A stretch of DNA of 63,813 bases, counting the filler, from Intoshia linei (lineage: Eukaryota; Animalia; Orthonectida): assembly GCA_001642005.1 (NCBI GenBank). It is 8 parts of 8 records of this genome, joined end to end, with 100 filler letters (N's around TTAATTAATTAA, not from the genome) between each part and the next. Parts side by side here need not be neighbours in the genome. Positions count along the whole stretch, not along the records: positions 25,957 to 38,202 come from LWCA01001094.1; 7 more parts are not named here. One strand, written 5' to 3'. The position numbers were made by a program, and so were the translations under genes. The notes beneath the pieces were generated by a model that worked only from the letters and a program-made list of their open reading frames with translations, had not been told where the DNA came from and did no database searches. This document shows, piece after piece, positions 1-63,813 of the stretch. Within the stretch, counting starts at the first letter, position 1, and every line of letters begins with the position of its first letter.

Positions 1-1919
1 TTTAATGTAATCAAATAAACTTTTTAATTTTGTTAAAAAAACGACATTACTTATTAAACGACCTAATAGCTTATAGAGCTTATAGCTACATAGACTGTTA
101 TGTTACAAACAGCATCATAGCTTTGCCGAAGGGCGGACATTTTTATTCTAACTAAAAAATAAATTCAATAAGAAAATGTAGCCTAAAAATGTTACTATTC
201 ACTATTATAAATCAGTTGAAGGGGTGGTTTCAAACTTGGTATACGTGGACCCATCATATCACATAAAATTTTAATTTAAAGATAAAATTCCACGTAAAAT
301 TTATTTTTTTAACATTTGTGTAAAGAATTTTAAAAAAAATTGTTATTCCATTTTTTTAATTTATTAGACGGAATGTCTGTATGTATAATATTAAAAATAA
401 TGCAAAAACAGTAAAATCCTTAAAATTGTCATAAAAAACATAAATTCCACAAAAAATATATTTGTAAAAACTTATTTTGTCATTTTCAATGTAATAATAT
501 ATATTCAGGGCCAATTTAATAAATAATTTAAAATGCCAATTATGTATCACTAATTAATGGAATCAGCACTTTAGAAACATGTCAGAGGAATTATAGCAAT
601 ATTGCAAAGTATTGTAATAAATATAATAATGATAATAAATTTGTATTAATTTTAGTAATTCGTTGTTGCAGTTTTAATTTAAATTTTAAACAGAATATTT
701 TGTAAATAATAATTAGAGAATTACAAATTTTGTAGCAATGTTATGTGTATTTTATGTATTATCTTAACTAATTATTAAACCAACTAATATTATCAAATAT
801 GAATGTGAATGATAACTATAAATATCGGTCAACATGCGTAGCAAGCTTTATCTCGATATTTCAACTTTGTACTTAATTATTTTCAAAGGAACATTGACAG
901 GCTATTTAATTAACAAAAAATAACCAATATTTCATGACATTTTAATTTAATACTCTTAAAAAGTAGTATTTTGTTAGTCTAGTTATGAGTACAATTAACA
1001 CCGACACTATGGTATCGCTTCAATCACGGTCCTAACATGATTGAAATAAAAATTAAGATAAGGGAATATTTAATATTATTGCATTTAACTTATTATTTCA
1101 ACTTGATGTTTGGAACTTACTATAAATACTATTATTACAACCCCTACTTTATATAGTATATATATATTTATTTTATATTTATTACTTTATATTTTATATT
1201 TACTAAATTATCGTCCAACATTTTATTGTATAAAATTAAATATATAAATACTTTTAATAAAACCGAATTGACAAGGTATACTACAATGGGTGAAAATCTA
1301 TATAATTCATTCTTTCGGATTTTTTTTCATTGCTCCACAATTTTTCATTTTTATTTTTAAAAAATCTAACGAAAATTATCTTAAAATTCTTTCAACTATA
1401 AGTAAAATTTTGTTATTATTGCTTTTTGTATTTATTACAATGCTATGTTGGTAGAGTCCTTCGGCAGAGCTAGGTGCTGTTTGTACATAGTACACCATAG
1501 CTAAGCTATTACTTTATTTAAGTAAAGATTAAAAATTGTTATTTCATTTCGAAAGCTTCACAGTCACAGGCCGACGAATCATAAATCCACATTTTACATA
1601 TTAATTTTGTAAAAACTAGCAATATGTCGTAAAAATGTACACCATATAGTTTACTACTAGTATTTATATACATAATATTTTTACCATTCTGCATAATGGC
1701 TAAAATACTAGATATTATTGAATATATAATTATTTATTAATTATTATAATTATACCAAAAATTAATATTATTTCAAAATAGTCCAGTATAACTCGTAATT
1801 AATGAATTTGATAATGTACTAAACTAGATCAAAATTAAACACCACAATGTAGGGGTTGATATTAATAATTATTTTTTTTATTTTTAATATGTAGGGCGTA
1901 TATTAGGGGGTCACATTTT

Positions 1920-2480
1920 TTCAAAAATTTTAGTTTAATTTAATTTTTGGACCGTTAATTATTTTTCATTTTTTGTTTTAATAAAATCTTTTGAAAATAA
2001 TATGAATACTAAAATGCTTTTTTGACCGTGAAATCGTCACTTATTCAGATTAAAATTTTGTGTATGTCTTAACAGGATTTAATTGTACCACATGTAATTT
2101 TTTTTAAATTCTAGGGGTGTTTTCATTAAAAAAAGAAGTGTAATTTGTGGTTTTGGCCCTAAAGATATAATTTTTTTAAATTTAAATTTATGGTAATGTT
2201 TATGAATTTAAAATCCGCATTAGCGTACATATTGTTTCAAATTCTTTAACTCGTTTGATTTTCAAAAAGAGGGACTATTGTGGTTTTTGACCCGTAAGAA
2301 ATGAGTTTAGGAGGTTGAAATTATTTAAAATTATTGAACTTATACGTCCCGGAAAAATTTGTAATTGAAATGTAGACAATATAAAATTCTAAGACTGTTA
2401 GTTATTTCAATAAAGTCAACACACATACACACAGACCGACACACTAACAAGAATCGCGTAGCATATTATATAAGTTAGGA
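1920..2480 (-). mobile_element. Helitron family copy, 5' part
   Basis: Reverse complement of the A|TCCTAACTTATATAA...GTGTGT terminus and body seen at 44110-45044. Confidence 0.7.
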
Positions 2481-2481
2481 T

Positions 2482-3680
2482 TCTGTTTAATAAATTAAAA
2501 AAATGGGATAATAATTGTTTTTAAAATTCTTTACGCAAATGTTAACAAAACAAATTAAGATGGAAATAATTCACTTTAAAGTAAACGTAATGTGTTATGA
2601 TGGTTTTACCTGAAACAAATTTAGAAAACCACTTTTTTAAAGAGTTGATAATAGTGAGTAGTAGGATTTTTAAGTTAGATTTTCAACGGGAATTTATTTT
2701 TTAAGTACAGTGGTTTCTGTTCAATATGAATACTGTATAATATGAGTTCACGCTTATATGAATTTCATGAAAATAAGAGTTAGATTTGTATAGTATTAAG
2801 AGAAAAAATTTTTAATATGAATTTGTGTAATTTAACATAAATTTGTAATAATTTTCTATCACGTGACTTATAAATTTTAGAAAAGTAACCATTTAATATG
2901 AATTTGAATTTGAAGAGAAAAAGATTTTTCGATAAATGATAAAATAAAATTGATTAAACTGTTTGACGAATATTCAAATCGATCTCAAAAATATTTAGCC
3001 ACTAAACACTCAATTTCAGTAGGTTTGATAAATACGTCGTTAAAAAATCATGAAGAAATCCTTAATTGTAAAAATTTAAATTTGAATCAGATGAGACAAC
3101 CTTGCCTAAAGAAATCAAAAAAAATTGAATCAGTGGTTTCAAAGTCAACGGACATTTAATATAAGTATAATTGGCAATATATTGAAAGAAATGACGCTGG
3201 AAATTGCCAGTCTTTTGAATTTGAACGATGTTAAGCCTCTACTGGTTGTTTCAATTCTTTTTTTAACCAGAGATTTTATTAAATGAAAAAAAATTGTAGG
3301 AGAATCAAAATTAGTAAGCAAGTCTAAAATAAAAGAATGGAAAGAATTATTTTCTGAAACTGTAAAAAAATATAAAAATGATAACATATTTAACTCTGAT
3401 GAAACCAGATCTTATAAAAAAATGATTTTTTAAAAGAAAAAATTGAAATTAGCAACAAAATTAGAAACTATTTTCCATTGCAAAAATAAATACTTATACA
3501 TTTGTGTTCATATTCACTTCATTTTTAATTCATGTTCATATTGTACAACCAACTCTATTATGAATATTCTAAATATCCGGTCCCTTGACATTCATATTGT
3601 ACAGAAACCACTGTATAATAAAATTGTGCTCTCGGCAGAGCTAGGTCCTGTTTGTACGTAGTACATAACAGTCAGCCTAG
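2482..3680 (+). mobile_element. Helitron 3' part (interrupted by the pogo element)
   Basis: Matches 6735-7022. Ends in hairpin CTGTTTGTAC-GTA-GTACATAACAG (3648-3671), then CTAG|T at 3677-3681. Confidence 0.75.
2708..3613 (+). mobile_element. pogo/Tigger-type DNA transposon, degenerate
   Basis: 24-bp TIRs (CAGTGGTTTCTGT[T/A]CAATATGAAT, 23/24 match) with TA on both flanks. Decayed HTH/CENP-B-like ORF (2950-3159) and a 'NIFNSDET' DDE start. Inserted into the 3' part of a Helitron copy. Confidence 0.85.
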
Positions 3681-4075
3681 TATTATATAAATAAGGATAT
3701 ATTTTTAATTTTATTTTTGTAAATTATTAAAATTCAATAATAAAAATTTCAAAAAAATTAGATTCAGTTGCCGGTGCACCATTTGAGAAGCACTGATATA
3801 TAGTATTGAAAATTAAAATACATTCTAAAATTTATTTGAACATAAATTTACCGTCTTAAATATAATACTATGTAATATAGAATTAACATTGTAAAGCAAT
3901 ATTTTCCAAAGTAGGCGCTAGCGCCCACTTGGGGCGGTAAAATATTTAAAGGAGCGCTGAAATTGTAGGGGCGCTAAGGGGCGCTGTGAAAATTTTTATA
4001 AAATTATAATAAATATGTCTATCTACATGCATTTATATTATTTTTTAAAAGCTCAAAAATAAAGTTGATTTGGAT

Positions 4076-4168
4076 GATAATTGGAATTCTGTCATATTCT
4101 CAGACGAAAAAAAATTCAATTTGGACGGTCCTGATGGATTCCAGTTTTATTAGCATGATTTGAGAAGG
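4076..4168 (+). mobile_element. Tc3/Tc1-like transposase fragment
   Basis: Translates to DNWNSVIFSDEKKFNLDGPDGFQFY*HDLRR, the Tc3-type FSDEKKFNLDGPDG motif, with an internal stop. Confidence 0.8.
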
Positions 4169-6119
4169 GATTGTAAATTTTAATTTAAAAAGTCAAATAC
4201 AGATTTTATTCCCTCACACAAACTAAACAATATAGAACTGAAAAATTCATTTAAAAATATGTCAAGAAGTTTACCTTCGGAAACTTATTGTATAAATAAA
4301 ATTGATCAACTATAAAGAAAAAAGTGTCCATTTAATTTTAAACTACGTAAAACAAATTAATAACTCTATTGAAAAATGACTCAATAATAATGAGAACCAC
4401 TTTAAAGGAAAGAGAGATAGACCTATATTCATAAAGTAATACACAAATTTTAGTCTACTAAATAAATTTACGACAAAAAATCAAAATTTTTACCATAAAA
4501 CGTTAAAAAATATTTAATATGGTATCACAATAAATCCTAAAATAAACAAATCACTTATTATTTATTAGAATTTTCGATTAATTAAAATTAGTTTTTTTTT
4601 TATAATTTAATAAAGTTTTAAATTTTGAATTATAAGTTACATTTTTTTTATTTATAGGTCCAAAAAAATGCTCTTAGTAATAATATGACTAATATTATAA
4701 CAAATATAAATATATATATTATTTTTTATTCAAATATTATGACTAATAATTACGATAATTTAACTTATAAGTTATAACTTAAAAATTTTAAATTTCATTA
4801 CCAAATTCTATTAAAATATTTATGAAGTAATTTTATAATATCAACATTACTTAAATAAAATAATATCATCAATAATTATTATTTTTACTTGAAACCACTA
4901 AAAATATGATTAAGTTTAATTATATAATTATTATAAATTATTTGACTTATAAAAAATCATCCTTACTTATATAATATGATATGCAATATTTGTTTGTGTG
5001 TGTTACAGTTTATTTCAATAACTACAAGTCTTAAAATTTTATAAAGTCTACATTTCAATTAGAGTTGAAGAATTAAAAAAATTTATCTTCAGGGCCAAAA
5101 CCACAAATTACCCTTTTAATAATGAAAACAGCCCTAGAATTAAAAAAATGCAGGTGGTACCGTTGTATCCTGTTAACACACAAAAAATTTTCAATCTGAA
5201 TAAGTCTGAAATTTAAAAAAGCATTTTAGTTTTTATATATTTTTTTTCATATATTGATAATAGTGAATACAGTGAGGCCTCTCAATACCGCCACAAATTT
5301 AAAAAAATGTTAAAAAAAAATTTGTCGAAATGTGTTAAATTTTAAATTTTAGTTCATTCTATATTTTACTTTATCGTTAATTCTACTTTATAATTTATTC
5401 TATCATCATTTACAACAACTAATTCAAAATTTACATACCATTTGTAATACAGTTAACTTTTTTGAATTATAATAATTTTTTATAAAAAATGAAGAACAAA
5501 AAGACTCAAAATTAAATTTCACAAAAAAATTTGAAATAATTCGATTTCTACAAATAAATTCAATAGTGTCGGATCAAAGAATAGCTGACATGTTTACCCA
5601 TAAATTCAACAACCAATTTCTATGAGAACAATATTTGATATTAAAAACAAGGAAATACTGTTGAACTATTATAACGATGGAAATTTAAAATTTAGTAGAC
5701 AGTCAGTGTAGAACAGTGTTGTCAGTACAGTGTTGAAATAGACAAATATCGACCAAGATGTTACAAAATTGGTTGATAAACTAGAATCAAAAGATGCTAT
5801 TATAACAGATGAAATAATATGCTCACAAGCATCTCGACTGGCAGAAAAATATAAAAATCGTCATTCATTGAAATTTAGAAAATTACTTGGTCAATCATAT
5901 GAATGTAAATCTATTAATTTGGATTTAATGTTTGAAACATTTACATTGTCTTCAAGAACTTGGATTACGTCAGATATTTTACATTCATCTTACCTACAAA
6001 TAACTACATTCATCATTACACATTGTATTACTAATAGTAATTAGTATTACTGATACATAGTATACAATATTACATATATGTTGTACAATAACAATTTTTT
6101 AATACAATATTTATATTTA

Positions 6120-7022
6120 TCCTAACTTATATAAAAGGCTACGTGATTTTTGTGTGTGTGTTACTTTTTTGAAATAACTAGCACTCTTAGAATTTTTTAA
6201 AGACTACATTTCAATTACAGTTTCGAAGACCCTTCTCCTTTTCGGGACGTGTAATAAGATAAATTTCAACCTCCCATTTTCACATCTTAAAGGTCAAAAA
6301 CCCCTGTTGTCCCTCTTTTTGAAAATTAATTAATTCCTTCGCAATTTTTTTCATTGCTACGCAATTTATAAATTTAAAATTTTTATTTTCCAAACATTTT
6401 GAACAACATCTACGGCGACGAATTTATAAAAGTTTTGATACTAACTTAATTTAACTTAATTTGAAAATTCTAAAAAGAAAAATAACATTCACAAGAAAAA
6501 AGGCCAAAAGTATAGACACATTTTTATATTACAATCCTTTTCAATAATGGTAAAATTAATTATTGATACACAATTGGTATTTTTAAATATTTATTAAATT
6601 GGTTCTGAATATATATCATCACATTGAAAATGACAAAATAGATTTTATAATTTTATTTTGCTGGAATTTATGCGATTTATGACAATTTTTAGGATTGGAC
6701 TGTTTTTACTTTATTGTTAATATTATACACACATTCTGTCTAATAAATTAAAAAAATGGGATAATAATTGTTTATAAAATTCTATACGCAAATGTTAACA
6801 AAAAAAATTATTATGAAATAATTCACTTTAAAGTAAAAAGTAATGTGATATGACGGTTCCACCTGAAACAAAATTTGTAACCACCTTTAAATGATTGATA
6901 ATAGTTAATAGTAGGATTTTTAAGTTAGATTTTCAACATGAATATATTTTTTTGGTAGAATAAAAATGTGCCCTCGGCAGAGCTAAGTGATGTTTGTATG
7001 TAGTACATAACAATCAATCTAT
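6120..7022 (+). mobile_element. Non-autonomous Helitron with both termini (internally deleted)
   Basis: 5' A|TCCTAACTTATATAA followed by a (GT)n tract. 3' GGCAGAGCTA..TGTTTGTATGTAGTACATAAC hairpin, then CTAT/T. Confidence 0.75.
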
Positions 7023-7606
7023 TAATAGTATATTTTTATTATAGATTTTCTCTATCCATATATAATATGAATATATACTAACGAATATATAACATAATAT
7101 TTACTGTCTGTAAATTTCCATAATTTTATATACTATAAGTATGTTTTATGGTATGAATCTAATCGATACTTACTGCAGAAACTATTCAAGTTCATATAAG
7201 AAATTCAATGGTAAGAAATTTTTATTAAAGTCTGTTTTGAGTAAAAATATGTTCATTAAATTACTCAATTATATTTTTTCACATTTACCCCAATGTATTT
7301 AACTCTCAAAAACAATAAATATATTTAGATGTATTCAAACCATGCACATAATTTTTATTACTATCCGCTAAAGCATTTGAATTAGTTTAAAATATTGTTA
7401 TATAAATTTTACAAACAAAGAATTTAGTTTGACAGACGCAATGGAAATATATAAGAACAAATAATTTAGTCCAGAGTCGGTCCTACATTTTTTTATATTT
7501 CGGTTCAATTTTCTTTGTAATATAAAATTTAAATTCTAAAGTATTTATTTAAATTTACTGTCTTAAATAACAATGTAGTTCATGCACAAGAATAGAAAAA
7601 TTAAAA

Positions 7607-8051
7607 TCTTTACTTATGTAATATGCTACGCAATATTTTTTGTGTGTGTGTTCCACATTATTTCAATAACTACCAGTTTTAGAATTTTATAAACTTCACA
7701 TTTCAATTAAAGTTTTTTCCGGTGATAAGATAAATTTCAACTTCCCAAACTCACATCTTACGGGTCAAAAACCTCAATTGTCCTTTTTTTTGAAAATGAA
7801 ACGAGTAGGAGAATTTAAAAAAACATCTATGCTGATACGGATTTTAAAATCATAAACATTATCATAAATTTAAATTTAAAAAAATTATATCTTCAGGGCC
7901 AAAACCCCAAATTACCAAATGTTTGCGAACACCCCCGGAAAAAAACTGTAATTGAAATGTGGACTTTATAAAATTTAAGACGGGTAGTTATTTAAATAAA
8001 ACTGAACACAGACACACACAAAAATCGCGTGGCATATTATATAAGTTAGGA
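7607..8051. mobile_element. Two opposed Helitron 5' fragments
   Basis: A plus-strand 5' fragment (7607-7917) is joined to a minus-strand 5' fragment (7921-8051). Confidence 0.65.
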
Positions 8052-8598
8052 TTTAGTACTTCAAATTAATAATTATCAACAGCGTTTCTCACCCCATGGG
8101 ACCAATTGTATTCTATGCGATACTTTATTTGAAACCAAGATTTCACAAAATAATTGAAAATAAAAATTATAAATAAATATAAAATTAATGTTGAATTTTT
8201 TAATATGAATGTCAGCTTTTTTGATTTGAATGGAAAAAGGTGTATTTAATAATCTCTGTTACAACCATGGAAAATATCTGTCAGATTAATATTTCTTTAT
8301 TTTTTATGTATCTATTTTTGATGAAGTAGAGTTTAACTATTTATTTGATTTGATTTTTTTTTAATTTACATGGTATCATAGTTACAATAAATAGAAATTA
8401 TTATGGGTACCAAATTATTTTTTTTAGTTTAGGGGTACAAACTGCGAAGTATGTTGAGAACCGCTGATATACACCATCCCAAAATGGACACTTATAGGCA
8501 ATATATTAATAAAATTAAATATTTACATTCTAAATTCATGATATGACTATTTTATTTTTTTACAGTGCACAATAGTACGTTCAGACCCCATTCAAATA

Positions 8599-8752
8599 AA
8601 TTTGAAATTGATCTATACTGAATGGGGATTTGAGGATAAAAATCTGAAAAATAGTAATAAAAAAAATTAATCCAAAAATTTTTTGTAAAATATTATGCAA
8701 TATATTTACATAATCTTCAAATCCCCATTCATTATAGATCAATTTCAAACTT
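8599..8752. repeat. Inverted-repeat MITE-like element
   Basis: TTTGAAATTGATCTATACTGAATGGGGATTTGA is mirrored by TCAAATCCCCATTCATTATAGATCAATTTCAAA. Confidence 0.6.
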
Positions 8753-9056
8753 CAGGCTCCTACAAATTTTATGAATCGCGTATAAACTTTAAAATTGATC
8801 AATCTTATTTTCACTGCTAATTAGTTCTTTTAACTAATTCACAAAAGTAGCCAAATACAAAAATAATAAAAATTCTTGCGAACAAGATTATGTATTTGAA
8901 ATGTCATTGTTAGAAAAAAACAACAAGAAACCCTCTATCCTATACATTTTGTTTTTTATGAATTTTTGGCTAAAATAGGGTTTTATTGAGGATTTCTGAT
9001 AAACTGTGATAACCATGGCATTATATATACTCACAAATTTATATAACATGCCACAG

Positions 9057-9600
9057 TATCCAATCGATACAAAAAACTAATACACGAATATTATTAGTAA
9101 ACGAAAAAGCTGGTTATAAAGGTCAATTATATCCAATGCCCTTAAACAAGGGAAAAGAGGAAGCAACGCATATCGAAAATCATTAAAAAAGGGAGATCAT
9201 AGAACCATCTAATACTAATAACTCGTGGTGATCATCTTTTTTGGAAACAAAGAAAGATGGAAGTAATCGTCTCGTTATAGATTATCGAAAATTATTTTCG
9301 ACAGATATCACACCCTAGACCTGAAAGAATGTTTAGACCAACTATCACAATGCGCTGTATTCAGCATAATGGATCTTACAAGCGGATTTCATCAAATCAA
9401 ACTAAACAGAAGCGACAGATACAAAACAGCTTTCGCTACAGCGTACGGTAAAAAAATTAAAAATTTAAGAGAATGCCATTCGGTTTGATTGATTCATTAG
9501 CAAATTTTTAAAATACAATGGAAAAGATACTGTATGATATCCTTGGATATATAGTATATATGGATGACACAATAATAGGATCAGTCAATGATGCAATCCA
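9057..9600 (+). mobile_element. Ty3/Gypsy reverse transcriptase fragment (pseudogene)
   Basis: Motifs KKDGSNRLVIDYRKL, FSIMDLTSGFHQI, KTAFAT, RMPFGL and VYMDD, with frameshifts and stops. Confidence 0.85.
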
Positions 9601-10097
9601 CCAATGTTAAGCAAATCATATTTAGATATATGTATATTAGAGGTGTGAACGAATTTTTATATCAAAAATACACATTTTCAGCATATGAACATTTTGAAAA
9701 TATTCAATTTGCACCCAATCTTACCTCTTAACTGTTAAAAAACCCTGGGGCATCGCCTCTAAAGTTTTGAACAATATATTGCTCACAGTAACTAATATAT
9801 GACAATTTTCTTAAAAATATTATTTTAAATATAAATCTTTTTATACAAATAGCTATTAAAATGCGCAAAATTATCGTCTAGCGAATAATGAACACCGAAT
9901 TGATAAAAAAACAGATTCCAATGAGAAAACTGAATAAATATAAAAAAATATAAATTAATTAATTGTTAATAGTAATAGAAAAATGAATTGTTTTTGAAAT
10001 AATTATTACTGTGAAATTTACTATACGAAATAAATTAAATTTTGCTCATTATTCATATTTTGAAGTGCTTTGCCCCAGGGCTTTTTTAATTCATTTT

Positions 10098-10544
10098 ATA
10101 TAAAATGCTTTTTTGACCGTGAAGGCTTCACTTATTCAGATTGAAATTTTTTGTGTGTGTTAACAGGATACAACTGTACAACCTGTAAATTTTTTGAAAT
10201 TTTAGGGCTGTTTTCATAAAAAAAGAAGAGTAATTTGTGGTTTTGACCCTGAAGATATATTTTTTTAAATTTAAATTTATGATAATATTTATTATCTTAA
10301 AATCTGTATAAGAGTATATAAATTTTTTTTTAAATTCTAGAAATCTTTTGATTTTAATAAAAAGGTGAATTAGGGTTTTTGACACGTAAGATGTGAGTTT
10401 GGGAGGTTGAAATTTATTTTATTATCACTCGGAAAAAACTTTAATTGAAATGTGGACTTTATAAAATTCTAAGACTGGTAATTATTGAAATAAACGGTAA
10501 CACACACAAACAAATATTGCATAGCATATTATATAAGTAAAGAT
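10098..10544 (-). mobile_element. Helitron family copy, 5' part
   Basis: Reverse complement of the family body. ORF 10128-10385 is spurious. Confidence 0.7.
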
Positions 10545-10791
10545 TATATCGTGAATATATTGGAATAGAATTGAAGATTGATATTATATTAAGAAAATCT
10601 TGAATTTATTTATTGTTAGTGATATTTTAGAAATATAGAAAATTAACCGGTTAATATTTTCATAATCGGTTAATTTCTAAAAATATTTAACCGGTTATCA
10701 ACTCTGGTATTGAGAGATCTGACTGTATTAATGAAAAAAGACATAATTTATATATTTTTTATACGTCATTATTTTAATAAAATATTTTTAG

Positions 10792-12098
10792 CTTTAGCAC
10801 ACCTAAATTTGTAAAAAATGGCATAAAACTATATAACGATATACCAGACTCAAAAAGATTGTCTTTAATAACAAGTGCAAAAAGATTATTAAGCGTTAAA
10901 AACAAATACCCACACGAATGTGTAATAATTATCGGAAACAACATATCACACGATTTAATGCAAATGAAACATTTTTATAAAATTGCAAAACTACCTGTTA
11001 TTTTGTCAACAATATCTTATAATTTTTTAAACAATGAATTCAATAATGTAGATTTAATAAAATTATCTAAAAATAATTTCCAACAATCTAAAATTATTTG
11101 TGAATTTATCATTTCGTTGGGTCTCGGATACATTACAATATTATATACTGAAAATTTATATGAATGGGATATCATTAATTCACTACACAATTACATTTAT
11201 AAATACGCAGGTATGATATTACATTTTTATAGTTTTATTTTAATGTATTTTCATTGATATTTACAAAACTGTGTATATAACCAGTACACTACGTCGGTAG
11301 ACCGACGTATGGATCAAATAAGTCAATTTTCAAATTTTTTATTTACATTTCTTAATTTTGAAACATACCGGTTATACAGTTTTTACCAGTATTAGTATTA
11401 TCACGCGTTCCATCATGAGTTGCTTCAAATAATATTTTCTTAATTTTTTATTTTCACTTTTAGGTGATAGAATAAGCATTGGTGTAACAATAGCACTAAT
11501 GGAAAATGATTACTCAATGTATGAATTATCTCAAACAAACTGTTTGTTAATCATTGCATCAGTAGAAGAAGCAAAATTAGTAAGATATTTACAAAAAATT
11601 GATCCAAATGAAAACCTGACTCTAGTATTTGCTGATTTAATAACCGAGAATAATGTTTTTGGTAAAAGAAGAGTATATTATGTAAAATCTTTAAACAAGT
11701 TAAAAAAAAGAGTTGGAGAATTTAGGTATATAAATAAATTAATTGTCAATTCCCTAAAATTTTGGGAGAATTTTACTACAACTGGTTGCAAAATGAATTT
11801 ATATAATAGAATTAAAAGAAATACCATTATTGACCCGGATTATTACCAAACACCTTATAAAATTATTTATATGAATACAAAATCTATTGTTTTTGAACTA
11901 TACAATAACACTCAATTTCAAATTTTATATGGGCGTATTATTAATGGATTTAATGTTACCTCATTGCCTCATCTTCATCAAATTGATTGCATGCCGCTTT
12001 GTAAGGACGGATCGAAAAAAATTAATGTTAACAATGTTTGCTCCACTTGTAGAGGTTTGAAATATAAAATTTACGGTTTTCAATGTGTAACAGGCTGA
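10792..12098 (+). CDS. Divergent class C GPCR (mGluR-like) ectodomain: Venus-flytrap plus cysteine-rich domain; partial or pseudogene
   Basis: Exons 10792-11210 and 11464-12104 join in phase 1. The segments IIIGNN..KLPVI..QQSKIICEFIISLGLGYITILYTENLY follow the ANF-receptor pattern. CMPLCKDGSKK..CSTC..FQC resembles the NCD3G domain. In-frame TGA at 12096. Confidence 0.6.
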
Positions 12099-12137
12099 TT
12101 CAAGGTAAGATCGTCCAATTGTAAAAAATTTTTTAAA

Positions 12138-12469
12138 TCCTTACTTATATACATGTAATATGATACGCAATATTTGTTTGTGTGTGTGTGTTACCGTTTA
12201 TTTCAATAACTACCAGTCTTAAAATTTTATAAATTCCACATTTCAATTACCGTTTTTCCGCGGATGTTAGCAAAATAAATTTCAACCTCCCAAACTCACA
12301 TCTTATGGGTTAAAAAGCCCAATTGTTATTTTTTTGAAAATCAAACGAGTTAGAGAATTTAAAAATATATACGCTGATACAGACTTTAAAATCATAAACA
12401 TTATCATAAATTTAGAAAAAATATATCTTCAGGGTCAAAACCACAAATTACTCTTCTTTTTTTATGAAA
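12138..12469 (+). mobile_element. Helitron family copy, 5' part, runs into gap
   Basis: A|TCCTTACTTATATA...(GT)n TTAC start. Confidence 0.7.
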
Positions 12470-12569
12470 NNNNNNNNNNNNNNNNNNNNNNNNNNNNNNN
12501 NNNNNNNNNNNNNTTAATTAATTAANNNNNNNNNNNNNNNNNNNNNNNNNNNNNNNNNNNNNNNNNNNN
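12470..12569. other. Assembly spacer N44-TTAATTAATTAA-N44 (also 25857-25956, 38203-38302, 47471-47570, 58791-58890, 59910-60009, 61098-61197)
   Basis: Identical 100-bp linker carrying stops in all six frames. Confidence 0.98.
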
Positions 12570-14780
12570 TGATTTATAATAAAGTTACAATAAAAACGAC
12601 ATTACTTTTGAAACGACCTAATATATAAAAATATTTTACGGGTCCATGATAAATTATTTTTGAATTTTGGTGGTCCACGAAGTTTACTATTTTAGGAAGC
12701 ACTGCTATAAATTTGAAAATTATGTATAATTTTTCAATTAGATTAAAGGAGGAAAATTTTACTATACAGAAAAAACTCAACAAAATGTGACCAACAAATA
12801 TAATTTAGAACTTTGTATCGACAATTTTGATGATTCATTGGATTCGGATTGGAACAAGTCAATTTCACCACCACTATCAAATTTTAGTTCTGATAATGAA
12901 TGCATAGATTTTAATGAAATTAATTTGAAACGACAAATGGAGTTGTGTGTTGAATTAAACGTTGAATCAAAATCTTTTAATTGCAAAAAAAAATTAAAAA
13001 ATGGAAAATTAAAATCTCTTTCAAAAGATATTACACAACCTCAATTTCCTAATGTGGTACCTAAATAGATGGAGTTATTGTATATTCTTTAATGTTGTTA
13101 TTTGTGATAATAAATTGTACATTTTTTTTAATTTTAAAGTATTTCATATTCATTCATCTAATATTTAGATTGGTGGATCCCTATACCCCTTGGACTGCAA
13201 AACAATATGCCTGGGGTCGTGAGATTCAAATAAAATTTTATCGACTTTTGTTTATTTTTATAGGAAAATTTTTAATATTTATTACAGGATTGTCAGATGT
13301 TGGGAATTTATCGCAAAGTCTAGATGACTGCTACATTATTATTTCAAAAATCTTAATTTTATCCAACCATTATACAATTTCAAAACATCAGGGAAAAATC
13401 GACTTAATCAAACCCTATTATAAAAAATCTCCTTTTATCTACATTTTTTTGAAAAATCCGAATACCACATCTTATCTTATAAACAACAGCTTCTTAATCC
13501 AATTTTACCAACCCTTAATGGAAAAATCCCTTTCAAACACTTGATACATGTTTATGAAATTTCTATTATTTTATTTATTTTTTTGGTATTTATCATATAT
13601 GTCTTTATTGACCAAATGTCTAATACAGTCGTTTCATACTAAACTATAGTAGTTTTTACAAAAATTCTGACACGGATAGTAAACAAAATCAAAGTAAAAA
13701 AAATAAATACTAAAGTGATTTTTTGCCCGTGATGGTGTCAATTTGTAAAATTAAATAGTTTTGTGTGGTTAACTGGAAATCACTATTAGCTGTGATTTTT
13801 TTAAAATTCTAAGACATCATTTTTTAAAAAAAGGGTAATCTGCGTTTTTGATCGTAATAACGGAATTTATTCAAGCTAGCGATGTATCATAATCTTATTT
13901 TAAAAAGTATCCCAGAATTTATGTTTTATAAAAGTCTAGAACTTTTTTCATTTTTAAAAATGAAGATAAAAGTTTTTTAGGGTGAGATTTACGACAATGT
14001 CAAGATTTTAAACCTTGTCCCAGAATTTATTGTTTTTAAAATTCTAGGCTCGATTTTATTTTAAAAAAATAAGTGGATTATGTTTTGACCCTGAAAGTCT
14101 CAATTTCTGAAAATGGAATCTGCATTCAAGCGTCACTCAAAAAAGTGTATTATAAATTGGTTTTTTTAATTCTAGGACTTAATTTTTAAAATAAAAGGTA
14201 ACAAGGACACATTCAATTTTATATAAATAAAGGGTAACGCTTATCATAATCGACGATTGCTTTCATTGTGTAATTCACTTACTGCAAGTGTATTGAGAGG
14301 ATATTTTATGAAAAATATGAAAAAATTTTTAGAAAGTAGATCGAAACAATTAGAAATGCACGAATATCGCACTTTCTGGCAACTCTGAGCTAAAGTTAAA
14401 TGAATTTAACCTAAACATGACTTTTAATCAACCATTAACTTTATTTTATGCTGGACACATATTTTTATTTATAAATTAGTATTTTCTATAAAATTTATAA
14501 AAAAAACACCAAATTAAAATTTAAATAAACTCAGCAATCGAAACCAGTTATATAAATTATATTTTGGAGTTTAGTTATTTATTTCGTTTATACAAGTTAA
14601 TACCATAAATAATGCAATATAATTGTTTTAGTTGATGTGACATCAAAAACACATTTATTTAATTTTGATGTTGTAGTCCATATTTTACCAAACAAAAATT
14701 TCGAGTTTATCCTTTAAAAATCAATCAATTAGAAATAAATCTCGAAACTTGTCCATAAACTAACCAAAAATAATTGTACT

Positions 14781-17700
14781 ATGAAGGAAAAATATGCAAA
14801 TTGTCTACTAATTGTTTCAATTAGAGAAGGTAAATTATTTGTACATGAAATTTATCATTGATCATACATAATACATACATGTATGTATTTAACAACTACA
14901 ATTAATAATTACGATATTTTTTTAGTGAAAAATTTACAAATTAAACCTGGCAATGATTTACAAATTGAATGTCGCTTAAATAAAGAAATATTGACAACGG
15001 ACGCAATAAACCCATCAAATGAAACAAAAACAGTACTAGTCGAACAAGAATTGGCGTGGGAATTGAAATTTAAGGATCTCCAACGATTTAGAATTTATAG
15101 ATCATCAATAAGATGTAACTTTTTTGTAGCAAACAAGAAGAATGGAGCAAAAGATTGTATAGGATATGTAGTTTTGGAAGTAAAAAATGCTCATAAAAAA
15201 AATGAACCAACATGGATGACTCTGTTGAATAGCAAATCAAACCGGGGAAAACCACAATGTTTGATTAGTTTATATGTTGAAGATGAAATTAGAGAATATA
15301 AAGAAACTGATACAGAGTTGTCTTTAAATTTAAACCAAAAGGAAGGATGTTTTGTTATTGAACCCAAATTTCCAAATGTTTATAAAAATAGCAATTTAAA
15401 ACCTTCAAAAAACAAGAAACAATTTTTTAGTTTTACAATTACTGTTGAAAATGTTTTGTTTCTTTATAATCTTATTCCCACAAATACACAAATTGCACCT
15501 CTTTTAAATGGATATACATTAAGGTTTACCATTTTTGATAAAAACGTTTCCACTCTACCTATATTTAATCTTTTTTCAAACAATTTTGTTCCAGAAATTT
15601 CAAAGTTTCGATTAAAGTGTCGGTCTAGTGATTTACGTCAGTATCTTATCAATCAAGATGTCTTTGTAAGTTATTTACCATTTCAAATTGTTTTAAATTC
15701 ATTTTATCTAGTTTACTTTTGCTGGGAGCGATATTGTTATGGGTATTGGAAAATTACAGTTTGCTGATATTATAGATGTTTATGCTTTAGAAAATATTCA
15801 ACAAAGTCTGTTGATTGAAACCAAAGTTTTTGTAATCTTTTTTTATTTCTAAACATTTTCCAGTTTTTTTATTCATACTAAGATAATTATTTAATTATCT
15901 ATCCGATTTATTATAATAAATCGGTTAACATATATGGACCCAAAAGGATTTTATTTAAATTGTTTTTGTATGCCTATTTTCCCAAATTTTAGATTAATCT
16001 AATACATTATTTTTTCCTCTTTTTCATTAATTTTAATAGGTTTGAATTCAATTATCTTACTTTGAGTTTAATTTTTCAAATTTTAACTCGGTTAGTTCAT
16101 ACCAGTGTTTTTTTAACATTTTTTACTTTAGAATGCACCTGTTAAATAGATAAAAATTTGGGGAGCACCTTCAATTTTAAAATTAATAAGAAAAAAACAT
16201 AAATAATCGAAAATGTGCAAAGATTAAAAACGATATAATATAACATCATAACGATACAAAAACTGCTTTTATTTCATTAGATGTCAATGTCAATTTAAAA
16301 GTTTGACACTAATTTATAAATTTTTTTAAAACATAAAATAAACTCAAATTTTTTTGCGATGCATATGAACACCACTAATGGCACATCAGTTAAGAATTCT
16401 TAGAATTAAGCATCACTAGTCCATATTATCAAGTCCATACCAGTCAATATTTCAAAAAAAATTTAAAACAAATTGAAATTTTGCTTTATACTTACAGGAA
16501 TCTGGAATGAATATGAATTATACGTTTATAAACCTTTAATTTAGCTGATTCCGCCAAAGGATAATGTTCCACATTATGATAAAATTCATAATGATGAACG
16601 TGCTCAATTAAAACTAAAAATTAATATTGAATTACAAAATTTGGAAAACTCTCTGGAACAAGTTCCAATTAAAACAACCCACAAAATTTTGAATCAATCT
16701 GATGACGGTACTTTTAAAAAAAGTAATAATGTATATAGATTTTATACAGATCCTCAGAGCCGTCTTAATCCACTTGGGGCCCCTGCGCTAAGCAAAGGGC
16801 CGGGCCCTTTAAAATTTCGAGCGAAGCGATAAAAAAATTTAGGTCCCCTGTTTAGAAGACAGGGCATATTGTTGGTTGGAGACTTAGAGTTTTATTTCAT
16901 TAAGTATTAATAAAAGCATTAAAAGATATTATGTAGGTTTCTAGTAACTTTTATTTATTTTACAAAAACCTACTTACATTAATTAATGAACAAAGTTTAC
17001 TTTTTCATTTGAAAATATGCACCATGCAGTCACAAAAAATTCTTGACAGTTCTTCACAAATGTTGTTTTCTCACTTTTTTCTGAGAGAAATCAGATATGA
17101 TATTATCAAAACTGATATCATTCTGAATTGTACGTCAATCTGATGTACGTTCTTCAATTTGAACAATTCATTTATTTTAAAATTTTGATTTTTCTCAAAA
17201 ATTTGTTTTAATTTTGTGTGTAAAGAGAAATTTATTTGAAAATTATTGGTTGATAATATATTAAAAATTATTTTTCACCGGGAATGCGTAGATTTCTCGG
17301 GTTGAACTTTTTTATTTATATCAACTGGAATAAGCTCTATCAGAATAATTTTTTTTTTTTAATCTTCGGACCATTAATTATTTCACATTTTTTGTTTTAA
17401 TAAAATATTTCGGAAAAAAAATATATGCAAATGAAAATGCTTTTTTGACCATGAAGGCGTCACTTATTCAGATTGAAACTTTTTGTGTTTGTTAACACGA
17501 TACAACTGTACCACCTGTAAATTTTTTTAAATTATAGGGATGTTGTCATTAAAAAAAAAAGGTAATTTGTTGTTTTGGTCCTGAAAATATATTTTTTTAA
17601 AATTTAAATTTATGATAATGTTTATGATTTTATAATGCTGTTTTCTATTTTAGAAATAGATTTTTCTAATTAATCATATGATTTTTTTACTCAATTGTTA

Positions 17701-20700
17701 AAGATTTTGAAGATAATTTTGGGCCAAAATTTGATAGGGCTTTAATAGGAAATTTTTTTCACTCAATTTTTAAAGGTTTTGAAGATGATTTTTGTGACAA
17801 GATTATTGTAGGATTTTTAAGGGAACATTTTGTCGATAATTTTTTTTGGTCCAAAATTTATTAGGATTTGTTAGGGAATATTTTTAACATTAAAAGGTAT
17901 CTTGAAAAATTGGATTAAAAAAATCCCTTAAAAACCCAACCAAATTTTAGACCCAAAATTATCGTTAAATTTTTTTAAAATTGGGTGAAAAAATTTTCCC
18001 AAACGAAACTTACAAAAATTTCATGAAAAACTTAATAATATGATAAATTAGTAAAATCGATGATTATGTCGCTCTGATGTATCGTTCCAACAATACATCT
18101 CTCTAAAATCTAGAGCAGTGGTTCTCAACTTATTTTTTCTTACTCAAATTCATTAATATTTTTTAATTTTTAATTTCCTCCCTCAAAATAGTAAAATTCC
18201 CCTTTTTGAGAACTTTTGCTCTATATAAATGGACATCCAAATACTTGCACCTTTACGGTCAAAACTCAAGTTACCCATTATTTTGAACAATGAAAAAAAT
18301 CTAAGTCAAGGATTTTTTTAATTAAGTCTTTAGTATTTTGAAAAAATCATATGCAATTCAATTTATAATAATTATATTATATTGTAATATTAATATTAAC
18401 ATTAGTATCATATAATATTATTTTTTTAAATTCTTCAACTTGTTTCATTTTCAAAAAAGGACAATTGGGGTTTTTGACCTGTAAGATGTGAGTTTGAGAG
18501 GTTGAAATTTATTTTGCGAACACCCCTGAAAAAAACTGTAATTGAAATGTGGACTTTATAAAATTCTAAGACGGGTAGTTATTTAAATAAAGTAGAACAC
18601 ATACACAAACAAAAATCTGTAGCATATTATATAAGTAAAGATTGTAATACAATTAATTTCCAAGATCTATGATTATTTCACGGTAAGATAAATTAATAAT
18701 TACAAATTAATTAAAATCATAAAGAAAAATTATGAATGATTTAAATGAATTTTCTTATAAATTTTTAGACGAAAACCAAAAAAATGTTAAACAGTCAAAT
18801 ATTGAAATAATCGAACCAACAATAATGAATTCACAGTCATTATTACAAAACGACATTGTAGATTTAGCAATAACGATACACTTTAAAAATATAACTTGTT
18901 CCAACACATATAATCAAGTCTACATTAAATTTAAAGATGATGTTATAGGGTTGAATAATTGTGTAATTACTCACCCTAGAATTGATCTAATTCCAAATGT
19001 TTTGGTTGATTTTTCAAATAGTATTTGTGAGTCTTCCTTTTCCATTAAAAGTAATAAATATCCGATATTTTTTAACAGGTAATTTCATTGTATCAATAGT
19101 TTTATTATAATGTTTAGTCACATTTTTAATGGCGAAATGTTTTCTTTAAAAGACGGAAACGATGATTGTTGTCATAAAATTGGAAATTTACAGTTTAGAC
19201 TTGGCGATTTTGGCAAAAATTTGCTTGGTTCATATCAAAAAAATACTCCAGTTATTTCTGATGATGAAACGTTTTTAATTAATTATTATTTATTTATGAT
19301 TCGAGCTCTGTTCGTTATTTTTTAACTTTTAACTCTAAAATAAGTCTTGTTATTTAAGCAATATATTATTGTTTATTGTTTTAATAATATATTAATCATA
19401 TTTTAATTACATCTTGGGTGATCGTATTTTTAACAACGTATCAGTTGCATACAGTGTATGACCAATGATCATTGACTATTCCATAATCAGTGATCTACAA
19501 TACGTTATGCATTTAAGTGTTAAAGGTGTAATATTTTCATTTTTGCCTGAAAATGTGTCTGGATAGATGGGATCTAATTCATGCATCAAATCATAATATC
19601 CTTACTTATTTGTAGTAATTATCTAAAAATTTATGCCTGTTACCATTTATTTAAGAAAGTAAGAGGCGTATAATTTAAAAAAGGATAATTGAGATTTTTG
19701 ACCATGAAGGACTCAATTGTTGAAAATTAAATTTCCGATAAAACCTCTCCCTCGAAAAATTATTACAAATAGGTGTACAATACTTTGTATATGTAAGTAA
19801 AAACTCATTAAAGTTTTAGACTTTAATTTTAATCTGACTTATTAATAGTATATTAATATCCATCATAGAATATAACGGAACTGTTATTAATCCTTTAACA
19901 TAAGACAAATGTGACATATTTTTAAATATATAACCAGGCCCTATGCACTTTAATGACAAAGGGTTAATGAATCATTTTTAGTCAAGTAGCCACAGTTTTT
20001 ATTGAAATTGAAATAAAAAAAGTGGAGTGCGATCCAAAATTGAAAGAAATTAAATCCGGAGTTGACGAAGCCAAAAATGTAGAAAAAATGCATATACTGA
20101 AGTCAAATCAAACAGTTGATAAAAAATTGGATAGAAATACTACTGATGCCATTGAATATAAAGTAGCTTTTGAATTGGAATGTAATTATTTTTGATTTTT
20201 TCAAAAAAATGAATATATAGCAGTAGCTATTAAACTTTAAATTTGACGGACCCCATATTAAAATTTTTGTTGTTGATAAGGGATCGTGAGGTATAAAAGG
20301 TTAATAACCACTGAGTTAAATGATCCACAAAAATTACTCGTAATTTACGACTCGTAAATCATGAGAAATTTCTTGTTTAGGTTTTTTTGAAAAAAATATA
20401 AAGTGTTGGAAACTATTTATAAATTGAGATTTTAATGGATTGTAACAGAAAATTATTTTTTTAATAATAGCTGGCAATTTTATCATCAACCTTAATTTTT
20501 TTACGTTTCTTTTTTGTAAGCTATTTAAAATATTTAAATAATTGAATATTCGACTTAATTAGAAATTAGACTTTGTACAATCATTAAGTTAAAAGTTAAA
20601 GTTTGATAAGGTAAAATTTCTTATTGGATTTTTTGAAATAAAAACGTCTTAATTTGATCGGACAATTCAAAAAATCTTTCAAGTATTTTACCAAATGAAA

Positions 20701-23202
20701 ACCAACTTATATTAGAATATACTGAATTTAAAGAACGAGATTTAATCAAATTTACAATTCTTACTACTTTTCTATTGTGATTTTTAAATATGTATATTTC
20801 TGCATTCAAATTTTATTTCAAATTAATTTCAAAAAAAAATTTCTAAATTTGTCATAAAATCTTTCACGGACACGGAAAATTCTACGGATCCCAGTTTAAA
20901 AAATACTGATATATAGTATACTTTGTATAGTATGGAAAAATGAACAAATGAAGGAATTTAAACTGTCATATAAAAAAAAGGAAGAAACTTTACTGTCAAA
21001 ATTGGAAAATGAATTTAGTGATCGAGAAAACCAGAGAGCTATTTTATATGAAAAAAAGGTTAAATATTGTGTTTAAAGCCAAATTAAGTGCATTTCGCTT
21101 ATAATTAAATAATATAATAAGTTACGGTTAGGTTTGGGTTTTAATAGTGAACAAATACGCGAAAAGTTACGTGATAATACTAAAATAAAATAATTTTTGA
21201 ATAAAACCAGATTTCGCAACGAATAACAGGTTATGTTTAGAAAACGTATTTTTTTTTTGGTGGTATTAAAATTATATAATGACCCAATTATAGTAGAAAA
21301 TATTTAAATTGGTGTTTGAAAATTGAAATATAAATAATTTACACATTTACTCAAAGGGCCACCAAAATTATTCTGTGGGCCATTGGTTGCCGAGCCCTGT
21401 CCTAGTGTATTACACACTGTTTATATGTACTGGTTAATATATCGATAAATTAAAGTGGATTATGGGTATGATTTATGTAATTTAATTAAATAAAAATGTT
21501 ATGACCGGATTAGAAAAAAAATTATAAACGACAAAGAATGAGCTTTCGGTCTAATGTAGTAACTATAATAGTTTAATCCAGTAGTTCCCAGACTGTGCGC
21601 CGCAAGACAAAATTAGGTGGGTCACGAGTTTTTGAACTAATTTCAAAAATTGAATAAAACTTAATAAAAAATACACGTATTTAATTTAAATCTATACACT
21701 TCAAACAAAAAACTCACCAAACGTTTTGTAGTCATTTTAATAATGTTTAAACATTCAAGTCCGCATTTTTCTAGGAGAATATTCCAGCAAAACCAGTCAA
21801 AATTTTGTGGTAAGTCGGTTTGAATTGTTAATAAATTTTTAATTAATTTTGAGTGTGCCGCAACAATAAAAAGTTTGCGAACCACTGGTTTAATATATAT
21901 AGTAAACAATTACTGTAGTCATCAATTTAGATAAAAGAATATACTTCACTGGAGGACAAACTAAGAGAAACTTTATCTGATTTAAAATTAGTTGATAGTA
22001 ACATAAAACAGAGAGATAAGGAGGTAATTAATATTTTATTGGTAAATGAATTTTTTGTTAATCATAAAATTTAGGTTATAAGTGAATACGAACAAAAGTA
22101 TTTGGAATTGGATATTTACAAAAAGAAAATAGAAGCTCAATGTGAACATAAAATCCGAGTTGAAAGGTAAATTTTTATAATAAAAACGCATAATAAAACC
22201 AGGCTGTTACAATTTTCGCGGTGTAGACCAAGTTTTTGACCAATCAATTAAAATTGACATAAATAGGACAATAAAATTTGCTGGCGCACAAGCTGAGATA
22301 TACTGAATTAATGACATATTTTTCGATATTTATTTTGTTTTAGACTCAAAACCTCAGAATTGGAAGAATTAACATGTAAATTAAGATACAAGGTACCTTT
22401 ATTTTTATTATTATAAATTATACCATTAGGTGGAACAATCAGAGAGCAAGTACACTCACTTAGAAACGGAATACAACGAATTTCGTCAACATTTACGAAC
22501 TGATCCTCAGCACAATTTAAAATTTAATGTAGCCAAATTGAGTGATGAAATTGTAATTTATAAAAAATGAAAAGTTTTATAAATTCAATTTAGGATTGTT
22601 TAAAGAATAAGGTGGCTTGTTTAAGAAAATCAAAAAAAACGTATAAAGACAAGTACTCTGAAGCTATTAAAGAAATTCTAAAATATAAGGAAAATGAAAA
22701 TAAGACTCAAAAAATTAAAATTGTTAAACAAGCCATGCAGATTGAAGAATTTAGAGGAAAAATTGATAAAGCAAATTGTGATAAAGAAAAATATTCGGTT
22801 CAAGAAATCAACAAGTTGAACCAAATTGCAGATTTAAAACATGACATTGAATTGTAATTTTATATCAACAGTCGCATAATCGGTAACGTATGGCCTACAT
22901 TTCATAAAAATAATTACTCCTTTCAAGTGTCTGGTCGAAATAAAAAAAGTATTTTTTGGAGTCCTTTGTATATTTTTTTGGTAACGCTAACTGAAACAAA
23001 TTATATGAAATTGTATATTAAATTGAAATGTAGCATAAAGAACAAAACTGTTGAAAAAGAAGAAATTGAAAATAGAAACAATAGAGAAATGAAAAGCAAA
23101 TTAATTCAAGAACGAACAAGTCTGATGAACACCAAAAACTATACAGAAAAGGACACTCTCATTAAACAGTTGGATGATACCATCAAATTAATGTCCAAAT
23201 GA
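14781..23202 (+). CDS. CEP120: Centrosomal protein 120 (C2 domains plus C-terminal coiled coil), about 14 exons
   Basis: MKEKYANCLLIVSIRE...ELAWELKFKDLQRFRIYRSSIRCNFFV...AKDCIGYVVLEVKNA...W..LL match the CEP120 C2A pattern. IEYKVAFELE/WK and coiled-coil exons lie at 19982-23202. GT-AG introns. Confidence 0.88.
17655..18062. repeat. Foldback-like element with ~30-bp internal subrepeats
   Basis: Inverted ends (TTTTTCTAATTAATCATAT / ATATGATAAATTAGTAAAA) and opposed T-rich/A-rich subrepeat arrays. Confidence 0.5.
20221..20908 (-). mobile_element. hAT (Buster/Charlie-type) deleted element in a CEP120 intron
   Basis: CAG...CTG ends and perfect 8-bp TSD ATATATAG. Remnant VVRIVNLIKSRSLNS..WFSFGKILERFFEL. 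Confidence 0.8.
21579..21887. mobile_element. hAT MITE
   Basis: TIR CAGTAGTTCCCAGAC / GTTTGCGAACCACTG; TSD GTTTAATC / GTTTAATA. Confidence 0.7.
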
Positions 23203-23254
23203 AACAAATATACAAAATTAAATTTATTACTACATAAATAGCTGAATATTACAT

Positions 23255-23756
23255 TTAAGCTGTCGCTGCCTCCAATAACAAAATGTTATTTCCACGTACA
23301 ATCTAATTTGATAAGTAAAAAATGTAAGTTTCAATTTACCATTTGTCCGAGGGTTTCAGATGGTTTGTTAATGTTGTACATGACACCTTCATCCAAAACA
23401 ATATTCATAAATGAATCAAACCCACTTAGAACACCTATGATGGTGTAATTTCCGACTAGTCCAACTAAAAAATTAATTTTACGTATAAGAATTGATAAAT
23501 TTAAATTTCATCATAGCGGTACGATTTATCCATAATACATTGAAGGCAGATATATCATATATGGTAGTTACTTTTAATTTTATTAAACCAAGCCAGTATT
23601 GTTATTAAAATCGAGTGTTAGGAAATTACAAATAAATAAAAAATATTACCTTTCACACGTTTATCCATAAATCTAAATTCATTTTAGTAAAATATAAATT
23701 TCAATATTTGTTTATTAAATGTACCTATTCAATTCTGGAGGTTGGGGTTTAGTCAT
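23255..23756 (-). CDS. SNRPG: Small nuclear ribonucleoprotein G (SmG), 4 exons
   Basis: Spliced product MTKPQPPELNRFMDKRVKVGLVGNYTIIGVLSGFDSFMNIVLDEGVMYNINKPSETLGQMIVRGNNILLLEAATA carries Sm1/Sm2 motifs and the SmG-type PPEL.RFMDK N-terminus. Confidence 0.88.
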
Positions 23757-24280
23757 TATTTTTTGTAATTATAAATGCAATAAAGTTACACTTGGATTTA
23801 AATTTAATGTAAATGTAAGTTTATTAATTGACTTGTTGATTTGTAACAAATCATTTGTTGATTATTGTCGCATATCGCAATAACGACTAATCATCTGAAC
23901 GGTGGACCAATTGTATGATTTCGTTTAACTGTTAGTAACGATAGAGCAACTTTAGAATAATTATCGTTAAACTCACTTCACTCTAGAATGAATATATTAT
24001 GTTAATTCATTTTCTACATGAAATATAATGTTTGATATATAAGTTTCTAGTATTACACTATTGAAGTTACTTCTAGTACTTAATATCATTATCTCGTTAC
24101 CAAATGTATTTATAACATCATTTTTATGAGTTTATACACCCGATTACGCTACTCTGTTAAATCGCCATATGTAAAAATTATACAATTGTACACAAAAGTT
24201 TGGTGACCAAACTAAATTACAGCAAAATCTTAATGTAAGACTTGATCAAAATATAATAAAGTTAAATTGTTGGTGTAATA

Positions 24281-25005
24281 ATGAATACATTTAAACTTTT
24301 TACATCACGATTAACTCTATTAAATTTTGAAAATGTAGCCATTAGAAGAATGTCGAGAGGTAAATAATAATACGTTGTTAACTAACTCCCTGAAAAATTA
24401 TTAGTATCATATGCTGATAAAAAAGGAAACGTTGAAAAAGATCGTTTTGAAGATTTGGATAAATATGACTTACCAAAGATTGAAAAGTAAATTATAAAGT
24501 ACATAAATTAACCAAGTCATTAAAATTGGTCAATTATCCCAGGCTTATGGGTTTTCCATCTTTTTACATTGTGTACCTCTTTTCTGTTCGTTTTCAAGTT
24601 GATATTTTTATAATTATAAGTTATAAATTAGCACATTTTTTTTGATTAAATTTGTTTTAAATGCTTAATCCGATTGCCGTTGCACAGAAAAAATAAGAAT
24701 GATTTAATATTGACAACATTGTAAACCCAAAAATGAAATTTAGTTATAAAATTTTGGTATTGTCTCTCGGAAAATCTTTACGCTACCATTTGTCGATTTA
24801 GACCATGTTGAATTGTTCAACTATGATTATCAATAATTTTATGTAAAGTAAATTATAATGTTCAACATTTGTAGACATAACCTAAAAATTCCGGACAAAA
24901 CAACCAACAACACATTATATGACGGTGTACCGTTCGATAAGCTTGCAATAGTCAACATTAAAGCTACACCCAATAATACGTTACTTAGCCTAACTACATA
25001 TGATT
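24281..25005 (+). CDS. MRPS11: Mitochondrial ribosomal protein S11, 5' three exons (rest lost at gap)
   Basis: Arg-rich targeting-like N-terminus. Exon 3 encodes YDGVPFDKLAIVNIKATPNNTLLSLTT, matching the uS11m F..IPI.HIKAS.NNT pattern. Confidence 0.75.
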
Positions 25006-25325
25006 GTAATTTTATATTTTAAATCAGTTGATTTTATCTGAATTTTTTGAAATTCTAGGGCTGTTTTCATTAAAAAAGAAAGGTAATTTGTGGTTTTGGC
25101 CCTGAAGATATAATTTTTTAAATTTTCTAACTCGTTTGATTTTCAAAAAGAGGGACAACTGGAGTTTTTGACCCGTAAGATGTGAAATTGGGAGGTTGGA
25201 ATTAAGTTTGCGAACACGCCCGAAAAAACTGTAATTGAAATGTGGATTTTATAAAATTCTAAGACGGGTAGTTATTTAAATAAGGTAGGACACACAGACA
25301 AACAAAATCTCGTAGCATATTATAT

Positions 25326-25856
25326 TAGGGTGACCCAAAAAAGCACTATTGTCTCAAATTTCTAAGGATTGTTACTTATATGGTTCGATTATGTATTAGA
25401 TATCACCAGAATTTTTTTTTGGATGTCATCTTCAGCTTTCTTAAATTTAATTAAGTTTATTCTAACTTTATTTGACTGTTAAAGGTAAGAAACATCATAC
25501 AAAACAAAATAAAACTATTTAAAGTATTTTTATATCACAAAAGATGTCAAACAATAATCCACCTGGAAAGGAAAAGTTACCTTCTAAAATTTTTAGAATT
25601 ACAAGAGAGATGTGGCTAGTGGGACCCGCAATTGAAAAACTCGCAGAACATAAATTACCAACAATAAAGCAGGTTATATGCATGTACTCATAAGAACATA
25701 TGATCAAGAATCAGAGACTTAATCAAGGTATCAGCATTGTTGTTGAGGCAGTTAATTCCATATATAATAATGCTAGGATTCCCACCATGTCAAAAAGTAA
25801 TCCTATCAGTAAACTAAAGCGTATAGTTCTTACATACAACAAATTGAAACAATTTA
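25326..25856 (+). mobile_element. hATm-like transposon 5' end with decayed transposase
   Basis: TAGGGTG terminus. KLPTIKQV...IYNNARIPTM..KLKRI N-terminal motif with an internal stop. Interrupts a Helitron 5' end. Confidence 0.55.
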
Positions 25857-26314
25857 NNNNNNNNNNNNNNNNNNNNNNNNNNNNNNNNNNNNNNNNNNNN
25901 TTAATTAATTAANNNNNNNNNNNNNNNNNNNNNNNNNNNNNNNNNNNNNNNNNNNNGGAATGCGTAGATTTCTGAGGTTGAAATTTTGTATTTATATCAA
26001 CTGGAATAAGTTCTATCAGATTAATTTTTTTTTAATTTTTGGACCGTTAATTATTTCACATTTTTTGTTTTAAAAAATATATGAATACTAAAATTTTTTT
26101 TTGACCGTGAAGACGTCACTTATTCAAATAGAAATTTTTTGTGTGTGTTAATAGGATACAACTCTAATACCCGTAAATTTGTAAAATTAAAACACACACA
26201 AACAAATTTTGCAAATTATATTATATAAGTAAAGATAAACAAATGTATTACACCCGTATTAATAATCCATGAATAACTATATAGTGTAATATACATGTAG
26301 CCTAATAATTTTAG

Positions 26315-29300
26315 TATCCGACCTCGATTCTACAATATTCAAAATATTAGGAAAATCTAAGTTCGAAAGTAATTAATTCACATTATACCAGTAGTTCCTA
26401 ACATACATTATATGTATGCATTATACTAGTATAATATGTTATAATGTACAACAACATAAAACAGTATTGTACTTCACAATTGGTACCATAAATTTCCCCA
26501 AAAAAAATAGTTCCCTATTATAATTTCTATATACTGTAAACATAAAATCATATGAATTATAAAAATTCATTAATCATCATTAACATAAATAATTAAAAAT
26601 AAATAGTTCACGATTACTTTACACCACTACTTCACCAAAAATGGATATCTAAAAATCGTTAATTAGTGAACAATCAGACTAGAGACGTATATTCTTATAA
26701 TAACAGAGACTATTAAGTAGACCAGTGGTTTTCAAACAGTGTTCCGCGAAATTTAATTGAGGTTCCGTGAAATATAAATGCGATATTTTTCAATTTAATG
26801 TTTTTCTAAATTACTGTTGTTTTTAATTTTAATTTTACATAAATGTATTCTCTAATAAAAATTAAATATAATACCTAATATATAAAACCTTTGGAAAAAA
26901 TATCAGGCCCAAATTTCTCATTGAGAAGAAAAAATACATTTCATTATTAAAAAATTTATGTTTTCAATATTAGAAGCGTCATTTTTAATTAAAAATCAAA
27001 TTGTTTTATATATGCGACATGCGAAACAAAATTTTGGATCATGCTTTTAGGTAACGCGATTTTTTGAAATTTCATAAGGGTTCCGCGCAGTAAAAAAGGT
27101 TGAGAAACACTGAAGTAGACATTACTACAAAGTAAATACATAATGTATAAAAAATTAAAAATAGTGCATTCCACAATATAATTTCAAATTCCGACAATTT
27201 TTTATACAAATTATGGAATGTATTTAAAATAAGTTACTTATAATCTTATAATGCCTAGGGGTCCGAGTACTCATTTGGAAACCGCTGCATTATACCATGG
27301 TTCATCTGAAATGTGTCGTGTAGACTCCAATTTAAAATTTAAAAGTGACATACTTAGCAATGAATCACAGTAGTAAATGCTTTAACTTTCATTACAACTT
27401 TTAATTGACAAAAAAATTAACATTTTTCGTGGTCCCGATGATGCCTCAATAATCTCAGAATTGATAATGCATATTATGGCTATTATTATGTTAATCGCTA
27501 CATTTTAGTATTTCATGAAAATTTAATATTCAACATAAACAAAAAAAATAGATTTAAACAAATTGACCATATTTTAAATGTTGAAAACACCAGCAAAGAT
27601 ACCCAAAGATATGATTTATTAACTCTATGTAATATATAAAGGATAAAACCATAATGAACCATAAATATGTTTAGCTTACAACACCACAAAAACGTTGAAT
27701 TTGAAATATATAATAAAATGTATGTTTTATAGATACAGTATACAGTATGTATATTATCAGAGCCGAACCAATCATGCTCGAAACGCGAAAATCAAAAGGG
27801 GCCTTAAACAATTAGATTTTAACCAAAGAATGTGTAATACGGCGTCCATATAGCCTCTATCGATCTCTCCACGCCCTTTACTAGACTATGCAAAAATATG
27901 GCCTTATTTAAGTAAAAAATTAATAGAGGCCTTTCCCCTACAGATCATCGCGGGTATGGTAGATTCGGCACTGTATATTTTAATTTAGTTGTAAAATAAT
28001 AATGTAATAGACATGTGCATAAATATTGATTATACATGTAATCAAAATTAACTATACTATCAGTACATCAATATGTACTTTATATTGAAAACATAATATT
28101 AATGTATTTAGCTTTAAATTTGTTCAATATTCCTTTGGAAGATTTTAAATTATATGCCTTTATAAAATGTAAATTGTATTTAAAATTATTTATTGTACCG
28201 TTAATGTTTAATCGTTATTATTTGATAATTATCAAACACTTATAATATTAATACATATGATACGTATTATGTAAATATTGAAACTATAAAATATAAAGTA
28301 AATTACGTTATTTTACTGCAACGATTCCCACATTAAGGTTCACTAATCACAATGGCTGAGTGAAATATTAGACACGAGTCCGAAAAAAATATAAAGAAAA
28401 TTTTTGATAATGTATTATTGATATCATGTAACCTAAAATTTGGGTCCTAAATATAATAAACTTTTCATGGGACACGTAAGAAGATAATTTATATCAAATG
28501 TCCAGCCGTAAATTAAAAAGTTTGAAAATCGCTGATATGTAACTACAAATTCTACCAAGAGAGAATAATGGTTGAAGTTGCAACCACATTTAACATTAAA
28601 AAATGAACATATAGGTATGATGCTACTAATTCAATTTTTCGTTTTTAATTAATTGAAATGCTTATAATGGGAAGTTAAGAAAAATGGTTTAACCATAAAG
28701 TATTTAATTATAATTAAATATTTCTTATTGTTATTTGTTAAATATACTTTGTATAATTTTTGTTCATACATGTTCAAACAGTACATTAGGGTGTTTCCAA
28801 AATCACAAAAACAAAAATTTATCAATAAAAAACATGAGTTTTGATATAAAATTAACTTATTACCAAACCCTTTTGCTTGAATTTAAAAAAAACCTCTCCG
28901 GTTTCAATTTTAGTCAAATATTTTTTTTTCACTATTATTATATGAAAATAGTTATTTTCATTTTACAATATAAATGTAACATATGTTAATTAAAATTAAA
29001 TTATATACACCTATTCAACAATACATTTCAGTTTCAACATGAGAAGGATCTACATGTATTTCAATAGTAATGAAAATGTTCTAAGTAGAAAACTTCCAAG
29101 TAAATTATAGGGTTTAGGAAAAAAATTATGTCAAAACACAGTTCAACAATTAATACTGTATTAATACCAATTTTGACATCTATTGAGTCAGATATACAAC
29201 TATCAATCAATTTATACATTATTCGTCGTTTAAAGTGACTCGAATAATTAAAAACGGAACAAATAAGAAAATAAATATATCTATCTTGACTTTAGAAATC

Positions 29301-32300
29301 ATTATTCAATGGGAACTATTTAACATATATTTATATAATATTTAACATACCAACTATACAACAAACGTCAGTGTATAACACATCTAATGATACAATACGA
29401 CAATTCGCAGAAAAACAATACAATTTTACCTATTATGCAACATTTGTTCAATAGAGATAATATTACGAAATTCTGAACAAAAAAAGATGAAGTCTTTTTT
29501 TGATCAATGTAACTCGAATCCATCATTTTCCAATAAAATTTTTTATTTTATTCCTCATCCTGAGGACCAGTTTGGTTCAGTGTTCGATCATCGATAGATT
29601 AGAACATATTAAGAAATTATGAAAATTTATCTTCTCCAGGAATAAAAAGTATGAATAAATATAAACGACATGGTTTCGAACGTGATCCAATGACAAAAGA
29701 AGTGTCCGAAAGAATAATTTATATGCTTAATAATGAGGTAAATCATGCAAAATCAATTTCCATGTTAAATTTAAATTTAATATATAGATTTAATAAATCA
29801 TGAAATTATTGCGTTAATGATTAATATACAACTAAAACATACAACATAACCATTGGTTATGTATATACACTGCGTTCCAAGTTATTATGCAAACATTAAA
29901 AACATTAATAATTTAAAAAGTAGTTACTTAATTCTATTAATTTTGTTTTATCATATTTATATATTTAACTAATAATACTTTAACGTCCCAAGAAAAATGT
30001 AATGTATTCAAAAAAAATAAATACACGAAGATTTAAGAAAATTTTGTGATTTTTGGTGTGCCAAATTATTATGCAAATGAATATTAAATAATAATTTTTT
30101 GTTAATACGAATAAATAAATTTTTTTAAATATTTAAATAATATAGTCTATTGTAATTTAAACTAAATTCAAGCAAAAAAATGTAATTAAACTTTACATAT
30201 TAATATAGCCCACCCTTCCGGATATTACCAGAAAAAGTCTTATAGCCATGGATTTCGTGAGGTTTTCAATTGTTTTTGCATCGATTGTTTTGATTAATAT
30301 TCTTTATTCCCACTGTATATCTTTCATTTAATTATTGACCATAGATTTTCAATACAATTAAGATCGAGAGAATTTGGCGGCTAACACATTATTTTTTCTG
30401 ATCTAGCTATTTGATGAAAAATATTCTTTTGTATGACGGGATGCGGGACTTGGGGCATTATCATACATAAAAATGAAATTTTTAAGAAAACAAGAAAGAA
30501 AATAAGATAATAAGATAACAAAAATAATAGAATTAAGTGACTACTTTTTTAATTGTTAGTGTTTTTAATGTTTGCATAATACCTTGGAACGCAATTTATT
30601 GTAATTTTTTTTATAAGTCCGATAGGTAATTTCATATTTTGTAGCCCCATATATACAAACTTTAGACTGTCAAATCAATCTATATACAAAATTTCATAGT
30701 TTTAACCGATTTGGGGCATTCAAGCGTCAAACCAGAAAGGTTTTTTGTTAACCAATAAAAAGTTTTTATCAGAATGTGATTTTTAGATAATTATTTATGT
30801 TTTTTATTGATAAATCTTGGTATTTTCTAAATTCATCCTCTTTTGGAAACACCCTATTGTACATACCTATACAAGTTTAAATCAGACATGTTGCTCATTT
30901 TTGGTAAAAATAATATTTAATTAGTAAAATAATGAATTAATATAGGCAACAAAAAATTTAACTCACTCATCAACATGTATCGAATTTTCAAATGTAAATT
31001 TTAATATATAAATTAATCTATATACAATATCAATAATAAAATATCTATATCTATAATATATCATACATGTATATTAATAATTATAATTAAAATTCAAAAA
31101 TAATCATAGATTATTTAACGTTTATCAATATTACCAAAGACGAAAAATTATTATCTAAAGGTAAGTTGTTATTTAAATATTTATTATAACAGTTTTATAT
31201 ATAATTACATAACTTAACAAATTTTTTATTAGCAAAGAAACTATTTACAATAATTGAAAAATTTTTTTCGTCACTTAACGAAAATATGCTTACATTGGAA
31301 ATATTACGTAAATTTTTGATTATAAATTATAAATTTAATATCTATCGAAACTGATGTTAATATAGCTTTTAATTAAGATATTTTTAGTTAGAATAATGGA
31401 TAGTTTATGTTTTAAAGGTATTTAAATCACGTATTATTAATCACGTACACGTATAATATATGTCGTATATACAAATCCTAGTTAACGGAATTTTAACTCG
31501 AAGAAATGTGAATAAAAACACAAGTACAATGTACACAAAACTATCGGGCCTTTCACATTTTGAAAAATTTTAGTTTTTAAAACAACTATAGGGCAATTAT
31601 ATTATGTTCAATGAACCATTCTCATATAATTTAGGTAATTCAATTAAATTCAATATTGAAAAAATTTAATTTAAAACTAATTTTATACACATTGTACTGT
31701 ATTTTTACTATTGAGCCTTTAATGGTCAAAGATGGAAACCATAATTATTTTTCAATTTAGAATTAGAACATTTAGAATACAAGGACCACAACATATTTTC
31801 AAGTTAAATAAAAATTCAGCAATTAGAGAGATAAAAATAATAAAATTATAATTTAGTTATTAAAATTTTCAAATTTTACATATTTGTCGTTGGTGAGGAT
31901 AATAAAATACCTCAAAATTATGTCAGTGACTAACAAAAGCAAAACTACACAATTTTTAATCATTCATAAATATTTAAGAAATGTTTTTACACTATTTCGT
32001 ATTGGAAAAAATCCAATTCCGTTAACTAAAACTTTTAATATAGTATACAATTATATCTTGATTCATCCTATAATGCATCGTGGATTTAATTCTATAAATT
32101 TAGATATTTTTGAAATGTTTTTTGATTTTATCAAAAATTTGATACATCATATAAATAAACGTAATATTATAATAAAATATATTTCAATTGTATGTGCGTG
32201 AATGGTTATCAAATATAATGATTCTATTGCTAGAATCAAAAATAATTTCGATATTTAGAGAAAAATAAAAAAGTTTAAAATTTACTTTTTGACCAATTAC

Positions 32301-35300
32301 CAATTATTAATTAGTTAATTAGTCAGAAAATTAAAAGTCTAGTTTTTCGAGATAGTATATGTAGAATCAAGACATGATTATAGTGTAGTGCTTTCAAAAT
32401 TTTCAGCCTATACGGGTCACCATGGACACACCGTCTATAATAGCGACGAATAAACTAATGGTACACATATACGAAAAAACTGATTTTGGGTCCTGTATCC
32501 ATTGATTAATCTTTAATTTAATCTAAGCAACATATTCGAAAAATATTTTTAAAACTGGGCTCCAAGGTTAAAATAAAATTTAAATTTTTAAATTCTAAAT
32601 TTTAATTGATATGATTTGGTGTCTCGGTGGGGTTGTTTATACAATGCTACTTGATATGATGTATCGAAAATTTAAATGTAAGATAATTAAGACTTTTCAC
32701 AACATTATCTATTAATTTAGAATACTAGGCACCGTAATAATTTGGGACCCTTCATATGATCCAGCCCCACTTAACGGTCCTGATCATACAATTTATATTA
32801 AAATTAGAGCGGACCTGGTATTCTTTAGAAAACGTATGCTAAACAAAAATGTGCCGTTGGTTACAGACGATTAAGATATGATGAGAAGATCATGATAAGA
32901 TTTCCCATGACGTTATTAATATGAAAATATTTCATTTAAAATTTAAAATTTAGACGTTAAATTTGATTTGAGGGGATGCAAATCCTTGAAAAAAACGTGG
33001 TCAACTACGAATAAGGCTTTATTATCATTATATTCAATTGAAATGATTAAAGGTTATTTTTTTATTCATTCAAATTAGTTCATTATACATTGTATATAAT
33101 GTATAATATATGACACAAATTTTCACATAGTGAAACATTGATTTAGGGTATCTACTTAAATCCAACCATTTTTACTAAAAATCAAAATTTACATACACTA
33201 AAAGGAAAAATCCAGTTTTACCAACCATAAAAGGAAAAATTCGGTTTTAAAAACCCTTTAGAGAAAATTTCAGTTTTATCAACCTTTAAGGGAAAAATCC
33301 AGTTTTACAGAATTGCGGCATATTTCATAAAAACTCAATATCACAAACAAAACAAAATAAAGTTCTCAAATTGTAAATTGTAAAGTAAAATTGGGATTTT
33401 TCCATTAAAGGTTGGTAAAACTGGAAGTTTCCCTAAAGGGCTTTTAAAACCGAATTTTTCCATTAAATGTTGGTAAAATTTGGATTTTTCCTTAGGGGTT
33501 TGTAAAAGTGCGTATTTAATAAAAATGGTTGGATTTTAGTAAAAATGATTGGGTTTAAGAATATTATCATTGATTTATTCAAAGTCTAAAAAAGGAATGT
33601 TTTTAAATTTAAATTTATCTGAACTGTTAGTAAAAAAATTGAAATAAAAAAAAATTATTAATTTGTAAAAAAATATATTTAATTCTGATTTTATAAGACA
33701 CTAGCTTGATTGTTATGTCGTCCGTACAAATAGAGTAGATTTGCCAATGTTCGAATTTTTAATTTTAAGACTAATTATAACAATTATAATATAGACCAGG
33801 GGTTCCCAAACTCATTTTGCCTACCGCTCTTTTATTAGCAAAATATTTTCTCAACGCCCCCTGAATTATTTTTCTACTACGTCGTATATATATTTAAAAA
33901 TTTACTCATTATTCAATATTTAATAATTAAAAAATTGTGTTAATAAAAATATAAATATATTCATTACTATCACTTTTTATATCAATGGATCTCAAAATTG
34001 CTATAAAAATATCCCCTTACAACCAAAAAATTCATCAACGCTCCACTCTATCCATCTAAAATCGTTTTTGGGTATACAGTGTTTTTATAATCGCCCACTT
34101 TGGCAACCCCTTATATAGACAATGAATGTATAATCTTAAAAACACTCCAATTATAGTTAAAACCTAAAAAATCGTCATAAATAACATGAATTCCAGAAAA
34201 AATAAAATTTTAAATACCTGTAGAGTCTAGATAAGTTGTTCAAATAATGCACAGCTTCTAATTTTACCACTCTTTAGTAGAAAAAATTAATAAGTTACCC
34301 TCTGCGGTTATCTTAGGTATCTTAAATTAGAGTTTTATCAGCATTCAAAACAAAAACATTTATTGACCATTCTTATTTTGTTTTGATAAAATATCTGTTA
34401 TTACTGATTAGCCTAATACCTCACTAAATATAGCCCAAATTTGTACTTGACCCGACTATGATGTGTTCATATAGACCCTATGTTAAGGATCAGTCGGAGA
34501 ATAATCGAATCTACCGTTACCAAGATACCCAGAATTTCTGATAGTTTCACTTGTGAAATTACGAATTCCTTACTGGAATTTCCTAAATATAAACCTTTTA
34601 ATATTAATAATTTTAAAAATTAGTGCTAAAATTCGAAATAGTATTAGACCATTTATCATTATGGGAAGACGTGGATTCATTCATAAAGCATTACGATTCT
34701 ACTAGAAAAAACTTGAATTTTTACCCATTTCTTGACATACTCTACAAAAACTTTGAAAAACAAGTAAATAAAATGGTAGAAAGTGTACACGACAGTTTAA
34801 CAATAAAATGTGTAATAAAATTGGTACTACACCAAATAAACCATCTTCAAATGTTTATAAAATATCAAATAAGTAAAGTATCTCATCATAATTATATGGA
34901 AAAATATGATAAAATGTTTCGATTGCTAAATGACTCGGAACGATATTGTAATCATGTATGTTTAAATGAAATGGATAATATATTGAATACTAATAATATA
35001 CCAACCTTACGGAAATTACGTTTAATTGAATCTGAAGAAAAGTTTATACAAATGTACAATAAACCTAAAGAAATTAAAATAAAGAAAAATTCAAACTCCG
35101 ATAATTACGAAACACTTCCGTCTATAAATTCACATGTAACTATTCAAAATGAACGATATCTTCCATCCATACAAAATACTCTTCAATTTGATGCATTTAA
35201 ACCAAATTATACAATCACAGACTATGAAAATAGGCCAATCAATGCAATAGTAAATATTAACCCTCCATTGTCAAAATCTCTGTGTTTTATAATGAGTGTT

Positions 35301-35958
35301 TTTTTCACGTCTTTAGGCATTTTTGACATTATTGTATCCAAATATAGCATGTTTTTCCCTCAAATGATAGCTGGATTGATGGTATACATTTAATATTATA
35401 TAGTACACTTTTAGTTTCATTATTGTAAAATTATACTTTATAGTTTATTATTATGGGCATCAATTCTGCTATATTCAATTATGAACATTATTTAAAATCT
35501 AATAAATATAAGGTAATTTATTATGTTTAATTTTTAGTATATCCTTTTTTAGATTATATTGTATATTATTTATATATTCTTGACAATAATAATCATTTTA
35601 TTTGGAATATTCTATTATATGTGTAAATTTTGTCTTTTATATCAAATTTATCTACCATTCAATGTTTATGTTCAAATAAATTCCTTATTTTTGGATAATT
35701 ATGGGTAATTTTTGACGTATTACATTTAATTTACATTATTTTAATAGATTTAAAGAAAATTTCGATTATACTTATGAAATTACCTCTTGTGTCGCCAATT
35801 GCACTCTTTTAATATGCACATTGGGGATTTTGCTTTCTTTAGATAAATGTGTTAAAATACTAAAAAAACAAATTTTTTCATTTCGAACTGTAATAGTTTA
35901 TCTTAGATTTGTTAAATCAGGGTTAAATCAATTTGATATGTCAATGGTCACAAAATGA
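26315..35958 (+). CDS. Uncharacterised gene: 12 symmetric phase-1 mini-exons, a large exon and a 4-TM (MS4A/CD20-like topology) C-terminus; 5' end missing
   Basis: Exons 26315-26368, 27509-27628, 27675-27719, 28112-28168, 30946-30993, 31110-31160, 31233-31307, 31388-31417, 31761-31802, 32104-32160, 32954-33052 and 34278-34316 are all AG/GT-bounded and open in phase 1. They are followed by 34624-35381, 35444-35512, 35553-35704 and about 35748-35958, encoding four hydrophobic helices. Confidence 0.6.
26723..27112. mobile_element. hAT MITE
   Basis: TIR CAGTGGTTTTCAAAC / GTTGAGAAACACTG; perfect 8-bp TSD AAGTAGAC. Confidence 0.85.
27758..27973. mobile_element. hAT MITE
   Basis: CAGAGCCGAA / TTCGGCACTG ends; TSD TATATTAT / TATATTTT. 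Confidence 0.65.
28787..30856. mobile_element. hATm-like TIR element containing a nested Tc1
   Basis: 16-bp perfect TIR TAGGGTGTTTCCAAAA, subterminal inverted similarity, and TSD-like CAGTACAT / TTGTACAT. Confidence 0.7.
29868..30596 (-). mobile_element. Tc1 (DD34E) deleted element
   Basis: TIR CACTGCGTTCCAAGTTATTATGCAAAC with TA flanks. Remnant YDNAPSP..HT...PPNSLDLNCIENLWS. A further TIR copy lies at 37631. Confidence 0.85.
33146..33568. mobile_element. MULE/foldback-type MITE
   Basis: 9-bp TSD ATTGATTTA; inner TIR TTAAATCCAACCATTTTTACTAAAA; ~30-bp subrepeats. Confidence 0.8.
33797..34112. mobile_element. hAT MITE
   Basis: CAGGGGTTCCCAAA / TTTGGCAACCCCTT ends; perfect TSD ATATAGAC. Confidence 0.8.
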
Positions 35959-36565
35959 AAAAAAAGTACAAATATATTTTTTGGTGTTTACCGATATTTT
36001 GACTTTATTTGATTATTATTTGATTTGAAACACTTTTTTAACCGATGCATTACACCCACTAGCCTTAATAGTGTAAGGTGACGTTGACAGATATTGCTAC
36101 CGTCATTAAATGTATACTATTTATTTATGATAATTAATAACCCATTAATAATTTAGATCGAAATTTCTCTATTACTCACCTTTGTGTATACTTTCCCGGT
36201 AATAGCAGTTGATTATAGCACATCTAGGCATATGTTTCTTTTTTCATTAATAGCAAATATACTGGTAAAATTATAACTTATAATAATTTTATAACTTATA
36301 ATTATACCTTTAGTAATAATTTTTCATTTTTATTATTAGCAATTACCATCATATGTTGTACTCACCATGCATAAACACAAGAAAAGCTTATTCTGGGTAT
36401 AATATATTGTAATTATAGTCTAACCGTCAATAATTATTTAAAAAAAATAAAATAATATAATTAATAATTATAATTGATTTCGATTATAAAACTGTACAAC
36501 ATTTTGCAATTCTTTGACAACCATCTAACTAATTTTCATCCGAAAATAAAGAGAGATATAATAAA

Positions 36566-37133
36566 GACAATATTCTTAAACCCAACCATTTTTACTAAAA
36601 TCCAACCATTATTACTAAAATTCAACCATTTTTACTAAAAATCCACTAAAAATAAAAGTACCTATCCTTAAGGGAAAAATCCAGTACTATCAAGCCGTAA
36701 GGTATTAACTTACTTTTACAAACCCTAAAACGAAAAATCCGATTTTACTAACCCTAAAAGGTTAAAACCTTCACTGCATTTTTCCTTTTAGTTTTGGTAA
36801 AAGTGGAATTTTGCCTAAAGGGTTGATAAGACTAATTTATTCACTGAAGGGTTGGTAAAAGTAGAATTTTACTTCAATGTTTGGTAAAACTGATTTTTTC
36901 ATTTTAAGGTAGGTAAAACTGGAATTTTCCCTAAATTTTTAGTAAACTGATTTTTTAATTTTATGGTTGGTAAAAGTGGAATTTTTCTTCAATGTTTGGT
37001 AAAACTGATTTTTTAATTTTAAGGTTGGTAAAGGTTGAATTTTGCCTAAAGGGTTGGTAGAACTGATTTTTTTATTTTATGGTTTAGTAAATTTTGATTT
37101 TTAGTAAAAATGATTGGATTTAAGTAGACACCC
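36566..37133. mobile_element. MULE/foldback-type MITE
   Basis: Perfect 9-bp TSD TATAATAAA; same family as 33146. Confidence 0.8.
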
Positions 37134-38560
37134 TATAATAAATACTACTATTATTATTATTGTAGATATTACGAAAATTTTTTGGCATAAATGTTGTTTT
37201 AAAAAACTGTAAATCTTTTTTATATATTTAAATATTTTTATTTCATATATACCAGGAGGCCCAACCTTTTTTTGATGCGATCCACTTTAAAATTTTTTAA
37301 TAAGTGACGATCGACTAATATATTAACCAGAAAAATGTTGCTGATCGGAACCTAGGTTAAAAATTAAAAATTATGATTGTAGAAAATATATAAATTAAAA
37401 TTAGGAATAATTCGAAGCACTTTCGTTTTATATTTGACAATTATCTGCAAAACCTAGTATAAGAAATAGAGGACTAACCGAAACCTTATAATTGAGTGTA
37501 GCAAGTATAACATTTAATAATATTGCTAGAGAATGGGTTAAATAAGTAAAGTTCCGGCACCCACTCCACATATAATAAACTACTTTTTATTAATATATAA
37601 ATACAATTAAATTTTATAAATATTAATATACACTGCGTTCCAAGTTATTATGCAAACATTAAAAACATTAATAATTTAAAAAGTAATCACTTAATTCTAT
37701 TAATTTTTTTATCATTATTTAATCATTTACTATATACAATTTTATTGTTACAAAAAAAATGGTTATAATAATAATTATAAATATGATTAATTTAGAATCC
37801 AAATTTTAGATAATACCATCCACAATTTTAATATTTATTTGTATATTGTAATAGATTAGGGGTGGAAAACTTTTACATCTCGATCCTTTTTTATATCAAT
37901 AAATTATAAGGGTCCATTTTTGAAAATTCAGTTTCAAAATAATTATGATCAATTAATTGTAGTAGAGAATGTTTAAAGCGGTGTTTAAAAGTTGAAAAGT
38001 TGAAAAATAAATATTTTACATATTTTCTCAAAGGGTCATAAAAATTAATCTTTGGATCAATGGTTGCAAACTCCCGTAATAGATGTTATATTTATATTAT
38101 ATCTATTTGTGTGTCCGTCTGAACTAATTTGATTACCCCTGCTCTAGATTGAAAAAACGCTTGATATTGTGTATTAATAAATTAATATTAATATATAATA
38201 TANNNNNNNNNNNNNNNNNNNNNNNNNNNNNNNNNNNNNNNNNNNNTTAATTAATTAANNNNNNNNNNNNNNNNNNNNNNNNNNNNNNNNNNNNNNNNNN
38301 NNATATAAATTACCTGGTGAAAAAAATGTAGGAACCTCTGATTTAACTATTTTAGAGTCTTAACTATTAAGTTTTTTTAATAGATTGTGTTAACATTGTG
38401 TTAATACATATCGTGTATAAATTTCTTATTTTTTTATAATATTTTTAGTTTTTTATTACTATACCCTTGCAACCCTTGGAAAAAGGAACCACTTTTTGCC
38501 AAAGGTGAATACGGAACTCATAGTTTATGTAATAGTATTAATTATATTTTGGTTTTACTA

Positions 38561-41500
38561 GATACTTTATTTTGCTATCGACAAATTTGTTTTGTTCAAA
38601 TACAATTTGACAACCAGAATGATTGAACATAAATGGAAGGTTTTGTTAAATTTTCTACTTTGATATTTTTAATGAAAAACTTGTAGGCTATTCATATTTC
38701 AGAAATAACAATATTGACGAGTTCAAAAAATGAAACTTGTGACATGTTAGCGACAGGGTCCACTGATTGCACGATAAAATTGTGGAATGTATCAAATTTT
38801 GACTGTATTGCAAATTTCAAACACACTTATCCTATTTCGTAAATTTACATTATCAGCTTACTAAAATAGTGTTCACAATTTATTTATTCATAATTCAAAC
38901 TGTATGCTGTAAATAGTGATGTCGAGATACAACATAGTAATATAGTATTTGTTAAATTCATACCTGCGTGGCCTTGGATTTTATGAGGTATGCCCGCAAA
39001 AATGATTAATTATACAATGTATAAGTATAATTATATTAATTGACTCAATTTCATGAAATTAAAATTTAACACTTGATCCCAGGGATTGGAAATAATTGAT
39101 TGCAATAATTATTTTGTATAAATCAATTCATTGTTTGCTAAATATTAATTTTTCAATTAATTGGTTTTTTCATATAAGTGAAAAAATATAAATTAAATCC
39201 TTTTATTGACGAATGGTTGGATGAAAAAATTAATTAAATTTTTTTATGTAGTTCAAAACTTACATTAATAATTATACACTATAATTTATAATAATACAAT
39301 ATTAAGGTGTTAATGACACTGCCAACACTCGTTGTAGTGTATCACAGTTCCACCATGCTTTATTTATTTCCAGAAACAATTTTATTTCCAAATTCGAAGA
39401 AAGAAATAAAATAAATAATATAAAAATATTTTCTAAATACTATTTTACAAATAAAATAGTTTGACACTGTATAATAAAATATTAACAAGTTTTTATTATT
39501 CTATTCAATTTTAGAAAAATAGAAACGCGTTTGTCACTATAAAAATGATGTATTTAACCTAGTAGCTTGACTTTTGTGTACTTCGAACAAACAGCATTCT
39601 AGTATTCATTATAACCACATGACAGTTTTTTAAAAATGATTATGATATCAATTAATTGAAAAATAATTTTTGAACAAACAATTAATTGATTATTTTTCAA
39701 TAGTAAACTTTTACCAATTAATTGCAATCTATTAATTCCAATCCCTGCTTGATCCTACTTAAAATTATAAAGTTAAATTTTTATGTGTGTTAATAAATTA
39801 TGAGAATATTCTTAAATCCAACCATTTTTACTAAAAATCATAATTTACCAACCATTAAGGAAAATTCCACTTTTAACAACCCTAATAAAAATGCTTAGAA
39901 AGCGATGAAGACCACTAAAACATCTAATAAATAAAATATCAAATATTTCAAGAACAGAAAAATGCATAATTAATGAATTTGTTTTTTTTTTGTTTTAAAA
40001 AGTTTTATTTGTATTATCGTCGTTGAGTAATTATTAAAGAGGTTATAACATTTGTTTATCGATAATCCTTCTATTGGAGAACTTCACTTAGTTTTGATTG
40101 TGATACTGAGTTTTTAGGTGATTCTCTGCAATTCAGTAAAATTGGATTTTTCTCTTAAGGATTGTTAAATTTTGATTTTTAGTAAAAATGGTTGGATTTA
40201 AGTAGACTTCCATAAATTATGCAGTAATTATTCCTAGAATATAAAAAACCCAAAATTCTATTATGTTTTGTGTCTATCATTTATATATTAATTTCAATCT
40301 CAGAATTAGCATCTTCCCGGTTAAAAACGCTTACCTTTTTATCAGACAATATTTTACAAATTTTTAAAGTTAAATACAAAGCATCGTAAAATGTTAATAC
40401 CAGTAGTTTTAAATTGCATATTGTCATACACTTTTTAAGGCTATTTTTAGGGTTGTAAATTAAATATCATATTTCAAAAAAATGAAAACCGTTTACGGTA
40501 GTCTTAACTGTTTGTTACTGTTTACTAATTTATTAATAATTTAGTAATCAATGCTTTTTATCTAATGAAAAATTTCTCGTTTCTTCTTGTATAAACGATG
40601 GGACTATATATGTATGGTCTTTGGAAAATTTTTGTTTACATAAAAAACTTTCTACTCATTATGATGTTGCTACGTGCCTAGAATACGATTCCGTTAATTC
40701 TTATGTTTACAGGTTTTTTTTTCTTATTGTTTAGTTTTGCTATTTATATTTCAATTCTTAGTGCTGGAAGAGACAATATACTTGCTATTTTCGATGTAAA
40801 TAAAGATTTTGAAAATATTTCCATTATACCTACTTTATCTGTAATTTATTGTTTATAATTTATATTAGAGTTTTGTATAGGGATGTTCTGTTTTCCATTT
40901 TTGATATATTAACCATTTCACATATACAGTAACGATTAACAATGCGTACTAGGGGTGGCGCTTGATAAAAAATTTAAAAATCTAAAATAACTTAACAATA
41001 AATGTACAATATAATGCACATTTATTATGCTCTACTTTGAAAGAATTTTTTTCTAAAGGGTTGGTAAAATTAGATTTTTATCGATTGCTGGCACTAATGA
41101 GTACCGATACAAAAATATAAAATGTATGTTACGTAAATTTCAATTGTTACTCGCCCGTCTATACCCGTTCCGTTGCAGTGCTTTAATTTGTATTTTAAGT
41201 TTCAAATTGCGTTTTTGATTTTGACTTATATAAATTTAGATTGTTGAATCCATCTACTTTATGAAAAATTCAAAAAATGATTTTGATCAAAACGACAATA
41301 TTGCTATTACTAATCAGTTGGGTAATTTTGTTTAAATGTATGTTACTGTCACTGCTAACTTATCGATTTTAACGATCAGATTAAGCAATATATGGAAGGA
41401 ATACTATTGGCTCTACAGTACCCAGTGTGTAGACGATTACATTCTTTAATTTTGAATTTTTTTGGTTACACTTTGAAAAAGTACTCAAACACAAAATTTC

Positions 41501-43877
41501 TGTAAATCCTGACAATAAATTGTTAAATGATGGTATTAATTTTAATAACTAGGTTTTATAAAGATACTCAATTCAAAAACCAAAAAATGCACCAGTGAAA
41601 TTAATTTTGATAAAAATGCTTCAAAAGAATTGCCTGTTTTTGGAAAAATTGCGGGTGCACAAGATAAATTAATTATTTTTGATAAATTCAAAAATATAAT
41701 TTATTATTTCAATACTTCAAATTTGAATGATTTTACGAGGGTATGTTTTATTTTGTTACAAAAACTAGATTATCTGAATTCATCTCAAACCTCCTATTCC
41801 TTTGAAATGTCTACATTTAAATTATAGATTTTTGGTACAAATGATGAAATATACGATGTAAAATTTATTAATGAAAATATATTGGCGATAGCATCAAATA
41901 CCGGATATATTAACGTGTTAAATTTGTCAAATTTTCAAACAATTTGCCTTGAACAGCATGGTGACAGTGTTCTATCATTAGATTATCATGAAAGTGGACT
42001 TTTAATTTCATCTGCTAAAGACAAGTCAATTAAAATTTGGGACGTTTCTGACACAAAAAACATTACTTTACTATCAACTTGTTCCGGGCATTTGCATTCA
42101 ATAACTGGTGTTGTTTTTTTCAAGTATATTTAAATTTATTTAGTTTTAAGTGTATGGTAAAGTTTAATGTAGTTCTGGAAAGTGTTTCATAAGCGTAAGT
42201 GAAGATTTGTCCATAAAATTGTGGGAAATTAATAAAACGTCATTGTTTCATGTGGAATTGAAATGTACAGAGCGTGCACACGATAAAATTATAAATAATG
42301 TCGCTATTTCCAAAAATGATAAATTTGCTATATCAGTTTCGTTTGATAAGACAGCAAAGGTATATTTTTCAAGTTTTGGAATCTATTTAGGTAATTTAGA
42401 TTTGGAAATTGCCTGAATTGAATCTTGTAGCTACATTGACTGGACACATTAAAGGTGTATGGTGTGGTAAATTTTCTTCTTTTCAAAAGGTAATGATACA
42501 AAAATTAGTAAATTTTAATATTTTAGACTATTGCAACCTCTTCTGCTGACGGAACTGTTAAAATTTGGAATTTGGATACTTTCAAATGCATGCTAGTATT
42601 TTTATTTAAATTTTGGAATTAAAATATTTATAGACACTTGATGGTCACTTGTCTGCTGTTTATTCTGTTTGTTTCATTTCTAATGGAAATCAGATTTTAT
42701 CGGGGTAATTTATTTTATATTATTTTACGAGCTTGACTGTTTTGTACTGAGTACAAATAATCAGTGCTGAACCTACCGTACCCGAGATCTCTCTTTGGTG
42801 GCTTCAATAAAGTTTTTGTAAAATGGCGGATTCATTTTACCAAATTTAGCATTAAAAAATATATTTCTGAATATCATAACTGTTTTGTTTACTAAATTTA
42901 AAATATCAATCAAAACTTAAGTGGAGACTCTCCACTTGAGAGGTGGTTAGGGCTATTTGACACTACGCATAGTTTTTGAGAATGGTTTTAGTGGCCTATT
43001 TTTAATTTTTGGGTGGAATGGAGTTGGGTAGGTTCGGCTTTGCAAACAGTAGCCGGTTTACCTAAAATGAACTTCACAGATTTTTTTAAATAGAAAATTA
43101 CATTTTTCAACAAATTTTTAATAATTTAGTAACAATGCACAATCATTTAATTTTATATAACCAAGGTTTAATTTTTATTTTATAGTGATGCGTCTGGAAT
43201 AGTGAAATTGTGGAATATTTGTAGTGGAGAATGTATCAACACTTTCGATTGTTGTACTAGCAAAATTTGGTGTTTAGAAGCTAAATATTTTGATGATACA
43301 GGATTGCACTTTGTAGTGGGTTCAGCCGATGGTGATTTAATTCATTATAAGGTTTTTTGTCAATTTTATTATTTTGTTTAATTATAAATGTATTTTATTT
43401 TAAATATACATTTTAATGTTTTTACTACAAAAAAACTACTGAAAAGTGAATATCTATATTTTTATGATTAGGACGTTACAAAATCTGATATTGAAAATAA
43501 AATGTTTGAAAATGTAGAAAAAATTAACATGTCAAATGATTTGGATATATTGGTCAATAATGAAAAGTATATAGAAGCTTTGAAATTGGCTTTTAATTTG
43601 GATAGTCAATATAAAATGTATCTTATTATGAAAAAAGTTTTTGAAAAGTTTATTGGTGATTCGACTATAATCAATCACATTTTGGAATGGATGAATGATT
43701 TAGACAAGAATGAGTTTTCAAATTTATTAAAGTACATTTCTGTTTGGAATACAAAAAGTATTTATTGTGATGTTGCTCAGGAATTACTAGAAATTATTAT
43801 TCGTAACAAAAGACCCGATTATCTTTTTTCTGTGCCACATTTTGGTAAATATATGGAGGAGATTATATCTTATTCTA
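38561..43877 (+). CDS. TBL3: Transducin beta-like 3 / Utp13 (WD40 repeats plus Utp13 domain), ends incomplete
   Basis: HKWK|AIH..MLATGSTDCTIKLW, SAGRDN, FGTNDEIYDVKF, TERAHDKIINNVAISKNDKF..SFDKTAK|IW, GHIKGVWC.KFS, and the Utp13 motif LLKYISVWNTKSIYCDVAQ. Confidence 0.9.
39080..39747. mobile_element. hAT MITE in a TBL3 intron
   Basis: TIR CAGGGATTGGAA; perfect 8-bp TSD CTTGATCC. Confidence 0.85.
39802..40211. mobile_element. MULE/foldback-type MITE in a TBL3 intron
   Basis: Perfect 9-bp TSD ATAAATTAT; same family as 33146 and 36566. Confidence 0.8.
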
Positions 43878-44109
43878 GTAATTTTTAAATTATATATAAC
43901 AGACTCGTCAACTTATTATAGTAATATGTACGATAGATAATTTTCACAGCACTAGTACTTTCATAAAATGTTTTAAGACTGGTTATTTCAATCTTTTTGT
44001 TTTCGCGACTCCTATTAACATAACAATTTTTCTATATATGTATTCTAAATTTAAAATTTTTTAAATGTTCCCATAAAAACTCTACCAAATCTTGAATACA
44101 AAATTACCA

Positions 44110-45044
44110 TCCTAACTTATATAAAATGTGACGCGATTTTTGTTTGTCTGTCTGTGTTACTTTTTTTAAAATAACTAGCACTCTTAGAATTTTTTAAAGA
44201 CCATATTTCAATTACAGTTTTTTCTGGGACGTATAATAAGATAAATTTCAATCCTCAATTTCACATCTTAAGGGTCAAAAACCCCTGTTGTCCCTCTTTT
44301 TGAAAATTTAACGAGTTGGAGAATTTAAAAAAAATATATACGCTGATGCGTATTTTAAAATCATAAACATTATCATAAATTTAAATTAAAAAAAATTATA
44401 CTTTCATAACCAAAACCCCAAATTCCCTTCCTTTTTTTTGATAACAGTCCTAGAATTTAAAAAAATTTACAGGTGGTAGAGTTGTATCATGTTAACACAC
44501 ATAAAAAATCCGAATAAGTGACGACTTCACGGTCAAAAAAACATTTTAGTATTCATATATTTTTTTCCGAAATATTTTAGTAAAACAAAAAATATGAAAT
44601 AATTAACGGTCCGAAAATTTAAAAAAAGGATTATTCTGATTAGCTTATTCAAGTTGATATTAATACAAAATTGTAACCTCAGAAACCTACCCATTCCCGG
44701 TGAAAAATAATTTTTAATATATTATCAACCAATATTTTTCAAATATTTTGATTAAAATTAAAAATGTAAATATTGATCCTACAATTTCAAAAAAAATGTG
44801 GATTGTACATCTACACATTTCCAGTCAAGACATATGGATGAAAATCTATATAATTCATTCCTTCGGAATTTTTAAATTTCAAATTTTCATTTTCCAAACA
44901 TTTTGAACATCTACGGCAACGAATTTATAAAAGTTTTGATACTAACTTAATTTGAAAATGCTAAAAAGAAAAGTAACATTCACAAAAAAAAGGCCAAAAG
45001 TATGAACACATTTTTGACATCAATCATTTTTATATTACAATCCT
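44110..45044 (+). mobile_element. Helitron family, longest 5' copy
   Basis: A|TCCTAACTTATATAA start. Colinear with the other copies until TACAATCCT, where the Gypsy LTR remnant begins. Confidence 0.75.
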
Positions 45045-47470
45045 AAAGTTTATTTTAAACGTTATTTAATTGAATAATAACTTTCTTTAACTAAATATGG
45101 TTATAGCAATTAGAGTAATTGTTACTGCTCTCCGCCTAAATAGTAGCCTGAAAGGTGGAGCGGAAGACGAGTGGTACGTTTAGGTAAATAAATTGGTTGA
45201 TTTTTTGATAATATTGGGTGATTTTTTTTAAATTTTTTTGAATGTGTGCTTGGTTGGTTCAGTCCAGTCGTATGTTTTTTTATCATAGTAAAGTTTTACA
45301 TTTTTGAATATTTAAATTATGTTGACGTTTATGTTTAGAAGCAGGATAATTAAGATCATGTAACATTAATTTTAAATTTTTTCCATATAATATTTCAGCT
45401 GGTGAAACTCCATTTTTACATGTAGGTGAGTTCCTAATAGACATTAGGAAGAAAGGTAATAATGAGTCCCAATCATTGACTGATTGGTTAAAATTAGTTC
45501 GGATTTTTTCTCTAATTACCCTTATCATTCTTTCCACTCTGTCCGTACTTTTATGATCATAGGCTGTACAAGAAGTTTTAATGAATCCGCATAATTGAGA
45601 AAGGTTACGAATGATAGATGATTCAAATTCACAACCTTGATCCGTGTGTATTTGGTTTGGAACACCAAAACGACTGATTATATTTTCAAATATAGCATCA
45701 CACACGACTTGTGTTGATTTATTTGGAGTTGCGACTGCTTCAGTCCAACCACTATGATGATCTACCATCACTATATGTACTTATTTGCATTGGGAGTAAT
45801 TTCTAGCGGACCTAGAAAATCTAACATCCAAATTTTATTCAATTTACCACTTTTAATCTGATTAATTTGCTAGTTCGGTAGTGTCTACCTGATTTTTCCG
45901 TATTACATCGGTAACACCCGCTTATCCAGTTTTTAATTGTATCAGTTATCATTGGCCAAAAGTAGTAATTGGATATAATTGCTTTAGTTTTATCAATTCT
46001 AGGGTGGGTGAATGCTTTAGAGTCGTGAAAAAATTTCATAATGTTTGAGATTTCAGAAGTGGGGACACTGACTTGATTTTGTTTTGTGTTCAAAATATAT
46101 GAAAGTGTCTGTTCTAACAACCAGATTTGACCGAATTTTTGAGTACTTGTTGTTTTGCGGGATTTTCAAATTGTTTTGTATACATTTCACCACTTCAATG
46201 CAGTCTTTATCTCTCCTTTGTGCGCTTAAAAGGATCTTTATAATTCAAATCTATAGTATTGATTGAAATGTTGTTTGATATTGGTTTTCTCGATAACAAG
46301 TCTGCAGTAAAATTTTCCGAACTTTTTCTATAAATTATTTCAAAATCAAAATCTTGTAGTCTTTCCAGATATCTATAATTTCGAAGATATTGCTTTTGTT
46401 TTTTCGATATCAGTTTTGATTGCATCCTGGTTTATAACTTTTCCAAGGAATTTTATCTCAGAAACGCCTATTTTACATTTATCCGGATTTAAAGTGAATC
46501 CATGATTTTGAATTGTCTGCAGTGTTTGCTCTAATGTTTTTAGATGAGATTCTACATCTGAATTAGCGATGATTATGTCGTCTAAATATATATAAACGTT
46601 ATTCATTCTACTAAATATTTTATCCATGATTCGTTGGAATGTCGCACTGGCGTTCATTAAACCTTGAATTGGTAAAGGTGAGCACCATAGAAGCTGTAAA
46701 AAGCAGTTTTTTGTCTGTCAGCCTTACGAATAAGGATTTGCCAGTATCCTTTACACATATCAAGGGTAGAGAAAATTGTTTTTCCATGCATCGCGTCTAA
46801 TATAGTTTGTTGGTTTGCTCCAGGGTACGTATCTTTCAGTTATATTATTTATTATCTATTAAAAACTGAAACTTACCGGAATTTTCGTTGTTTTCACCCT
46901 TAATTGACGCATTGAGGAAAATAGAATTTGGATTTTCATCAATTGTGAGTTGGTTAATCTTGTTTTTGATATCCATCTTTGTTTCTGTTTTCACTTTAGG
47001 ATATTGTCGTAAGAATGGCGTTCCGTTAGACTGATTATGATAATTATCGTAATGTAAAACTTTAAATTTTTTACATTCATTGATGACGTCTTTCAAATCT
47101 TTGTGGTCCGCTGATATTAGACTAGATTGCAACTTATAATTTTTTAATTTTTTATAATTTTTACAACTATATATAATGACATCTTTAACTTTATCTTCTC
47201 TACTATTTCCAAAATTACAAACTTCACTTTGGTGGAATAGTCTATCTATAAAAGAATTGGTCGGTTCATTGGTTTCTCTTTGAGTGTTGAGAAATTTTAT
47301 TCTTTCTAATGTTTCATTTCGTTTGTCCCAGTTAATAATTTCTTTTTTTATTGCGACAATTGAGTCACTGGTACCAGATAATTTTAGTTTTGTGTTTGCT
47401 TTTCCTCCTATTAAATGTTTCATAAGCAACACTTTTTGAGGTTCTGTCATTGGATTCTTTAAACCTGCTT
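45045..47470 (-). mobile_element. Ty3/Gypsy LTR retrotransposon, degenerate
   Basis: Order gag (46845-47450), RT (YLDD), RNase H end (DFEIIYRK..ADLLSR), integrase zinc finger (HHCC) and rve (FGVPNQIHTDQG..ER). PPT-like AGGCGGAGAG precedes AGTAAC at 45126. Confidence 0.9.
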
Positions 47471-47570
47471 NNNNNNNNNNNNNNNNNNNNNNNNNNNNNN
47501 NNNNNNNNNNNNNNTTAATTAATTAANNNNNNNNNNNNNNNNNNNNNNNNNNNNNNNNNNNNNNNNNNNN

Positions 47571-48380
47571 CAATAAAATTTTTTTAGTGGATTCGGGCAT
47601 TTTTAGATTTGAGATATGTTCTAGACATTCCTTAATAATCAGAGAATCCTGGAAAGGCTTACAGTGCTTGGCTAAAGTCATTGCTATTTTATATGCAATT
47701 TTATCTCAACTAACACATTATTAAACTTCTCGGACATTTCATTATAAGCATTTCTTTGAGATATCTCATTTTTCGAAACAACATCCTTATTGCTTCGTTA
47801 AGAAATGCTTTTTTGCATTATATTTGTTCAATGAAAATTGTTTTTCACATATTAAGCAATAATGCTTTGCATTGTGTTTGATAAAAAAAAAGACTCCATT
47901 TAAAAATTAAAAATATGAAAAATTTGCTAAAATAAATAAATATAAATAAATAAACTTGACATTGTTGATTTAGAATTATTAATATTTTCAATGAGCAGCG
48001 TGAGATTAAAAATAATAAGCTTGTTTCTCATGAAAGTGTCATAGTATTAAATGCACTTAAATATAAAATGATCTTGTTACAAATTTGTATTGAAATATCA
48101 TGCGTTGTTTAAATTGAAAATGAGTTTTCTCGTGTTCCTCAATGAGCAAATTTTATAAAATGAGACTGTAGTTGGCTAGCTCTATACTATAGAATACACA
48201 GACAGTGAAATGGTTAAACACCGTTTTAAACATTTTCTACTAAAATTGGTTCATTGTAATAATTTTCAACCGTTTTTCTTTAATTAAAATATATCATGTA
48301 TAAATTTTCAAAAACGAAGCCCGTGCAATTTTTTGATATAAAAAGGTGGCCAACGAGATGCAAAAGGTTACCGAGCCCTG
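47571..48380 (-). mobile_element. hAT (Buster/SPIN-type) transposase remnant
   Basis: Minus strand reads AYKIAMTLAKHCKPFQDSLIIKECL; CAGGGCTCGG terminus at 48380. Confidence 0.6.
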
Positions 48381-48543
48381 CCTTAAACGAAACAGTGGTT
48401 GGCAATTTCAGTGATAAAAATTTCCATCATTTTATAAATTTTATTTCTTAAATGTTTCAAAATAGTCTCATTGATCATCAATGATTGATGTAATTTTCTA
48501 TGAAATTTATCTTATGATGTAATATTGATAATTTAATTTATAG

Positions 48544-49310
48544 AATATCATCAGCAATAAATGTACTCTCCAGTAATTTACGATATGCATTTGAAAATTA
48601 CGAAATTCCAAATAGTATGGAAAAATTTTCGGCAATTGATGTAGCTGCTTTATTTAAAAATTGGTTGAAAATACTACCTAAAGCTTTAATTTCTTCAGAA
48701 TTATACGACATGTTTTATGATGATTCTTCTGTGATTATTAGATCCGATACTTGCATTATTGCCAAAATTAATAAAATTACAGAAGAAATGAATCCATTAT
48801 ATTCCTACGTTTTAAGATTTCTCGTGAAATTTATAAAGGTATATATTTACAAAGTGTAATATTCGATCGGACGGACCTGAGGGGTTGATTTTTTAAATTA
48901 ATAGAAATTTAGAACGAGGGATTTCTCGTGAATATTATAAAACTAAATGAATATTAATAAAATTCTAAAATTGATCCCATTTGAAGTTTACATTAATTTT
49001 AAAAACCTAGTTCAGGGCTTTTAGACTGTAGTCATTACAGTGTAGTTATTATAAAACTCATATTTTTTTAAATTTTTTTAATTAGAAAATGTGCTTACAA
49101 GATATAATGGCTAAAACAAAAATGAATAAATTGAATTATTCCATTGTGCTGTCACCCAACATTTTCCAATCACACAAGATGGTTAGAAACAGCGATAACA
49201 TTTTTCGTACTACAAACCAAATTAATATGTTCAATTCATTAATTGCGCACTGTGATGTATCGGATATTGAATGGCCAGTTATCAAATATAATATTTCGAA
49301 CCATCTTTGA
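48544..49310 (+). CDS. RhoGAP-domain protein, 3' exons
   Basis: Exons 48544-48838 and 49086-49310 read (R)ISS..., DVAALFKNWLKILP..LI, VLRFLVKFI, TKMNKLNYSIVLSPNIF. The arginine-finger codon appears to be split by the upstream intron. Confidence 0.8.
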
Positions 49311-50700
49311 TTTTCTAAGAAATTAATTACCAAACCAAATTACCTATGCAATTGTTAAATGATGTACAGTACTAATAAAAATATTTTTATTCAATTATTT
49401 CAAAATTTCAAAAAGTTAATTATAGTGGGAAGTTCACAGTGAACTGTATATAGGGAACAATGTAAAACCATGCTTTGGGACTGTTCACTATTCGATGATA
49501 AGGAACAAAGTATTATTTAAAGTTGATCAAAATTAGTTTATTTGCAGCTTTGAGACCTTAATTAAGCAAAATTCTATTTATGGTACCAACAAAGATTTTA
49601 AAACGATTAGCTAAATCTCTCTGGCTGCAATACCTATGAGTATCAATGAACTCTAAGATTTCCTTTTTTTCTCTGAAAGTCTTTTTCTACTTGTATTTAA
49701 ATTATTCAAGTTCACTAATGAAAGAGCGAAAATATATAGAAAAATTAAAAAAAGTTGAAATTCTTTGTTCACTGTTACCTATCGATACTAAAATTAAAAT
49801 TTCAAAATATAGAAATGATGTGCAAATATCATTTTAATCATCTAATAAGCATTTATAAAATATTAAAATAAATAATTAAATGTATTTTATGGCTTATCTT
49901 GGTATGTTCCCTATTGACAGGTCGCACTGTATTTCAAAATACACTTGAAGTTTACTTAACCTACACCTTAAAAATGAAATTTACAAATAATAATGATACA
50001 AGAAATAGATACGTGAGTAAACAAAGTTAACTATCTTTTCATTGAAATCTACATAGTATGTTCAATGAACATTGAGAAACTTGCTAAAGTGTTATTTATT
50101 TTCTCATAAAGGTAAATAAATCCGCTCTGGTTTCAATTGGAGGACTGAGTAACATTTTTTTTTAATTTTCAGTGATAATTTATTATTATAAAATTGAAAT
50201 CTCATCAAATTTCTGACAAGGCAATTGTAATAGTATCAATGAAAGATAAGGTTATTAAATCTGAAGTTCGAAGAATCTTGTAGATTTAAAGCCCGAATCT
50301 AACATTATCAAAATAGAAATGCAAATACATGTGCTCCAATAAGTTTATTAATATTAAAGTTGGAACTGAATTCTAACTTCACTATGTAACAGCAATGTTT
50401 CACTTTGATTTGATGAATTTGTTAAAAGCTATTGTACACAGAACATTGTTTCTAGGTAAATGACTGTTATGAAATGTGCAAACTCTTTAAAAGAGTAGAG
50501 TTTTACCAGTTTCATACCATTGATATTGAAAAGGAGTGTTTATCAACAATTAGTAAAATAATAAATGTAAAGTAAAGTAAATTTTTACTTCTTAAAAATA
50601 CTATTTAAATAAAGTTTAAACTGCAATTAAATTTGTTAAAAACAACAAAACTAACGTAACAAAATAAATATAAATTTATTTATATTAATTATATTTAAAA

Positions 50701-53413
50701 ATGGATTTCCAACATCGAGCTGGTGGTAAAACTGGGACAGGAGGAGTAGCGTCAGCTAGCGAAACAAACCGCGACAGACGTGAGCGATTAAGGCTTTTAG
50801 CCCTTGAAACGATTGATATATCTAAAGTGATTTTATTTTTATCAAATTTGATAATTTTAATGAATTTTTTATAATTATTGTAATATTTAGGATCCTTATT
50901 TTATGAAAAATCATTTGGGATCATACGAATGTAAATTATGTCTCACCTTGCACAATAATGAGGTATACATAATTTTTTATTTTTATTGTAATGTTTTTTA
51001 AATTAAGGGTTCTTATTTGGCTCATACTCAAGGGAAAAAGCATCAATCTAATCTGTAATCAATGTTTTTATATTTTAAAATTATCTATAGAGCTCGAAGA
51101 GTAGCTAAAGAAGCATTAGATTCGCCATATTTACCTGCACTGGAAAAACCAAGGGTTAGTATCAAAAAATTTGTCAAAATTGGTCGACCCGGTTATAAAG
51201 GTAATTTCTTTAAATTTTCACTATTCATTTAATTATTTTTCTCAGTTACCAAACAAAGACACACAGAAAACGGACAACAAAGCCTATTATTTATGATTGA
51301 TTACCCTGAAATTGTAGAAGGTGTTGTACCAAAACACCGATACATGTCATCATATGAACAACATGTGGATTTACCTGATAAAAACGTAAATTTTGTATTT
51401 TTATCGACTGGAATAAGCTGTATCAGAATAATTTTCTTCTTTTTTTAGTTGTGGGAATGTTAATTCTTTAAAATTTTTTTTTGTTAATAAAATAATTTCG
51501 AAATAAAAAAAATTAATACTAAAGTACTTTTTTTAATTAATGCGTCACTTTGTCAGATTGAAAGTTTTTGTGTGTGTTAACTAGATATAACTATCATCTG
51601 CACTACTTTTTAAAATTATAGGGCTGTTTTCATTTCTTAAAAAAAATAATCTGGTATTTCGATCGTGAAAATTGACTTTTTTGAGGTTGCGATTTATGAT
51701 AATAGTTATGATTTTAAAAACTATCCTAGAATTTATGTTATATAAACTTCTAGGACATGTTTCATTTTAAAACAATGGCTAATTTGAGGTTTTGACCATG
51801 GAGGTTTACGTTTCTGAGGCTTAGATTTACGACAATGTTAATGATTTTAAAACGCGTCCCAGAATTTATGTTTAAATTTAAATTAAATTTTTGGGCTGAT
51901 TTTATTTTTAAACAAAAGGGTAAATTGTGTTTTTGACCCTGAAGGACTCAATTTCGTAAACTGAAAAATAAATATCAACATCCTCTGCGAAAATATATAG
52001 TTGATATTGAGTTTTTTAAATTCTACGTCTGCTAATTAGTTTAATATACGGTAACACATAGACAAACAGAACTTCAATTTTATATAAATTAAGTATTTGA
52101 CGGTTAGATAGAATTAGTGATAATTAGAAGTCAATTTATTACGTTTTTCATTTAATTTTTGTTAATATTGCCTAGTAATTTCTCTTTAATGTAAAGTGGA
52201 CAGAAAAAATACGTACTATCAATTTTAATTTATTTGGTGTTAAATGTAAAGCCAAAACTACTTATCTATGTTATGACGAACAAAAATTTTCTGCTTAAAA
52301 TTTATTCCAAATAAACTAAAAGTGATAGTACATATTTTTTTGGCCACTTTATTTAATGGTCCCTGGATAAATTATATAATTTATTACCGGCCACCTAGAA
52401 AAAAGTGTGGGAACCCTTGTGTAACCAATTAAATTGTACAGGAGTTAGAAAAATTGATAATTTATGGTTGGAATCAATCTTACCCAGTCTGAGCGATGAA
52501 AAAGTTATAATTAAACAATCTACCTATCTCGTCAGGTCAAAAAGCTTGATCTAGTTGTAAAAATGAAGCAATACAAGTTATAAATATAAATAGTAATTTT
52601 ACGGGTCCAAAAAAATTGACCTACATTTTTGATGCTTAATAAGATTTATCAGAATAAATAATTAACTAATTAATTACAAAATAAATAAATGACAAGTTTC
52701 AAGTTATATTTGATCAATAAAACTATTTTTGACTATAATTATTTCATTTCTCTAAAATCTTGAGTTATCTTGTAATATATGATTAGATTTTTGAAATTAT
52801 ATTCAATGAAAAATACACAAATGTAATTAATGAACCGATTTTTCCATTCAATGAAAGGTATGTAGTAGATACGGATATTTGACTTCAAAATTCTATTTTT
52901 GAGATAACTTTAATTCAATATTATCATTATACCCCTTCCCTCTAGCATGGATTGAACATGCAAATATTTAAAATATAACCATATCTGATTTAATTATTTG
53001 AATAAATGTTTAGTTATACATTAAATATTGTTAATCACTAATTAATTCTGTTAACTAGGACTTTTACTATATACGCGGATTATACTAATATTTAATCATA
53101 ATCTATTGACAGTATCTGATTGTAGTCGTTAAGAATTCCACCACCAATCATTACTTTTAATTTTAATTCATATATAAATTTCATAAATAAATTAACTAAA
53201 ATTTTAATCATGGTTATTTTAATGAATAATAATGAAAGTAGTCGTATATTTAACTTGATCAATATATTTTAGTGGCAATATTTATTGTTTGCTGCAGAAC
53301 CATACGAAACTATAGCTTTCAAAATTCCAAGTCGAGAAATTGATAGAGATTGCTTCTGGACAAAATGGAATGAAAATTCTAAACAATTTTTTCTTCAATT
53401 TAGTTTTAAATGA
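50701..53413 (+). CDS. SF3A2: Splicing factor 3A subunit 2 (SF3a66/Prp11), 6 exons
   Basis: MDFQHRAGGKTGTGGVAS..RDRRERLR.LALETID..KDPYFMKNHLGSYECKLCLTLHNNEGSYLAHTQGKKHQ..KIGRPGYKVTKQ..WQYLLFAAEPYETIAFKIPSREID. Confidence 0.97.
51388..52095 (-). mobile_element. Helitron-related subfamily copy in SF3A2 intron 5 (other copies 13690-14225 and 54648-55220)
   Basis: Shares body blocks with the main family, e.g. CTGGAATAAGCT.TATCAGAATAAT and TTTTGTGTGTGTTAAC. Confidence 0.65.
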
Positions 53414-53729
53414 TTGTGAATAAATTTTATTTTAAAGTGACGCTAGACTAATTAAATTATGCACTGCACTGCAGGTATGAATAAATATTTACGTTTAAAG
53501 CAATCAGTCACCAATCGTGATTTGATCAAAAGTGTTGATAAAAATTTTAAAATATAGTGTAGAATCTTATTGTAAGTAATGCAGTATGTATGTAAGTATG
53601 GCCTAGTTTTATTAATTAATCCATACAATATTTGAGTACAATTTATTTAAACGCTAGAGTTAAATTTATTAAAATATTGCTTGATTGACGATCCGATTAT
53701 TATTATTTATTCAGTGTCAGTTTACAAAA

Positions 53730-56320
53730 ATGGCGAAGGGATCTGGAATATTTTTAGGAATTGCTAAATTTACTATCGTCATAATCAATTTAATTATATC
53801 GGTAATATTGCGAAATTTTGTTTGAAATTTTAATTTCAAACTAGTTGATTGGATTAGCCGTTTTTGTTTTTGGAGTAATTCTTAAAGCTGGTTCATTATC
53901 AGTGGTCTTGGCAGTTATACCACTTTCTATATTATCTCAGGAAGCTAGAGATATTTATTTCAATGGAAACAATGCAGTCGGACTTGATATAGCGAAAATT
54001 AGTAGTCCCATCTCAATTCCTTTAATTGTATATGTTTCAAATGTAATCATAATTATTTTATAGGTTATTGGTGGCTTTTTATTATTAACTGGAATTTTTG
54101 GGTGCTGTGGAGTGTGTTGCAGAAACAAAATTTTCCTCGGAATTGTAAATTATTCATTTTTAATAATCTTAATATTTTTTAGTACATGTTTATAGTTTCT
54201 ATGTTAGTCGTTGCACAAATCATTATAATTATTGTTGTTTACCAGGGAACGGTAATTATTCATTTTATGTTGACTTAATTAGTCAATTTTACATGTAAAT
54301 TGTACAATATACTTGCTAAATGTTTATTCGTCTAATAAAAACGTTAAAAAAGACATTATATATTTTTCAAGTTGACAAGTGTTATATTTACAATTTTAAT
54401 GTTTAAATTGTAAACATGATTCAACCCAACTATAATCATACCTTATTATATCAAATTACAAGTATGTTTGTAAACTTTTTCATTTATACACAAAAATATT
54501 GATTTCATTTTGTGATATCGATTTTTAGTAATGAATTTTAATTTTATATTGAATTTTAATTATAATTTTTAAGTTTTATATCTAAGTATTAAAAGTGTGT
54601 AGTTGAGATTCCATTTTAATTCATTTCAGTTTGAAATACGTAATTACATCTTTACTTTACTTATATAAAAATGAATGTCTGTGTGTAACCATTTATTGTA
54701 AAAATTGAGTCGCAGGATTTAAAAAACCCAATTTTCATTTTTGTTTAAAAAAATCAGTCCAAAAATTTAAAAAAACATACTATCTGGAACCCGTTTTAAA
54801 ATCATGAACATTGTAGTTAATCTCAGCCTCAAAAACGCATACTTTTATGGTCAAAACCACAAATTACCATTTATTTAAAAATGAAACATGTCCTAAAATT
54901 TTTTTAAACATAAATGTGGGATAGTTTTTAAAATCATAAACATTATCATAAATGGAAACCTCAAAAAAAATAATTTTCATGATCAAAACCCACATTACCA
55001 TTTTTTTTTAAAATGAAAACAGCTCTAGGTGAAAAAAATTACAGATGTTACATTTGTATCTTGTTAAGACACACAAAAAATTTCAATTTGAATAAGCGAC
55101 GCCTTCACGGTCAAAAAAGTACTTTAATATTCTTTTCTTTTTTATTTCGAAACTATTTTATTAAAAAAAAAAATTTTAAATAATTAACGGTCGTATAATT
55201 AAAAAAAAAATTATTCTGATAGATTAAAATTAAAAATGAAAAAGTAAAATAATCCTCCTACAAAATAAATGTGTATTGAACGTATACACAGTTCTCACAT
55301 ATACTCATTCTATGAAACATACACGGTATAATCGATAGGTAAGGGTGTATTATTTATACTTTTTATTTTAGTTCACTGAAATTTTCAAAGAAGCTGGAGT
55401 GTCAACAATTGTGAACTATTATACATCATTCAATTCTACAACATCTTTTCCAACAATTATGTGGAATGCAATCATGTCTAATGTAATTTTTGCATGTAAA
55501 TATAATCTTACGCTTTATTTGAATATGTGTATAGTACACACTGTGTACTTGATAATTTATATATAAATTATTGAAATACATAAACATAAAAATTGTAAAT
55601 GAAATGGTACATCAACTTTTTAAAGTTTTCCCATGAGTAAAGTTTAAGCCAAAATAAAATTATATTGGTCTATTGAGTTTTTTAATTACACAGAAAATAC
55701 TATTTGAATTTGATTCAAGTTACATTGACTTTCTTCATCATCAAATACTATATACATAATTTAATAATTTTTTTATACTGGTTTAATGGACAGGCACTTA
55801 ACTGGATAATTTAAAAAAAATCAATTTTTGATAAATAAATGTTATCTAGAAATAGAAATCCAAATATACTTCAATTATAATTGAAGTAATAATTATTATT
55901 TAATTAGTTGGAATGTTGCGGAGTGAATAATCATATGGACTTTATGATATCAAAACATTATGTTGCATTTCAACCAAACAATGAGACTTCCTATTTCCCC
56001 CAGATTTGTTGTCGAAATGTTACTAAAAAGCCGTATTGTTCTCATAGCTCAATTACGAATGTAACCTCTTTTGCTGATACTGTAATACATTTATAAATAT
56101 TTTAACAATTAATTTAATATAATGTAATTTTATACATTTGATAATATTATTAGGGGTGTTACAAAAAAGTCGTTGAAAGTATAATGTCTTATGGAACAAT
56201 TGGCCTTGTAGTAATTGGTGTTTTTATTTCACTTCAGGTAATATAACTACATAATGTGTTTTTTAATTGTTTTAGGTTATTATTGTGGTTATAGCAGGCT
56301 GTATCGCATGTCGAAAATAA
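53730..56320 (+). CDS. Tetraspanin, 8 exons
   Basis: Four TM helices, GIFGCCG in TM2/3, and an EC2 with CCG, PQICC and GCY. Canonical GT-AG exons. Confidence 0.92.
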
Positions 56321-56768
56321 TACTAATACTTTACCCAAAAATTAGATATGTAAATTTTATTTTAATTAAATTATTCACACTAATCTTATTATTTAAACAT
56401 TTTGTCAGAAGACATGCGTATCGAACCAACTTTGGGTAGGAGTACAAGATATTTAAAACTAGTTTTAAATATTCATCGTGGAAGTAGATCCTGTTCGTAA
56501 ATTTATTCGTTCTTGCATTGCGGGTTGCTTCATGGTAGTTCAGTTACCCGAAAATAAAAGTGAGACATAGGTATATGGAAACCCATCGTTATACAAGTGA
56601 TAAGTGATTTAATATTTATATATACACTCCAAATGCATTAAATTTAATTAGCCTTTTATGAAAGGATACACGATATATCATTGTATTAGTCAAATGTAAA
56701 ATTATTACATTATTATAATTAGATGGAAATTATCTAATTATTATTATTAATTCCCTGGAAAGAGAAAC

Positions 56769-57405
56769 GGTAAATAAGTCTGAATTTTCATAGTATAAAA
56801 ATTATATATTATAAAATTTTCTTACCAAACTGTATATCGGGAATTTTCAGATTATTTCTTTTACCAAACTTTAAATAGGGGGTTTTGAAGATTTTTTTTA
56901 ACCAAACCTTTGAAAGGTATTTTCAGATTAGTTCTTTTACAAAACCTTAAAAAACAAAGTTTTTTAAGATTTTTTTAATCAAACATTGAAGAGAAATTTA
57001 AAAAAAATAAAAACAAAATAATCTAAAAATTCCTTTAAAGTTTTGGTTAAAAAAAATCTGAAAATTACCCTCCAAGGGTTTGGTAAAAAAAATCTTCAAA
57101 AACCATCCGATTTAAGGTTTGGTAATAGAAATAATCTGAACATTCCCCTATAAAGTTTGATTAAAAAAATCTTACAAACACTCCACTTCCAGAATTTGGT
57201 TAAATAAATCTTAAAAACTGTTCACTTTAAGCTGTTCTGACTGTTCTGACAATTACCCCTCAAGGATTTGGTTAATTAAATCTTAAAAACCCTTGTATTT
57301 AAGGTTTGGTAAAAAATAATAATCTGAAAATTCCCGATATACAGTTTAGTAAAAAAATTTTATAATATATAATTTTTATATTATGAAAATTGAGACAAAT
57401 TTACC
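56769..57405. repeat. Foldback element with long inverted arms and ~31-bp subrepeats
   Basis: About 90 bp of near-perfect terminal inversion, e.g. AAACTGTATATCGGGAATTTTCAGATTATT and its reverse complement. Confidence 0.75.
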
Positions 57406-57757
57406 TAAAATCCTGGAAAATACTACATATATATTATCCATTTCTATGATACCATAATCTCCTGCCAGGAGACTACTGACACTTAAACTGCACAGTGCGC
57501 ATTAATTAAAGTGGTCAGATAAAATACGTCCTATCAATTTTAGTTTATATTAAGATAAATCTAAAGCAAAAATTACTTATCTATGATGACAAATAATAAT
57601 TTTCGTCTTTATTAATTAAATAATTGATTTATAATTTGCTAGTGCATTTCTCATATTTTCCCTTAAGATCCTTGAGTTTTTAACGATGAGGAATTTTAAA
57701 TTTTTGTTATTAGCAATATGTAGAAAACGAAATATATGACTACACTATGTCGACAGA

Positions 57758-57841
57758 CGGTGTTACAATAAAATTGTGGATATTTTACTTTCTCAGGGAA
57801 CATTTGGGTTTGTGGTTATCGGAGTATTTATTTCATTGCAG
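57758..57841 (+). pseudogene. Orphan paralogous copy of tetraspanin exon 7
   Basis: RCYNKIVDILLSQGTFGFVVIGVFISLQ|gtaatt versus GCYKKVVESIMSYGTIGLVVIGVFISLQ|gtaata. No in-frame acceptor. Confidence 0.75.
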
Positions 57842-59044
57842 GTAATTCTTACTTGAATAAAATTCACGTTTGTGGGTGTCTGTCGACTGATGGTAAATTA
57901 TTATAGCCCTTGAATTTCAATTCATAAAATTTATTCATAAATAAATTACGGAACCAATTAATTTTAATGGCGTTGGAAACGCACAATCTAGCAACTCTGT
58001 TCCAGGTTAGAATCTTTGTCACAATTTTCTAAAAATTTGCAACGTTCATTTATTTAATTATAAATTATAAGTGTATGTAAATAAGAATTAAATTTTAATT
58101 AATTGCTATAATTACCATGAATAACGTGTAAAATATATACCTGGAAACGTTCAACTCGTCAGAGCTAGCATCTTTTTTTATTAAAAATAAAGTAAAAACA
58201 TTTAATCATAAAAATATTCATAAATAGCATAAATTCCAGAAAAAATAAAATTATAAAATCTATTTTGTTATTTTCAATGTGATGATATATATTCTGTACC
58301 AATTTAATGAATACTTAAAAATATCTATTATGTATCAATAATTAACGGAATCTTCACTTTATAAACATATTTCAGGCGAATTTTACCAATATTGCAAAGG
58401 ATTGTAATAAATATAAAAATGATAATAACAAGGTTGTATTACTTTAAGTTTCGTTGTAGTTTTTATTTAAATTTTATACAAAATGTTTTGAAAATAAGAA
58501 TTTGAAATTTAAAAATTGCGTAGCAATGAATTATATATATTTTTACTCATAATTTTTTATTGGAAATGTGTAGACGTTCAATGCTTATTTTTTTTAAAAT
58601 TGTAGGCTCAATATATACATTTTCAATTTTTATGTTAATCGAAATATTTGAAAAATACTGGTTGATACAAGGACAACTTAAACCTTTAATGTTAAACCTT
58701 AAATTATTTTTGACCGGGAATACGTAGTTTTCTGGTGTTGAAATTTTGTATTTATATTAACTGGAATAAGCTCTATCAGAATAATCTTTTNNNNNNNNNN
58801 NNNNNNNNNNNNNNNNNNNNNNNNNNNNNNNNNNTTAATTAATTAANNNNNNNNNNNNNNNNNNNNNNNNNNNNNNNNNNNNNNNNNNNNTTAATTTCTT
58901 AAATTAAATTAATTAAACAGATTATACATATAAATACGCATAGTACAGTATACGACGTATACTATACGTAGTAAGTATATACCGTAGAATACGTATACTG
59001 CGTATTCTATATCATATAGAATCCTCTAATTTTCAATATTTTAG

Positions 59045-59271
59045 CTTTATTTTTTTCAAGTGAATGGCTCTCAATAAACGTACTGATTCTAGACGAAAAT
59101 CGAGTTATAGTAGCTAAAGGTGAAACACCATTAATGGAATTATTGGTAAAACATGGATTAAAACCGATTCAAGTAGAAATGCAAAATGCCTTCACTTTTG
59201 GTTGTGCATTTCATTGCTGGACGTTGGACATACGAAGGAAAAGAAATTTACAGTCATACTTTATAGAATAA
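59045..59271 (+). CDS. GATM: Glycine amidinotransferase-like, last exon only
   Basis: SSEWLSINVLILDENRVIV...GCAFHCWTLDIRRKRNLQSYF matches the AGAT C-terminus, including the catalytic Cys (FHCWT). Confidence 0.85.
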
Positions 59272-60416
59272 TATATACTATAAAGTTCAAACCATAATTG
59301 TATAAATTTAGTACAAATACTTTTATAAACATAAAGCTTACTGTATATTGTTAAAGTATTATAGTGTCATTTTGCCCTTAACTAATATCTTATCTTTAGC
59401 ATTTTGAAATTTTTACAATTATGGCAGCACTAATTGTCACATGGTATTATCGACGAAATTATAAACTTAAATTATTTTAAAAACCTTGAAATTTTGTTTT
59501 ACTCTTTTTATAAATAATGAACCTTTATTATCGAATGGTGTACTATTCTAATTAAATTCTTTAATGGCATTGATCATTATAAACTTTCCCAAAAATAAGA
59601 AATGTTTAAACATAATGTATTAATACATTAAAATGGTAGATCATCAATATTATGCGCATGCGAATATAAAATATACTGTCACTATATATGTCACTACTAT
59701 AGTATATATTAAGGTGTCAAATAATTTTTTCTAATAACATTTTGCACGACGCTTAGCATACGTTCGTATTCGTTCTCAAAATAAATACACGTAGTGTTTT
59801 TACATTGTAAGTATTACAGTGTAATTTACATGTAGTGTTTGCTAACATGTGTAAATTAATAACAAATATTTCCATTGAAATGTTAGAATTTTATTTTCAA
59901 ATATTGCATNNNNNNNNNNNNNNNNNNNNNNNNNNNNNNNNNNNNNNNNNNNNTTAATTAATTAANNNNNNNNNNNNNNNNNNNNNNNNNNNNNNNNNNN
60001 NNNNNNNNNTTTTGTAATTATATACTTAATTTTTAGAATTATAGTTACTTTCTAATCTAGAATAGAAATAACTTAATTACGAATAAGTAATTTATCAGAT
60101 ATTAAAATATATTAATGAATGATGATAAATACATATCAAAATGTTGAAAAATATTTAAATAAATATAATTTTAATTTAATGTCATCACTATAAGAATTAT
60201 ACTTATATATTTTATATTTACAACATTTTTGCTCTAAAAGCGGGGTCAATTTCACATATATGGCTATATATCGATAAAATTATAATATTTTACTATAAAA
60301 TTAACATAATTCTGAAAAAGTGCCCCAAAACACGAATATGCCCCAAACACCGGGGTCGGACCGTAACGAAATCAACAACAAATAGATAACGTTTAATTAA
60401 CAATATTTAAAAATTT

Positions 60417-60716
60417 TTAGTTGACTTCTAATGAAATATAGCTTTTGTAATTGGCCATATTTCGTTTTAATATATCCGTACAAGGTCCAATTAATCTTTC
60501 AAAAGCATTTCGATCTAATTTGACACATTGAAGTTTTCCATTGGCTACAACAGTCGCAACACGTGGTCGATCAAGTAATAGTGCAATTTCACCTAAAATA
60601 AAAGTGTAATATTTAAATTGCAAAAAAATCATACCAAAATAATCGGACGGCCCTAAATTACCCACAATTTTTTGATTTTTATCATTATCAACAACTTGAA
60701 ATACTTTGGCATTGCC
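60417..60716 (-). CDS. PRKAR1: cAMP-dependent protein kinase type I regulatory subunit, last two exons
   Basis: [11 protein letters not shown]|[39 protein letters not shown], the CNB-B domain with an RI-type sequence. Confidence 0.9.
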
Positions 60717-61892
60717 CTATGATATTAATATAATAATATTTTTTTATAATTATTAATTTAGATAATTCCACAATTAAACATTCATTAATTTAATTAAATT
60801 AAATCAATTAGACAATTAAACAGTTCCATACATGCACTTGTAGTTTCATTGTTTTTGGGATAAATGTTTAAAATCAGAAAAGGCACCCACGTGCAAAATG
60901 AATTTATTGATAATTAAAAACACATCAAAAGTGGACAGTGTATAATAGAGTGGACATATTTTTCATAGTAAATAATTATTTTCAGATTTTTTGGAAGGAC
61001 AAGTAAAAATTTTGTTTGTTTCATTAATCTATACATGTGTACAAAATTTTACAAGTCTACCATAATGTTATAGTGGTGCTTAAGGGCGGGAAATATANNN
61101 NNNNNNNNNNNNNNNNNNNNNNNNNNNNNNNNNNNNNNNNNTTAATTAATTAANNNNNNNNNNNNNNNNNNNNNNNNNNNNNNNNNNNNNNNNNNNNGTT
61201 CATTTCAATTAAAATGGTTCATGGTGCATACTAGTTTTTGCAATTCTTCTTTAGTTTTCGTGACATTCAAACATTTCTTAAATTTTACAAGAGTTTCTTG
61301 CTTTCTTCTTTGCTTCTTCTTTTCTTTTTTCAAAAATTTCTTTCTGCCGCATCATTGATTACAGGTGCAATCCCAATAACTGAAACATCTTTCCCCATAT
61401 AATAATTGTGAAGATCATGTTTCTCAAAGGCAACATCACAAGCATTATGCATTAATAAATTTTGGTATATTATGGAATCTCTGTATTGACCATATTCATT
61501 GCAAACATGACTAACAAGATCGTGAATGTCTTGTATTTGAATGAATTTATTATATTGTAAATAACCAGAATTCGAGAAATTAAATTGTTAATAAAATCCA
61601 AAAAAATGAGCTAGAAACAAATTTAAAACAATAAACTGTATAACTTAACATGGAGAACAGTATTATAAAGGCGGTACCACGTTTAAAGCTCAAACGCCGA
61701 TTTCCATTAAAATAAAGTTCAGTTTTAATTTTTTCATAATATTTATACAGTGATTTTTAAAATGACAAACGCAACTCGGATAGATAGCGTTAAATATTTT
61801 TGATTGCGAATTAGTTTTTCTATTTTAAAAGTACACACTTTTAGTGCTAATTGCCCATCAAATTCTAAAATTTTTCAATAATTGTGACACCC

Positions 61893-63002
61893 TAGTGTCC
61901 ATAAGTACTTATTTTTAAGTACTACTAAATCTACTACTAAATAAGTACTCATAAATACCATAGATAATTTTAGTCAATATTTTACTTGTAATTTTTCTAT
62001 TTCTGAATAAAGTGAAGTTTTAATCAATTTATATTTAAAACACACTTTATATTGTTTAATTTGGATCATTTCAAATGTATTAATTAATAAAAATTTATTA
62101 TATTTTAATTATGCCAAAAAAAATTATAATTGTAATTATAAAATAAATATAATTATAAAGAGAGTTTATGTATTTTCACAAACATTTGGAAAATGATAGT
62201 GAGTTATGTAAAAAAATAATTTCCAATGATAAATACCAATGAAATTAACATTTTACATTTTAAATTGTTAATTGTTAAATTATTGAAAATTTCAAATTGT
62301 TAGAACTTTCAATTCTAATTTTATTGTTCTTTTTGTTTTTTAGACATTTCGAAAATTACTTATTTAGTTAAAGTGGCCAGATATACGTACTTTTCGAAAT
62401 GTCTTAGAAACAATTAGAACAATAAAATTGGAATTGAAAGTTATAGCGATTTGTTATTGAAAGAATGAACAATTTAAATATGAAATGTAAATATAAGTTT
62501 TATTGATATTTATCATTGGAAATGATTTTTTTACATAATTCACAATCATTTTGAAAATTTTGGTCAAAATCAATACAACTTTCCTTACAATTTTCTTTTA
62601 ACATAATTACGGATTTTAATGTTTTTACGTTTAAATTGTAATTTTTATCTATGTTATCTTATCTTATTATCGGTCCAATAATTGTTAATAACAATTGACG
62701 TACACGGTTAATAATAAATTAATCTTTTACTGTTTAGTCTATTAATTTAATAAACTTATAATTAATCCAAATGTTTGTAAAAATCAATAAACTATCTTTA
62801 CAATTATATTTTTTTTGGCATAATTACAAAATAATTAATTTTTATTAATTAATAAATTTGAGGTGATCCAAATTAAACGATATAAAATATAAATTTATTA
62901 AAACTTCACTTTATTAAGAAAGTGAAAAATTACAAGTAAAATATTGACTAAAATTATCTATGGTATTTATGGAGTACGTATTGAGTACTTATGGACACAC
63001 TA
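61893..63002. repeat. ~1.1-kb foldback palindrome
   Basis: Arms pair from GTGTCCATAAGTAC / GTACTTATGGACAC inward to GACATTTCGAAAA / TTTTCGAAATGTC around 62345-62405. Confidence 0.8.
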
Positions 63003-63813
63003 ACTAAATACGTACTTGATAATTTCTATGTAAACGTAAAAATTTGTATAGAAGGATGTTTATTTACGTTTTATTTGAAATAAACTTTCTCAATTGTAAT
63101 TAAATTAAAAGCACACTTTATCAATATTTTTCAATTTTAAAGTAAAGCAAATTTAATTAGTAATTATTTCAAAATAGTCAAAAAAATTGTTCTGATTTTT
63201 ATAAATGTATACTAAATAACAATAATTTGTGTCTAAAAATTACGTCTAATGATAAATATTAATGTTAAATTCAATTTCGACTGAGATTTTAAACTTAATT
63301 TCATTTTGGTTTCAAAGTAACTAGTACGTTAAAATTTGGCCACTTTAGTTAATACATACAGCAAATAATAAATTTAACTTTATATTTCAAGATAATATAA
63401 AAACTTTACATTGAATTGATATCGAGTAATGCTATGCTATAATTTATTAATTTTATTTTTCAAAAAACTGCTTATTTCTTAAAAATCTATAATTTTATAA
63501 TCATACTGTAGTATACCAGGGTTCAATTATGAGAGCGGCATTATAACAAAATTTTTAACCCATTTCTTTATTCTATTAATTTAATGATGAATTGAGTGAA
63601 AATATTTTTTTGTCACATTTGGCCTGACCAGCAAATTGAGTCTGACACCTCTGTAGTATGCTATTATATATTAAATGAAGGTGGTATAATTTAATTAAAC
63701 GACTATGAGTTTTAAAAATAAATTTTATCTACAAATATTTAGACTTGGTCTTGTAATTTTTTTTTGTATTTTTCTAAAAAATCCAACTCTGAGTCCATAT
63801 CAATTTTACTAGA

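What the first reader, a model, noticed from the sequence alone, without database searches (positions are those of the whole stretch)
26315..35958. Micro-exon-gene-like locus: 12 symmetric phase-1 exons upstream of a 4-TM anchor
Seen: twelve consecutive AG/GT-bounded exons of 54, 120, 45, 57, 48, 51, 75, 30, 42, 57, 99 and 39 nt. Every one is a multiple of 3, open in phase 1-1, and joins the next without a stop; the chain ends in phase with the 758-nt exon at 34624 and a four-helix membrane C-terminus. Most have strong donors (gtaatt, gtaata, gtaaat, gtaagt, gtatgt). The housekeeping genes nearby have mixed phases. Known: schistosome micro-exon genes use symmetric exons to diversify secreted/surface proteins by exon skipping. 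Inference: this may be an independent combinatorial-splicing system in a parasite-like animal, invisible to the ORF track. Caveat: some short exons could be chance AG..GT pairs in AT-rich DNA, and no protein family was recognised.
Basis: partly seen in the sequence, partly recalled or inferred. Interest (0 to 1): 0.8.

Follow-up and report, generated by a model that had tools for sequence, protein, structure and literature searches.

The report
Phase-1 short-exon array, orthonectid orphan gene
On a contig of the parasitic orthonectid worm Intoshia linei, a gene with no known relatives that ends in a four-helix membrane anchor is probably preceded by about a dozen short exons that all keep the same reading phase, most of them absent from the public annotation; whether they are spliced, or skipped in combinations, is untested.

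Summary
The piece is the whole 12,246-bp contig LWCA01001094.1 of Intoshia linei. Its one annotated gene is the hypothetical protein OAF65933.1 (506 aa, partial).

With any AG/GT pair such chains are trivial: shuffles give about 28 exons. With consensus-like sites (YAG acceptor, GTAA/GTAT donor) the + strand upstream of 34624 holds 24 open phase-1-1 candidates. The other phases and the other strand hold 5-9, and shuffles give about 9.

Four further results point the same way:
- The candidates cluster with short introns typical of this species.
- Their composition in frame matches the confident coding sequence.
- Their acceptors have T-richer tracts than other YAG sites.
- No pairwise junction between them creates a stop codon.

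So an array of short symmetric phase-1 exons is probably real. One lies in a transposon end, and two have weak donors. GenBank uses only two of the twelve, and its first two exons sit inside transposons.

This is not a schistosome-type micro-exon gene: the exons are 30-120 nt, there is no signal peptide and there is no homology. No RNA data could be reached, so splicing and exon skipping remain unproven. No relatives were found for the protein.

The parts
26243..26255 (+). Candidate first coding exon: ATG, 13 nt, phase-1 donor gtatta, 59-nt intron to 26315
   Evidence: Sequence reading. The intron length fits the I. linei median of 57 bp (PMC6543705). Inferred, not significant on its own.
26315..26368 (+). 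Short exon candidate, 54 nt, phase 1-1 (reader exon 1)
   Evidence: ttttag acceptor, gtaatt donor, D+E rich.
27509..27628 (+). Short exon candidate, 120 nt, phase 1-1 (reader exon 2)
   Evidence: A 46-nt intron links it to the next exon.
27675..27719 (+). Short exon candidate, 45 nt, phase 1-1 (reader exon 3); alternative donor after 27737
28112..28168 (+). Short exon candidate, 57 nt, phase 1-1 (reader exon 4); alternative acceptor at 28064
28790..28837 (+). Reader exon 5, rejected: lies in the left terminal repeat of a transposon and has a weak gttttg donor
28781..30862 (.). Non-autonomous DNA transposon (hAT-like by its ends and flanking near-duplicate; class inferred), about 135-nt terminal inverted repeats. 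Holds GenBank exons 1 and 2.
   Evidence: blastn of the piece against itself: 28781-28904 matches 30862-30729, 70% identity, E 7e-11.
29863..30609 (.). Nested Tc1/mariner-like deleted element with about 100-nt terminal inverted repeats. GenBank exon 2 (30209-30314) is antisense to its transposase-like remnant.
   Evidence: The Tc1 class rests on my reading of motifs. Pfam and PDB searches of the fragments found nothing.
29651..29737 (+). GenBank exon 1 (ATG, phase 0), inside the transposon; doubtful as the true start
30946..30993 (+).
   Evidence: part of the run of exons linked by short introns.
31110..31160 (+). Short exon, 51 nt, phase 1-1 (reader exon 6 = GenBank exon 3)
   Evidence: gtaagt donor.
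31233..31307 (+). Short exon candidate, 75 nt, phase 1-1 (reader exon 7); 72-nt intron before it
31388..31417 (+). Short exon candidate, 30 nt, phase 1-1 (reader exon 8); 80-nt intron before it
31482..31523 (+). Short exon candidate, 42 nt, phase 1-1 (reader exon 9); weak gtacaa donor. If read through, it meets a stop at 31571-31573.
   Evidence: sequence reading.
31927..31998 (+). Short exon candidate, 72 nt, phase 1-1, within a 114-codon stop-free stretch. An in-frame ATG at 31920 is an alternative start.
32044..32160 (+). Short exon candidate, 117 nt, phase 1-1. Contains reader exon 10 (32104-32160); gtaata donor.
32444..32494 (+).
32729..32833 (+).
32954..33052 (+). Short exon, 99 nt, phase 1-1 (reader exon 11 = GenBank exon 4); weak gttatt donor
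33137..33571 (.). Foldback element with about 150-nt arms built of 29/58-nt repeats, in the intron. Covers the alternative 99-nt candidate 33274-33372.
34278..34316 (+). Short exon candidate, 39 nt, phase 1-1 (reader exon 12)
34624..35381 (+). Large exon, 758 nt, phase 1 to 0. Lies in a 258-codon stop-free stretch and encodes a helical region and the first TM helix.
   Evidence: P about 4e-10 for such a stretch. 100% match to P0001 residues 116-367.
35444..35512 (+). Exon, 69 nt, phase 0-0; completes TM2. 62-nt intron before it.
35553..35704 (+). Exon, 152 nt, phase 0 to 2; TM3. 40-nt intron before it.
35748..35958 (+). GenBank instead splices after 35889 to 36340-36393 and calls the gene 3'-partial.
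36556..37143 (.). Second copy of the foldback element, downstream of the gene

Best explanation
One lineage-specific gene of Intoshia linei (GenBank locus A3Q56_06356) fills most of this contig.

Shown:
- Its 3' half is a 758-nt exon plus three short exons, separated by 40-62-nt introns.
- That half encodes a helix-rich region followed by four membrane-spanning segments.

Inferred from statistics:
- Its 5' half is a string of roughly 10-14 short exons of 30-120 nt. Every one is a multiple of three and sits in phase 1.
- They run from a possible ATG exon at 26243 to the phase-1 acceptor at 34624.
- They are spread over 8 kb because transposons (28781-30862, 33137-33571 and probably smaller ones) have inflated some introns. 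Other introns keep the 45-126-nt size normal for this species.

The uniform phase has a simple logic. Any exon lying between a phase-1 donor and a phase-1 acceptor must be 1-1 and open to be tolerated. Such a string can therefore gain, lose or skip exons without breaking the frame.

The product would be a membrane protein of about 700 aa with a long N-terminal region and no recognisable signal peptide, so the N-terminus is probably cytosolic. It is not a secreted MEG-type peptide.

The GenBank model keeps only two of these exons and borrows its first two exons from transposon sequence.
For: Identity and annotation.

Large exon: a 258-codon open stretch has P about 4e-10. It stays open for 49 codons before the first in-frame ATG (P 0.016), and an out-of-frame ATG comes first. 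An upstream phase-1 exon is therefore required.

The array, with phase and strand fixed in advance by the 34624 acceptor:
1. There are 24 consensus-site phase-1-1 candidates, against 5-9 in five natural control cells and 9.2-9.6 in shuffles. No local shuffle out of 400 reaches 24. The longest chain is 17 against 5.8 +/- 2.0.
2. There are 8 links by 35-130-nt introns and a run of 5 linked exons. Controls give 0-1 links and shuffles 0.6 (0 of 400 reach the observed values). The I. linei median intron is 57 bp (PMC6543705).
3. Candidates outside transposons have D+E 9.1% and G at codon position 2 of 6.4%. The confident CDS has 8.9% and 7.8%; controls have 5.6% and 11.6%. Candidates inside transposons look like controls.
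4. The T content at -8..-4 of candidate acceptors is 0.50, against 0.36 at other YAG sites and 0.60 at confident acceptors (p 0.007).
5. None of the 16 exons starts with AA, AG or GA (background 24%, P about 0.012). All 136 possible junctions are therefore stop-free.

Downstream of the gene the candidate density falls back to the null level.
Against: - No transcript evidence could be reached.
- No homologue exists to confirm any exon.
- A periodic Markov coding model trained on the confident CDS had no discriminating power, because the gene's composition is close to background.
- Each short exon is individually compatible with chance (P of being open 0.1-0.4), so which exons are real is uncertain.
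- Several inferred introns (283-750 nt after subtracting transposons) are long for a genome with a 57-bp median.
- The site criteria and intron-length windows were chosen by me after seeing the list, although the result held across seven parameter sets.
- The upstream clusters could belong to more than one gene.
Confidence: 0.6

Rival explanations
1. Chance plus selection. The upstream 'exons' are AG..GT pairs that are open by luck in AT-rich DNA. Only the GenBank structure (29651, 30209, 31110, 32954, then 34624 onward) or some other short 5' end is real.
For: Unconstrained AG/GT chains of about 28 exons arise in shuffles. Each exon is individually non-significant. The coding model was uninformative. 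GenBank uses only two of the twelve. Some candidates sit in transposons.
Against: Five tests deviate in the predicted phase and strand only. GenBank exons 1 and 2 are themselves inside a transposon. Exon 2 is antisense to a transposase-like remnant.
Confidence: 0.22
2. The exons are real but belong to two or more separate small genes, for example 26243-28168, then 30888 or 30946-31573, then a gene starting at ATG 31920. Only the last few would feed the 34624 exon.
For: The candidates fall into three or four clusters with short internal introns, separated by long gaps. In-frame ATGs with phase-1 donors exist at 30888 and 31920. Read through its weak donor, exon 31482 meets a stop at 31571-31573.
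Against: All clusters share the one phase dictated by the 34624 acceptor. No junction between any two exons creates a stop. Transposon insertions explain the largest gap.
Confidence: 0.1
3. A true MEG-like diversification system. The symmetric exons are skipped in many combinations to vary a host-exposed protein, as in schistosome micro-exon genes.
For: The exons are symmetric. All 136 skip junctions are stop-free. The host is a parasite and the gene is a fast-evolving orphan.
Against: There are no isoform data. Exons are 30-120 nt rather than 36 nt or less. No signal peptide is seen at the candidate N-terminus. The short exons are under half of the coding sequence. No paralogues were found.
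Confidence: 0.08

Closest known systems
Schistosome micro-exon genes (MEGs; DeMarco et al. 2010, as summarised in PMC8293314)
   Same: A run of many consecutive symmetric exons (multiples of 3) in a parasite's lineage-specific gene. The run is poorly captured by gene predictors, sits among transposons, and could be skipped without frame loss.
   Different: MEG micro-exons are 36 nt or less and make up most of the coding sequence, and the products have signal peptides and are secreted. Here exons are 30-120 nt (mean about 65) and make up under half of the coding sequence. The product ends in four TM helices and has no evident signal peptide. There is no sequence homology, and no splicing data.
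GenBank model OAF65933.1 (A3Q56_06356, hypothetical protein, partial) of Intoshia linei
   Same: Same locus. It has identical exons at 31110-31160, 32954-33052, 34624-35381, 35444-35512 and 35553-35704.
   Different: It starts at 29651 with two exons inside transposon sequence. It omits at least ten consensus-site phase-1 exons. It ends 3'-partial through an extra 450-nt intron instead of the TGA at 35958.
Cassette-exon arrays of vertebrate genes such as the CD44 variable exons or the titin PEVK exons (from general knowledge, not tested here)
   Same: Strings of symmetric exons in one phase, so that any subset can be included and still give an in-frame protein.
   Different: Those arrays are documented by transcripts and often arose by exon duplication. 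Here the exons show no similarity to one another and inclusion is undocumented.

Membership tests
Schistosome micro-exon genes (MEG) | Internal exons symmetric (length a multiple of 3), removable without frame shift | tested here: met
   All candidates are multiples of 3 and phase 1-1. None of 136 junctions creates a stop codon.
Schistosome micro-exon genes (MEG) | Micro-exons of 36 bp or less that make up most of the coding sequence (PMC8293314) | tested here: not met
   Exon lengths are 30-120 nt and only one is 36 nt or less. The short exons would total about 1.0 kb, against 1.19 kb in the four 3' exons.
Schistosome micro-exon genes (MEG) | N-terminal signal peptide and a secreted or host-exposed product | tested here: not met
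   The candidate start exon at 26243 plus exon 26315 encode a polar N-terminus. The only strong hydrophobic segments are the four C-terminal ones, plus one in the transposon-derived GenBank exon 2. The true N-terminus is not established, so this is provisional.
Schistosome micro-exon genes (MEG) | Protein variation by alternative exon skipping seen in transcripts | not testable with these tools
   No I. linei transcript data are reachable. The protein collections hold only the GenBank model.
Schistosome micro-exon genes (MEG) | Sequence relationship to a MEG family, or paralogous family members in the genome | tested here: not met
   HMMER against 1.84 billion representatives finds only the protein itself and a spurious bacterial repeat protein. 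Word searches find only the protein itself or nothing.
Any curated protein family (Pfam-A), including 4-TM families | Match at or above the family's gathering score | tested here: not met
   There were only sub-threshold hits: DUF7200 at 13 bits, DUF308 at 12.7 bits and COX7a at 12.5 bits.

The most novel reading that the evidence does not exclude
An orthonectid has independently evolved a MEG-like gene. A string of a dozen or more symmetric phase-1 short exons is skipped in combinations, varying the N-terminal region of a lineage-specific four-pass membrane protein. Gene predictors miss most such genes, so they could be more widespread in the I. linei genome.
Probability: 0.12. Interest if true: 0.8.

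Novelty: new variant of a known kind. Interest (0 to 1): 0.5.

Why it matters
Orthonectids have among the most reduced animal genomes, with a median intron of 57 bp and about 5 introns per gene. A gene with 15 or more introns, of which all the upstream ones are in phase 1, would be an outlier there.

If transcripts confirm it, three things follow:
- Current I. linei gene models miss short-exon genes.
- Symmetric-exon arrays arise outside flatworms.
- There would be a tractable case for asking why such arrays form: by exonisation inside a phase-1 intron, or by selection for skippable exons in a parasite.

If transcripts refute it, the case still shows how strongly phase-specific statistics can mislead in 24% GC DNA.

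Tried and rejected
- **Coding-potential model.** A 3-periodic Markov model trained on the 371 confident codons gave cross-validated positives that were indistinguishable from null segments. I dropped it in favour of simpler composition measures.
- **My first verdict.** I first judged the chain pure chance, from the unconstrained AG/GT shuffle. I revised this after the consensus-site tests.
- **Homology and family searches.** None gave a usable hit: Pfam on the large exon, on other open stretches and on P0001; word search; HMMER over 1.84 billion representatives; ESM Atlas; Rfam. The one extra HMMER hit, P0002, is a 3,569-aa repeat protein from metagenome assemblies, presumably bacterial. It matches through summed weak repeats and I judged it spurious.
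- **Structure.** The AlphaFold2 model of P0001 without an alignment had mean pLDDT 41.7. That is too poor for a fold search, so none was run.
- **Tc1 class of the nested element.** I tried to confirm it with Pfam and PDB searches of the two stop-free transposase-like fragments. There were no hits, so the class rests on the terminal repeats and on motifs I recognise.
- **Exon duplication as origin.** Peptide all-against-all comparison gave a mean z of 0.05, so there is no sign of duplication.
- **Small MITE candidates.** Those at 26723-27112, 27755-27977 and 33798-34111 have only 13-21-nt imperfect terminal repeats. I treat them as possible, not shown.
- **Other dead ends.** The genome paper (Mikhailov et al. 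2016) is not in the library.
- **Joined model.** The joined spliced model was never sent to any search or folding tool. Exons were searched singly by reference, and only GenBank's own protein P0001 was used by id. Joins were made inside scripts only to count stops and to compare with P0001.
Full report
**What the piece is.** Window 25957-38202 is 24% GC. It is identical to the complete 12,246-bp contig LWCA01001094.1 of assembly GCA_001642005.1, from the orthonectid parasite Intoshia linei. It is not human. The only annotated gene is OAF65933.1, 'hypothetical protein A3Q56_06356, partial', 506 aa (P0001), spanning window 29651-36393.

I mapped P0001 back onto the DNA, correcting the last two boundaries by eye. 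Its exons are 29651-29737, 30209-30314, 31110-31160, 32954-33052, 34624-35381, 35444-35512, 35553-35704, 35748-35889 and 36340-36393.

**Checking the observation.** They have AG before and GT after, and are open with two leading bases, which is phase 1. Joined to the 758-nt exon they read 491 codons without a stop. The 3' part ends at TGA 35956-35958 and carries four hydrophobic segments. The chain as written has no initiator codon.

**Chance, first pass.** With bare AG/GT the claim is empty. Dinucleotide shuffles of 26315-34623 allow chains of 28 +/- 3.7 symmetric open exons in any phase, and the reverse strand gives 24-34.

**Chance, second pass.** The phase-1 acceptor at 34624 fixes the phase and strand to test in advance. 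I then required a YAG acceptor and a GTAA/GTAT donor.

| Set | Open phase-1-1 candidates of 30-150 nt |
|---|---|
| + strand, 25970-34623 | 24 |
| + strand, phases 0-0 and 2-2 | 5 and 7 |
| minus strand, three symmetric cells | 9, 5, 8 |
| dinucleotide shuffles | 9.2 +/- 3.8 (maximum 19 of 200) |
| local 300-nt shuffles | 9.6 (0 of 400 reach 24) |

The longest non-overlapping chain is 17, against 5.8 +/- 2.0 in shuffles, with a maximum of 12. The result held across seven parameter sets. Downstream of the gene the density returns to null.

**Four further tests, none used in selecting the candidates.**
- *Short-intron links.* I. linei introns have a median of 57 bp (PMC6543705). The three confident introns here are 62, 40 and 43 nt. 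Among the phase-1-1 candidates there are 8 links by 35-130-nt introns and a run of five linked exons (30787, 30946, 31110, 31233, 31388). The five natural control cells give 0-1 links, and shuffles give 0.6 (0 of 400 reach the observed values).
- *Composition in frame.* Candidates outside the well-supported transposons have D+E 9.1% and G at codon position 2 of 6.4%. The confident CDS has 8.9% and 7.8%. Pooled controls have 5.6% and 11.6%. Candidates inside transposons have D+E 3.7%.
- *Acceptor T tracts.* T content at -8..-4 is 0.50 at candidate acceptors, 0.36 at the other 151 YAG sites and 0.60 at the confident acceptors (p 0.007).
- *Junction codons.* None of the 16 exons begins with AA, AG or GA, although 24% of YAG sites are followed by one of these (P about 0.012). 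So none of the 136 possible exon-to-exon junctions creates a stop. Five of the 16 upstream exons (E0 to Eo) end in T, so only five adjacent junctions would need this property in a constitutive chain.

**An upstream exon is needed.** The 258-codon open stretch (P about 4e-10) opens six bases before the 34624 acceptor. It stays open for 49 codons before its first in-frame ATG (P 0.016), and an out-of-frame ATG comes first.

**Which exons.**
- 28790-28837 has a gttttg donor. It lies in the left terminal repeat of a 2.08-kb transposon, whose arms 28781-28904 and 30729-30862 match at E 7e-11. I reject it.
- 31482-31523 (gtacaa) and 32954-33052 (gttatt, used by GenBank) have weak donors.
- A possible start exon is 26243-26255: an ATG, a gtatta donor in phase 1 and a 59-nt intron to 26315. 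Other in-frame ATGs with phase-1 donors lie at 30888 and 31920.

**Transposons.**
- The transposon at 28781-30862 contains a nested Tc1-like deleted element at 29863-30609, with 93-101-nt arms. A third arm copy lies at 37618-37761.
- GenBank exons 1 and 2 lie inside these elements. Exon 2 is antisense to a transposase-like remnant. The Tc1 class is my reading, because Pfam and PDB searches gave no hits.
- Foldback elements made of 29/58-nt repeats lie at 33137-33571 and 36556-37143.
- Subtracting transposons shortens the two longest inferred introns considerably.

**The protein.** No relatives were found (see the list of searches under what was tried and rejected). The AlphaFold2 model of P0001 without an alignment has mean pLDDT 41.7 and is all-helical, so it is unusable for fold search. 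The short-exon peptides show no similarity to each other or to the large exon.

**How it most likely works.** I judge it about 60% likely that this is a single orphan gene. Its 5' half would be a string of about 10-14 short phase-1 exons, and its 3' half encodes a helical region and a 4-TM anchor.

The uniform phase follows from position. Between a phase-1 donor and a phase-1 acceptor, only 1-1 open exons are tolerated. Such a string can gain, lose or skip exons in frame. Because the exons are unrelated to one another and close to background in composition, exonisation within an ancestral long phase-1 intron is a plausible origin. That origin is inference only.

Whether exons are skipped in combinations is unknown. 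The stop-free junction matrix is the only hint.

**Comparison with MEGs.** The MEG definition comes from PMC8293314.
- Symmetry of the exons is met.
- Exon size of 36 nt or less, dominance of the coding sequence, a signal peptide and family homology are not met.
- Splicing variation cannot be tested here.

The locus therefore resembles a MEG in architecture only. It is not a member of that family.

**Limits.** No RNA evidence was reachable, and each exon is individually weak. I chose the site criteria and intron windows after seeing the list. The clusters could be more than one gene. The null has not been calibrated on other I. linei sequence.

Noticed in passing
window 28781-30862: A 2.08-kb non-autonomous DNA transposon with about 135-nt imperfect terminal inverted repeats that begin TAGGGTG. 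It is flanked by near-identical 8-mers (CAGTACAT / TTGTACAT), which suggests a hAT-like 8-bp target duplication. GenBank's start codon exon (29651-29737) lies inside it.
   Followed up: partly
window 29863-30609 and 37618-37761: A Tc1/mariner-like internally deleted element with about 100-nt terminal repeats. A solo third copy of the repeat lies 7 kb downstream. The minus strand at 30205-30480 reads like a frameshifted transposase C-terminus. GenBank exon 2 is antisense to it.
   Followed up: partly
window 33137-33571 and 36556-37143: Two copies of a foldback element whose arms are tandem 29/58-nt and 20-nt repeats. One copy is in the gene's intron and one is downstream.
   Followed up: partly
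window 31860-32201: The second-longest stop-free stretch on the contig, at 114 codons (about 0.07 expected per strand). It is in the same frame as the exon chain and has an ATG at 31920. The 45-nt 'intron' 31999-32043 inside it is itself open, so it could be retained.
   Followed up: partly
window 35889/35890 and 36340-36393: The GenBank model leaves the last TM exon through a gtaata donor after 35889 and adds an 18-codon exon, ending 3'-partial in mid-contig. Plain read-through instead reaches TGA at 35956-35958. Which 3' end is used is open.
   Followed up: no
window 34661-34705: A short out-of-frame ATG ORF of 14 codons lies at the start of the large exon. This makes internal initiation at the first in-frame ATG (about 34773) unlikely.
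   Followed up: no
window 34626-35886 (confident CDS): The codon-position base composition of the confident coding sequence is almost the same as the non-coding background: A 0.38-0.39 at all three positions, with only G depleted at position 2. Standard coding-potential measures therefore fail on this gene.
   Followed up: yes
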